The translations under genes were made by a program, and so were the position numbers. DNA of 53,797 nucleotides from Nitrososphaera sp. (lineage in GTDB: Archaea > Thermoproteota > Nitrososphaeria > Nitrososphaerales > Nitrososphaeraceae): positions 1 through 53,797 of the forward strand of contig DATAAU010000171.1 of assembly GCA_036259955.1 (NCBI GenBank), read 5' to 3'. The notes under the pieces are model-generated. The model searched no databases, had not been told where the DNA came from, and worked only from the letters and a program-made list of their open reading frames with translations. The stretch's first letter is position 1, and the number at the start of each line of letters is the position of its first letter. Shown here in pieces: positions 1-53,797 of the stretch.

Positions 1-6
1 AAAAGG

Positions 7-91
7 TGCGGGAGGTGGGATTTGAACCCACGAACCCCTAAGGGATAAGAGCCTCAGTCTTACGCCTTTGGCCATGCTGGGCGACTCCCGC
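7..91 (-). tRNA. tRNA-Leu(GAG)
   Basis: The reverse complement folds as a cloverleaf: acceptor GCGGGAG/CTCCCGC plus discriminator A, anticodon arm TAAGA-CTGAGGC-TCTTA, long variable arm, T-loop GGTTCAAATCC. Confidence 0.96.
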
Positions 92-300
92 GTTCATGGA
101 AGCACGGTTACCGAGCGCTAATTTAATATTTCTGGTTGTCATGCCTGACCATTCATTACTTTCATATCAATCCCCATCATAGCATGTGGGATGTTGCTCG
201 AGTAATAATCATGGATACTGCGACTGGCTTATTTGACGATTTAACATGAGGTGAAGAATTTATAAATATTTTTAAGTTAACTTAGAACTGTTCTTACAAC

Positions 301-1347
301 GTGACATTATCTGCCCGCTTAGTCAAAATAGATGGGTCCCAAGGGGAGGGCGGCGGGCAAATAGTGCGCACTGCAATTTCGCTTTCTGCAATAACTGGCA
401 GGCCAGTCGAAGTTACCAATATTCGAGCAAACAGGGTAAACCCTGGCCTGCGCCCGCAGCATGTGGCCGGAATCAAAATTATTGCTGAACTCTTTCACGG
501 GAAATTCGAAAACCTGAAGGTTGGTGCTGAATGGATTAGATTCTCACCCTCAGACAGATTCGAGGGTGGCTCGGTCAAATTTGATATTGGCACAGCTGGC
601 AGCATCCCTTTGACTCTAATGACTGTAGTTCCGGCAGTTTCATTCACTAATAACAGCCTTCACATTGAGATCACTGGAGGAACAGACGTCAAAGCAAGCC
701 CGACGATCGATTATATCAAGCACATTGTTTCAAAAAGCTATCTGAGCATCGGTTCAAAGTTCTCAGTGGACGTATTGAAGCGTGGATACTATCCAAATGG
801 AGGTGGTATTGTGCAATCAACCATCAACCCCTGCAGAAGGCCTGACACGATGGAATTCCTGGCTTCTATGCATCTTGAGCCAAAGATTATCAGTGTATCC
901 AGCCAGCTTCCTGTGCATGTTGCTAAGCGACAGGTATCTTCTGCCTTGATCGCCTTAGAAAAAAAGGATATCCGATGCAGCAATTATACAGCATCAATAG
1001 AAAGCTCTATTTCTCCAGGGTCGTCAATTCTAGTGTACTGCGCGTCCGACCAAGGTATCTACGTCGGTGGTGATTCAATAGGGGAGCTTGGCAAACGTGC
1101 AGAGGTCGTCGGGATGGAGGCTGCAGAACGATTCTTACAAAGTATCCTTGCAGAGGCTACTATAGACCCATTTCTTGCAGATATGCTCGTTATTCCGCTT
1201 GCTTTGAGTAAGGGCAGATCTAGGTACCGGGTTGCGCAAGTTACGCGACATCTGCTAACAAACTTAGGTGTTGTAAGCGACATCGTTGGATGCAAATACA
1301 GTGTAGATGATCACGGCAGAAATTATGTCGTCACGGTAGAGGGTTAG
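301..1347 (+). CDS. rtcA: RNA 3'-terminal phosphate cyclase
   Basis: Motifs IDGSQGEGGGQIVR, NPGLRPQH, DIGTAGSI, GGTDV, RGYYPNGGG and catalytic His in TRHLLTN. Confidence 0.95.
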   Translation: MTLSARLVKIDGSQGEGGGQIVRTAISLSAITGRPVEVTNIRANRVNPGLRPQHVAGIKIIAELFHGKFENLKVGAEWIRFSPSDRFEGGSVKFDIGTAGSIPLTLMTVVPAVSFTNNSLHIEITGGTDVKASPTIDYIKHIVSKSYLSIGSKFSVDVLKRGYYPNGGGIVQSTINPCRRPDTMEFLASMHLEPKIISVSSQLPVHVAKRQVSSALIALEKKDIRCSNYTASIESSISPGSSILVYCASDQGIYVGGDSIGELGKRAEVVGMEAAERFLQSILAEATIDPFLADMLVIPLALSKGRSRYRVAQVTRHLLTNLGVVSDIVGCKYSVDDHGRNYVVTVEG

Positions 1348-1853
1348 ATACCTGTATTGAGAAGCGCTGCCAACAGGAGTATTGCAACTGAAAAGACGAC
1401 AATAACCTCGCCTAGAATGATTATCTTGGTTCGTACTGATTGAACGTAGATGCTTCCTCCCTGACCTGACATAATCTTGCGCTCCATGTCCGCATTGAGC
1501 AGCCTTATATGTACAACGTATGCTAGGATAGTACCTATGACTAGGATGATTTTTATGAGCAAGATGTTGCCATAAGTCGTATCAAGAAGAGCACTTGGCT
1601 CCCCAATAAAAGAACGTGAGTTATAGATGCCGCTTGCTATTAACACCGCAAATGCAGGGACCGATATCTTGTTGAACCGCCTGCCAATCTTGACCATCAA
1701 CGCAACCATCTCTTCTAGGGACTTAGTATGGGACTTGAGAACAGGAACAAGCACGATCCCGAGAAAGATTGAGCCTCCAACCCATATTGATGCACCCAGC
1801 AGATGCACCCACATCACGAGGCCGTCTGCCAAAGCCATGATCTTTTTTCGCAC
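1344..1853 (-). CDS. CopD-like membrane protein (about 4 TM)
   Basis: HLLGASIWVGGSIF helix, ASGIYN and YGNILLIKI are typical of CopD/DUF4149-like proteins. The start may be ATG at 1838. Confidence 0.65.
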   Translation of the reverse strand: MRKKIMALADGLVMWVHLLGASIWVGGSIFLGIVLVPVLKSHTKSLEEMVALMVKIGRRFNKISVPAFAVLIASGIYNSRSFIGEPSALLDTTYGNILLIKIILVIGTILAYVVHIRLLNADMERKIMSGQGGSIYVQSVRTKIIILGEVIVVFSVAILLLAALLNTGI

Positions 1854-2448
1854 TGTCGTAATATATTACTGACGCTACATTTTATGCAAAAGCGAAACTT
1901 AGGCATGCCCTGTAAGGTATACTTTTTAACTAAAATATTTCATTACGGGCTAAGCGAAGAGTGCGCCACCAAAATGGCCGAGTCTTACCATGCTTGATGA
2001 GGCAACTTTTGTGAAGCATGATGTGCAAATCTCAAATATCTTGCAGCAAAGCTAACAACCGCAAAATTAGAGGGGTAGCTTCATAATGCTGTAAATGACG
2101 CAGGGCTAGACGTTGATAACCCCGGGATGCAAAACAGGCTCAATCGGACAAATTCATAATGAATCCTATAGATCTCTGCGTTGTCATTGCCCGCCAAAAT
2201 TTACCTGTAAGTTTCACTGCTTGACTGTAATTCGCAAAATAGTTTGTAACAGAGTTTATCTAACAAGATTTACATTATTTACAAAAAATTACTATATCTC
2301 ATATCGATACCTTCTGGTGATCGCAAATCCAAGCTGGTACGATTTGAGTTGATCTTCGACATGAAAAGCACAAGTATGTTGGGATGAAAAAATAGCATCT
2401 GTTTCTAGAAACGTTTTAATCAGCTCACTTAGACAGCTAGCAACGTAA

Positions 2449-2949
2449 TTGATAATAGGCCCCCGAAGAATCGTGCTTATCGGAGCCATTGCTGCCGTCG
2501 CCCTTGCGATCATTTTCTATCCGCTTATTGTACAGACACCTTTTGATCCAGAAAGAGTCGCAATCCAACTGACAGGAGTCGAACTTCAGTCAGGTAGCGA
2601 AGCCGAACAAAGACTTGATCTTAGAATCGCGCTCCAAGTAACAAACACAAATGAATTTACACTAACAACTTCCAGAATTGCGTATGATTTGTTTGCAGAC
2701 AGTGCTCCTGTAGCTTCAGATACCATATCATATGAAGATGTCCCTGTCACAGGCAGACCAGCTTTCTTTTCAAACGAACCAGTGACTATATCCGACACAC
2801 TGACATTGCAATACACAGATGAGATGGCAAATCTCTTCAGCAGGATACTGAATAACAGCACTGATATTAATTGGCAAATAACCGGCACTGCCACGATCGA
2901 ATCTGGCACGACACTGCAGGAAAAGAGATTCTCAAGTGAGTTAGGTTAA
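2449..2949 (+). CDS. Membrane-anchored beta-sandwich protein (LEA-2/WHy-like)
   Basis: N-terminal hydrophobic anchor, then LQVTNTNEFTLTTSRIAYDL resembling the LEA_2 N-x-N strand pattern. Confidence 0.55.
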   Translation: MIIGPRRIVLIGAIAAVALAIIFYPLIVQTPFDPERVAIQLTGVELQSGSEAEQRLDLRIALQVTNTNEFTLTTSRIAYDLFADSAPVASDTISYEDVPVTGRPAFFSNEPVTISDTLTLQYTDEMANLFSRILNNSTDINWQITGTATIESGTTLQEKRFSSELG

Positions 2950-2990
2950 GAAAAGGATGAGAGGAGGAGGAAGAAGAGAGATGATAGCAA

Positions 2991-3080
2991 TGCGGTCACC
3001 GGGATTTGAACCCGGGTTACGGGCTAACTTCGCACACCGCATGGAAGGCCAGTGTCCTAACCAAACTAGACGATGACCGC
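2991..3080 (-). tRNA. tRNA-Gly(TCC) with a 16-nt intron at canonical position 37/38 (intron 3026-3041)
   Basis: Acceptor GCGGTCA/TGACCGC, anticodon loop CT-TCC-A, T arm CCGGG-TTCAAAT-CCCGG. The intron TGCGGTGTGCGAAGTT forms a bulge-helix-bulge (CTTC/GAAG helix, CAT and TTA bulges). Confidence 0.95.
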
Positions 3081-3320
3081 AATATCCCTAGTCCTATAGA
3101 AACCCAATATATACATTATATGTTGACAGGCCCGTGAATTCTTGCCATTGTTATTCGCATCACTCAATGACATTGAAGCACCTGCTCTGCTTACTAGATT
3201 TTGGAGGGTATATTCTTGATATCATGTAAAATCATACAAAACTTCTTCCGTAAAGCATTCAACAGACCAGAAGCTTGTGTCAGCAATTATGAGCAATACT
3301 TCAGTGAGACCTTCGGGAGG

Positions 3321-3884
3321 TCAGTCTGGAAAAATGATATTCAGCAGCATATCTACTGCCTTGTTTTTGGCCTGCTGTTTGTAGTTTTCTATAGTCTTTT
3401 TAGGGACATCAAGTGCCTTTTCTCTTTCAACCTCATCTACTGGCCTGTGATCAAGTGCCCCGTAAAACTGCACCCTATAGCCTTTAAGCCTGCCCGCCAC
3501 TGTCGCCTTGAATATGTCGTGCAACCAAACTGAACCAACAAAATAGATAAAGGGAGGGTTTGGTTTGGTCTTTATCATCTCCGCTATTCTGCCAATTGTA
3601 TGATCCATGTTCTGCGAATCAGTGTCTATTGCAATGATATTATTACTAATTCCACCCCTGATCAGTTCGTTTTTAACCCTTGAAGCCGGCCCCCGAGCTC
3701 CTACTATCATTATCATCGTCTTATGTTTGTCCGGTCGTGACTTCATGATCATACTATAGGTTTCAAGACCAACCTTTATTCGCTCTCCTATGTAATCGGG
3801 GAGCTCATCGTCCGTCTCCAATTTGCCCCTGTAAATAGCATATATAACAAGTAAATTGCCGTCAGTGAATCGGTATTCGGACAT
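3321..3884 (-). CDS. Hypothetical alpha/beta protein (possibly distant YdcF/DUF218-like)
   Basis: 187-aa ORF in a co-directional run with 3-nt spacing to the upstream gene. The family guess is weak. Confidence 0.6.
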   Translation of the reverse strand: MSEYRFTDGNLLVIYAIYRGKLETDDELPDYIGERIKVGLETYSMIMKSRPDKHKTMIMIVGARGPASRVKNELIRGGISNNIIAIDTDSQNMDHTIGRIAEMIKTKPNPPFIYFVGSVWLHDIFKATVAGRLKGYRVQFYGALDHRPVDEVEREKALDVPKKTIENYKQQAKNKAVDMLLNIIFPD

Positions 3885-3887
3885 CCC

Positions 3888-4217
3888 CTAGTACCAAACC
3901 GAAGTTACTTTTTTTGGAACAGAGATTTGTCGTTCAATCTCGTCGAGCCGTTGTAGGCATTCTGGATTTTTTTGCAGATCATGAAATTTCTTGTCATGTC
4001 TTATCTTTCTCAAGACCTCTAGCACTTCATCTGTCGAAACCCCATGCTTGATATCATAGTCTATCTGCTTGGCACAGCTTGATGCTGTGCTATATCTTTT
4101 ATAATTTCGTTTTTCGAAAGAAGAAGCGTCTGGTGAAATGCCCTTTATAAAGCGGACGATTACCTTTTCAACGTGTTCAAGATGCCAGTCCTTCATAGCA
4201 TAATTATTGGGCTTCAT
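3888..4217 (-). CDS. Hypothetical protein
   Basis: 109-aa ATG ORF tightly packed in a minus-strand operon-like run, protein-like composition. Confidence 0.7.
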   Translation of the reverse strand: MKPNNYAMKDWHLEHVEKVIVRFIKGISPDASSFEKRNYKRYSTASSCAKQIDYDIKHGVSTDEVLEVLRKIRHDKKFHDLQKNPECLQRLDEIERQISVPKKVTSVWY

Positions 4218-4253
4218 AATTGCTACTCTCTATTGTCTAGGATGTCAGGTTAT

Positions 4254-5642
4254 TTAATCTCTTGTCCTATTCTGAAGGTAATCAGAAAGATGTACTTTTT
4301 CTTCACCAGGAATTTTGGCGATCTCAAATCTCTCTTTTGCCTTGAGTAGCGTTGCAGTCGCATCTATGCCTAACTTCGTTGTCAGCAAATTATCCTGATC
4401 ACTCGAGGGGTCGAGACTGGATCCTTTTGTGTTGGGAATTACGATGAAGTCTCTGTCAGCTTGACTTCTCGTGGCAATAGCATACTCTACTGCAACTGGA
4501 TCGGCCGGGCTGATATCGTCATCTACCACTATCGCTATCTTAAGCGAGGGATGAGCAGCAAATGCTGCCAAAAGCGCATTCTTGGGTTCGCCCTCCAAGC
4601 GCTTCTTTATCTGTATCACTGCCGCTAGCCAGTTACTGCCTCCATCTGTGAGGTGAACTGATTGAGTGGTCGGGACCACATTTTTGATGTAATCATACAT
4701 TTTTGCCTCAACTGGCAAGCCCATTAGTAGACGATGTTCAGCGTAACCCGGCAGAATGTCATGGTAAATAGCGTTATCGCGGAACATTATCTTGTCAAGC
4801 TCAAACACTGGCTGCTTGCGCCTGAAATCATATGTGCGGAGCATTTCGACCATCCATTCCTCGTGTGTCTTATCGTTTAGGATCCTTCCTTCGAGAATGA
4901 ATTCGGCATGGTTTGGAACATACAGCTTGGAATAGCTTGTCTTTGATAGTACAAGATTACCATCAAGGAGCGAGTTGGCTATGAGCATCTCGTCGACACC
5001 ATATGCTGCCTGATATGCGGCTGCAATGTTTACTGCAGGATGCACCCCAATTGCAATTGCAACTCTCAAGTCTTCGCCATGGTCACGGGCGTAAGTGAAG
5101 CTTTTGTGAAGATGTCTTCCCTCTACCATGCGTATAGCCATATGATGATCATCAAGCCGAAGGAGCCGATGGGTGGACTGGTTCTGCTTGCCCTTTTCCT
5201 GATTCTCTGAAAATACTATGGAGGAGGTGATAAATGGTCCAGCATCCTTTTCAAAATGTGTAACTATTGGTAGATCGTACAAGTTCTTAGATGAATTTGC
5301 TTCGAAGAGCGCACTGTCTTGAGTCCTTACAGGTTCCGATAGAGTATTGAGAGCTTCGGTAACGCGACTGTGAATATTTTTTTTAACATTATACTCATTT
5401 GATCTTTGGGAGGTACCTCCTAGAGCAAGGTAAAATCTTTTGGGGGTCGCTAAAACATTGCACATGACTCTGCTCTTACTACCGCGGACATTCTCAAAGA
5501 GTACTGCCTTTCTGCCATCCAATTTTGCAGTAACTGCAGCAATTTCATATTCTGCATTGACTTCCCTGCTTACACGTACAAGTTCATTTTCATTCTCTAG
5601 CATCATCATGAAGCTGCGGAAATCATTGCTATTGTTTTTCAT
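4254..5642 (-). CDS. ubiD: UbiD-family prFMN-dependent decarboxylase (likely anhydromevalonate phosphate decarboxylase)
   Basis: LPIVTHFEKDAGPFITS, STHRL, VAIAIGVHPA, AEFILEG, KIAIVVDDDI, GSSLDPS and KLGIDAT motifs. AcnX subunits lie 4.4 kb away. Confidence 0.9.
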   Translation of the reverse strand: MKNNSNDFRSFMMMLENENELVRVSREVNAEYEIAAVTAKLDGRKAVLFENVRGSKSRVMCNVLATPKRFYLALGGTSQRSNEYNVKKNIHSRVTEALNTLSEPVRTQDSALFEANSSKNLYDLPIVTHFEKDAGPFITSSIVFSENQEKGKQNQSTHRLLRLDDHHMAIRMVEGRHLHKSFTYARDHGEDLRVAIAIGVHPAVNIAAAYQAAYGVDEMLIANSLLDGNLVLSKTSYSKLYVPNHAEFILEGRILNDKTHEEWMVEMLRTYDFRRKQPVFELDKIMFRDNAIYHDILPGYAEHRLLMGLPVEAKMYDYIKNVVPTTQSVHLTDGGSNWLAAVIQIKKRLEGEPKNALLAAFAAHPSLKIAIVVDDDISPADPVAVEYAIATRSQADRDFIVIPNTKGSSLDPSSDQDNLLTTKLGIDATATLLKAKERFEIAKIPGEEKVHLSDYLQNRTRD

Positions 5643-5991
5643 GGCTTTTGCTTCTGATAGTGTTCATTACCTCCTCCATAATTGCCTTCATGTCGTCAAG
5701 CTGAAGTTGGCTCTTGCTGTATAGTGAGACTAATGATATACCGTTTATCATGGATGATGTTTTCTCCGCTAGTGAGTTGATAAAAATTGAATCGTACTTA
5801 CTTGGTATAACCTTAGCAGTGCTGATTTTATTAGATGTGCTGATAGCCATAGAGACCGCTCCTATGCGTGGTTGGCCTTCAGTTATCACTACAAAACAGC
5901 CATTTTGAAAAAAAGTCATACTCAGAGAAAAATAACGTGAAGTGCTTTGGCTAGCGATCCTGGTCACAAGAACCTCCGGCTCGTTTTCCAT
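5629..5991 (-). CDS. Small conserved protein, possibly proteasome-assembly-chaperone (PAC4)-like
   Basis: 120 aa, beta-rich N-half then helices, overlaps the ubiD start. The family is inferred. Confidence 0.5.
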   Translation of the reverse strand: MENEPEVLVTRIASQSTSRYFSLSMTFFQNGCFVVITEGQPRIGAVSMAISTSNKISTAKVIPSKYDSIFINSLAEKTSSMINGISLVSLYSKSQLQLDDMKAIMEEVMNTIRSKSHEKQ

Positions 5992-5995
5992 TCGC

Positions 5996-6259
5996 TTACC
6001 TTACGCGTACTGTTATTGGCTTTGCCACTTTAATATCTGTCTGCTTGCGTGTCCTTGCCCTAAGCTTTGCCTTGTACTTTAAGTTTCTAGGCTTAGTCCT
6101 CAGCCTATAACCGCAGCATGGGCACCAAAGGCCATCCCATTTTATAAATATCTCACATATCTGGCATCTTTTCTGTCCACTGGCGTATCTGCCTGATCCA
6201 ACAGGCTTTTGAGCCTTATGACGAATACATATACCTTTACAAGTCATTTCTTTTATCAC
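5996..6259 (-). CDS. Small basic Cys-rich zinc-finger protein
   Basis: MTCKGIC, CQIC and CPCC motifs with a basic tail. Confidence 0.8.
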   Translation of the reverse strand: MIKEMTCKGICIRHKAQKPVGSGRYASGQKRCQICEIFIKWDGLWCPCCGYRLRTKPRNLKYKAKLRARTRKQTDIKVAKPITVRVR

Positions 6260-6561
6260 CTGGTAAAATGACTAACACAGCACAGACGGCAACATTAGCC
6301 TCGGTTAGTCTAATACCAATCATCAATTATGCATCATATCTATTTAAGATTTATACAATTTCTTTACTCCGAAAATCCTGGATTTTGCAAGATTTATATA
6401 TTTTCTGCAGACTCTTTTTGTAAAGATTTGAGTAATATGTAGTATACGTAAATTTATTATCATATATATTTTACACTGTATGACCGAATTGCCGCTATTA
6501 TTACAATAAAGTGAAATATTCATCAACAAATCCTGATTTTACTGAGTGAGCAGTCTTGAAC

Positions 6562-7566
6562 TTAAAGCCAGTGTGGAATCTTAAGAAAGTCACCTATAGG
6601 CTCTTTTCGAAGAAGCTTGAGAAGGGAAAGGGCCTGAGGAACGGAGAGCATTGGTTTATTAAAATGGTTGTCTGTTCCTAACCTTGGGCATGCGACTTGG
6701 ACAAAGGCATCTATTCCTTTAAAAATCTGAATACGCTCTTGTGTTATTTCTGTTAAAGCTATCATCTGGACTTTCTTGCCCAACTTCTCAAACTCTTTTT
6801 TTAGCTCTAACGCTCTCAGGTGAGCAAATTGACCTTCCTTCAGTCCTATTATGATCCCTAGCTTTTCGGCATCAAGGGCCTTATATATCGAAAGGATTGC
6901 TTTCTTCTGCATGGTTTGAGCAAACTCGTTTACTTCATTATATTCCTCAAAATATGGATCAAGCATGAACGTCGGCTTTTCAGTAGACATAGCAACACTA
7001 GCAGAGTGAAACATGCTCTGTCCTAAGAAAATGTATGCGTCTACTTGTTTTTGCACGTTATAAGCTGGGTAAAATTCACAGCCAAATACTTGGGCGTCAC
7101 GAAGTTGGCCTTTCCCTCTTCCTATTATGACGTTATAGCCGTGATCTTCGAATATACTTTTTACTCTGTCTATTTGGTGGAGGTGCTGACTATCGGTTAC
7201 AAGGGACACAGTCTTGTACTTTCCTATAAGATCTCTCGCACATTTGTTTGCTATAACATCAAAGCTGATGTCATCAAATGCGCCTATCATCACGACCTTC
7301 TGGCCAAAAGTATCAATTGCAATAGTGTGGCCAATATTGAACAAGATGTCTGCAGACAACATATCTGCAGCGTGGGTGTTAAGGTCGCATGAACCCCAGC
7401 ATGTATCACCTATGATGTAGACCTGAATGCCAAACACCTCTGAAATATGATCAGCTACATCTTGCAATTTTGGGATCAGTGCCTCAGGTCCATTAAGTGC
7501 CACTGACCTAGGCTTCCTGCGTTCTATAACTTCGAAAACACTTTTCTCATCTATTCTGATTGTCAT
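6562..7566 (-). CDS. dph2: 2-(3-amino-3-carboxypropyl)histidine synthase (diphthamide biosynthesis)
   Basis: GPEAL and three cluster cysteines in CWGSCD, VFGCEF and ACPR, plus GIIIGLKEGQ. Start placed at ATG 7566, which forms an ATGA overlap with the ferredoxin stop. Confidence 0.92.
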   Translation of the reverse strand: MTIRIDEKSVFEVIERRKPRSVALNGPEALIPKLQDVADHISEVFGIQVYIIGDTCWGSCDLNTHAADMLSADILFNIGHTIAIDTFGQKVVMIGAFDDISFDVIANKCARDLIGKYKTVSLVTDSQHLHQIDRVKSIFEDHGYNVIIGRGKGQLRDAQVFGCEFYPAYNVQKQVDAYIFLGQSMFHSASVAMSTEKPTFMLDPYFEEYNEVNEFAQTMQKKAILSIYKALDAEKLGIIIGLKEGQFAHLRALELKKEFEKLGKKVQMIALTEITQERIQIFKGIDAFVQVACPRLGTDNHFNKPMLSVPQALSLLKLLRKEPIGDFLKIPHWL

Positions 7567-7862
7567 ACCTGTTGCTTTGTCACCCTGATTGCAGATTTTG
7601 GGCATACTGCCTCACATCCCAAGCAGTAAATACAGTCGCGCTCCCTCCTCGGTATAGCTTTCCTGTCTACACCTGCACCATGCCAATCAAACACGTCTAC
7701 TGGGCATACTTCAATGCACGCGCCGTCGCCTATACACGAATCAAAATCGACTGCCACTTCGGTGCCATAGATGCCCTGGTTACTTGATGCATCCTTCCAA
7801 ACTCTGAGCCCGTGATGGCTTGTAGCAATTCTGTTAGTCAGGAAATTTGGATCAATAGGCAA
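7563..7862 (-). CDS. Dicluster (7Fe/8Fe-type) ferredoxin
   Basis: CIGDGACIEVCP and CIYCLGCEAVCP motifs. Likely TTG start at 7862 (MPIDPNF), about 25 nt after a TTTAAA box. Confidence 0.92.
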   Translation of the reverse strand: MPIDPNFLTNRIATSHHGLRVWKDASSNQGIYGTEVAVDFDSCIGDGACIEVCPVDVFDWHGAGVDRKAIPRRERDCIYCLGCEAVCPKSAIRVTKQQV

Positions 7863-7914
7863 TACGTAAAACAGAATTTTGCCGAACTCCATTTAAATCA
7901 TGCTATAAAAGTTT

Positions 7915-8229
7915 AGAGGCAGCCTGCCGGTACCACCGTTAGCAAAAGGTCCCATCTCAGGCCCTGCAAGATCCACCACGTAGACGTGCTAGCAGGGTTA
8001 TGACGCCTTAGGGTTGCTCCCTCCCGGACCTCACCCATTTCGACGATTTGCGGTCGAGACTCCGCCTTCGCGTAGATCGCCGCTCATAACCATCCGGCAC
8101 GGCATGATTTCATTTCAGCAAGTCAAGCGGGTGCCTCCTGCCAGCGGATTTACCCGACAGTTACTGATCCTGGCATAAAGCCGATTTCCAGTATGGGGTA
8201 CGGCTAGCACCCCGATCCTCCCTGCCCCT
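7915..8229 (-). ncRNA. ffs: Archaeal signal recognition particle (7S) RNA
   Basis: ORF-free GC-rich stretch of about 315 nt. The minus strand has helix 8 GGGTGAGGTCC-GGGA-GGGAGCAACCC, and the termini pair (AGGGGCAG / CTGCCTCT). Ends approximate. Confidence 0.92.
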
Positions 8230-8269
8230 GTATACCATTAGTAAAATGACTATATTTGCTTGTTGGCCA

Positions 8270-9205
8270 TTACAAAACACTCAAAGTCCTACATACTGAG
8301 CAAATATCGCCTGTGGAAACGCGATCGCATCTTAAACACCTTTTGACTTGCGAAGACGACGACGATGCCATGGTGTCACGTATAATTTTCGATACTTTCA
8401 TCATAGACCTATAGGCGTTGTACTTGATACCCTGATGGTCTGTCTCAAGTCTGTTGAAAAATTCGCGCAAATCCGTACGTATACTTTCGTTCATATAAGG
8501 ACATTCTTCGGACTGAAACGGAATATCGCGCTGGAGAGCGTAAAAGGCTATCTCATATTCATAAATTTCAACGAATGGCTTGATTTTTTTTATGCCATTT
8601 TGCACGTATTGCACGGGTTCTGGATATATCCAGCCGATGCGCTCAACGTCGCCAGCTAACAAGTTAATCATGAATGTTTGAAGTTGATCGTCCATGTTAT
8701 GCGCAGTTGCCACTATATCAGCTCCAACTGTTTCTGCAGCGATATCTAGTGCACGTCGGCGGAATGTACCGCAGATAGAACAAGATGATGTTTTCTGAGA
8801 TGATCGTTGAATGACAGCTCGATCCATATCTATTCCAAAGAGTGACTGATAACTCAGCACTTTACTTTCTATGTTAAGCTGAGCGCAGAAGTCCTTCACT
8901 ATCTGGAGAGATTCATCGCGATAACCCTTGATACCTTCATCTATTGTGACTGCGACTAATTCGTTATCATTATTTGGATGTTGATCGAAAAGTACCTTTA
9001 AGACGTACAAAAGGGACAAGCTATCTTTGCCGCCCGAAACTCCTACTGCGACCTTGTCACCATATTCTAGCATTGAATACTTGGAAATCGTCTTTGCGGC
9101 CTTGCTTTCAATTGAGCGTAGGAAACACTTCTTACACAGATATTCGCCAGAATGCGCTCTCAAGTAGATGCTCTCTGCTTTTTGACACTTGATGCAGCAA
9201 GGCAT
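8270..9205 (-). CDS. tRNA 2-thiolation protein, Ncs6/TtuA family (TIGR00269)
   Basis: PP-loop SGGKDS, terminal CxxC zinc fingers, CSICG.FRR, ATAHNMDD and ECPY. Confidence 0.92.
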   Translation of the reverse strand: MPCCIKCQKAESIYLRAHSGEYLCKKCFLRSIESKAAKTISKYSMLEYGDKVAVGVSGGKDSLSLLYVLKVLFDQHPNNDNELVAVTIDEGIKGYRDESLQIVKDFCAQLNIESKVLSYQSLFGIDMDRAVIQRSSQKTSSCSICGTFRRRALDIAAETVGADIVATAHNMDDQLQTFMINLLAGDVERIGWIYPEPVQYVQNGIKKIKPFVEIYEYEIAFYALQRDIPFQSEECPYMNESIRTDLREFFNRLETDHQGIKYNAYRSMMKVSKIIRDTMASSSSSQVKRCLRCDRVSTGDICSVCRTLSVL

Positions 9206-9240
9206 ATTTGGATACTAGCAAAATGCAAGAGTTATTAATC

Positions 9241-9254
9241 ATTCGAACACGAAT
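9241..9254. promoter_or_regulatory. Inverted repeat ATTCG-AACA-CGAAT between divergent promoters
   Basis: Sits between two AT-rich TATA-like boxes in the 80-bp ncs6/Lrp intergenic region. Confidence 0.35.
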
Positions 9255-9285
9255 CGTTAATAAATCGAGATAGTGCATCATTTCT

Positions 9286-9792
9286 ATGCTGTTACCTTCA
9301 GAGTTACTGGACGAGATCAATCTCAGAATACTAGACATCTTGAGTCAAGATGCATCACGTCCATTTGTGGATATAGCTAGGGAGCTTGAAATCTCTGATG
9401 CAACAGTACACATCCGGGTTAAGAGACTACAGGCAGCTGGTATACTCCGTAAGTTTACTATCAAAACAGACAATGTGCTTTTAGGCTATGATCATCTTGC
9501 ATTCATAGGAATAAACATTAGCAAAGGTTCTAGGGACGAAGTCTTGGTCACCTTATCTCAGCTTGACGAGATATTAGAATTGCACGAAATGTATGGCCAG
9601 TTCGATTTACTTGCGAAGATACGTGCGAGAAGCCTCGAAGGAATGAGAGATATAATTGTGAATAAAATTAGTACAATCCCTCAAATAACAGAAGCACAAT
9701 CAATGATGGTATTAAAAACTATAAAGGAGGAACATATGATTCCCTTGAAAAAGGACATTGCTGATGCTGCAGGTGGTGCACTTGCTATATAG
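9286..9792 (+). CDS. Lrp/AsnC-family transcriptional regulator
   Basis: LDEINLRILDILSQDASRPFVDIAREL HTH followed by a RAM domain (HEMYGQFDL). Confidence 0.93.
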   Translation: MLLPSELLDEINLRILDILSQDASRPFVDIARELEISDATVHIRVKRLQAAGILRKFTIKTDNVLLGYDHLAFIGINISKGSRDEVLVTLSQLDEILELHEMYGQFDLLAKIRARSLEGMRDIIVNKISTIPQITEAQSMMVLKTIKEEHMIPLKKDIADAAGGALAI

Positions 9793-9800
9793 AGACGGTG

Positions 9801-10016
9801 TCACTTTTGCTGCTTGTCTTTCTTGGATGACTGCCACCAGTCAAGGTACTCGTCGTGATGCTTTCTACGTGGATCTTCTTTTGATCTCTTGGCCTTGTCA
9901 CGCAACTCGTCTAACTTTTCAGAGGTCGCAAAGAGTCCGCAGCTTCTGCATATAAAGTTCTTGCTAGTAAGGTCATACTTTAGCTCCCCTCCACATTCGG
10001 GACAAAAACTTGCCAA
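9801..10016 (-). CDS. Small zinc-ribbon protein
   Basis: CPECGG and CRSCG pairs, charged tail with EYLDWW. Confidence 0.8.
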   Translation of the reverse strand: MASFCPECGGELKYDLTSKNFICRSCGLFATSEKLDELRDKAKRSKEDPRRKHHDEYLDWWQSSKKDKQQK

Positions 10017-10072
10017 TTGCTAGCCATATTCAGTTAGACCAATAAAAGGCTTTCAAGACCTGATAACGAGGA

Positions 10073-10522
10073 CTAGCAAGAGCTCATTTTATCGCGTTCA
10101 TCTTTATTTAACACGTTGTGAAGGTCCACTGTAATTGTCCCAAGGTCCGCATCGACTCTTGCCTTCCATCCCTGCTCTAACTGAGATAACAGACTTCCAT
10201 AGGGTAAGTTCAGAACTGGAATATTGGCTAAGGCACAACCCGAGGCTGTAGTGATGTCGACTCTGGAACAAACAACTGCATTTGGTGCATTCCCATACTC
10301 CTTCAGAGAGTATATCACATATGCACCAACACTGCTTCCGATTGCGTAAGGGAGTATGAGTATTGACCGTTTAAGTGACTTGCCATACAGCTCATGCAAG
10401 GGATCTGTTATTGTACCGTTCTTGGCATTGACCATCGCAAGAAAATTTATCGGCTGGGTCGTGACAAGTATTTTTCCCTCACCAGTACCTCCTACAATTT
10501 TACGACAATTAGAAATTATCAC
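10073..10522 (-). CDS. Aconitase X small (swivel, DUF126) subunit; phosphomevalonate dehydratase small subunit
   Basis: GTITDPLHELYGKS and catalytic GSSVG motif. Overlaps the large-subunit stop. Confidence 0.88.
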   Translation of the reverse strand: MIISNCRKIVGGTGEGKILVTTQPINFLAMVNAKNGTITDPLHELYGKSLKRSILILPYAIGSSVGAYVIYSLKEYGNAPNAVVCSRVDITTASGCALANIPVLNLPYGSLLSQLEQGWKARVDADLGTITVDLHNVLNKDERDKMSSC

Positions 10523-11670
10523 CTCGTATACTCCTCTGCGATTGTCTTGATGTCTTTGAGCGCAACTTTCACTTTATTGGACCTGGATAGGTAATATGCT
10601 CCCTTAATGCTGTTTGTAATCACTGAATCATATTTGTCTTTAGTAATGTATGGTGTGAGACATGTGCAGGAATCGCATCTAAATTCCGCTCCCGACTTTT
10701 CAATCTTCTCTGCAACACCTACCTTCACCGAGTTATTATAGACTGCCCGCGAACAAAAAATAATACTGCGCCTTGTAAATTTTTTCGCTTCAGTGAGCTC
10801 TGCAAGTAGATTCAGCTCGTTCATGCCCAGTTGTGGGCTACCAAGAGCGATAATGTCTCCATCGTTAGCGCTGCTAAGCTCATCCCTAACTGACTGGGCT
10901 TCTTTTTTCCCAAATGTGATTTTTTCTTTCACTTTTCCTCCAAAATAGAACATGCCACAGGATCCTGATGTCCCAATTGCTGCACAAAGGGCTTTTGCCT
11001 GGATAGTGTTTACTTTATTGATGCTGCTAAACGCAACACAGCTATCTTTTACCTCCTTGCCAGCAAAATATCCTAAAAGGCCGTAGTCAAGCTCATTCAT
11101 AAAATCAAAGTCAGATTCGACTGCAATCTTGGGGTTCCTATACTCTTCAAGGCGAAGATCAGAGAGAGGAGTCTTGCCAGTTACTGCACTTGCCAGTGCC
11201 GAAAGTGCACTTTCTTTATTTGTCGTTAATCCCAAAATTGAATTTGAAAATACTGCAGCGTTGCTTTCTGCAAAGCTAACGGCTGTGCCTTTTTGGGGAA
11301 TATCAAAAACTTCATAAGGTGTACATGTAAAAGACGGCAGGGCACCCATTCGTTCATATGATCTAGCAATGTTTTCCTGTCTCTCTCGAAAATTGTGAGG
11401 GATGTCCTCAGGCTTACTCCTGTCATATCCCATTGGGTTTATTGTGGTTCTTATTGAGAACTTGGCCGCAGTACTGTATTTTTCAAGGAACCGCATGCCC
11501 TCATCTCCTATGGTATTATAGTTAACGCCAGAGATATGGGCCCATTTTGTTGGGACTAGCTTTTGTGCATCTGTGGCCTCCGCTATTGCAACTAGAATCC
11601 TGTAGGCGGTGGCAAGTGGTTCACCGTACTCGCCGTTAAGCGCTTTTTCCTCATCCCTGGCAAGCTCCAT
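10519..11670 (-). CDS. Aconitase X large (DUF521) subunit; phosphomevalonate dehydratase large subunit
   Basis: AHISGVNYNTIG, TTINP, TCTPY, AESNA..FSNSILG..TN.ES and ITNS.KGAYY motifs. Confidence 0.9.
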   Translation of the reverse strand: MELARDEEKALNGEYGEPLATAYRILVAIAEATDAQKLVPTKWAHISGVNYNTIGDEGMRFLEKYSTAAKFSIRTTINPMGYDRSKPEDIPHNFRERQENIARSYERMGALPSFTCTPYEVFDIPQKGTAVSFAESNAAVFSNSILGLTTNKESALSALASAVTGKTPLSDLRLEEYRNPKIAVESDFDFMNELDYGLLGYFAGKEVKDSCVAFSSINKVNTIQAKALCAAIGTSGSCGMFYFGGKVKEKITFGKKEAQSVRDELSSANDGDIIALGSPQLGMNELNLLAELTEAKKFTRRSIIFCSRAVYNNSVKVGVAEKIEKSGAEFRCDSCTCLTPYITKDKYDSVITNSIKGAYYLSRSNKVKVALKDIKTIAEEYTR

Positions 11671-11847
11671 GCACCTACAATTGAGAATTTAGCGTATAAG
11701 AATCATTATAGCCTGTGAATTATCGATCTAACTTATTTTTTAGAAAACAACAAAAAAGCATCAAGAATAAAGAGCGATTCAATCAGCCACATATGTATAC
11801 ATGCGTCTGTGGGGCGGGAGTGTTTTTAAACAGAAGAGGAATAACAC

Positions 11848-12051
11848 CTAATTTCTGGCTCTTCGTTTAGCAATGATCGATGCTGTCATATAAAGTACAA
11901 ATCCGCAGGTCACAATTATTACCCCATAAAGGGACAGGGCACCTCTTTCAAGGTATTGCCCAAATGCAACCAGCAGAGCGCCCATTATCAAAAGACCAAT
12001 TCCTGCTCGCGCAGAACCGGGCATCTGAATCTTCTTCTTTTTTTTGGACAA
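11848..12051 (-). CDS. Small 2-TM membrane protein
   Basis: Two hydrophobic helices flanked by basic ends. Start uncertain (TTG 12051 or ATG 12024). Confidence 0.65.
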   Translation of the reverse strand: MSKKKKKIQMPGSARAGIGLLIMGALLVAFGQYLERGALSLYGVIIVTCGFVLYMTASIIAKRRARN

Positions 12052-12124
12052 TGGTGCATCTAGGATTTCAAGACTACATAATGTTATAGTTTTTATTGAA
12101 TTCTTGGCAAGATAAAACAACGGA

Positions 12125-13147
12125 ATGAAAATTGCAGTCGTCGGAATTGGGGTCGCAGGTGCATACCTGATGAACAGGCTAAGCGATGATCACAGCAATC
12201 ATGTAGTGGGATTCGAACGGATGCCTAAGAATGATCACGATGCAGTATGCGCTTGGGCAACCTGTCGAAACGTAATGGTCGGCCTCACACGAAAATGTGG
12301 TCTTAATTTCGACGACTATGTTTTGCATGATGGCCGACACATGCAGGTAGCCCTAGAGGAGAATGGGAGCATTGACATCCAGCTCAAGGGAATGGTAAGC
12401 TATGACAAGCTGCGTCTGATCCAGGATATGATAAGGGGTACGGAAATAAAGTTTGGAAGAACGCCGAGGAAGGACGAGCTAGAATCTGACTTTGATCTCA
12501 TTATCGATTCAACCGGATTTCACCGCAACTATCTACCGCGGCTTGAAAACGAGACTTGGATTCCCTGTGTGCAGTACAAAGTTCGCTATCCCCGGGGTCG
12601 GGAACCTTTTGATGATTTCTATCTGCAATCATTCCCTTCTATGACCGGTTACTTTTGGTATTTTCCTCTTGGCAATGGCGAAGCTCACATAGGTGCAGGC
12701 GATTTCTTGAAAAAGCACAATCCGTTTGTAAGTGATTTTTTGAATAAGCATGACTGTGAAATAATAAAAAAGGTAGGAAGGCCGGTCAGATTGACTCCAC
12801 CTGAAAACTGCGAGCCCTTTACTGACGGTCGAAAATCAATAGGTGCAGGTGAATCTATAGGTACCGTTTATCCTCTGTTAGGCGAGGGCATAATTCCATC
12901 AACTTGGTGTGCTGATCTCCTTGTGCAAAATCTCTATGATATGTCAGCATATCGCAGGGCGGTCCTAGAAAAGTTTAGGATATATTCTCTTGTCTTCAAA
13001 TTCATTAAGCTAAAGATAACAGGCAAGTTCAACATGATAAAGGACGGGATGGATATGTTCAAGCTATACCGTCATATGAAGGGTGAAGAGGAGCGATATG
13101 GCATGAAGGTTAGAATGAGCGACATGTTAAAGCTATCGCGAATCTAA
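12125..13147 (+). CDS. FAD-dependent oxidoreductase, geranylgeranyl reductase-like
   Basis: VVGIGVAG Rossmann motif, IIDSTG, GYFWYFP and GESIGTVYPLLGEGI. Confidence 0.85.
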   Translation: MKIAVVGIGVAGAYLMNRLSDDHSNHVVGFERMPKNDHDAVCAWATCRNVMVGLTRKCGLNFDDYVLHDGRHMQVALEENGSIDIQLKGMVSYDKLRLIQDMIRGTEIKFGRTPRKDELESDFDLIIDSTGFHRNYLPRLENETWIPCVQYKVRYPRGREPFDDFYLQSFPSMTGYFWYFPLGNGEAHIGAGDFLKKHNPFVSDFLNKHDCEIIKKVGRPVRLTPPENCEPFTDGRKSIGAGESIGTVYPLLGEGIIPSTWCADLLVQNLYDMSAYRRAVLEKFRIYSLVFKFIKLKITGKFNMIKDGMDMFKLYRHMKGEEERYGMKVRMSDMLKLSRI

Positions 13148-13171
13148 AGCTTTAAAAATCTATCACGATGA

Positions 13172-13642
13172 GTGAATTTAATGAGTGCAGCTAGCGATCA
13201 ATCTAGACAGCAGGAATTGGCAGCAATTGAACAGAGGATAAATGAATTAGTTCAGCAGTCAAGGATCCTTGAAGCATATATGAATGACGTCATGACACGG
13301 CAAGTAACAGTAAGCAAGCTACTGGAGGAGGCGCATCTAGCTTCAAACACGATTCAAACCATCACCGCTGAGTCGGACGTCGAGTCACTAATGCCAATAG
13401 GCATAGGCGTTTATGTCAAGACTGTGGTTCCTCCTGTAAAGAAGTTACTCATTAACTTGGATGCTGGTGTAGCTCTTGAGAAGAGCAGAGAAGATGCCCT
13501 CAACTATGTGGAATCTAGGATAAAAGAGTATGAAGTAGCAGCAAGGCAACTTGAGGCTCAGAGACAGGAGATAACGATGCGTATTAACCAGCTGCAGTCA
13601 CAAATAAACCAGATGATTCAGGCTGCACAGCAGCACGGCTAA
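13172..13642 (+). CDS. pfdA: Prefoldin alpha subunit
   Basis: Coiled coils flanking the ESLMPIGIGVYV and LINLDAGVALEKS hairpins. Directly upstream of ftsY. Confidence 0.92.
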   Translation: MNLMSAASDQSRQQELAAIEQRINELVQQSRILEAYMNDVMTRQVTVSKLLEEAHLASNTIQTITAESDVESLMPIGIGVYVKTVVPPVKKLLINLDAGVALEKSREDALNYVESRIKEYEVAARQLEAQRQEITMRINQLQSQINQMIQAAQQHG

Positions 13643-15138
13643 TGTCTGTACTGGTTGGAAAAATTATGTTTGACAAACTAAAGAAGGCTTTTTCAAAAGC
13701 TGCCAAGGGCATAGCTCAAAAAGAGCTTACCGAAAAGGTTCTTGACGATATATTACTAGACCTTCAGATCGCGCTTTTGGAAAGCGATGTAGCACAGGAA
13801 GTAGTTGACGACCTATCTGTGAAATTAAAAAAAGATCTCCTTGGATTAAAGGTAGAAAAAGAGCAGGAAGCAGCTGGGATAGTCCAGTCGAAATTGCAAG
13901 CTGCATTAGCTGAGATTTTTGCACAAACCAATAGGTTTGACTTAATTGAAAGAATAAAGATGAAAAAGGACGCTAGGGGCGGACCTTTTGTAGTTGTTTT
14001 CCTTGGCATCAACGGAACGGGCAAAACAACCACTGTTGCAAAGATAGCAAGCCTTCTACGAAAGGCCGGCTTTTCAGTAGTGGTGGCCGCGGGCGACACC
14101 CATAGAGCAGGGGCTATCGAGCAGCTCGAACAACATGCAAATAGGCTATCTCTTAAGATAGTCAAACAGAGATATGGAGCTGACCCATCGTCAGTAGGCC
14201 GCGATGCATATGATCATGCAAAAAAGAATCATATTGATATAGTTCTGCTGGACACTGCTGGTCGAATGCAGACCTCAAAGAACTTGATGGATGAAATGGG
14301 CAAGATAGTGAGAGTGGTTAAGCCTGACGTAAAATTGTTCATTGGCGACGCACTTGCTGGCAATGATACTATAAGCCAGGCGAGGGAATTTTTTCAATAC
14401 ACGAATTTTGATGGTGCTATCTTAACCAAGGTAGATGCTGATGCCAAGGGAGGCTCTGCAATTTCAATTGCGCATATTACTTCGAGACCCATTGTATACA
14501 TTGGTGTCGGACAGAGCTATGATGATATTATCCCTTTTGACTCTAGCAAATTTATCAGTTCGTTATTTGAGAGCGGCGTGGAGCCAGGTATAAGTGTCCA
14601 GGGGGCAACATCTTTGCAAAATACTCCCGAATCGACACCAGAATTAGCTAGATCAGAGAATGTACAAATCGCTAGGGAAGAGGAAAAAGACGTATTATTG
14701 CTATCTCAGCCTTCTGAAAAACCGTTCAACTCTCTCGACAAAACTGCCCTTCGGGAGGAGGAAGAGGTGGAGGAGGAGGATCAGAGACAGGCACAGGAAC
14801 TTGAAACGAATCCTGTTTTGCATCACCTTCCGCCGTCACCAGTGAAAGAGGAGCAGCCAAAGGAAAAAAAGAGCAGATTTGGATTCTTTGGAAGGAAAAG
14901 GACCCAGGAGGACGGTAACAACAAAGAGAATAAGAAGCTAGAGAAGAAACACGAGCAGGAAGAAAAACTGCTAGAAGATGAGGAGAAGGCAGAAATTGTG
15001 AAGGTGAAGCAAGAACAGAGGCAGATCAGAGGCAAGGAAAGCGACCTCCGAGAAGATGATGATGAGACAAAACAGAAAGAAGGAGAAGAAAAGGTAGTCT
15101 ATCTAACAGATGAAGACATTGAAGATCTCCTTAAGTAA
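13642..15138 (+). CDS. ftsY: SRP receptor FtsY with long acidic C-terminal extension
   Basis: ALLESDV, GINGTGKTTT, DTHRAGA, DTAGR, TKVDADAKGG and GVGQ. The start may be ATG 13666 (MFDKLKK). Confidence 0.96.
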   Translation: MSVLVGKIMFDKLKKAFSKAAKGIAQKELTEKVLDDILLDLQIALLESDVAQEVVDDLSVKLKKDLLGLKVEKEQEAAGIVQSKLQAALAEIFAQTNRFDLIERIKMKKDARGGPFVVVFLGINGTGKTTTVAKIASLLRKAGFSVVVAAGDTHRAGAIEQLEQHANRLSLKIVKQRYGADPSSVGRDAYDHAKKNHIDIVLLDTAGRMQTSKNLMDEMGKIVRVVKPDVKLFIGDALAGNDTISQAREFFQYTNFDGAILTKVDADAKGGSAISIAHITSRPIVYIGVGQSYDDIIPFDSSKFISSLFESGVEPGISVQGATSLQNTPESTPELARSENVQIAREEEKDVLLLSQPSEKPFNSLDKTALREEEEVEEEDQRQAQELETNPVLHHLPPSPVKEEQPKEKKSRFGFFGRKRTQEDGNNKENKKLEKKHEQEEKLLEDEEKAEIVKVKQEQRQIRGKESDLREDDDETKQKEGEEKVVYLTDEDIEDLLK

Positions 15139-16063
15139 AAAAGATATCTTAAGCATCTCAGACTTGAGCACAAAAGAAATCAATACAGTCCTGAAGCTTG
15201 CGTCCAAGCTCAAGCATGAACAAAAGAGTGGCAAGGCTCGACCCTTACTGAGGGGGAAGATGCTTGGTATGATTTTCCAAAAACCATCGACTCGAACCAG
15301 AGTAAGTTTTGAAGCTGGCATGTTTCAGTTAGGAGGGGGTGCAATTTACCTTGGTGCAAATGATATCCAGCTATCTAGGGGAGAAACTATTGAAGATACG
15401 GCCAAAACGCTTTCACTATATTTGGATTGCATACTGGCACGAGTATATAACCACAAGGATGTTCAGAAGCTGGCGGGACATGCTTCGGTGCCAGTAATAA
15501 ACGGACTTTCGGACTCATTTCATCCATGCCAAGTTCTGGCTGACCTTATGACAATACAGGAGCAAAAGAAAAAATTAAAGGGATTACAACTTGCTTGGCT
15601 TGGAGATGGGGATAATGTATGCAGAGACCTTATGCTTGGTTGCGCCAAGACCGGCATAAACATGACTGCCGCGTGCCCAAAGGGCTACGAACCACCGAAA
15701 GACATTGTGACGCTTGCTAAGGCTGAAGGGAAAAAGATGGGAGTAGATATTGCGATAACTGAAGATGCAACTTCTGCGGTGAAAGATGCAGACATCATAG
15801 CGACAGACACTTTCATCTCTATCGGTAAGGAAGACGAGCGCACGACCCGAGAGTCAATATTTCTACCAAAGTATCAAGTGAATATTGACACTATGAAGCT
15901 TGCAAAAAGCGATGTAATATTCATGCATTGTCTGCCAGCGAAGCGCGGTATGGAAGTGACTGCCGAAGTTATTGATGGCAAGTGGTCGGTTGTATGGCAG
16001 GAAGCAGAAAACAGATTACATACACAAAAGGCGCTACTCTGTCTTCTGATGACAGCAACATAG
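15110..16063 (+). CDS. argF: Ornithine carbamoyltransferase
   Basis: STRTR, HPCQ, HCLP and EAENRLH motifs. Confidence 0.96.
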   Translation: MKTLKISLSKKDILSISDLSTKEINTVLKLASKLKHEQKSGKARPLLRGKMLGMIFQKPSTRTRVSFEAGMFQLGGGAIYLGANDIQLSRGETIEDTAKTLSLYLDCILARVYNHKDVQKLAGHASVPVINGLSDSFHPCQVLADLMTIQEQKKKLKGLQLAWLGDGDNVCRDLMLGCAKTGINMTAACPKGYEPPKDIVTLAKAEGKKMGVDIAITEDATSAVKDADIIATDTFISIGKEDERTTRESIFLPKYQVNIDTMKLAKSDVIFMHCLPAKRGMEVTAEVIDGKWSVVWQEAENRLHTQKALLCLLMTAT

Positions 16064-16066
16064 TAG

Positions 16067-16738
16067 TTATTGTTTTGCAGAAGTCCTTCTGCTGCGCTTG
16101 GTATACCAAAAACCAACGGCCACAATTGCTGCGGCTATAAGTATGAAGGTGACGATAGTAAACGCGGATGATAGCTGATCCGAAAAGTTGGTCCACGCTT
16201 CTCCCAGATAATATCCTACAAGCGTCAAGATAACGCACCACAAAAGCGAGCCTGCGAATGTATAGCCAACAAATTTTGCAAGATTCATGCGGCTTATTCC
16301 TGCAGGTATTGAGATTATCTCACGGATACCTGGAATCATCCTTGCCGTAAATACTGCAATTGAGCCATATTTTTCAAACCATCTCTCGGCCTTTTCGATC
16401 TCTTGCTCGCTTATCCTGACTCGTTTGCCAAAGCGCATGATTGCAGTTCTTCCGACCTTGGCAGATACAAAATAGATTAGTACAGCCCCTACCGTCGACC
16501 CAAGTGCGCCTACAGTCGCCATGCCAATTGTATTTTCAAGCCCAAGTCCTCTATTTTGGGCAATAAAACCCACAAGTGGAAAGATCACTTCGCTTGGAAT
16601 AGGAGGAAAGATCACTTCAAGAAAAGCTGCCGCAAAGACTGCAGGGTATCCATACTCCCCTATCAGGACACTTACTGCGTCAACTATGCCGCTCAAAGTT
16701 CCACCTGACACAAAAGCCACAAGGATGGTAACAGCCAT
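16067..16738 (-). CDS. DedA-family membrane protein
   Basis: LEVIFPPIPSE, FEKYG and ARMIPGIR..ISIPAG. Confidence 0.93.
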   Translation of the reverse strand: MAVTILVAFVSGGTLSGIVDAVSVLIGEYGYPAVFAAAFLEVIFPPIPSEVIFPLVGFIAQNRGLGLENTIGMATVGALGSTVGAVLIYFVSAKVGRTAIMRFGKRVRISEQEIEKAERWFEKYGSIAVFTARMIPGIREIISIPAGISRMNLAKFVGYTFAGSLLWCVILTLVGYYLGEAWTNFSDQLSSAFTIVTFILIAAAIVAVGFWYTKRSRRTSAKQ

Positions 16739-16861
16739 TGCTACTATTTCCTGTTGTTAGACGGCATATATTTGGTGTACACCCAAACTTTTTTGTCTTA
16801 TCCCTCCCTCTCCCCACGGTGCCTGCCTAGTTATAAGCTGCCTTTCGTGACTTCAAGAATA

Positions 16862-17068
16862 TTGACATGCAAGAACCTATGTGTTAGATTGGTCCCAGAT
16901 GGAGGTCGAGTGCAAAACCCATATCAGAAGGGATTAAGATACTGTCGTAGATGCGAAGTATATTTTAAATGCAACGATAGCCACTGTGTTTGCTGCGGGC
17001 TCCACCTTCGATTTACCCCCGTCCACCCTCTTGCTAAGAAAAAAGCTGAGATAATCGGATACTACTGA
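16862..17068 (+). CDS. Small Cys-rich zinc-finger protein, paralog of 5996-6259
   Basis: From TTG 16862: MTCKNLC..YCRRCEVYF..CVCCGLHLRFTP aligns with MTCKGIC..RCQICEIFI..CPCCGYRLRTKP. Confidence 0.75.
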   Translation: MTCKNLCVRLVPDGGRVQNPYQKGLRYCRRCEVYFKCNDSHCVCCGLHLRFTPVHPLAKKKAEIIGYY

Positions 17069-17285
17069 AAATTGGAAAAAGCACTATATGATAAAAGTTA
17101 GCAACACGTTGGAACGTGCTGTATGAGGGCCTCGCAATAACTGATCCAATGCGCCCTTTGCTGTACAGCATGTAATAATCGCAAGTAACAAAGTTTGTCC
17201 AGCTGAAATATTATACTACTTCAAACAATTCCTCACTTACATGCCCGTGAAATTAAAATAATGGCATATTTTCAAGTTTCTGCGT

Positions 17286-17594
17286 ATGGCAAAGGTAATG
17301 GTTGGTAAGGCTACAGACATTGGAGAGGGCAAGATGGTGCATCTCACAGCGGGAGGCAAGGACATACTTATAGCGAATATAGGGGGTCAGTTTTATGCTA
17401 CAGGCAACACTTGCACCCATGCCGGAGCGGAGCTTCACGAGGGCGATCTGAATGGAAAAGAGCTGGTCTGTCCCTGGCACCGTGCTAAATGGGATGTTAC
17501 CACTGGCAATTTACTCTGGTTCCCACAAAAACTGCGTGAGCTCGGCCACTACAAGGTTACGATCGAGAACGACACAATGTACGTAGAGGTATAA
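17286..17594 (+). CDS. Rieske [2Fe-2S] ferredoxin
   Basis: CTH and CPWH Rieske ligands, 102 aa. Confidence 0.93.
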   Translation: MAKVMVGKATDIGEGKMVHLTAGGKDILIANIGGQFYATGNTCTHAGAELHEGDLNGKELVCPWHRAKWDVTTGNLLWFPQKLRELGHYKVTIENDTMYVEV

Positions 17595-17959
17595 GTACAC
17601 CTTTATTTTTTATTTGTGAAACGACTTTTGATAGTATCTTTACTAGATTGTGCCATGCCAATACTGTAATGCAGTCGTATGTAACCAGCAGGGTTGTAAT
17701 GATGATATAGCATAGTTATAATTTAAACAAGAACCCGCCGCTTGCAACGCTTGAATTGGCTGAATATATGATGTTCCCTCTACACTGAATGAACCTATTA
17801 TGGGCCGATTATGGGGGCAACTCATCTCTGATTCGATTCCCCTATTCATACCCCTAAGATAGTCACGTCACATCATTTCTGTGGACGGTCAAGGATCTAA
17901 AGTGGTCAACTTTACTTTTTATTAGAGAAAAAAAAGAGAAAGAGTAAAGTGAGCTATAC

Positions 17960-18721
17960 TTGGAATTAGGGGATTTCTTATCGTCTCTGCCCCAGACCGT
18001 GATTAAAGGCGAGAGGGTTTCTCTTACCGATAATGTAGTACGAAAGATATTCAAATTTGCCAAATTAAAAAAGAGCGATGTATTCTTCCACCTTGGCTGT
18101 GGAGAAGGCAACGCTGTCGACATTGCAGCCAAAGAATTTGGTGTTAAAAAATCTGTAGGTGTGGAGGTTGACAAATCTATATCTGACACAGCTAGGAGGA
18201 AAATTTCCGGCATTACTAACGCTTACATAATAAATGCAGATGTGCGCCGAGCCGATATCTCTGATGCTACTGTTTTGCTATTCTGGTTCAATGATCCAGA
18301 CATAGTGGATGCTATGACAAAACGATTCAGAAAAGAGCTGATGGATGGTGCTAGGGTAATAACTATATGGGCTCCGCTTGGCATGACGATTCCAGATAAA
18401 GTCGAGTTTCCATTTCTGATTAATAAAAAACCCTTCAAGAAAGCTAAGACTATACAGGAACAAATAAGGTCAATATATGGAACAGATTGCATTGACTTTA
18501 CTGCTTCTTGGCTCCTTGCAGAAAGATACATTGATGCACTTGAAGTCACGCCTCCTGCGTACAGGCGGTTTGTCAACATATTACAGAGCATGGTGATATG
18601 GATAAACGCTTGGAATATGAACGTCGCATGTGAAAATGAAGTCCCACCGCCAGTCCAGACATACTCTGGGATACTTAAGACATTCTTTAACATAGACATA
18701 TCTAGTATGATGGAAAAATAG
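17960..18721 (+). CDS. Class I SAM-dependent methyltransferase (DOT1-like N-domain plus helical C-domain)
   Basis: DVFFHLGCGEG, GVEVD, ADISDATV and GARVIT. Confidence 0.85.
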   Translation: MELGDFLSSLPQTVIKGERVSLTDNVVRKIFKFAKLKKSDVFFHLGCGEGNAVDIAAKEFGVKKSVGVEVDKSISDTARRKISGITNAYIINADVRRADISDATVLLFWFNDPDIVDAMTKRFRKELMDGARVITIWAPLGMTIPDKVEFPFLINKKPFKKAKTIQEQIRSIYGTDCIDFTASWLLAERYIDALEVTPPAYRRFVNILQSMVIWINAWNMNVACENEVPPPVQTYSGILKTFFNIDISSMMEK

Positions 18722-18943
18722 TCGCTGCTGTTATCTGGCGTGTTATCAAAAGAGAGCGATAAAAATTTTATCAGTAGTATGATACTATTGTACTGTCCTG
18801 ATTGGAATTATAGGCTGAAGAGAAAACCTTGCTATCTCCTTTCAATACTATAATCCATGTAGAAGACTTTCATTAATATTGGTAATTGAAAAGTACTGTG
18901 TGTAAAGATAATGATAGACTAGGAATTTGGTGTTGTATAGAAT

Positions 18944-20260
18944 ATGACAACAAACAACAAGAGTAAAAAAATATTGAGTTCAGATGCTGAAGCATCAGTT
19001 TCTTTGATTGTTGCCAGAATAGTATACGGCATAAATTGGTTTAATATATCTGCCATATTCCCATTCATTGCATTAGAGTTTGGGAAAGATGTTTCTTTGC
19101 TAGGTTCTATATCTGCAGCATTTTTCATCGGAGTAGGCTTATTCCAGATTCCTGCAGGCATATTTGCTGCAACGTTCAATCCTAGAATTTCTGCTATTTT
19201 AGGGATAATAATTACTTCAGCCGCTGCTCTTCTATCTGGATTAGTCTCATCGTCGTCACAGTTAATCTGGTTACGCTTCATAGTGGGGTTTGGAATGGCT
19301 TTCTTCTTTAGCTCAGCCATAATACTTATTGCAAGATATGGCAAAAGAGGATTCCCTGGTTTCTCAATAGGCGTTATGAATTCTGCCCATTCACTGGGTG
19401 GAATTATTGGCATTTTTGCATGGATAAATATTGCTCAAATAGTTGGGTGGAGGTCTAGCCTTATCCTAAGCGGTGTATTGGGTCTTGGTACGGCGTTGTT
19501 GATGATTACGACTATTCCGAGAACCAAAATACCTGTCAATGCTGCCTCTGAGACAGACCATAAAAGTTTTCCACCAACAAGAAAAGGACAAAAATTCAAA
19601 ATATCTGGTGCTTCAAGAGTACTGTCTAACCGTACATTAGTCTGTCTTGGTCTTATTCTCATAGGTATCCAAGCAGGTTGGGCTGTAGAGTTAACATTTC
19701 TTGTGGTATATCTAGGAGACCTCGAATTCTCAGTACAGGTTATTGGAATAATTGCAAGCCTCCCTTTGATCTTTGCAATTATTTCTGCTCCTTTAATTGG
19801 ACGATTTTATGACAAAGCAAGGGACACAAAGCGAGTCTTGATTATCTGTGGAATGGGAACGAGCATGGCTATAGCTGGACTGTCCATTGATAACCTATAT
19901 GCGATAATTACATCCGTTATACTCACGGGATTTTTTTCAGGTGGTGCTTTCACTATAGTCTATGAAAAAGCTCGAACAGTTTTGATTGATGGCGTCATAG
20001 ATCATAAAAAAGACACAACTTTCTCAAACCCAAAAACCGATAAACAAAATTCCAGCGAGAGAAAACCTCCTCTCGATAATTCTTCTTATTTTGACACACT
20101 AAAGGTCGCATGGGTAAATGGGATGTCACTTATTGGGGTATTGTGGACACCTATCGCCTTTTCATTTGTCGTAGAAGAGGGTAGCTACGAGCTGGCTTGG
20201 ATATTCTCTGCAGCCATAACGGCAATATTCGTAATTACACCGATAAAGTTCTTGAAATGA
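18944..20260 (+). CDS. MFS transporter
   Basis: About 12 TM segments, QIPAG, LRFIVGFG and IGRFYDK motif A repeat. Confidence 0.9.
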   Translation: MTTNNKSKKILSSDAEASVSLIVARIVYGINWFNISAIFPFIALEFGKDVSLLGSISAAFFIGVGLFQIPAGIFAATFNPRISAILGIIITSAAALLSGLVSSSSQLIWLRFIVGFGMAFFFSSAIILIARYGKRGFPGFSIGVMNSAHSLGGIIGIFAWINIAQIVGWRSSLILSGVLGLGTALLMITTIPRTKIPVNAASETDHKSFPPTRKGQKFKISGASRVLSNRTLVCLGLILIGIQAGWAVELTFLVVYLGDLEFSVQVIGIIASLPLIFAIISAPLIGRFYDKARDTKRVLIICGMGTSMAIAGLSIDNLYAIITSVILTGFFSGGAFTIVYEKARTVLIDGVIDHKKDTTFSNPKTDKQNSSERKPPLDNSSYFDTLKVAWVNGMSLIGVLWTPIAFSFVVEEGSYELAWIFSAAITAIFVITPIKFLK

Positions 20261-20477
20261 ATCTCAATGAGCTGGGGATGGATTAGAATGTCTCTATACT
20301 ACCTATCCTCATCTATTCTTCTCTTTCAATGACTTTTTGGATATTATGATATATTCCATTTGAACTAAAAAAAGATACATCTGAAATAAGAATAGTTTCG
20401 AAAAAAGGAGACAGACAATTATAATATCAGAATCGGTGAGCTAGATGTCTTGTTTAATGAACTAGGGTTTCCAAATG

Positions 20478-20789
20478 CTACCTTTTTTGTTCCATGCAGG
20501 ACGGTAATGTGCCACTGTGCTTGTTACGATATTCGTTGAGGAGTTGTTCTTTTACCTTATCTGCAGATCCAATGATGGCATAACTAAACCTCTTTGCCTT
20601 ACTTAAGCAAGGATCTGACAAGCTTGCAAGCATGGATTCTCTAAGATTTGGACTGCTACCGATAAATAAAATCTTCATACCTGCATGTATCTTGTAAACC
20701 CCTTCAGACTCTGCGATATGTGTGATATTTTCTCTATCAAAATCAAGCCAAGTAGACCAGTCTAACGCTTCTACCTCTTCTTCATTCAC
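20478..20789 (-). CDS. Small GIY-YIG-like protein
   Basis: GVY..ILFIGSS.NLR pattern and a C-terminal G.LP.C. Confidence 0.7.
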   Translation of the reverse strand: MNEEEVEALDWSTWLDFDRENITHIAESEGVYKIHAGMKILFIGSSPNLRESMLASLSDPCLSKAKRFSYAIIGSADKVKEQLLNEYRNKHSGTLPSCMEQKR

Positions 20790-21274
20790 ATCTTTGAATT
20801 TTACCTTTTACTTCTTTAAGTATTGCTGTTTGTATCAGAATTATAGAGGCATTAGGCAGAAATCGAAACAACAGCATACGCGCTTTGCGAATCTTGCTTT
20901 AAGAAGATTTCAACGTCTTAAGATATGGATATGGGCGGCTTTTTTGGTCGTTTCATGTGCTACCCTGAGGGTTAACGTATTTTTATCAAATACATACCTT
21001 GTAGAAAGTCTTACCAATTATATTGAATGACGATAAAGATGAACCCCTGATGCAATAGACCTTACAAGAGGCGGATACCTGACTCCAGCCTTTCGATCAC
21101 TGATTTGTATCACGTAAGATCTTACTTATATAATATTCTTCTAAGTTAATCTGAGAGACAACAATGTCGGGCAGATAAAACTTCATATTGTCATATTGTA
21201 TTATTTTTGTACGTGCAAATCATAAAAATAAACTACACAAGTTTGCGATTTCACAAATGGAGATTCGCTGAACA

Positions 21275-22468
21275 ATGGTAGCGCCATTCAGCTCGTTTCT
21301 TTTCCAAGCTGGAGGAGCTGGCAATATAATCTGGATTGCTATTGCAGTGATTATCATTGGAGTCATAGGCTATTTCATATACAAACGACGATTTAGAGGA
21401 CGTGCACTCGGACGCAGTCCTGGACGTTATCAAAGGATGACTAGGGAGGGGGAACCACTTGAAGACTATAGAGGAGAAGGTGGAGGATTGATATCTAGAT
21501 CTTCAATAAGAATAGTAGTACCCGTTATCATAGCATTCATTATAGTCGTAATAGTCCTAGCTGCTAGCGTTAAAATTGTCGAAGCTGGCCACAGAGGAGT
21601 TCTTCTAAAATTCGGGGCAGTTGATACCTCAGCATCTTTAAACGAAGGAATTCACTTTGTAGTCCCCTTTAGAGATAACGTTATCCCCCTTGAGGTTAGA
21701 ACACAAAAAATAGAAGAAAATGCAGCTTCCGCATCTGGGGACCTCCAAGATGTAAGCACGCAAGTTGCACTTAACTATCACGTGGACCCGAATACTGCTC
21801 CCAACCTATTCCAGCAGCTTGGATTTGATTATGCTAGCAGAGTTGTCTCTCCTGCGATACAGGAATCAGTAAAGCAGGTAACCGCTAGATATAATGCAGA
21901 GAATCTTATTACAAATAGAGAGACCGTAAAGGCTGAAATTGAAACCCAGATAGAGCAAAGATTAGCTCCCTATGGTATTGATGTGGAGACAATATCAATC
22001 ACGGAATTTCAGTTTTCAGAGCAGTTTAGAAGAGCCGTTGAAGCAAAAGTAGAAGCTGAACAAAGAGCCCTCCAGGCTACAAACGACCTTCGGAGAATCG
22101 AAATAGAGGCGCAACAAGCAGAAGCAAGAGCTATAGGAGAGCAACAATCCAATATTGCTCGCGCAGAGGGAGTGAGGCAAGCAGCCGTACTCCAGGCTCA
22201 AGGAGAGGCAGAAGCGATACAAATAGTTGAGGCGCAGCTGAGGGAAAACCCGCGGTATTTAGAATGGCTCAAGACCCAGAGGTGGGATGGAGTCTTGCCT
22301 CTTGTAACAGGCGGCACAGGTGCAACTCCTTTCATAGAAATCCCAGCGTCAAGAGAAGGTGGCGTTCAGCAAGCCGGAACGGCAGAAGGAGAAGGTTCTA
22401 CTAACGGCTCTGCTACCGCTCCAACAACGACCACGGCATCAGGAAACTCGACACAAACAACCAGATAA
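21275..22468 (+). CDS. SPFH/prohibitin-family protein with an extra N-terminal TM segment
   Basis: IVEAGHRGV, EGIHFVVP, DLQDV, PAIQESVKQVTARY, AVEAKVEAEQ coiled coil and WDGVLP. Confidence 0.93.
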   Translation: MVAPFSSFLFQAGGAGNIIWIAIAVIIIGVIGYFIYKRRFRGRALGRSPGRYQRMTREGEPLEDYRGEGGGLISRSSIRIVVPVIIAFIIVVIVLAASVKIVEAGHRGVLLKFGAVDTSASLNEGIHFVVPFRDNVIPLEVRTQKIEENAASASGDLQDVSTQVALNYHVDPNTAPNLFQQLGFDYASRVVSPAIQESVKQVTARYNAENLITNRETVKAEIETQIEQRLAPYGIDVETISITEFQFSEQFRRAVEAKVEAEQRALQATNDLRRIEIEAQQAEARAIGEQQSNIARAEGVRQAAVLQAQGEAEAIQIVEAQLRENPRYLEWLKTQRWDGVLPLVTGGTGATPFIEIPASREGGVQQAGTAEGEGSTNGSATAPTTTTASGNSTQTTR

Positions 22469-22521
22469 AATAAGTGTAACACCGGCAAAGGGAGAGTAGA
22501 TCCAATTTTTTGTACTCTGCC

Positions 22522-22839
22522 CTACTGCAAAGTACTGCTCGAATGCCCTATCACTTTTTCTCCTTTCGTAATCAGGCAACATGAACAGTTCTTTTCAAAA
22601 CACATACTTGTTTGCTGATGTTTGCAAATAGGGCATGCACACATTTGTCGCGGTGAATTAGAACTTCTTTGCGCGCTAAAATACCTCGCATCCATGTAAA
22701 GCCACAGTGTAACGAGCGGTAACCCGATCCCAAGAAGGATAAGGAGTGTCCTGATATTGATTCGTAGGAGAAGTAGCGAAATGGCAAACACGCCAGTAGC
22801 AATTGCAAGCATCAAGAGCCAGCGTTGAGTAAAATCCAC
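22522..22839 (-). CDS. Small 2-TM protein with Cys/His-rich C-terminus
   Basis: Two hydrophobic helices, then CACPICKH..C..CSCC. Confidence 0.7.
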   Translation of the reverse strand: MDFTQRWLLMLAIATGVFAISLLLLRINIRTLLILLGIGLPLVTLWLYMDARYFSAQRSSNSPRQMCACPICKHQQTSMCFEKNCSCCLITKGEKVIGHSSSTLQ

Positions 22840-22897
22840 TGGGTTATAGACTCCTCCGTGTCAGAGAAAACATGTGTATTAGTTAGTCGCTATCCAG

Positions 22898-23713
22898 TCA
22901 CCGAAGATCTTCCAAATTAGACCGGTCTCTAAAGTGTTCAGGATTCAACCTGAATCCGTTGGTCTTCTCATAAGGAACATCGCTCAACTTTAGATGATAA
23001 TCTACCTTAGCCATCTTCTTTAGCTGCTTATTCATCCAAAGTGCGAACTGCTCCTCCAAACTGCCTGCTTCTTGCTTCTGGATATCTGGATATATGTCCC
23101 GCAACTTATCTACAAAAATTTCATCCATCTCAAGCAAGAAGAAATCCCATCCCAACGCTTTCTTGCCATCAGAGTAACATTTGCATTTGCTTTGAGTTTG
23201 TGTTGCAGATTCTAGCGAAGCTATGAAGTGCATTATTTTTGGTCTCTCCTTTTCAAAGTCTATACATGAACCTGACAGAACAAAGAGTGCTGCAGCAGAA
23301 GGGACCGCAGCTGCAGCTGTTGTTGCTGAATCCTTTGACCCATGTCCCGCACCCTCGCTGGGTTCAAGAGAGGAAGACACTGGTCTTTCACTCGCCTCAG
23401 GTTCTACCTTCGCGGGCTTCTCCACAGATACTGCAGCATCTGCTATCTTTCTTATAGTAACGGTATGGTCAATAAAAACACCTATCATTTTCCTCAATGC
23501 AGGGTCTATCCTTGTGATGCCTAGGTCTTCATCGGACGGTAACAGTCGGTAACATCTTGCATCTGTTCCATCTTTTTTACCAATGATTTCGACTACATCA
23601 CCATCAGCGACGCCTAGAATACCCATAGAACGGCCATCTATACGTACAACTCCGCGGCCGATATCCCGTGCGTAAGCAGCAAGAACCCTTAGCGAGACTT
23701 CTTGAGGTTTCAT
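22898..23713 (-). CDS. Cdc48/VAT N-terminal double-psi barrel fused to an unknown domain, no AAA ATPase
   Basis: LRVLAAYARDIGRGVVRID..LGVADGDVVEIIG..TRID..RKMIGV is the CDC48_N repeat. Ala/Ser/Pro linker, no Walker A/B. Confidence 0.8.
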   Translation of the reverse strand: MKPQEVSLRVLAAYARDIGRGVVRIDGRSMGILGVADGDVVEIIGKKDGTDARCYRLLPSDEDLGITRIDPALRKMIGVFIDHTVTIRKIADAAVSVEKPAKVEPEASERPVSSSLEPSEGAGHGSKDSATTAAAAVPSAAALFVLSGSCIDFEKERPKIMHFIASLESATQTQSKCKCYSDGKKALGWDFFLLEMDEIFVDKLRDIYPDIQKQEAGSLEEQFALWMNKQLKKMAKVDYHLKLSDVPYEKTNGFRLNPEHFRDRSNLEDLR

Positions 23714-23983
23714 TTCTTGAATAGAAGTATGTGTTTGCTTCTAATAAGATTTACTTGGATTAACTAATTTTGATCTTTCTTTCTACTTCACTATGATTTG
23801 CAGAGGTGACAATTCACTCCTGAGCTAGTGCGTCAGTATCTTGCCAGCCAATAGGGCTATCCTTGGTTTTTGATCCTTATTCTACTCAAAGTTGAAAAGG
23901 AGGCAGCTGGTGAGGGAGAAAGTGAGTGAAGGCAGGAATCAGGGTGCAATTACTTACTATGCCAGGCGCTGGAGTGCGTATAT

Positions 23984-24013
23984 ATGTATCTAGCATAAAT
24001 GTATCTAGCATAA
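23984..24013. repeat. Perfect tandem repeat 2 x ATGTATCTAGCATAA
   Basis: Two adjacent identical 15-mers right after GTATATAT, about 40 nt upstream of the terC ORF. Confidence 0.85.
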
Positions 24014-24054
24014 TTTACATGTGTGTGTTTTGGCAGGGGGAGCTGGAATAGACA

Positions 24055-25086
24055 TTGTTGCATGAAAGTATATTCGGTGCACAAGATCTCCAACAGGCCC
24101 TAATGTGGATCTTGTTTAGTATATTTGTTGGCGTAGCTTTACTCATCGACCTCGGATTCATAGGCAAAATGAGGGGAATACTTGCCAAAGGACAGAAGCA
24201 AGAAGCATTATCTCATGAAAAGAAAGCTCGTTCAACCCACGATGCCTTAGCATGGAGTATTGTTTGGATTTCTCTTGGTTTGATATTTGCTGGTATCGTA
24301 TATTTTAGCATGGGCTATGATAAGATGCTTGAATACATTACCGGTTACACTCTTGAAAAGACGTTAAGCGTAGATAACATGTTTGTCTTTTTGCTGATTT
24401 TCACCTCATTGGCTATCCCGCACCAATACCAACACAAGGTTCTATCCGTCGGGATATTGAGTGCAATAGCCATGAGAATTCCACTGATAATTGCCGGAGT
24501 TGCGCTGCTCGAAACATTTCATTGGATGATTTATGTCTTTGGCGCATTTTTGATTTTCACAGCAATTAGAATGTTTTTGCAAAAGAAGGATGAGAAAATT
24601 GAAGTAGAGAAAAACATTGCTGTGCGAGCATTGAAGAAAATTATGCCCGTCAATGTAGAGCTAAAGACGGATAAATTCCTGATTCGTAAGAGTGGTATCC
24701 TATATGCCACGCCGTTGTTGGTTGCCCTTGTTATTGTAGAGATGACGGATCTTCTCTTTGCTCTGGACTCAATCCCGGCTGTTTTAGCCATTACATCAGA
24801 TCCCTTTATTGTTATAACATCAAATGTATTTGCAATATTGGGACTTCGGAGTCTGTATCTTCTACTATCAAGTTCCATGGAGAAGTTTTACTACCTTAAG
24901 CCAGCATTGACTGCACTATTGTTCTATATAGGATTCAAGATGCTGCTATCGGAGTTTTACCATATACCAATAGAGCTATCACTGGCCATCATCTGCTCAA
25001 TCCTAGGTATCGCAATTGCACTATCATATCTCAAAACCCGCACAGAAAGGCAACAACGCCCACAGAGCAGGGATGAAGTAGGATAG
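24055..25086 (+). CDS. TerC/Alx-family metal (Mn) homeostasis membrane protein
   Basis: LEKTLSVDNMFVF, EMTDLLFALDSIPAV and TSNVFAILGLRSLY. Confidence 0.94.
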   Translation: MLHESIFGAQDLQQALMWILFSIFVGVALLIDLGFIGKMRGILAKGQKQEALSHEKKARSTHDALAWSIVWISLGLIFAGIVYFSMGYDKMLEYITGYTLEKTLSVDNMFVFLLIFTSLAIPHQYQHKVLSVGILSAIAMRIPLIIAGVALLETFHWMIYVFGAFLIFTAIRMFLQKKDEKIEVEKNIAVRALKKIMPVNVELKTDKFLIRKSGILYATPLLVALVIVEMTDLLFALDSIPAVLAITSDPFIVITSNVFAILGLRSLYLLLSSSMEKFYYLKPALTALLFYIGFKMLLSEFYHIPIELSLAIICSILGIAIALSYLKTRTERQQRPQSRDEVG

Positions 25087-25322
25087 AGATATCGAGATTT
25101 ACTCTTTCTAACGATAATTCATTCATTCTGACAAAACGTATCTGTAAGGTGGCCAGTATTAGGAAAGTGTAGTAAAATTGCTATGTTTCTACTGCCTAAA
25201 TTCTAGCGTATCTTCTAGACTTATCGAGTCAAGATTATTGATACTTCGCTTATGAAAACTTGCAGGGTTGCAGGGATGCCTTATAACCACCTTTAGATGA
25301 TCATTCTGGAATGAGGCTTTCG

Positions 25323-25649
25323 TCAAAATCCAGCTTTCTTCAATTTTGAACCGCATTTTGGACACGACACTTCATTATGTTTCGTTCCGCAGTTCATGCA
25401 ATAGTAACTTATGCCTCTCTGAGAGCCAAACATGTTACCGAAGTGAGAAGGAGAATCCCTAGAAGAGGCGTGGCCTGCCTTTCGGAACTGTCTTCTTCTC
25501 CTATAGAGTCCAAGCCCTATTACAGCAGCAACTATCACTATAAGGGAATAAGGAAAAGGCAAAAATATAGAAACTATAAATGCTATCCCGAAGTAAATAC
25601 CTATCCACATTAACGTTTCAAGCATAAACCTTTTTGTATTACTGTCCAT
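25323..25649 (-). CDS. 2-TM protein with C-terminal zinc ribbon
   Basis: Hydrophobic hairpin, RRRR, then YYCMNCG..CPKCGS. Confidence 0.8.
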   Translation of the reverse strand: MDSNTKRFMLETLMWIGIYFGIAFIVSIFLPFPYSLIVIVAAVIGLGLYRRRRQFRKAGHASSRDSPSHFGNMFGSQRGISYYCMNCGTKHNEVSCPKCGSKLKKAGF

Positions 25650-26217
25650 GGTTGCAAATCAACACTGTAGAATAGTAGCTTTTGATATTAATTTAGATCT
25701 CTGTTTGCAATTAAAGACCTATTTGGATGGTACATGGTATTATTATAAACTACGGTATTGTTTTGAGTTCAATTTTGATGGTATTATTATTATCAATATA
25801 CGCGCAAACCTACGACGTCGCAGGATAGAACACCCAAGGCTTGTGAGGATGTCTACCTAGTACTCGCCAACAGTACGAGTCATTTGAATTCTCGGAATCA
25901 AGAATATCCTTTTGAGGATCAACAAGACTTTTGTGGTCTGTCTAATTTCGGATCCAAATATGGGGCTTACATACAGTGGCAAAATATCCTCCAATAAGTG
26001 GCTATTGTGCAGCACATTCAATTCGAATTAATTACTCTGGTGACCCAATCTTGGCCTCTGATATCAATCACCTAGTTCAATTGCCCTAAAAAACATCATA
26101 GAAACATCTCTTGATGGCTTATTTGTGAGACTTCTTTGCCTTATTAGGTCTTGAGCTTTCTCCACAAAGGATGGCAATAAGCCGGGGGCGTTATGTCTGT
26201 TGACGCATGCTCTAAGG

Positions 26218-26469
26218 TCAAGCGGAGCCTCCAAAGGATTGTGCAAGAGAAACCTCCGTTATCCATTCGCATTTTATGTTTACCTTTGCATGATGTTTCT
26301 CTATTGCGTCGATATCGGGCCCTTCCAGTAGACAAAAGCAAATCTTTGCGTCTTTGTTATATAGAAGGTTGACGTGTCTAACGCCAAATTCATCAGTCGG
26401 AGATGCGCATAACTCCTTCAAATTCTCTTCACTGAAGGGAACCTTGTGAACATCTAAGAATACTGGCAT
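26218..26469 (-). CDS. DUF4242 / SCO4226-like nickel-binding protein
   Basis: MPVFLDVH start, CFCLLEGPD..AIEKHH and ITEV ending. Confidence 0.8.
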   Translation of the reverse strand: MPVFLDVHKVPFSEENLKELCASPTDEFGVRHVNLLYNKDAKICFCLLEGPDIDAIEKHHAKVNIKCEWITEVSLAQSFGGSA

Positions 26470-26601
26470 TCATGAAAGAATTTCTGTCACATATATATAA
26501 GATTGATCTCTCCTATGTGAGGATTACCTCCAGATTTTTGATATCATGCTGTTAAATGTGTCTTTATATTCAGGGATCATAATATTAAACAGAGATCAAA
26601 G

Positions 26602-27648
26602 TTGGAGGAATTCGATGATTTCCAGTTAACAATTAGTAGGAAATCATATGGGAAATCTCGATACTCTGATTTTCTTCTTAATGCGACGAGAAACATAGAT
26701 TTCTATTTAAATCATCTTTCTAAATCCGAATCTACACTCTCAAATTCGTTATTTGAATTTCTTAATACTGCCGACAAGAAAAAGAAAATAACTGTGAGAC
26801 TTGTTACCGTAATTAACTTAGAAAATTTAGAGCTAGCCCAAGAATTGGCTAGAGGAGTCACAGTATATCACACTGATGGGTCGGGTGGAAATTTTTGTAT
26901 TATAGACGGGAGCACTTATCTCTATGACATAGAAGATTATGGCCATAAAACGGCAGGATATCATAGGCATCTTTTTTCTAAAAATCCCACTTTTGTGAAT
27001 TTGCAACAGAGTTTGTTTGAGAATCTGGTGAATCATGCTGTACCTGCACGAGATAAGATCAAAGAACTGCAGCATGGACTTCAAAGAGAATATATCAAGA
27101 CTATGCAAGATCCATCTTCGATACTCCAACTTGTAAGAGAGCGTATCGAAACAGCTGGATTTGACATACAAGCGCTTTTTGCGACTATGAATTCTTTCTA
27201 TAGGGCAGAGGCTGATGGGATTATTGACTTGCTCGGATCTGCAAGAAGTCGAGGGATAAATGTTAGAGTTTTAATTAAAATCGATGATGAAACAATGAAG
27301 GACATACCCAAACACATGATCAAGAAGAAGCATGACCTTATCAGCGTGAATTTTATCCGTCAACCTCTAAGAAGCAAAATTACAACATTCATAATCGATC
27401 AATCTTTTTCGGTAACGATAGAGGTCAACGATGACAGCAAAGATAATTTCTCAGAAGCGACTGGTTTGGCTACGTACTCTAATAGCGAGTCCACAGTATT
27501 TACTGATTATTCAATGTTTGAGAACTTGTGGATACAAGCAGAGCTCGAAAGACAAAATAGCCTACGACAAGCATATTTCAAGATGTTCAATGGACAGAAA
27601 CTAAGAGATGAAACATACAAACGTGATTGGATAAAAAAGGAAAAATAG
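26602..27648 (+). CDS. Stand-alone duplicated TrmB/PLD-like sensor domain of the type found on Nitrososphaera histidine kinases
   Basis: Two repeats (VRLVT..FV..QQSLFENL and RGINVRVLI..ATYSNS..SMFENLW). No H-box or HATPase follows. Confidence 0.65.
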   Translation: MEEFDDFQLTISRKSYGKSRYSDFLLNATRNIDFYLNHLSKSESTLSNSLFEFLNTADKKKKITVRLVTVINLENLELAQELARGVTVYHTDGSGGNFCIIDGSTYLYDIEDYGHKTAGYHRHLFSKNPTFVNLQQSLFENLVNHAVPARDKIKELQHGLQREYIKTMQDPSSILQLVRERIETAGFDIQALFATMNSFYRAEADGIIDLLGSARSRGINVRVLIKIDDETMKDIPKHMIKKKHDLISVNFIRQPLRSKITTFIIDQSFSVTIEVNDDSKDNFSEATGLATYSNSESTVFTDYSMFENLWIQAELERQNSLRQAYFKMFNGQKLRDETYKRDWIKKEK

Positions 27649-28724
27649 ATATTGTAACTCATCACTCACTTGATAAATGCTGAGCTTCTCCCAGTTGTTC
27701 TTCAACGACATCATTTTTTTGTCGTTCCATTTACTTACTCCTTGTCTAAATTGAAAGTTGAGTTCGATGACACTCGAATCAAATATGACTTTAAGCAAAA
27801 AAATACGATACCCCTATGCGGACCATTAAAGAAGGATCTTTCTTTGACACTCATCCTCAGAAAAAAGTAAGTTCAAGTGGACAAGGTCACCATGGAAATT
27901 GTTCTAATTTTTGGATCTCATAGGGCTCCTGCGAAAATTCGTAACATATTTAGAAATATTCATATAACTTGAGTTATTGTTAATTATGTGTCCTCATACC
28001 ATAATCCGATGTCTCATATGTATTGCAAAAAATGTGATAGAAAATATCCAGTTTCTTTTACTCTCTGCACGATATGCAAGCAGAAATTGACAGTCAGCGA
28101 GTACATAGAACAAACTTAAAAAATACTCGGTCAGGATTATTCCTTTTAGCAAAGATTTTCCAGGACTGACATTATTAGCTCGCATCTAAAATGATCATTT
28201 TTTCAGTCGGCATTTGCAAAGTTTTTTTATGAACGGTTTAGATTTGTTAGCATGTTTTGGTGCTGTAAACTATTGGACTGCTAGCCAAGCGCCTCCTTTG
28301 TCGCGTTGAGAGAGTATTTAGTGAGGTCTAATATAACAATCAAGGTCTCAACGTCATATTGGGAGTTTTCGAGTTCTATCTTACTGGAATCTGTTGCAGT
28401 AGTTTATGTTTTGCTGTGACCTTAGTAACAAGATAAATTGCTCCAGGAGTTGGGATAAATTATCAAGGGATTAGTCTATGCCATATCGCTTACTGAGATA
28501 AGTCTGTAGAAAGCAAGGTCCAAAACTTTAAAGGTTACACGCAAGAGTAACTCTCGGCTTATGATTCCACATTCATATGAACTTGCTAAATCCCAACCAT
28601 ATTCTAACCGTACAAATATGTCACTGATAAATGAAGCAAAAACATCAATAATAGCGCTTACTAAAATTCGGTAAATGCTTTACTATAATCCTTCACTCCT
28701 ATGAAAAATAAATATCCTTAGTGT

Positions 28725-29834
28725 ATGAAAATGAGCAGAAATATTCACTCCAACTTAGTAATTCATTTTCTCATAGTATTTTCTTTACTACCGTTAAACT
28801 CTCTGATACTGATGGATAATGCGGTTATGGGATATGACAGCTATGATTCAGAAGAAAGCGACATGGTAGAAACTTCTCTTACAACAATTCAAAATATACC
28901 ATTTGCAATTAATGAAGAAAAAATAGTTGGAGCATATATTCCAGATACAGTACGGTTAGAAGATAAGACTGGAATTAATCAGACACTTGCCATTTCAGAG
29001 TTTCTTGAACAGGGATTCAGTGAGTATTATTTTGTAATGGATAATTTTGAGGATCCTAACGAATTAGGATCCACAGAAAGATTGCTTTATGCTGCAGATA
29101 ATACGGGATTGAAAATAGTTATCATTCTTTTACCTCCATCAGAGGGCGGTGCTACAACCAGCTATGACTGGAAGGGTTGGGTAAGATACTTTAATGATCT
29201 TAAAGATAGGCATCCATCTTCATTCACTGGTTTCACAATAGATGACTTTAATTGGATTAGCACAAGAAACGATACAAAGTTTTGGAGAAATATCGATTTC
29301 ATGCTTGATTCCAATCTTACTGATGCTCTAAAAGAAAAGAGAAGTGATGTGAAGTTTTCACCAGTTGTATACTTTGAAGGCTTGGGGAATGAGATATTAG
29401 CAAACGAATATGGTCCATACATAGACACTGTTATTTTAGTAAGCGCAAGCTATTACAATGTTTCACGGCTTGAATCAGATTTATTGCAGTTCAAGCAAAT
29501 GTTCCAAGGAAAACCTAGTCGATATATAGTTTACCCCACGATAACTTACAATTATACAAGACAGGGTTATGATCCGCCTTCAGATAGGCTGGTTATGGCG
29601 ACTCTTTCAATAGCTACAAGATCAGTCGACGGGATAATACTGTGGCACAAAATTGACGGCCATATAGCTCAAGATTATCTTCGTCACCGGGAAGATCCGG
29701 AATATTTGGACGCAATATATGTAATGGAACAACTGCAGATAGCTGATGAGGAAAATACGCTAGTGGAACTTGTTGAGAACCCAATAGCCAATAGATCTAA
29801 TTTTTCTACCATTCGAGTCGCTTTAGATTGGTGA
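28725..29834 (+). CDS. Exported protein, putative glycoside-hydrolase-like TIM barrel
   Basis: N-terminal hydrophobic signal, alternating beta/alpha pattern, GFTIDDFNW and DGIILW, aromatic-rich. Confidence 0.55.
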   Translation: MKMSRNIHSNLVIHFLIVFSLLPLNSLILMDNAVMGYDSYDSEESDMVETSLTTIQNIPFAINEEKIVGAYIPDTVRLEDKTGINQTLAISEFLEQGFSEYYFVMDNFEDPNELGSTERLLYAADNTGLKIVIILLPPSEGGATTSYDWKGWVRYFNDLKDRHPSSFTGFTIDDFNWISTRNDTKFWRNIDFMLDSNLTDALKEKRSDVKFSPVVYFEGLGNEILANEYGPYIDTVILVSASYYNVSRLESDLLQFKQMFQGKPSRYIVYPTITYNYTRQGYDPPSDRLVMATLSIATRSVDGIILWHKIDGHIAQDYLRHREDPEYLDAIYVMEQLQIADEENTLVELVENPIANRSNFSTIRVALDW

Positions 29835-30505
29835 TTATTTAATTTTCAAGGTATCAGTCAGTTAGATCTTACATCCTCGCCTCTATCAGAATGCGAATAT
29901 AAAATTGTCAGCTATAATCGATGCTTTAATAAGATTCAAGCTCGAAACGTTATCTAAGGATAGTTAATCTAGGTATTGAAATAAATATTGTATGCTGTTG
30001 TTATTGTTGGCTATTTTCGAGATCTCCTTTTGGCTGAGTCGTACGCTATCTCTGCGACACTACTTTCAATGGAATATCGACTTATTGCTTCAATGTACTC
30101 ATAATTCACGCTGGGGGACCGTATCAATTAAGAATACCAGATTCATATTTTCGCACGTTATCGCATTCTCCTAATGCAAATTTCAAAGGATCCCTAGAGT
30201 TTAGTAAACAAAATCTTTGTATTCTAGTCTTCCAGTTACAGAGGATTGTTTTATTTTTCTCTAAAAAGAAAGAAGAATCTAATAAAATGATATTTTACTA
30301 GCGTTAAACGGTGCTATGTAATCGCAATAATGTATATGAGAAGTTATAACCAAAATGTACAACATATCTCGTTTTTCTATCCCGGCTGATTCCTGAAAAT
30401 TATATGTCGTCATCACAGCACTTTTCTCTGATGTGAGAATAATGTAGAAATATTGTAATACTGACAGGACAGGAGATAGAACCCTTTGTCTGACATCCTT
30501 GGTCC

Positions 30506-31471
30506 TCATTCGGAGTTAAGCCGCTTCTTTAACAAGAGATGACTACTTCCATTCTCATAGATCTTTTCAGACTGCAAAGTGAGCCCATAAGATCTACATA
30601 TTTCCAGTATAGGACTAAGCAAACTGGCGCTGTGTACTTCTACAAACAAAGCCAAATCATTGCTTTTTGCCAGTGTTCCTTCTGCCCCCTTCAAGACCTC
30701 TAATTCGGCACCCTCTACATCTACCTTAATCCAATTTGCTTTATCCAGGGCCAACTGTCCCAGTAAATTATCTAAAGTATCTGCTCTCACTTCGATATGC
30801 TGTTGGGGGCTCTGCCCTGCTCTTTCTTGGAGTGTACTGTAACTGCTATAGAGTTTTAATGTAGTCTTTTTGGAAGATACAGCATAGTTTAAAGTCGAAA
30901 TATTGGTCAAACTATTCAACTTAATGTTCTTGTTGAGCATTTCGAAGCTGTCAGGCTGTGGTTCGATTGCAACTACTTTTCCCTGTTGACCTACCATCTT
31001 TGATGCCACTATGCTATAGAATCCAAAGGCTGCGCCAACATCAATAACTATATCGCCCTTCTTGGGTGAAAATTGCTGGACTATATCTTCTTCATGATCT
31101 ACCATGCTTGTATACACATCATGAATCAAGAAGTTGTTCACCTTTCGCGTGATACGACTATAAAATCTATAATCATGCTTTGGCGAGCTAAATACCACTA
31201 GAAGGGATTTATCTAGTCTCAGAAATTCAATTGCTCCATACAGAAAATCCTCGAAATTAAATCTATGCTTTAAACAAAATTTGTCTCGCTTTTCTCTGCC
31301 TAAAAATAGCCTGAGGGTTGCTCGAATTGCAAGATATGCCCCTTTTATGCAATAGAGAACGCATTTGTCGAACAGCTTTGCTCCCCTTAATTCCGTTAGT
31401 AGCCAGCCTCCGCTTCCAACTGGGTGTCTCGAAATGGTCATATTATTACCTTCCACTCCAGGGATATTCAA
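30506..31471 (-). CDS. FkbM-family methyltransferase
   Basis: IDVGAAFG, VVAIEP, NYAVS and WIKVDVEGAELEVLKG. Confidence 0.93.
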   Translation of the reverse strand: MNIPGVEGNNMTISRHPVGSGGWLLTELRGAKLFDKCVLYCIKGAYLAIRATLRLFLGREKRDKFCLKHRFNFEDFLYGAIEFLRLDKSLLVVFSSPKHDYRFYSRITRKVNNFLIHDVYTSMVDHEEDIVQQFSPKKGDIVIDVGAAFGFYSIVASKMVGQQGKVVAIEPQPDSFEMLNKNIKLNSLTNISTLNYAVSSKKTTLKLYSSYSTLQERAGQSPQQHIEVRADTLDNLLGQLALDKANWIKVDVEGAELEVLKGAEGTLAKSNDLALFVEVHSASLLSPILEICRSYGLTLQSEKIYENGSSHLLLKKRLNSE

Positions 31472-31621
31472 TCCCCTTGAGCGGGATATTACTGATTAAG
31501 TTATTTTCTGTTATCGTGCAAGTGCCCAAGAAGTCATTTGTAATATCAATTTTATAATTATATTACTATTTAGTGTTAACAAGTACTTAATAATAGTCCT
31601 TTATTTAAAGAGCTAGACCAG

Positions 31622-32632
31622 ATGGCTAACAATATTGCTTCTTGGCTGACAAGAGGACCCAAAGAATCGGTAATGCCAACATTCGATCGAATTACTCTAC
31701 TACCTGTCAAGGCCAGTTATATATTCATTAGAATCTTGTTTAGGGTGAGTCTGGGAAAAGAAAGAAGGGAACGATCAAAAATTTATAGAAGAATCTCTGG
31801 GAGACTATATGTCGGCGACTATACCATCCCTTCCTATGATCTATTAAAATTCTTTTACAAATCCCGGGGCGATCTTAAACATAGAAAATCAAGGCTTTTG
31901 AAAGTTCACGTAAACGAACGTGGTTACAAATATTATTGTAAATTTGAGGATTTTAACCCCCGCAGGGAAGAGGATATCGTAGAACTTTTTAGTCCTAAGA
32001 AGGGAGATATAGTGGTAGATGTTGGTGCTCACATAGGTAAGTATACCCTTATTGCGTCCAAAATGGTTGGGCCTAGAGGAAAAGTAATAGCGATTGAGGC
32101 TCATCCGGGTAACTATGATATACTCAAAAAAAATATTTCGCTAAATAAGCTAAACAACGTTGTCGCTTTGAATTTCGCGGTTCATTCAAAAGAAACGATG
32201 GTCAAACTATATGAACCAGGACAAGAAGAAGGCTTTACTATATACAATACGATAATGACTGATAGGAGAATGGTGAATAATCAACGTTATGTAGAGGTGC
32301 AGGCCAAAACGCTTGATTCAATTTTACTGGAAAATGCAATAAAGGAGGTTAATTGGATAAAGATTGATGTAGAAGGCGCAGAACTCGAAGTCCTTCGCGG
32401 AGCACCCACTATACTTTCAAACAGTAAAAATTCATCTCTGTTGATAGAAATTCATAACCTTGGGGCGAACCACAGAAACCTCTACGAACCAATAATTGAG
32501 CTCCTTAAACTAAACAAATACAGTGTATCATTTGAAAAGGCGTATGAGGGCGGTGAGCGTCACATCATTGTAAGGAATTTCTCCGTTGGCAATGACATAA
32601 GTAATTCTCATCATACTGCTGCTAAGGTGTAG
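31622..32632 (+). CDS. FkbM-family methyltransferase
   Basis: VDVGAHIG, VIAIEA and WIKIDVEGAELEVLRG. Confidence 0.93.
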   Translation: MANNIASWLTRGPKESVMPTFDRITLLPVKASYIFIRILFRVSLGKERRERSKIYRRISGRLYVGDYTIPSYDLLKFFYKSRGDLKHRKSRLLKVHVNERGYKYYCKFEDFNPRREEDIVELFSPKKGDIVVDVGAHIGKYTLIASKMVGPRGKVIAIEAHPGNYDILKKNISLNKLNNVVALNFAVHSKETMVKLYEPGQEEGFTIYNTIMTDRRMVNNQRYVEVQAKTLDSILLENAIKEVNWIKIDVEGAELEVLRGAPTILSNSKNSSLLIEIHNLGANHRNLYEPIIELLKLNKYSVSFEKAYEGGERHIIVRNFSVGNDISNSHHTAAKV

Positions 32633-33322
32633 GTGGCTGAGAAAGAAGCGTAAATAAACAGAGACAAACTCTGCTGCCATCAAATCATGTTGTTGTATAG
32701 TGAGTGTATCCTAACATAATCGGATATATTGAAGTTTAGCGTTTGATAGTAGTGATTAGGACATGTTTCTCTAGAAACAACGCCTTACCTACTCCAATAG
32801 TTTTATCGGAGGAATATACGAAATCTTTGATATTCCGAATTTGTCTGGAGCTGGTATGCATGTTCTGTCAACGTGCTAAGTAATGATACAGACAATAACA
32901 TTGTGATCATTCCTGTAACGACTAATTTTTTAGATAAGTCCAAGGAAAATACCTTCGTGTGCATCGAACCGCATGCATGAGAATACATATTTTATCTCTT
33001 GCAGAAGCTTTTTCAGAAACCTAATAATACAACTTCGAGATAAATGACTGCACGGTAACCGATTTCAGGAGTTGCTCTTTACTATTCGTAGTCCACACTG
33101 GCTGATAATTGATTAATTTGCGAATTATCGCTCCTTTCATTGGAAGCCTACATGCGCCCTCCTCTGGCAGCCGTCAACATTTACTCGAGGACAAGATGAT
33201 TCTCTGTAACTCTTGTTCTGATGCACTGATAGCATAAGTTATCGGCTACCATGCCAGACTACCCCCGCTAACGCTAACCCATTTAAAGGATACCAGAGTA
33301 CCAACGAAGAGCAAAATAATAA

Positions 33323-34639
33323 ATGAACTATTCCATATTACTCGATGTTGTTGGTCTAGAACAAAAACACTTAGACTCAGGCCTATTGCCAAATATTTCA
33401 AAAATTACTGAAAATGGGGAGGTGGGGAAACTCGAACCTACATTTCCTGCTGTCACATGCAGCGTTCAGGCCAGTATACTTTCTGGCAAATATCCAAGAG
33501 AGCACGGGATAATTTCAAATGGGTTGTATGACAGGAGCACTTTCAATGTCTCGTTCTGGGAGCAATCCAGCTCACTTGTCCAGTCTCAAAGAGTATGGGA
33601 CATTGTCAGGCAGAAAAATACTATGAAAACTGCCGTGCTCTTTTGGCAGAACACCATGTATGCCAATTCAGACATAGTAGTGACACCACGACCAATACAT
33701 TTGGACGATAAAATGGTTATGTGGTGTTATTCAAAACCAGTAGGTTATTACGAAGAGCTGAAGGAGAATCTTGGTGAATTCAACCTTGCAAGCTATTGGG
33801 GACCTCTTGCATCGTCTAAATCAAGCGAATGGATAGCAAGTGCTGCCGAATATACTTTAGAACGCGAGAGACCCAATTTTCTTTTTGTATACATTCCACA
33901 TGTAGATTACTCTGCACAGAGGTTTGGCAAGGAGGGAGTGCAAGTACTAGATGATCTGAAAAAGGCTGATGAGATAGTTGGCAGACTTGTGCAGAAAGCA
34001 ACGACTCTCGGAATACGGGACGAAACACAATTTGTTATTTTATCTGAGTACACGTTTAATGATGTCAACGGTGCAGTACCTCTCAACCTTGTTCTTCGAG
34101 ACGCTGGATTGCTCTCTATCCGTAACATCCAGGAAAAAGAGTATCTTGATTTCGAATATAGCAAGGCGTTTGCAATGGTTGACCATCAGGTAGCTCACAT
34201 ATACATAAAGAACGGCTACGAAAAAGAGGCGAGATCTGTATTGGAGACAACATCCGGAGTAGACATGGTGCTGGATGGCAATGGGAAGAAGGATTTAGCA
34301 ATAGATCATGATCGCAGTGGCGATCTGATCGCCATTGCTGCAAAAGACAAATGGTTCAGCTACTTTTGGTGGTATGACGAAGGCAAGGCACCAGACTTTG
34401 CTCATAAGGTGGATATACACAGAAAGCCCGGATATGACCCTGTCGAATTGTTTATCGACCCAAAAACAAAGTCTATTCCACTTGACACAAGCTTGATCAA
34501 AGGATCACATGGGAGACCAGTTAATTTACAAACAGAGGAAGGTCTTGCATTCTATGCTTCAAGCAAAAGGCATGGAATTATATCTGAGTCAGGTTCTACG
34601 AAATGTGTCGACATAATTAAATGCCTTGTTGATACATAA
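33323..34639 (+). CDS. Alkaline phosphatase superfamily nucleotide pyrophosphatase/phosphodiesterase (EboF-like)
   Basis: DVVGL, FPAVTC (catalytic Thr), HGIISNG, YIPHVDY, LSEY, VDIHRKPGYDPVELF and KGSHG. Confidence 0.88.
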   Translation: MNYSILLDVVGLEQKHLDSGLLPNISKITENGEVGKLEPTFPAVTCSVQASILSGKYPREHGIISNGLYDRSTFNVSFWEQSSSLVQSQRVWDIVRQKNTMKTAVLFWQNTMYANSDIVVTPRPIHLDDKMVMWCYSKPVGYYEELKENLGEFNLASYWGPLASSKSSEWIASAAEYTLERERPNFLFVYIPHVDYSAQRFGKEGVQVLDDLKKADEIVGRLVQKATTLGIRDETQFVILSEYTFNDVNGAVPLNLVLRDAGLLSIRNIQEKEYLDFEYSKAFAMVDHQVAHIYIKNGYEKEARSVLETTSGVDMVLDGNGKKDLAIDHDRSGDLIAIAAKDKWFSYFWWYDEGKAPDFAHKVDIHRKPGYDPVELFIDPKTKSIPLDTSLIKGSHGRPVNLQTEEGLAFYASSKRHGIISESGSTKCVDIIKCLVDT

Positions 34640-35490
34640 TGAAATACGCCATTACACTTGCCTCATTTAGAAATATAGAGCCGCTAGAAGATACTTTGGC
34701 TATTCTGGCAAAACAGGGTTATGATGCAATCGAGATGTTTGGAGAGCCTGGAGAGGTCGATGCAAAGAAAATGCTTGATTCACTAAAATCCTACGGACTG
34801 CCTGTCTGTGGCGTGACCGGCATGTGGGGATCGATAAGTAGCAATGGTTGGAAGCGTAGACTTCTGAGCAGTGATCTTGCGATTGTGCAGGCATCTGAAC
34901 AATATGTAATTGATTGTCTTCAGTTTTGTAACAATCTGGGGGGTCATGAGATGAACGTTTGTCTCTTTGCTGACGATACCAGAGGCGTTGACCGGACCCA
35001 CAGGACTATTTCTGCAACTGAAAAGGAGATTTTTGCAGCAAAGGCTGTTCCATTAATGCGGCGTCTTGCTAGAAAAGCTGCAGATTATGGAATCCAGCTA
35101 CTGCTCGAGCCTCTTAATCGCTACAGTACCCCATATTGCGCTACTGCAAAAGATGCTGTTGCGATAGCCAAGCAGGTGGAGTCGCTAGGCGTATTGCTTG
35201 ACACATTCCACATGAACATTGAAGAAGATTCTTTTAAAGACGCAATAGAAGCCTCATGCAAGTTTTTGCGGCACTTACATTTTGCTGATAATAATCGGAA
35301 AATGCCGGGGTTTGCTCATATTGATTTTTCTTCGATTATAGAAAGCCTAAATGAAATTGGCTACCATAGTTATATCAGCTTTGAACCCAACCTATCTGAT
35401 AAAAATTATCAGGATGCTACTAAATATGGGCTTGATTTCATTAAGGGAATAGTACAACGCAAAATAAACACTAATCCTGATAATCGGTGA
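34639..35490 (+). CDS. Sugar phosphate isomerase/epimerase (xylose isomerase-like TIM barrel)
   Basis: LEPLNRY, DTFHMNIEE, HFADNNR..PG and ISFE metal ligands. TAATG coupling to the upstream gene. Confidence 0.92.
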   Translation: MKYAITLASFRNIEPLEDTLAILAKQGYDAIEMFGEPGEVDAKKMLDSLKSYGLPVCGVTGMWGSISSNGWKRRLLSSDLAIVQASEQYVIDCLQFCNNLGGHEMNVCLFADDTRGVDRTHRTISATEKEIFAAKAVPLMRRLARKAADYGIQLLLEPLNRYSTPYCATAKDAVAIAKQVESLGVLLDTFHMNIEEDSFKDAIEASCKFLRHLHFADNNRKMPGFAHIDFSSIIESLNEIGYHSYISFEPNLSDKNYQDATKYGLDFIKGIVQRKINTNPDNR

Positions 35491-35509
35491 CTCTTTCCTA
35501 CAAGGATAT

Positions 35510-35641
35510 TTAACCGTCAGATAGTCCACTAACGCGGTTTTTTATCTCATCTTTTTCTGACTTCATATGCTCCCTCAGGGATTCCACTGTGTCAAACGAC
35601 TGACCGCATTCCTTGCACCTAATCAATTCACTTGAAGGCAC
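35510..35641 (-). CDS. 43-aa C2H2-like zinc-finger microprotein (not in ORF track)
   Basis: GTG start: MPSSELIRCKECGQSFDTVESLREHMKSEKDEIKNRVSGLSDG*. TTTTTAAA box about 25 nt upstream. Confidence 0.75.
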   Translation of the reverse strand: MPSSELIRCKECGQSFDTVESLREHMKSEKDEIKNRVSGLSDG

Positions 35642-35779
35642 AGAGTATCATAGACTACAAGATTTAAAAACCTACAGGCGGAGAGCACAGAATATTTGTT
35701 TCGTATATCTTTCATGAATATTCTCTACAACGATATAAAATCGCAGTTATCCTATATGCGATTATAAACCTGCTTTTGT

Positions 35780-36283
35780 TTGGCAGCTCTTAAATTCCCA
35801 CACATTCCAGTAACACCGTTGCTTGAGCAATTCCTGCTTCAAGGTGCGACAGAAATAGTAGTAATCGCTGCATCAGTGATAATCGGTCTGCTCATACTGT
35901 GGATAGTTATTTCAATACCTGTGTGGATAGCCGCAAAGATCTTGACAGCTGGAAGAGTTAAGTTCACTCGCGCTATGTTGGTGACGGCTCTTGGCCCTAT
36001 TACCTATGCTGTCGTGTTCTTTATCTCTGCGGCTTTGCTTGCAGCGATAGTTAGAGATCCTACACTGCCTCTTGTAATAGGATTCATTGTTGCGTTCATT
36101 GCCTGGATAGGCATCTTCAAAATTGGATTTGATACTGGCTGGCTAAGAGCACTTGGGATAGCCATCCTTGCAATAATAGTGTTTGCAGTAATTGGATTTA
36201 TAATCAGCTTCTTGATACAATTGATAGTACCTGAAGCTCCGCCTATAACACCAATACCGCCGATCCCACTCCAGCAAGTTTAG
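35780..36283 (+). CDS. Integral membrane protein (about 4 TM)
   Basis: Very hydrophobic, FDTGWLRALGIA motif, Pro-rich tail. Start uncertain. Confidence 0.75.
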   Translation: MAALKFPHIPVTPLLEQFLLQGATEIVVIAASVIIGLLILWIVISIPVWIAAKILTAGRVKFTRAMLVTALGPITYAVVFFISAALLAAIVRDPTLPLVIGFIVAFIAWIGIFKIGFDTGWLRALGIAILAIIVFAVIGFIISFLIQLIVPEAPPITPIPPIPLQQV

Positions 36284-37194
36284 CTCTCCCTGCGGTAACT
36301 GAATTCTCTTTCAGCCCACTCGACAAGGCTAAGTAAATCTTTTGCAACATAGTCTGTGTTCTCTTGTGCATTGGGCTGCAGATCCTGAGTTGTGATGGCC
36401 GCAGTGCGCAACTCGCCCTTGATTTTACCTTTCATTTGCTTTACAGTGGACGATAGGAATCGAAGTGAACCTTCGCCAGAAGAAAAAATACAAACAAGCA
36501 TTAGACCATGCTTGCTACTCCATAAACGTAATAAATATCGCTGAAAATCTATATCAAAAAATGGATCAATCTGTTTGCCTACATCGCCGATATATGTTGA
36601 ATCCCAACCGCGAGCCAACAGTGCTACGGCTGCACTCTTAGCCATAGGGATCCTGTCTTCAGAGCCTGCCACACATACGACTTGGGCGTGCGCTTTTTGT
36701 TCTACTGGCTTGACATTGAACTTTATAAGATCAATAAACTCCATCATCAAATTTACCAGAAATACCCTTTCTGTCTTGTTCAGTTTGCCTCTACTATATA
36801 ACTCGCCTATCGTATTTACCGCAGGTAATACAACATCAGTCAGCACCCTTACGTCGTCAACACTTGAATTCATGACGCTTAGCAAAATTCTTCGACCATG
36901 ATCCTCGTCCCCAGACAGAATTGAACCGATCAGCTTTTGTTGAATCTGTATATAGTTGATTGGAAATTCGATGTCCGCTACTCCAATTTGTGCAAACCAT
37001 ATGTTTACATTGCCTATCTTTTTCTTTTTGAGAAGACCCATTGCAAGCATGACATCGAGATATTTCGTAACGGTCATCCTGTTAAATCCAATCCTGTCTG
37101 CAAGTTCTACTCCCGACAGCCCTGTGCCTCCGGCGCTTTGCAAAGCATCAATTATCTTGTGCTTGATCTCGTCGAGTGTATAGCGCCGGTACAC
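36280..37194 (-). CDS. Winged-HTH regulator with B12-binding-like cap and Rossmann domains
   Basis: LSGVELADRIGFNRMTVTKYL HTH, VVLPAVNTIGELY cap helix and RGWDSTYIG. Confidence 0.75.
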   Translation of the reverse strand: MYRRYTLDEIKHKIIDALQSAGGTGLSGVELADRIGFNRMTVTKYLDVMLAMGLLKKKKIGNVNIWFAQIGVADIEFPINYIQIQQKLIGSILSGDEDHGRRILLSVMNSSVDDVRVLTDVVLPAVNTIGELYSRGKLNKTERVFLVNLMMEFIDLIKFNVKPVEQKAHAQVVCVAGSEDRIPMAKSAAVALLARGWDSTYIGDVGKQIDPFFDIDFQRYLLRLWSSKHGLMLVCIFSSGEGSLRFLSSTVKQMKGKIKGELRTAAITTQDLQPNAQENTDYVAKDLLSLVEWAEREFSYRRES

Positions 37195-37230
37195 ATAACT
37201 TATCCGATCTTATGCAAAATAAAACCCTTT

Positions 37231-37920
37231 TTACCTGTGCTTTTTCTTCGCTATCCTTCTTGAATTTGATATCAAGTCAGTAAGAGCATTGAAGGCTTTT
37301 CCGACTTGCTCCATCTCTACAAGGACTATTGTGTCAGTGTAACAACTGAGGGTGTCTTCGATGTTTATATGTCTCCTAGCTAGCTGGTTATAGAAAGCAA
37401 TAGCGCATCCTGGAGTCTTGATAATATCTTCTGGACTATGCACTATGATAGCTGCTAGGCTATTTTCGATTTCAAGGATATCGTCGTAGGCAAACATCGC
37501 TTTGAAATCTTGAAGCAAAAGATTATCAAAGACAAGGGTAATTGACATTATACTTTCTGATATGCTGATAAAATTACCTGTACTCTGGATCATGGCTTTA
37601 GCAACCTTTTCGATGGTCTTTTTGCTCTTCTTAGCTGAGACCTTTGCTACATCTGTGTTGACGGTTATGGTGCTGGATGCTAATATGGATGCAATAGACT
37701 TTTGCTGTACATTATAACCGTGCTTTGACCGCTTCAAGGCGGTAATTATGCTTTCTATGCTAGTATTTCTGCCAAGCAGAAGGTCTATTTGCGGCTTAAT
37801 GATACGCGCAAGAGCACTGATATTGCAGTAATCACGCTGAAGGGAGTCCTGAAATGAGAGATCGCTGCTGATTGTCTCTCTAACCGCCTCAGTAATTGAT
37901 TTTTGATTGCTGGCCAACAT
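37231..37920 (-). CDS. ACT-domain protein with N-terminal helical domain, putative amino-acid-responsive regulator
   Basis: NISALAR N-domain and ACT motif TPG..LARRHINIEDTLSCYTDT. Divergent from argG. Confidence 0.8.
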   Translation of the reverse strand: MLASNQKSITEAVRETISSDLSFQDSLQRDYCNISALARIIKPQIDLLLGRNTSIESIITALKRSKHGYNVQQKSIASILASSTITVNTDVAKVSAKKSKKTIEKVAKAMIQSTGNFISISESIMSITLVFDNLLLQDFKAMFAYDDILEIENSLAAIIVHSPEDIIKTPGCAIAFYNQLARRHINIEDTLSCYTDTIVLVEMEQVGKAFNALTDLISNSRRIAKKKHR

Positions 37921-37942
37921 GGGTCAATAACACCTTAATTTA

Positions 37943-37970
37943 GGTCGTTCCTGACCAAAAAATATAAATG
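37943..37970 (+). promoter_or_regulatory. argG promoter: GGTC-N6-GACC palindrome abutting BRE/TATA
   Basis: GGTCGTTCCTGACC-AAAAAATATAAATG, ending 28 nt before the TTG start. The last 18 bp are identical to 40302-40319. Confidence 0.75.
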
Positions 37971-37997
37971 TAATGCTTGAAACGCAGACGCATGTAA

Positions 37998-39236
37998 TTG
38001 GGTAACAATGGCAAAGTTGTTTTGGCTTACTCGGGCGGGCTAGATACTTCAGTTTGTATAAGGTATCTTCAGACATTACACAAGCTAGATGTCATAACAG
38101 TCACTGTTGACTGTGGTCAGCAGGACGACTTTGAAGAAATACAAAGAAAGGCACAAGCAATAGGTGCGATAAAACATATTTACATTGATGCTCGCGAAGA
38201 ATTTGCTAGCAATTTTGTAGTGCCCAGCATAAAGGCTAACGGCCTGTATCAAGGCAAGTATCCACTCGCAACTGCTCTCGCTCGCCCGTTGATCGCTGCA
38301 AAAGCAGTCGAAGTTGCAAACAAAGAAGGAGCAGCTGCAGTAGCTCATGGATGCACGGGCAAAGGTAACGACCAGATTAGGTTCGATGTTACAATGCGTG
38401 CGCTTAACCCAAATCTTAGAATCATTGCTCCAATACGTGACCTCAACCTGACAAGAGATCTAGAAATATCTTTTGCAAGAGAACAAAACATACCAATAAG
38501 CTCAGAGGCAAAGAAATACAGCATTGACATAAACCTTTGGGGAAGAGCTATAGAAGGTGGTAAAATAGAGGAGGCTGACTTTGAACCTCCTGAAGAGGCT
38601 TTTGAATTTATTAATTTTCAGAACGATAAATCTGGTTATATGGAGATCGAATTCGATCAAGGCATACCAATGACTGTAGACGGTGTGGATATGCCTCTCA
38701 ATGATCTGATCCACTACATTAATGATAAGGCTGGAAGGCATGGCGTCGGGATTGTAGACCACATTGAAGACCGCGTAGTAGGAATCAAGTCTCGAGAGGT
38801 ATACGAGGCCCCTGCAGCCGTGGCAATAATTGAGGCTCACAAAGACCTAGAAAAAATGGTACTTACCAAGCATGAGCTTTCGTTCAAACAGATAGTTGAC
38901 AATCAGTGGAGCTGGCTTGCATACTCTGGGCTATGGCAGGATCCTCTACGAGCAGACTTGGATAGGTTTATAGATGCGACACAAAATCGTGTTTCAGGAA
39001 AAGTTAGACTAAAAATGGAAAAGGGATCGCTTAGGGTAGTTGGCAGAGAATCAGAATATTCTCTATACAGAAATGATCTGGCAACATATGCCACAGGTTC
39101 GACCTTTGACCAAAGTCTTGCCAAGGGATTCGTCGAGTTGTGGGGATTACAGTCAGTTATTGCAAACTCCTTGATTGCAGGAGTAGCTACAAATAGAAAA
39201 AACAAAAAGGAGGTAAATAATGAAATCAAAAGTTGA
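37998..39236 (+). CDS. argG: Argininosuccinate synthase
   Basis: LAYSGGLDTS, AHGCTGKGNDQIRF and KSREVYEAP. Confidence 0.97.
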   Translation: MGNNGKVVLAYSGGLDTSVCIRYLQTLHKLDVITVTVDCGQQDDFEEIQRKAQAIGAIKHIYIDAREEFASNFVVPSIKANGLYQGKYPLATALARPLIAAKAVEVANKEGAAAVAHGCTGKGNDQIRFDVTMRALNPNLRIIAPIRDLNLTRDLEISFAREQNIPISSEAKKYSIDINLWGRAIEGGKIEEADFEPPEEAFEFINFQNDKSGYMEIEFDQGIPMTVDGVDMPLNDLIHYINDKAGRHGVGIVDHIEDRVVGIKSREVYEAPAAVAIIEAHKDLEKMVLTKHELSFKQIVDNQWSWLAYSGLWQDPLRADLDRFIDATQNRVSGKVRLKMEKGSLRVVGRESEYSLYRNDLATYATGSTFDQSLAKGFVELWGLQSVIANSLIAGVATNRKNKKEVNNEIKS

Positions 39237-39399
39237 ATGCCAAGAATGCGGGGCCGAAGTAAGCGTTCCAGAGGATGCAGTAGTCGGCGAGATTATAACT
39301 TGCCCCGACTGTGGAGGCGAGTATGAGATAACCTCAAAGACAGAAGGCAACGTAGAGCTGAAGCCCGCTGAAAGAGTAGGCGAAGACTGGGGACAATAA
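39220..39399 (+). CDS. lysW: Amino-group carrier protein LysW/ArgW, 59 aa (not in ORF track)
   Basis: MKSKVECQECG..GEIITCPDCG..VGEDWGQ*. AGGAGGT ribosome-binding site at 39208 and TAATG coupling to lysX. Confidence 0.95.
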   Translation: MKSKVECQECGAEVSVPEDAVVGEIITCPDCGGEYEITSKTEGNVELKPAERVGEDWGQ

Positions 39400-40259
39400 T
39401 GGTTGAGGTGAGCATCCTATGCGACAAAGTTCGCTTTGAGGAGAAGTCGCTCTATGAAAAAGCACAGGATCAAGGTATCCAATCTAAGATAGTGGATGCA
39501 AAGACTGTTAGCATCGGGACGTATAGTAAGAAAAAGGATTTCCCTCTAGGAGATGTTATACTACAAAGATGCGTAAGTTATTATCGCGGTCTTTACCTTA
39601 CTGCTTGCCTTGAATTTCTTGGCTTCAAAGTAATAAATAGATTTGATGTGGGCCAGACTTGCGGAAATAAACTCCTTACATCCATTAAGCTTGAACAGAA
39701 TAAAATCCCAACTCCAAAGACACAGTTTGCATTTAGTGCTGAATCCGGGCTAGAAAGCATCAAGAAGAACGGATTTCCTCTAGTCTTGAAACCGATTGTA
39801 GGATCTTGGGGACGCGGTATATATCCGCTCCGTGACCTCGAGACTGCAAATATGATAATCGAAATGAGGGAGGAGGATGACAACCCCCTTTCGCGCATAT
39901 ACTATATTCAAGAAATGGTCGACAGACCGCCACGCGATATTCGCTGCATTGTGATCGGCGATAGAGCCATCGCTGCAATCTATCGTAATTCCTCACAATC
40001 AGAGTGGCGAACAAATGTTGCTCGCGGCGGAATGGTAGAGGTTGCGCCTATAACAAAGGAGATGGAGGATCTTGCTCTAAAAGCAGCAAAAGCGGTAGGA
40101 GGTGGCATATTAGGCGTGGATATGATGGAAGACAAGAACCATGGATTGGTTGTTCATGAAGTAAACAACACCGTAGAATTTCGTGGAGCTGCCAGCGTCT
40201 CACAAGCGGATATACCTTCCGAAATGATCAATTACGCAGTAAACGTCGCAAGACACTAA
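39399..40259 (+). CDS. lysX: ATP-grasp LysW-glutamate/aminoadipate ligase (LysX/ArgX)
   Basis: VRFEEK, KPIVGSWGR, YIQE, RDIR, WRTNVARG and EVNNTVEFRG. Confidence 0.93.
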   Translation: MVEVSILCDKVRFEEKSLYEKAQDQGIQSKIVDAKTVSIGTYSKKKDFPLGDVILQRCVSYYRGLYLTACLEFLGFKVINRFDVGQTCGNKLLTSIKLEQNKIPTPKTQFAFSAESGLESIKKNGFPLVLKPIVGSWGRGIYPLRDLETANMIIEMREEDDNPLSRIYYIQEMVDRPPRDIRCIVIGDRAIAAIYRNSSQSEWRTNVARGGMVEVAPITKEMEDLALKAAKAVGGGILGVDMMEDKNHGLVVHEVNNTVEFRGAASVSQADIPSEMINYAVNVARH

Positions 40260-40260
40260 T

Positions 40261-40319
40261 GACCAAATTCGGTCACCTATGACCTATCCAAGGTTATTGC
40301 CGACCAAAAAATATAAATG
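40261..40319 (+). promoter_or_regulatory. argC promoter with tandem GGTC/GGTT-N6-GACC boxes and BRE/TATA
   Basis: GACC(40261), GGTC-ACCTAT-GACC(40271-84), GGTT-ATTGCC-GACC(40292-305), then AAAAAATATAAATG. Confidence 0.75.
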
Positions 40320-40377
40320 AGGATTTTTGAAGCGAAGAACTAAAAGAAATGCGTTTTAGCAAAGGAGGATCTTACAA

Positions 40378-41430
40378 ATGAAAGTCGGAGTTGTTGGTGC
40401 TTCCGGGTATGTAGGCGGAGAACTGCTACGACTCCTCGTCACTCATCCAAAGATAGATCTGAGTATGGTCACATCACGGCAGAAGGCCGGAGAGTACGTG
40501 CACCGTGTTCACCCAAGTTTGAAGGGATTTGTTGACCTTACATTCTCTCCCATGGACATGGAAAAGCTAGCGGATAATTGCGATGTTGTATTTACATCGG
40601 TTCCTCATGGCAAGGCAAACAAGATAGTCAAGGACCTGTATGATAGAGGAATGAAAATAATAGACCTATCAGCAGATTTTAGGCTCAAAAATCCCAAGGA
40701 TTATGTGAGGTGGTATGGCTGGGAGCACCCTTTCCCCGAAATGCTAAGCAAATCAGTCTATGGTGTTCCAGAGCTTCATAGGGAAGAAATTAAGAAGGCA
40801 CAATTGGTCTCCTGCCCCGGTTGCATGGCGGTAACATCGCTTCTTGCTCTTACGCCGCTGATCGAGAATAACCTAATAGATACTGATCACGTTGTAGTCG
40901 ACAGCAAAATCGGATCCTCTGGAGCTGGTCAGAAGGCCAATGCAGGTACCCACCATGCGATGCGCTATGGGGTAGTCAGGCCCTACAAGCCTGCAAAACA
41001 CAGGCACACTGGCGAGATCGAACAAGAGCTTTCGCTCATTGCAAAAAAGCAAATTAAAGTCAGCATGAGTCCTCACGCAGTAAACATCGTTAGAGGCATC
41101 CTCACAACAAACCACACGTTTCTAAAGAGACCTGTGGAAGAGCTAGAGGTATGGAAGATGTACCGTAAAATGTACAAACTTGAGCCCTTTGTAAGATTGA
41201 TTCGAGACAAAAAGGGGCTCTATAAGTTTCCAGATCCTAAATTTGTGGTCGGCTCAAACTTTTGCGATGTGGGTTTTGACATAGATGAATACAATCAGAG
41301 AATAGTGGCACTCTCTGCCTCTGACAATTTAATGAAAGGTGCTGCTGGTTCTGCAATACAGAATATGAACGTGATGTTTGGGTATGAGGAAAAAGAAGGA
41401 CTGATGTACACTCCAATGACACCAGTATGA
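40378..41430 (+). CDS. argC: [LysW]-aminoadipyl/glutamyl-phosphate reductase (ArgC/LysY)
   Basis: GASGYVG, IDLSADFR, PGC, GSSGAG, HRH..E and DNLMKGAAG. Confidence 0.95.
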   Translation: MKVGVVGASGYVGGELLRLLVTHPKIDLSMVTSRQKAGEYVHRVHPSLKGFVDLTFSPMDMEKLADNCDVVFTSVPHGKANKIVKDLYDRGMKIIDLSADFRLKNPKDYVRWYGWEHPFPEMLSKSVYGVPELHREEIKKAQLVSCPGCMAVTSLLALTPLIENNLIDTDHVVVDSKIGSSGAGQKANAGTHHAMRYGVVRPYKPAKHRHTGEIEQELSLIAKKQIKVSMSPHAVNIVRGILTTNHTFLKRPVEELEVWKMYRKMYKLEPFVRLIRDKKGLYKFPDPKFVVGSNFCDVGFDIDEYNQRIVALSASDNLMKGAAGSAIQNMNVMFGYEEKEGLMYTPMTPV

Positions 41431-42230
41431 TAGTCATTAAAATAGGCGGAAGTGTTGTAGATGGCCTTCATTCATCTACTTTAGCAGACATAAAGTCTAT
41501 AGCCGAAGAATATAAGCTCATTTTTGTGCATGGTGGAGGCAAAGAGGTTACCTCCACTGCAACTAAGCTTGGAAAGGAACAAAAGTTCATTATGTCACCT
41601 GGTGGTGTACGGAGCCGTTACACTGACAAAGAGACCGCTGAGATTTATACAATGGTCATGTCGGGAAAACTGAACAAGGCAATTGTCCAAATGCTCCTGC
41701 GTAACCATATCAATGCTGTAGGAATTGCTGGAATAGATGGAGGCATCCTAAAAGCGGAGAGAAAGAAGAAGCTTTTGATCATAAACGAAAAAGGAAGAAA
41801 AATGATAATTGAAGGAGGATATACCGGCAAGATAACTTCAGTTGATGTCCGTCTGATAGAAAACCTTGTCAGCACTGGATACGTGCCTGTCATTTCTCCG
41901 ATTGCATTAAGCGAAGACTTTGATTTTCTCAATGTCGATGGCGACAGGGCTGCAGCATACGTTGCAGGCAGCATGAAGGCAGAGAAGGTTATCTTTGTCA
42001 CGGATGTGAATGGTCTCATGTTAAATGGAAAAATTGTCAAATCAATGACTCTAAACGAAGCAAAAAGCGCTCTACCAAAGATAGGGTCAGGTATGGACAA
42101 GAAAGTGCTTGCATGTATCGAGGCACTTGAAATGGGAGTCAAAGAGGCCATCATCGCTTCTGGCCAGGTAGAAAACCCTTTGTCTACTGCAGTGGGTCAT
42201 AACGATTGTACGGTGATTGTTCCGCATTGA
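41427..42230 (+). CDS. argB: [LysW]-aminoadipate/glutamate kinase (ArgB/LysZ)
   Basis: VIKIGG, VHGGG, SRYTD, LNVDGD and GMDKK. Confidence 0.95.
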   Translation: MIVIKIGGSVVDGLHSSTLADIKSIAEEYKLIFVHGGGKEVTSTATKLGKEQKFIMSPGGVRSRYTDKETAEIYTMVMSGKLNKAIVQMLLRNHINAVGIAGIDGGILKAERKKKLLIINEKGRKMIIEGGYTGKITSVDVRLIENLVSTGYVPVISPIALSEDFDFLNVDGDRAAAYVAGSMKAEKVIFVTDVNGLMLNGKIVKSMTLNEAKSALPKIGSGMDKKVLACIEALEMGVKEAIIASGQVENPLSTAVGHNDCTVIVPH

Positions 42231-43408
42231 ATCTCGAAGACCGCTACCTTGCTACTCTTTACCAGAGGTTTCCCATAAACATCGCTAGGGGCAAGGGTGC
42301 AAAAGTGTGGGATGCTGTAGGTAAGGAATACATTGACTGCATGGGGGGATATGGGGTTGCCCTAGTTGGGCATTGCAATGACAGAGTGGTAGATGCTATC
42401 AAAAGACAGGCAGAGCTTCTCATCACAGCCCACATGTCCACATACAATGATACCCGTTTAAGGTTCATGGAAAAGATAGCGTTGGTTGCACCGACACCTT
42501 TGAACAAGATGTTCTTTGCCAACAGCGGTGCCGAATCTGTCGAAGCGGCACTCAAATTTGCAAGGAAACACAGCGGCAAGCATGGTGTCATAGCAATGAA
42601 TGGGGCATATCATGGCAAAACATTTGGCGCGCTTTCTGTCACATACAACGAAAAATACAGAAAGTCTTTCATGCCTTTGCTGGAAGGTGTTAAGTTTGTT
42701 CCTTATAGTGATCCGTCAATGCTGGAAGAGGCTATTGACGATACAATTGGAAGTGTGATTCTTGAACCCATTCAAGGTGAGACTGGCATTATAGTTCCTC
42801 CAGATGACCTTCTTCCAAAGATAAGAGAGATCTGCAATCGGCGCAATCTTGTCCTTATATTTGATGAAATACAGTCCGGACTTGGGAGGACCGGAAAGAT
42901 GTGGGCGGGTCAAAACTGGAACACTACTCCTGACATCATGTGTCTTGCAAAGGGTATAGCTGGTGGAATACCCATGGGGCTTGTCCTAGCTAAACAAGAG
43001 ATAATGGACTCCATGAAACTTGGAGAGCATTCTTCTACCTTTGCTGGAAGCCCCATAGCGTGTGCAGCAGCCATAGCCACGATGGAAGCATTGGTCGACG
43101 ATAAGCTTGTTGACAATGCAGCAAAGATGGGTTTGCGCTTTAGAGAAGGACTTATCCGGCTGAAGGAGAAACACAAGATAATTCGGCAGGTAAGGGGTAT
43201 AGGCATGATGATAGGAGTTGAACTCCGCTTCGATGTCAAAGATATCCTTTTTGACGGAATTCGTCATGGACTATTGCTACTTTATTCTGGAAGAAACATC
43301 CTACGACTACTTCCGCCACTGATGATGGATGAAGCGACGATTTCACGCGTAGTTGATATAATGGATATTATACTAACTGATGAGGAAAAGAGAAAAAATG
43401 TCATCTAA
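42227..43408 (+). CDS. argD: [LysW]-semialdehyde aminotransferase (ArgD/LysJ)
   Basis: NSGAE, EPIQGE, FDEIQSGLGRTG and PLP lysine in LAKG. Start placed at TTG 42227, overlapping the argB stop. Confidence 0.93.
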   Translation: MNLEDRYLATLYQRFPINIARGKGAKVWDAVGKEYIDCMGGYGVALVGHCNDRVVDAIKRQAELLITAHMSTYNDTRLRFMEKIALVAPTPLNKMFFANSGAESVEAALKFARKHSGKHGVIAMNGAYHGKTFGALSVTYNEKYRKSFMPLLEGVKFVPYSDPSMLEEAIDDTIGSVILEPIQGETGIIVPPDDLLPKIREICNRRNLVLIFDEIQSGLGRTGKMWAGQNWNTTPDIMCLAKGIAGGIPMGLVLAKQEIMDSMKLGEHSSTFAGSPIACAAAIATMEALVDDKLVDNAAKMGLRFREGLIRLKEKHKIIRQVRGIGMMIGVELRFDVKDILFDGIRHGLLLLYSGRNILRLLPPLMMDEATISRVVDIMDIILTDEEKRKNVI

Positions 43409-43823
43409 TATAGATGAAATCGATGAAAAGATCATACACATTTTGCAGGACGACTCGCGCCGTGCTTTTGTCAATATTGCCAATGATATCGGTCTTTCTG
43501 AATCTGCGGTTCGGCGAAGAGTAAAGAATCTTGTTGACAGAGCGATCATTAAACGATTTACTATTGAACTTGGGGCCAATGACAAGACAAGCGCTATTAC
43601 GTTGATATCGGTGGCTTCGACGGCAGATACTTCAGCCGTGTCTAACCGACTGATGAAGCTAACTGGTGTCAAAGTAGTCTATGAAATAACCGGCCAATAT
43701 GATATAGCCGCTATAATTGCAGCCCCCGCGATAGTTGATATCAATAGATGTATTGATGATATACGCAAGATAGAGGGCGTGTCTGACACAGACACTGTCA
43801 TAATACTAAAAACAATGCGATAA
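43398..43823 (+). CDS. lysM: Lrp-family regulator LysM
   Basis: IDEIDEKII..LSESAVRRRV HTH and YEITGQYDI RAM domain. Last gene of the LysW cluster. Confidence 0.85.
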   Translation: MSSNIDEIDEKIIHILQDDSRRAFVNIANDIGLSESAVRRRVKNLVDRAIIKRFTIELGANDKTSAITLISVASTADTSAVSNRLMKLTGVKVVYEITGQYDIAAIIAAPAIVDINRCIDDIRKIEGVSDTDTVIILKTMR

Positions 43824-43944
43824 TACCTGTTGCGCAAATATTGTATGATTTTTAGAGATCATTTGAATAGACAATTGCATTTAATTTCAGGATTCAAGGG
43901 CTGACCGAGTAGCTCATATATGACTCTCCTTAGAAAATAGCCAA

Positions 43945-44334
43945 ATGAGCAGACCACACGCCGATCCAGATATCCATGTATACAAACAGGAGTGCCACAG
44001 GATTCTCGCCGTCTCGCCACGCATACGCTATGCAGGAATAATGAACAAGTTTGGCCGAACGCTTACAGGGGCCCTCCGAAAAGGGGTTGTGCCACTATTG
44101 AAGCCAGACGAAGCAAGAAATGAACATTTTATTGAAGCCACACGAAATCAGCTTCGGAGGAACTTTGAGAAGTCAATAGGCCGTGAAGAGTACACGCTGA
44201 CTGAGAACGAAAAGGTCAAGATAATAACGCTTTCCAGCGATGACCATTTTTACTATGTCACACTTGATAAGGAGACGCAGACAAATGAAGTGATGATAAT
44301 TATCGAAAAGATAAAGGCTCTGGTCGGGAAGTAA
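43945..44334 (+). CDS. Thaumarchaeal profilin/roadblock-like small protein (DUF6659-like)
   Basis: IRYAGIMNKFG..GALRKGVVPLL pattern. Confidence 0.65.
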   Translation: MSRPHADPDIHVYKQECHRILAVSPRIRYAGIMNKFGRTLTGALRKGVVPLLKPDEARNEHFIEATRNQLRRNFEKSIGREEYTLTENEKVKIITLSSDDHFYYVTLDKETQTNEVMIIIEKIKALVGK

Positions 44335-44580
44335 CAAATGAGTAACTGAATGAGTACTTGCAGCCATTGATACTGACAGCTTTATTTATCAATGCCCTCT
44401 GACCGAGCTCTTGTCTCCAATATCCTCGGATGCTGTGGTGGTGATAGTGGGTAAAAGAACTTTTTGATGATTCCTAGCTTCATTGTGGAAATCGAGAACC
44501 TGTCCATTTGCTAAGCGTAATGCCTGGTTTTTTGAGTGTACTTAAGCTCTGTCATTTGTCGTAGGAAAGGCAGCCGCTAC

Positions 44581-45348
44581 TCATGTATACTGCGAGTGTG
44601 ATTCAGCATCATTTTTGGACTGAGAAAAACTATTCATAAGAAACAGACCATTAAGTAACATACCATGATCGTTGTTTAGATATATTGCTTTTTTCTGTGC
44701 TTGAGTTGATGTCATTGCTGATACAATCTCCCTTAACTTTTCCTCTGGGTAGAGATAATTGTACCAAGTCTTGGTCCCATGGAGTCTTAGATATACTACA
44801 CCGTTTAATGCAATAAATGCATCTGGCAAGCTTGGCGCATCTACAGAACAAAACGAAATATCCTCCTTTTCAATCTCCTCCAAAGCCAAATCGTTCCACC
44901 AAGAGGAATCTCTGAATTCAATAACTACTTTCTTACGAGCTGCTACCTTTTCTTGAGTACTCTCGTTATTGAAAAAGGATCTGACTCTGTTCATGTTCTC
45001 GGGATTAAATTTAAAGTTAGCAGGCATCTGAAAGAGCCAAAATTGAATCTTGTTTTCTAGGACTTCAAAAAGCTTTAAAAACTCGTCCCAAAGCTGGATC
45101 GACCTTGGTTGGTTTAGTCTGTTATAATGCGTAATTGAACGATGTACTTTGATTGAAAATGTGAAATCTTCTGGAGCCTTGGTTTTCCAGAAATTAATTG
45201 ATGCAGGCGGAGGAAACCGATAGAAACTATAATTAATCTCAACAGAGCTAAATCCTTGACTAACATACCATTGAAATGCATTTGGTTTGGCTTTGTTCCA
45301 GGAGTAGCTATAACCGGATGTTCCTATTCTTATTTTTCGTTCTATCAA
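44581..45348 (-). CDS. DUF72 family protein
   Basis: IGTSGYSY, VEINYSFY, FSIKVHRSITH, IEFR, YLRLHG and YLNND. Confidence 0.93.
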   Translation of the reverse strand: MIERKIRIGTSGYSYSWNKAKPNAFQWYVSQGFSSVEINYSFYRFPPPASINFWKTKAPEDFTFSIKVHRSITHYNRLNQPRSIQLWDEFLKLFEVLENKIQFWLFQMPANFKFNPENMNRVRSFFNNESTQEKVAARKKVVIEFRDSSWWNDLALEEIEKEDISFCSVDAPSLPDAFIALNGVVYLRLHGTKTWYNYLYPEEKLREIVSAMTSTQAQKKAIYLNNDHGMLLNGLFLMNSFSQSKNDAESHSQYT

Positions 45349-45686
45349 AATTTGATATTCCCTCTTTTGCTACAGCGGATGTCCATTTCGTCTACCCAGC
45401 TGTTATTATTAGTTATAGTGTTTTAGTTATAGTGATCTGAGTTTCTTATGTCTTAATTATTTTGTGTGGTACAGATCCGTGCAGGTTTTAACGTGACTCC
45501 TTCATAAGGACAATGCTAAGATACAACAAAAATTTAGCATAAACTGCTTATTTCTTTACAACATCGGTGCGTCTAGCAAGCTCGTTTCATTATCTCGACT
45601 AGAAAATTCATGCTTATGTTTGTATGTGATGTTATGACCACAAATAGGCTAAATCATTATAAGACTATCTAGACCATAATTCTCAT

Positions 45687-46592
45687 ATGTTTACGAAAAA
45701 GCAGCCATGGCAAAAGAGAGATGCCGGCCTTACTGCGAGAATGATTATCAGCTTCGTTGTTCTCACCATTCTTTACATTGTATTTCTTAGCGTACTTGCC
45801 TATGCTGGTGTAGGCGCAATTGCGATAGCTATCATTGCAGGTATCCTGATCCTTGCTCAGTGGTACTTCTCTGACAAGATAGTACTGTGGAGCACGGGTG
45901 CAAAAATAGTGAGCAGGGCACAATTTCCCGAACTTCACGATCTGGTGGAGCGTATTGTGGCGAGGAATAATCTTTCAAAGCCTAGGATAGCAGTCATTAA
46001 TACAAGGATGCCTAATGCGTTTGCCACAGGCAAGACACCTAAAAGCTCCATCGTTGCGGTGACTATAGGATTAATGGATCAGCTTGACCCAGAGGAGCTA
46101 GAAGGCGTCATCGCTCATGAGCTTGCGCACATCAAGAACCGCGACGTACTTGTTCTCACACTTGCTAGCCTTTTTTCAATGATAGCATGGTATCTTATGA
46201 GGTTTGGAATGTATGGCGCAATGTTTGGTGGTCATGGAAGACGGGATAATCAAGGCGGTGCAGCTATGCTGCTAATATTGGTGATCGCAATCGTAACATG
46301 GATCGCCAGCTTTTTAATAATCCGAGCGATTTCTAGATATCGAGAGTATGTTGCTGATAGAGATGGTGCACTTATCACAGGCAAGCCAAGCAAATTGGCA
46401 AGTGCGCTTCTGAAGATAAGTGGTACGATGAAGCGTATTCCTACGCGTGATTTGAGGGAAGTAGAAGGTATGAATGCATTCTTCATCATCCCGGCAATTT
46501 CTGGAGATGCATTAACTAACCTGTTCTCGACCCATCCTCCTGTTGCTCAACGGGTAAAGAAGCTCATGGAAATGGAGGCTGCTATGAGCTGA
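45687..46592 (+). CDS. htpX: Zinc metalloprotease HtpX (M48)
   Basis: PNAFATG, AHELAH, SRYREYVAD and FSTHPP. Confidence 0.95.
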   Translation: MFTKKQPWQKRDAGLTARMIISFVVLTILYIVFLSVLAYAGVGAIAIAIIAGILILAQWYFSDKIVLWSTGAKIVSRAQFPELHDLVERIVARNNLSKPRIAVINTRMPNAFATGKTPKSSIVAVTIGLMDQLDPEELEGVIAHELAHIKNRDVLVLTLASLFSMIAWYLMRFGMYGAMFGGHGRRDNQGGAAMLLILVIAIVTWIASFLIIRAISRYREYVADRDGALITGKPSKLASALLKISGTMKRIPTRDLREVEGMNAFFIIPAISGDALTNLFSTHPPVAQRVKKLMEMEAAMS

Positions 46593-46657
46593 ACTTTTTC
46601 AAAAGGATCCGTAACAATATAGATCGCAATCGCATCCCAAAAGCCGACTCCGAAGTA

Positions 46658-47200
46658 TTGTTCTCTCTTTCTTCAGCATACGTCACACTTGAAGTCAAAT
46701 TGGGTCTCAAAGTTACTGGCAGATGCGCGCTCACATTCAAGCGCGTGAGTGGTACCTTCTTCTACCAAATGGAACAGGATATTAGGCAGTTCCTTGACAA
46801 TCTAAAGCCAGAGTTCAATCTAACCTGGCGTATTATCACCGACGCCTATGGCTATATGTGGATAGTGTTTGAAGGAAAAAGGATTGAAGACCTTCTTGCC
46901 GGTCTAACCACTGTCAGTGATATTGTTGAAGAGAAGGGATTTTCTGATCAACTACTGGCCGCTGTCTTTGAATTTTCAAGTGACCGAGAAGTAGCAACAG
47001 GAAGAGGAGCCAGTCAGCAATATCTGATTTACAACTATAAGCGAAACAACTTTTACCCTTTTGTTCCTGTTGGGCAAAAAACAACTGATGCCGAGCAGCA
47101 GATGAAGATAATGGCGACTATTGCGGAAGAGATACCATTTGAAAGAGACATGACGTTATGGTACCCGCTCTGGGATATTCCTCTTAGATCTCTGGGATAA
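46658..47200 (+). CDS. PspA-associated protein PspAB-like
   Basis: DAYGYMW, LLAAVFEF, LIYNYKR..FYPFVP and E.D...WYPLW. Directly after htpX. The frame is open back to a CTG at 46589. Confidence 0.8.
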   Translation: MFSLSSAYVTLEVKLGLKVTGRCALTFKRVSGTFFYQMEQDIRQFLDNLKPEFNLTWRIITDAYGYMWIVFEGKRIEDLLAGLTTVSDIVEEKGFSDQLLAAVFEFSSDREVATGRGASQQYLIYNYKRNNFYPFVPVGQKTTDAEQQMKIMATIAEEIPFERDMTLWYPLWDIPLRSLG

Positions 47201-47657
47201 CGCCTTCTCCACGGAAAAGCTTTTTCGCTTCGTCTATCGAAAGGTCCGCACTGGGTAATATAATATCGGACTTGATTATCTCATGGGGGTCAAGGGGCTT
47301 ACCATTTTCAACGACTATATTGCTCAGTTCTGTCAACCTTTTCTTAAATTCTGTGTCATCGGATCTCTCTGCGCTCACGAGCTCAACTATCGAATTGTCA
47401 ATATTATTGAGCTTTTTGAGCGTCCTACCGTCAACTGTAAACTGACCGTGACCCATTATACGGACGATTTTCTTGCCAGAGGTAGTAGTAGTAGTGCTTC
47501 TTTTCTTAGCATTAGCGATTGTTTTCTTGTTACGGCTTTTGGCACCCGCTCTCTGTGTAGACACGGACTTCTTTGGACGGGATTTTCCCTTCCCTGTCCG
47601 TTGCGATTTAAGCTTGGTTGCAGCCGACCTTCCCTTATTTTTCGGTTTACGATTCAT
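47184..47657 (-). CDS. PspA-associated protein PspAA-like with basic N-terminal extension
   Basis: IVRIMGHGQF..LNNID..SDIILP..DLS..E..EGVIP. ATGA-coupled to pspA. Confidence 0.8.
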   Translation of the reverse strand: MNRKPKNKGRSAATKLKSQRTGKGKSRPKKSVSTQRAGAKSRNKKTIANAKKRSTTTTTSGKKIVRIMGHGQFTVDGRTLKKLNNIDNSIVELVSAERSDDTEFKKRLTELSNIVVENGKPLDPHEIIKSDIILPSADLSIDEAKKLFRGEGVIPEI

Positions 47658-48388
47658 TGTTGCACTTCTTGCTCCAATTGTTGCTTCTTCTTACGTTGTT
47701 TCTCTGACTTTAACTTTGCTAATTCTTCATCTACTGAATTTTGTACCGTAATTTTTTCTAATTCTTTTTCGATTTCATCTTTATTTGATGTATAGTCTGT
47801 GAGGACCCCTGAATTTATCATTTCATCTAGGGCTTGAGACTTAGCCCTTAGGCGCTCGGTCTTTTCCTCAGCCCTGCTCATCGACATTCCTACATCTGTC
47901 ATTTCCTCAGAAATTCCTGTGACACTTTCCTTTATCTTAACTTGGGCTTCTGCTGCAGAGTATTGTGCTTTTATTATTTCCTTTCTTGCCTTAAATTCCT
48001 CTACCTTGATTGACATGCGCTTTTCTGCTTCCTGCATATTGACTTCTTCTTGCCTCATCTCAGCTATCTGCTTGTCAAGGTTCTGCATCTGCAACAAATT
48101 GGCATTCTTTCGCTCAAGTGCGAGTCGTGCAAGGTCTTCTCTATCTGCCTCAAGGGCTCTCGCTGCTTGAGCATCAAGCAATCGTATGTTCTCCCAGAGT
48201 CTAGACTTTTGCATTTCAAGCCTCTTGCGAGAAGTAGTAATCTCAGCTAGACTTCTTCTCAGCTTGTTTAGCATTTCCACTTGTCTTACATACGAATAAT
48301 CGAGAGCTTCCTGTGGTTTTTCAAACCTGTCAAGGAGCGTGCTTGCTTTCTGTGATATCACCGTCGAAATGCGATTCATTAATCCCAA
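47654..48388 (-). CDS. pspA: PspA/IM30 (ESCRT-III superfamily) protein
   Basis: MGLMNRI amphipathic start, EKP..LD, REDLARLALERK, YSAAEAQ and VDEELAKLK coiled coils. Confidence 0.93.
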   Translation of the reverse strand: MGLMNRISTVISQKASTLLDRFEKPQEALDYSYVRQVEMLNKLRRSLAEITTSRKRLEMQKSRLWENIRLLDAQAARALEADREDLARLALERKNANLLQMQNLDKQIAEMRQEEVNMQEAEKRMSIKVEEFKARKEIIKAQYSAAEAQVKIKESVTGISEEMTDVGMSMSRAEEKTERLRAKSQALDEMINSGVLTDYTSNKDEIEKELEKITVQNSVDEELAKLKSEKQRKKKQQLEQEVQQ

Positions 48389-48475
48389 TTCTCATTCACT
48401 CTATCATCATCAAAGAAAGTTGAATATTAAAGGATGATGCTTAGTAGGACGACATTGAGTGCGCGAGGATCTACA

Positions 48476-48790
48476 CTATCTGTTGAACCTACGCCATTCG
48501 TGTTCGTCAGGCGGGCCATAGTCTTCTTTTTTCTTAAAGTATCCCCAGTAAATCAAAAAGCCACCAGCCGCAATCATAGCGATCGCAAACTTTTCGTTTG
48601 TGACTTGGGCATTCACAAAGTTATCCAAAAATCGCTGAGTCCCATCTCCGATCAAGCCAGCGGCGTGTTCGATATTAAAGAAAACAAGGTTACGAATCAT
48701 GATAATTGCGGCGGTAACTATGAACAGAATGCCCATTGCAGACATCCAATTTCTGCCGCGCCTGCTGCCTATCTCTTCCTTCCATCTCAT
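48476..48790 (-). CDS. Small 2-TM membrane protein
   Basis: Two hydrophobic helices with charged termini. Confidence 0.7.
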   Translation of the reverse strand: MRWKEEIGSRRGRNWMSAMGILFIVTAAIIMIRNLVFFNIEHAAGLIGDGTQRFLDNFVNAQVTNEKFAIAMIAAGGFLIYWGYFKKKEDYGPPDEHEWRRFNR

Positions 48791-48833
48791 TTTGATATGA
48801 TTCTCAACGTGTCATTGCTCATAATGTTTGTGA

Positions 48834-49505
48834 TTAAACGAGCTTTACGCCGGGATTCTTCATTTTATTTCGTTTAGCAGCATTTAGGCACATAGGAGTT
48901 AGGATCTCTGCTTGGTAAGCTAGTGCAAGCGGTCCAAGGTATATTGGCCTCAAGCCAGAAATTTCATTTACAAGATCTGTCAGTTTCGCTACTGCGCTCT
49001 GATCGTCGCCGCAGATGAATGTGTCAGCATCAAGACTCTGGTTGAGCTTCTTAAGCTTTGATTCAGATATTGTGTGGAAAGCGGATACTATCCTTGGCCT
49101 AGGTGGAAGCTTGTCAGCAACCATCTCTGCAGCTTGCTTCTTGCCTTGTTCAAGTGGAATATAGACAAAACCTGTTTCAGTTCTTGTCATAGGCACAATC
49201 GGCGAGACGACTATGCAGTCATCTCGAAGCTTGCCTGCAAGCTTGCCGCAGGTATCTTCGATGAACTCATAAGGTATCGATAGGATCAGAACATCAATGT
49301 CATTTGCAAACGAGATGTTGTCACTGCCAGTTATAGTACCACCGATATCACTGTAGGTCTCTTTGGCGGTCCTAGTGTAACTTTCTGCAGCTTCTCTAGC
49401 CTTCTGTATGTCTCTTGAGCCAACGATAACGTCGTGCTTTTGGCACCATCTGAGTGCAAAGCCTTCACCCATTCCGCCAGTACCGCCAGCTATTCCTATC
49501 TTCAT
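48834..49505 (-). CDS. npdG: NADPH-dependent F420 reductase (F420H2:NADP+ oxidoreductase)
   Basis: GGTGGMGEG, IVGSR, SPIVP, SAFH and ICGDD. Confidence 0.9.
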   Translation of the reverse strand: MKIGIAGGTGGMGEGFALRWCQKHDVIVGSRDIQKAREAAESYTRTAKETYSDIGGTITGSDNISFANDIDVLILSIPYEFIEDTCGKLAGKLRDDCIVVSPIVPMTRTETGFVYIPLEQGKKQAAEMVADKLPPRPRIVSAFHTISESKLKKLNQSLDADTFICGDDQSAVAKLTDLVNEISGLRPIYLGPLALAYQAEILTPMCLNAAKRNKMKNPGVKLV

Positions 49506-49822
49506 CGACTCGTCATTGGATAATCTGGGTATTAATGTGCATCGGCTTTGAGATGTTTGTTCATATCCTTAAAGCAGGCAGCTTATGAATCATAAATAGT
49601 TTTTGTAGCAAATCAACAAAGAAGGCTTCTCAGCCATCATAGTAATCTCTCCTCTTATTATTTTGAATCAAAAGGACTTTTCGACACACGATGATGTGTA
49701 AATTGGTGTTTCTTTTGTTGATCCAAAAAAGAGATAGTGACTATCTTTTATCACGTCTAGGATTTGAGAAATGAAAACCTCTAAAAATAGCTTAAATCAC
49801 GCTGAAAATAGCGATAGCGGTA

Positions 49823-50449
49823 TTGCCACTAGTCATTTTTATGCGCCATGGTCAGGCAGAGAGCAATGTAAACAGAGTTCTTGCTGGAAGGACGCTTGAA
49901 TCACATCTGACGGAAAATGGCAGACAGCAAGTAATAGAGAGTGCAAACCATCTAATGAAAAATATTGCTATTGAAAAGGTCTATGTCTCACCTGTAATTC
50001 GAACCATAGAAACGGCTCACTTGGTATGCGACATACTTGGTACAGACTATGTGATAGATGAGCGATTATACGAAACCGAGATGGGCCGGCTTGTTGGGAT
50101 GAACTTTGAGGATATAACAATGAAGTACGGTGATGTGCTTACGAGGTTTTACTCAGATTACGACCCTGTTCTTGAAAGCTTTGGAGTAGAATCATTTGCC
50201 TCTGTCAAGCATCGCGTTGCTAGCCTGCTCGATGAACTTTTGCAAAAACACGAGGACAGCAGTGTCCTGGTTGTTACTCATCTTGATCCAATCAAGGCCG
50301 CTCTTGCTACCCTGCTTCACTTAAGCGCAGATGCGCTTCATAGATGGAATATTAGGAATGCTTCACTTACAATCTTAAAGCATGAAAGCAAAATGTACTC
50401 GGTTTCTGGAGTAAATGTTATGCTGATGTACCGGTATCCCATGGAATGA
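49823..50449 (+). CDS. Histidine phosphatase (phosphoglycerate mutase family)
   Basis: RHGQ, SP..RT.ETA, ES and VVTH motifs. Confidence 0.92.
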   Translation: MPLVIFMRHGQAESNVNRVLAGRTLESHLTENGRQQVIESANHLMKNIAIEKVYVSPVIRTIETAHLVCDILGTDYVIDERLYETEMGRLVGMNFEDITMKYGDVLTRFYSDYDPVLESFGVESFASVKHRVASLLDELLQKHEDSSVLVVTHLDPIKAALATLLHLSADALHRWNIRNASLTILKHESKMYSVSGVNVMLMYRYPME

Positions 50450-50520
50450 TTACCCTTTTCCAAAACCTTAAATAAGATATGAAAACTGATTTTTAACATA
50501 AGAAGAAAGGGAGAAATCAG

Positions 50521-50802
50521 ATGGTCTCATATTCAACGCTGGGTTTGATCTTGGTTCTGGCCTTGACGCTAACTTTTCTCGGCATCGGTTCTGCTTCAAT
50601 GTCCTTTGCACAAGAGACGACTGAGCGCTATTTGATTGCGAGGGTTGAGATTTGGGCGCTCTTTTACCGGCTCATGGTAGTAGCATTCGTTATCGGAGCC
50701 GTTGTCATGGGGACTATTACTTACGTTGTATGGAGGTTTAGAGAGAGTCATCCGAAGAATAGGGGGAGCATCACCCCAGTGGCTGGAGGTGGCAAGCACT
50801 AA
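50521..50802 (+). CDS. Small membrane subunit of the heme-copper oxidase cluster (resembles the N-terminal TM part of subunit II)
   Basis: Signal-like helix plus a TM ending WRFRESHP. TAATG-coupled to coxB. Confidence 0.7.
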   Translation: MVSYSTLGLILVLALTLTFLGIGSASMSFAQETTERYLIARVEIWALFYRLMVVAFVIGAVVMGTITYVVWRFRESHPKNRGSITPVAGGGKH

Positions 50803-51308
50803 TGGGTCATGGTACATTAGAATGGGTGTATATTGGAGTAGTAGTCGCTGTCCTTATTTATGTAGGAGCCGACGCATGGAATGTTGAAAGATTTTTAGAT
50901 CACGCTCCAGAAGAAGCCCAAGTTGTAAAGGTGACAGCTCAACAGTGGTTTTGGACATTTGAACATGAGGATGGAAGGCGAGAGCTAGGAGAACTGCACC
51001 TTGTCAAAGACATTCCATATAGGTTTGAAGTAACTTCTTTGGACGTGATTCACTCGTTTAACACACCAGACCAAGCAATGATGATTGATGCAGTGCCCGG
51101 AAGAATAAACTCAATTTGGTACGTCCCAGACCAAGCTGGCGAATTTTTGATACAATGCAGAGAGTATTGCGGATTTTCTCATTACCAGATGAGGGCTAAG
51201 CTATTCGTCGAGGAGCCAACCGGAGAAGAACAAGGAGCACAAATAACCAATGCTTCAGCAACTAGGGATCTTATTCCGTCAATAGGCGCAGCAGCTGCTG
51301 CAAGCTGA
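50802..51308 (+). CDS. coxB: Heme-copper oxidase subunit II (CuA)
   Basis: AQQWFW, DVIHSF, DAVPGR and CuA motif CREYCGFSHYQM. Confidence 0.94.
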   Translation: MGHGTLEWVYIGVVVAVLIYVGADAWNVERFLDHAPEEAQVVKVTAQQWFWTFEHEDGRRELGELHLVKDIPYRFEVTSLDVIHSFNTPDQAMMIDAVPGRINSIWYVPDQAGEFLIQCREYCGFSHYQMRAKLFVEEPTGEEQGAQITNASATRDLIPSIGAAAAAS

Positions 51309-51457
51309 GGTCTTTTTTTTAATTTATCGTCACAAATCTTGGATGATTGGGAGAGAGCGATATTGAAACCTGCACGCTGTGAATTTGATAAAAACAAAAT
51401 GCTTTTATTGATAATGTCTTCAATGTATCAGCAATATAGAGAGGGAGATGGTGCGAG

Positions 51458-52981
51458 ATGGTTCTAGAAGTTAGAAAGCCGCGCCCACTGTGGGAGATCC
51501 TATTTTCTACTCATCATACTGACATCGGCCTGCTATACATTATCTTTTCATTAACATTGTTTTTCATGGGTGGAGTACTTGCTATTGGGATCAGAACAGA
51601 ACTTTTCCTGCCTGGTACTCAAGTAATTGAAGATGCTAATACATTTCATAGAATCTTTACTGTTCATGGCACCACGATGCTCTTCTTGTGGGTAATACCA
51701 TTTGGTGCAGGCATAGGCAACTATCTGATACCAATAATGATACGATACAAGGACATGGCATGGCCAAAACTCAATGCTGTTGCATTCTGGATGATACCTG
51801 TTGGAGCAGCTCTGGTATGGCTAGGCTGGGCAGATACTGGCTGGACTGCATATCCTCCTTATTCTAATTTACGAGCACCAGGGCCAGCTGCTGAAATGTG
51901 GATATTTGGACTAAAGATATTGGGAATCTCTTCGATCCTGGGATCGATTAATTTCGTGGTCACTATTTTGCGAATGAAACACCCTGACCTGCCATTGATG
52001 AAGATGCCGCTCTTTTCATGGTCTATCCTATCTACATCTCTTATAATTCTCATGTCTATGCCCACATTCGCTGCTGCTTTGATTATGCTATATACCGACA
52101 GGTTAGGAGTTTCTGGTTTCTTTAATCCTGCAATGGGGGGAGATCCTTTAGCATATCAGCACCTCTTTTGGTTTACCTTCCATCCTGAAGTCTATGTGTT
52201 CCTGATACCGGCCGTTGGTATGATATATGAGATAATACCCAAGTTCTCGAGGAAGCCGATTTTTAGCTATACGTCTGGTGTAACGGCGTTCATACTGCTT
52301 ACGATTGTGTCATTTGCGTCTTGGGCTCACCATATGTTTGCCACAGGAATGAGTTTTACTGAAAAAACAGTATTCATGATAGGCACTTTGGCAGCAGTTC
52401 CAGCGTCAGCTATGCACATTTTCAACTGGATAGCGACTATGTGGGGAGGCAGAATCCGATTTAGAGCGCCAATCGCATTCGTTGTCGGAGGTATCATATT
52501 GTTCTTCTTGGCCGGAGCGGGAGGCATCGTCAACAGTGCAATGCCTCTTGACTTTCTGACACATGATAGCTATTGGGTGGTAGGGCATATGCACCTCTTC
52601 CTTATGGGGCTGATAACACATGCGTTTATCGGTTTCATATACTACCTGTTGCCAATGATAACCGGGAGGATGTACAATGAACGAGCGGCTATGGTACAGT
52701 TCTGGCTGCTGTTCATAGGAACAGCCTTGGTATTCGTCACGCAGCATTTGCTTGGACTATACGGCATGCCTCGCAGAGTTGCAGACTACGTCCCTGTTGA
52801 ACCACTAATAGTAATGAACCAGATCTCCACTGTGGGTGCATACATCATACTTGCATCGATGGCAATATTCCTCGTCAACCTGATCAAGAGTGCAGGATGG
52901 GGCAAACCTGCAAAGATGGAAGACCCATTCGAAATTGGAGAGAAGTATTATGACTACAGGCGGCGTGAGCCTCACCATTAG
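51458..52981 (+). CDS. coxA: Heme-copper oxidase subunit I
   Basis: HGTTM, GWTAYPP, HPEVY, WAHH, GHMH and GMPRR. Confidence 0.97.
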   Translation: MVLEVRKPRPLWEILFSTHHTDIGLLYIIFSLTLFFMGGVLAIGIRTELFLPGTQVIEDANTFHRIFTVHGTTMLFLWVIPFGAGIGNYLIPIMIRYKDMAWPKLNAVAFWMIPVGAALVWLGWADTGWTAYPPYSNLRAPGPAAEMWIFGLKILGISSILGSINFVVTILRMKHPDLPLMKMPLFSWSILSTSLIILMSMPTFAAALIMLYTDRLGVSGFFNPAMGGDPLAYQHLFWFTFHPEVYVFLIPAVGMIYEIIPKFSRKPIFSYTSGVTAFILLTIVSFASWAHHMFATGMSFTEKTVFMIGTLAAVPASAMHIFNWIATMWGGRIRFRAPIAFVVGGIILFFLAGAGGIVNSAMPLDFLTHDSYWVVGHMHLFLMGLITHAFIGFIYYLLPMITGRMYNERAAMVQFWLLFIGTALVFVTQHLLGLYGMPRRVADYVPVEPLIVMNQISTVGAYIILASMAIFLVNLIKSAGWGKPAKMEDPFEIGEKYYDYRRREPHH

Positions 52982-53001
52982 TGACGGGGAGAGATAGATA
53001 C

Positions 53002-53797
53002 ATGAGTTCAGATGATCCTCACGGTCACGACAAAGAACCTATGATCTTAACATCACCCAGAAGATTCGGAAAAGGGCTAGTGATAGTGGTTGCAATAATG
53101 GCCATAGGAGCGGGAATCACGATTCCCTTATTTGACGAGATGTTTGAGATTCCTCCTCCTGTAACGCAAATACGTACTGAGAGCCCTGCCGCTGAAGAAG
53201 GCGAAGGCGAAGAAGGCGCGGCTCCCGCAGAAGAGGGAACCACTAGAATTGCGATACTTGCAGGAGCTGCGGTACAGGGAAGTCCAGATTATGATCCAGA
53301 CCCCGCTGAGGTACCTGCAGGAAACAGCATAGTCTGGGATAATGAAGACACCGTTCCACATACTTCAACTTCTGGTACTGGCCCTCAAGATCCCACCTCC
53401 GCACAATTGTTCGATACAGGCATAGTCAATGGAGGCGAAGAGTCAACTGCTGTTCAAATTCAGGGTGCAAGCGAAGGACAGACTATACCATACTATTGCA
53501 TCGTTCATCCATACATGACGGGTGAACTTACTATTACTGCCGCAGGACAGGGAGGCGGGGGTGGTGCTGCACAGTCCGGAAATACAACGGGTGGAGGTGC
53601 TGGCGGCGCCTCAGGGGGCGCGGGAACCACACTAACCATACTTGCGGGCTCTTCAATACAGGGCAGCCCTGATTATGACCCAGATGAGCTGACAGTAGCT
53701 GCAGGCAGTGAAGTCACGGTGACTAACGATGACACGCTTCCTCACACTGTAACCTCAGGAACCAGTCCTACCGACCCTAATTCTGCACAGTTGTTTG
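53002..53797 (+). CDS. Membrane-anchored multi-domain blue copper (cupredoxin) protein, truncated by the window end
   Basis: ATG 53002, TM anchor, domain 1 with PHT and YYCIVHPYM type-1 Cu ligands, Gly-rich linker, then a second repeat (QGSPDYDPD..PHTVTSG). No stop in the window. Confidence 0.9.
   Translation, partial: MSSDDPHGHDKEPMILTSPRRFGKGLVIVVAIMAIGAGITIPLFDEMFEIPPPVTQIRTESPAAEEGEGEEGAAPAEEGTTRIAILAGAAVQGSPDYDPDPAEVPAGNSIVWDNEDTVPHTSTSGTGPQDPTSAQLFDTGIVNGGEESTAVQIQGASEGQTIPYYCIVHPYMTGELTITAAGQGGGGGAAQSGNTTGGGAGGASGGAGTTLTILAGSSIQGSPDYDPDELTVAAGSEVTVTNDDTLPHTVTSGTSPTDPNSAQLF

What the first reader, a model, noticed from the sequence alone, without database searches (positions are those of the whole stretch)
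39220..39399. LysW carrier ends in EDWGQ, losing the Glu that carries the substrate
Seen: a 59-aa LysW below the ORF cutoff, with a strong RBS and coupling to lysX, ends GAA GAC TGG GGA CAA TAA (EDWGQ). Established: in Thermus and Sulfolobus, LysX/ArgX ligates aminoadipate or glutamate to the gamma-carboxyl of the C-terminal Glu of EDWGE. Gln has no such carboxyl. Inference: the carrier either needs activation by deamidation (for example by a LysK/M20 peptidase, making it a pro-carrier), uses its alpha-carboxyl, or acts as a decoy or pathway-sorting paralog dedicated to the arginine branch, since it follows argG. I recall Q-ending LysW paralogs in other thaumarchaea, but I cannot verify that here and know of no mechanism.
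Basis: partly seen in the sequence, partly recalled or inferred. Interest (0 to 1): 0.72.

Follow-up and report, generated by a model that had tools for sequence, protein, structure and literature searches.

The report
Glutamine-capped arginine carrier, no glutamate backup
The small carrier protein on which this soil archaeon builds arginine is encoded with a terminal glutamine where the known chemistry needs glutamate, and many relatives have no glutamate-ended copy at all, so the carrier is likely switched on by an undescribed one-time removal of the amide.

Summary
Confirmed. The LysW at 39220-39399 ends EDWGQ (CAA TAA), sits between argG and an ArgX-type ligase, and the codon recurs in independent assemblies. 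It is no decoy: all 14 same-genus genomes have two Gln-ended carriers and no Glu-ended one; five single-contig relatives have only Gln-ended carriers and lack ArgJ and DapA/B/F. It is not arginine-specific: Gln occurs on either paralog, and in the largest sister family it marks the lysine-branch copy. Gln/Glu flips at least 7 times on a 94-genome tree, including a Caldarchaeum-like order. No partner residue tracked it, and Dop, CheD, an EgtC-like amidase, DUF357 and a cDPGS-like gene did not explain it. The ligase keeps its canonical active site. Published N. viennensis proteomes detect both carriers; their coverage fits only the N-terminal parts. Best reading (inferred, 0.4): the release hydrolase LysK deamidates the carrier once, as Dop does for Pup; any route to the normal gamma-linkage about 0.65; alpha-carboxyl loading 0.22. 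Ten paper searches found no description. This scan noted the trait before on other genomes. Decisive: re-search public raw proteomes for the +0.984 Da or loaded tail peptide.

The parts
39220..39399 (+). lysW/argW amino-group carrier protein, 59 aa, two CxxC zinc-ribbon motifs, tail EDWGQ
   Evidence: NF041070 93.3 bits; PF21344
39394..39396 (+). terminal CAA (Gln59), at the position of the substrate-bearing Glu of characterised carriers
39209..39214 (+). GGAGGT ribosome-binding site 5 nt upstream of the lysW start, inside the end of argG
   Evidence: sequence
37998..39236 (+). argG, argininosuccinate synthase; overlaps the lysW start
   Evidence: NF001770 523.9 bits
39399..40259 (+). LysX/ArgX ATP-grasp ligase, inferred ArgX-type (EFRGA where the lysine-branch paralogs have EFKNT); GSWGR and the other invariant active-site residues intact
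   Evidence: (TIGR02144 297 bits)
40378..41430 (+). argC/lysY reductase
   Evidence: TIGR01850 435.9 bits
41427..42230 (+). lysZ/argB [LysW]-aminoadipate/glutamate kinase
   Evidence: NF010662 292.9 bits, cut-off 194
42206..43408 (+). argD/lysJ aminotransferase
   Evidence: TIGR00707 408.4 bits, just under its 410.05 cut-off
43380..43823 (+). lysM Lrp-type regulator
   Evidence: NF040947 190.5 bits

Best explanation
This gene encodes a LysW/ArgW carrier ending in Gln, which is likely made as an inactive pro-carrier and likely deamidated once to Glu by the pathway's own release hydrolase LysK. LysK normally cuts the amide between the carrier's gamma-carboxyl and finished ornithine or lysine; the Gln side chain is the same amide with ammonia as leaving group. 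After that step the carrier would cycle in the textbook way: ArgX ligates glutamate to the gamma-carboxyl, LysZ, LysY and LysJ convert it, LysK releases ornithine and returns a Glu-ended carrier. Because the carrier is catalytic, one slow event per molecule would be enough. Shown: the Gln codon, its conservation, Gln-only genomes with no other route found, an unchanged ligase site, no accessory gene found. Inferred: deamidation, and LysK as the enzyme.
For: (1) The Gln form must work: single-contig genomes G184, G235, G244 (two carriers, both Q) and G159, G171 (one carrier, Q) have no other LysW and 0 of 5 have ArgJ, DapA, DapB_C or DapF. In genera g74 and g77 the argG-linked copy has decayed and one Gln carrier remains beside two ligases. 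(2) Only Glu and Gln are tolerated: no intact LysW with another last residue among 37 loci found without the tail or 219 distinct ends (123 E, 96 Q, partly fetched by E/Q patterns). Both CAA (44) and CAG (52) occur. (3) Repeated flips: at least 4 changes on the argG-linked and 7 on the lysine-linked copy (78 genomes); 7 for any-Q on 94 genomes. A Caldarchaeum-like order has single Gln carriers in 24 of 68 genomes with a match, mixed even within genus g116. (4) No column of the ligase, LysK, LysZ, LysY or LysJ tracks Q against E across five sister contrasts; R57, K91, K131, G135, G138, D180, R182, D241, E254 and N256 are invariant in 89 ligases after Q carriers and 109 after E carriers. This suggests a latent ability of the core enzymes and an unchanged gamma-carboxyl geometry. 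(5) No dedicated deamidase found: Dop/PafA 0 of 5, CheD 0 of 5; a small stand-alone Ntn amidase in only one Gln-bearing genome searched, G171. (6) Precedent: Dop, the enzyme that removes Pup from conjugates, also deamidates Gln-ended Pup (PMC8599861, passages). (7) In Natrinema ArgW, E54A, which keeps the alpha-carboxyl, gives arginine auxotrophy (PMC10433800, passages).
Against: No biochemistry. LysK is missing from this assembly (84% complete, the whole HCS-lysW-lysX-lysK locus and argH are absent) and is assumed from genus relatives (L091, L114, L225, L228). M20 deacylases normally anchor the leaving amino acid by its carboxylate (recalled), which ammonia lacks. No LysK residue marks Gln lineages, which fits but does not point to LysK. 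A merely tolerated cap does not explain why family f2 keeps Gln on one copy (178 of 180 genomes) and Glu on the other (175 of 180). The covariation tests are crude, with 1-9 genomes per side. The deamidase search covered named families only; each Q-only genome has at least one further M20 peptidase.
Confidence: 0.4

Rival explanations
1. The ligase loads the substrate on the alpha-carboxyl of the terminal Gln, as RimK does on ribosomal protein S6; the side chain is only a binding handle.
For: The ligase belongs to the RimK alpha-L-glutamate ligase subfamily (TIGR00768 267 bits). Thermus LysJ and LysK also accept N-acetyl substrates, so downstream enzymes are tolerant of the N-acyl group (PMC12998189, passages). 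Gln is the same shape as Glu. Needs no extra step and could explain stable retention of Gln.
Against: No ligase or downstream column changes between Q and E lineages, although one enzyme set serves an E and a Q carrier in the same cell. E54A is non-functional in Natrinema. A dispensable side chain should admit Lys, Asp, Gly or Ala; none was seen in intact genes.
Confidence: 0.22
2. The ligase itself activates the Gln amide: ADP/phosphate-dependent phosphorolysis gives the usual gamma-acyl phosphate and ammonia, so the first loading is a transamidation and LysK then leaves a Glu-ended carrier.
For: Needs no accessory gene and no residue change. With the canonical pocket intact the amide would sit at the nucleotide site (inferred). 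Dop uses active-site phosphate on Gln-ended Pup (PMC8599861), though in a different fold.
Against: No such activity known to me for ATP-grasp ligases on an amide; not tested.
Confidence: 0.13
3. A separate, unrecognised housekeeping deamidase outside the operon uncaps the carrier.
For: Only named families were tested. A second M20 peptidase of about 460-490 aa is present in 5 of 5 Q-only genomes and GatD in 5 of 5 genomes searched. Unchecked notes of this scan report an operon-encoded Ntn amidase with Gln carriers in other phyla.
Against: Dop, CheD, small Ntn amidase, Dph5-DUF357 and a cDPGS-like gene do not track Gln. No shared amidase among 34 unlabelled neighbours scanned, of 66 listed (some of the rest).
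Confidence: 0.12
4. Leaky mistranslation: archaea make Gln-tRNA by amidating Glu-tRNA(Gln) with GatDE, and a small share of carriers receives Glu at the Gln codon.
For: GatD is present in 5 of 5 genomes searched; explains why only Gln replaces Glu with no partner change.
Against: Elongation factors discriminate against the misacylated tRNA (recalled); a tiny active fraction would have to support all arginine and lysine synthesis while the inactive majority competes for the enzymes.
Confidence: 0.05
5. One reading: the Gln copy is inactive or reserved for arginine while a Glu copy does the work.
For: In family f2 almost every genome has one copy of each, so a regulatory role there is not excluded. 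This assembly is incomplete.
Against: 0 of 14 same-genus genomes have a Glu copy; 27 of 39 family genomes have none; Gln falls on either branch; Q-only genomes lack the alternative routes tested.
Confidence: 0.04

Closest known systems
LysW/ArgW amino-group carrier pathway of Thermus thermophilus, Sulfolobus/Sulfurisphaera, Thermococcus kodakarensis and Natrinema gari (PDB 3vpb, 3wwl, 5k2m)
   Same: Zinc-ribbon carrier with EDWG tail; LysX/ArgX ligase with GSWGR; LysZ, LysY, LysJ in the operon; LysK in genus relatives.
   Different: All characterised carriers end in Glu, which bears the substrate on its gamma-carboxyl (PMC10433800, PMC9303977, passages). Here the gene encodes Gln, and many genomes have no Glu copy.
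Pup/Dop/PafA pupylation of Actinobacteria
   Same: A small carrier encoded with terminal Gln in some species and Glu in others; the releasing enzyme also deamidates the Gln form (PMC8599861, passages).
   Different: Unrelated fold and purpose; no Dop/PafA gene in 5 of 5 genomes searched. A working analogy only.
RimK-family alpha-L-glutamate ligases (RimK, MptN, CofF)
   Same: Same ATP-grasp subfamily as the ligase next door.
   Different: The ligase scores best as LysX (TIGR02144) and sits in a full carrier operon; the linkage it makes on a Gln carrier is untested.

Membership tests
LysW/ArgW amino-group carrier protein | Small acidic zinc-ribbon domain with two CxxC motifs | tested here: met
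   C7, C10, C28, C31 invariant in 40 aligned carriers; PF21344 48.7 bits over 27; NF041070 93.3 over 75, while Thermus-type TIGR01206 is 37.6 under 53.2
LysW/ArgW amino-group carrier protein | C-terminal EDWG recognition motif | tested here: met
LysW/ArgW amino-group carrier protein | Gene-encoded terminal Glu | tested here: not met
   CAA, Gln59; hence filed as a variant, not a canonical member
LysW/ArgW amino-group carrier protein | Operon with ligase, kinase, reductase and aminotransferase | tested here: met
LysW/ArgW amino-group carrier protein | LysK release hydrolase in the genome | tested here: inconclusive
   not found in G000 (84% complete); present in genus relatives L091, L114, L225, L228
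LysW/ArgW amino-group carrier protein | Substrate bound by isopeptide to the gamma-carboxyl of the last residue | not testable with these tools
   needs mass spectrometry or reconstitution
Pup/Dop pupylation | Dop/PafA (PF03136) enzyme | tested here: not met
   0 of 5 single-contig Q-only genomes; control rang in Corynebacterium
Pup/Dop pupylation | Terminal Gln converted to Glu before ligation | not testable with these tools
   inferred by analogy only
RimK-type alpha-glutamate ligation | RimK-subfamily ATP-grasp ligase | tested here: met
   TIGR00768 267.4 bits over 143.4; RimK equivalog NF007764 only 88.6 under 331
RimK-type alpha-glutamate ligation | Ligation through the alpha-carboxyl of the acceptor's last residue | not testable with these tools
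   no diagnostic column found; the structure papers were not held

The most novel reading that the evidence does not exclude
Amino-group carriers have a hidden maturation step: ammonia-oxidising archaea and several other archaeal lineages translate them capped as Gln and a core enzyme uncaps them, giving a second, independent Pup-like Gln-to-Glu switch that gates all arginine and lysine synthesis in some of the most abundant nitrifiers; or else the same ligase fold has switched to alpha-carboxyl loading.
Probability: 0.85. Interest if true: 0.78.

Novelty: new variant of a known kind. Interest (0 to 1): 0.7.

Why it matters
The terminal Glu is treated as the indispensable feature of amino-group carrier proteins, and metabolic models of ammonia-oxidising archaea fill arginine and lysine synthesis with the canonical chemistry (PMC6038301, passages). 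Many of these organisms encode no carrier that can do that chemistry as translated. Either a maturation step or a different linkage is missing from a central pathway of major soil and ocean nitrifiers. It also bears on genome mining, where a Gln-ended carrier could be dismissed as broken. The question can be tested at once with public raw proteomes and a few purified proteins.

Tried and rejected
Sequencing error: rejected. Arginine-branch sorting: rejected. Alternative routes in five Q-only genomes: ArgJ, DapA, DapB_C, DapF not found; DapB_N hits were weak (one genome over cut-off); a LysA-like decarboxylase is present in 5 of 5 but scores 248.5 under the 297.9 lysA cut-off in the one tested; an ArgA or GNAT-type acetylase was not tested. 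Dph5-DUF357 after lysK: DUF357 found in 30 of 32 genomes whatever the ending. cDPGS-like gene in Gln loci of family f23: also in E genome G441, not found in G184, G159, G080, G357. Dop, CheD: 0 of 5 each. Small Ntn amidase, a lead from earlier notes: in 35 and 31 genomes nearly all hits lie in frames of about 390-770 aa; frames under 300 aa only in G171 (Q), G547 and G266 (both E/E). Covariation scans found clade markers only; two weak same-residue columns (LysK 37, LysZ 149) were not consistent across contrasts. The Gln pattern hit in G377 is not a LysW. Of 12 non-E/Q pattern hits, 5 were inspected (1 decayed lysW, 3 ammonium transporters, 1 no LysW), 1 is excluded, 6 were not inspected. RNA-run contigs of relatives cover the operon but cannot show expression or the codon. 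The ESM Atlas did not answer. No structure or complex prediction was run, since a confidence score cannot tell the linkages apart. The taxa of most non-AOA Gln-ended cluster representatives could not be found. Papers not held: PMC5076833, PMC4281745, PMC4858999, PMC5150414, so ligase-carrier contact residues were not read from the structure papers.

Full report
Observation. Window 39220-39399 (+) encodes a 59-aa LysW ending EDWGQ; the last sense codon is CAA at 39394-39396. It has a GGAGGT site 5 nt upstream, overlaps argG and is coupled to the ligase gene by a shared base. It passes NF041070 and PF21344, and Q59 aligns with the terminal Glu of all three solved LysW matched. Contigs of two studies carry the same codon. 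It is the only LysW in this assembly, but the assembly is 84% complete and lacks the whole homocitrate synthase-lysW-lysX-lysK locus and argH. The nearest named relatives are titled Nitrososphaera sp..

Context. The operon is argG-lysW-ligase-argC-lysZ-argD-lysM. The ligase has EFRGA where the paralogs beside homocitrate synthase have EFKNT; this matches the N-to-G, S-to-hydrophobic change that shifts Thermus LysX towards glutamate (PMC12998189, passages), so it is inferred to be ArgX-type and this copy to be the arginine-branch carrier.

Distribution. In 301 class genomes, 224 carry the EDWGQ-stop pattern and 249 the EDWGE-stop pattern. All 39 sampled genomes of the own family have Gln and 27 have no Glu copy. 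All 14 of the own genus have two Gln copies and none with Glu. Family f2 (which I take to be Nitrosopumilaceae from genome size and gene order; the label comes from no call) has Gln in 178 and Glu in 175 of 180. Gene maps of 60 fetched regions show the common layout argG-W1-ArgX-argC-argB-argD-lysM-HCS-W2-LysX-lysK, with W1/W2 as E/Q (f2, g23, g30, most g4), Q/Q (own genus and six others), Q/E (g6, g76, G305), E/E (g29, g37, g32, g38, f4, f6, G308) or a single Q (g2, g8, g74, g77). So Gln is not tied to arginine. In g74 and g77 W1 is a decaying remnant. Outside the class, of 102 listed matches (86 of 236 matches were not listed) two had a Gln codon: one real LysW in G482, a one-genome family, and one chance hit. 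A Caldarchaeum-like order (name from the source label of P0287) has Gln in 24 of 68 genomes with a match: g85 13 of 13, g156 2 of 2, g91 7 of 7, g116 2 of 7, each with a single match. Among 149 new representatives of 50% clusters, 123 had the tail motif and 16 of those ended in Gln. FastTree trees need at least 4 changes on W1 and 7 on W2 (78 genomes) and 7 for any-Gln (94 genomes); long branches are present and the direction of change is not established.

The Gln carrier must function. Five single-contig genomes (G184, G235, G244, G159, G171) have only Gln-ended LysW by profile search and lack ArgJ, DapA, DapB_C and DapF, while controls rang. An ArgA-type acetylase was not tested. N. viennensis grows on bicarbonate and ammonia (PMC12542715, passages), and its proteomes list both LysW, both ligases and LysK (PMC12542715 supplement file 1, PMC7785015 supplement file 3). 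I did not have that strain's sequences; that its carriers end in Gln is inferred from the genus count. In PMC7785015 the 57-aa carrier has 66.7% coverage from 3 peptides and the 55-aa carrier 63.6% from 1 peptide. With same-length genus orthologues as stand-ins, these equal 38 and 35 N-terminal residues and cannot include the tail peptide. This fits a modified tail, but acidic terminal peptides are often missed, and a loaded tail would be missed under any mechanism.

Constraint. Only Glu and Gln were seen in intact genes: 33 Q and 4 E in loci found without using the tail, 96 Q and 123 E among 219 distinct ends (many of those loci were fetched by E/Q patterns, so this count is biased). Within ammonia oxidisers the neighbouring Gly wobble changes 9 and 14 times, the first base of the last codon 3 and 7 times, the second base never.

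Mechanism tests. No column of the ligase, LysK, LysZ, LysY or LysJ follows Gln against Glu beyond clade, and ten active-site positions are invariant in 89 ligases after Gln carriers and 109 after Glu carriers. No accessory deamidase emerged: Dop 0 of 5, CheD 0 of 5, DUF357 in 30 of 32 regardless of ending, the cDPGS-like neighbour not shared, a small Ntn amidase in one Gln genome only. The simplest reading is a latent ability of the core enzymes. LysK already hydrolyses the gamma-amide of this residue, and Dop shows that a releasing enzyme can also uncap a Gln-ended carrier (PMC8599861, passages). The E54A result in Natrinema (PMC10433800, passages) argues that a free alpha-carboxyl alone is not enough in a canonical system. 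I give LysK deamidation 0.4, ligase transamidation 0.13, another deamidase 0.12, alpha-carboxyl loading 0.22, mistranslation 0.05, decoy 0.04. Unexplained by the best reading: why f2 keeps Gln on one copy and Glu on the other so stably.

Literature. EDWGQ: 0 papers; amino group carrier protein with glutamine and deamidation: 0. Listings showed none on a Gln-ended LysW. Seen as passages: PMC10433800, PMC12998189 (plus reference list), PMC6038301, PMC8599861, PMC9303977, bioRxiv 2021.12.28.474397, bioRxiv 2024.10.14.618325, PMC12542715 and PMC7785015 (both also supplement rows). Horie 2009, Ouchi 2013 and the three JBC structure papers were not read; most subscription papers are outside the library, so a remark in print on this variant is not excluded. 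bioRxiv supplements were not consulted.

Earlier notes. The scan recorded the trait on other genomes. My Pup analogy was noted, before those look-ups. The lead on an Ntn amidase came from them and was tested here with a negative result for these lineages.

Verdict. Real, conserved and necessary in Gln-only genomes; a new variant of the amino-group carrier system with an untested activation step. Interest 0.7.

Noticed in passing
L097:3611-4852, L099:607-1848, L100:3354-4595: A 413-aa ammonium transporter (PF00909, 349 bits for L097) in three genus-g8 genomes ends in GEDWGV, a LysW-like tail. May be chance.
   Followed up: partly
L136, L141-L151 (for example L141:1621-2802): In several other Thermoproteota families a Glu-ended LysW is followed by a 392-400 aa RimK-like ATP-grasp protein only 20-28% identical to LysX.
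   Followed up: partly
L255:5896-7110 and other f23 loci: A cyclic-diphosphoglycerate-synthetase-like gene lies inverted between argD and lysK in 9 of 9 Gln loci of family f23; possibly related to the archaeal arginine synthetase (recalled). Also present elsewhere in E genome G441.
   Followed up: partly
L220:5274-6626, L221:5306-6664: A LysA-like PLP decarboxylase occurs in 5 of 5 genomes that lack DapA, DapB and DapF; substrate unknown.
   Followed up: partly
L096, L102, L103 (genus g8): argG is followed directly by argC: both the first carrier and the ArgX-type ligase are missing from the cluster, leaving one Gln carrier and one ligase there. Whether ArgX lies elsewhere was not checked.
   Followed up: partly
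L091:4343-5455 and similar loci: Diphthine synthase is fused to DUF357 across the class and follows lysK in families f1 and f2.
   Followed up: yes
window 36280-37920 (-): An ACT-domain protein and a helix-turn-helix/B12-binding-domain protein lie divergently upstream of argG and are conserved there in many relatives; possible regulators of the operon.
   Followed up: partly
L007:1548-1730: One Nitrososphaera-titled genome has a Glu-ended argG-linked carrier (GAG) among 33 Gln-ended close relatives, a likely reversion.
   Followed up: no
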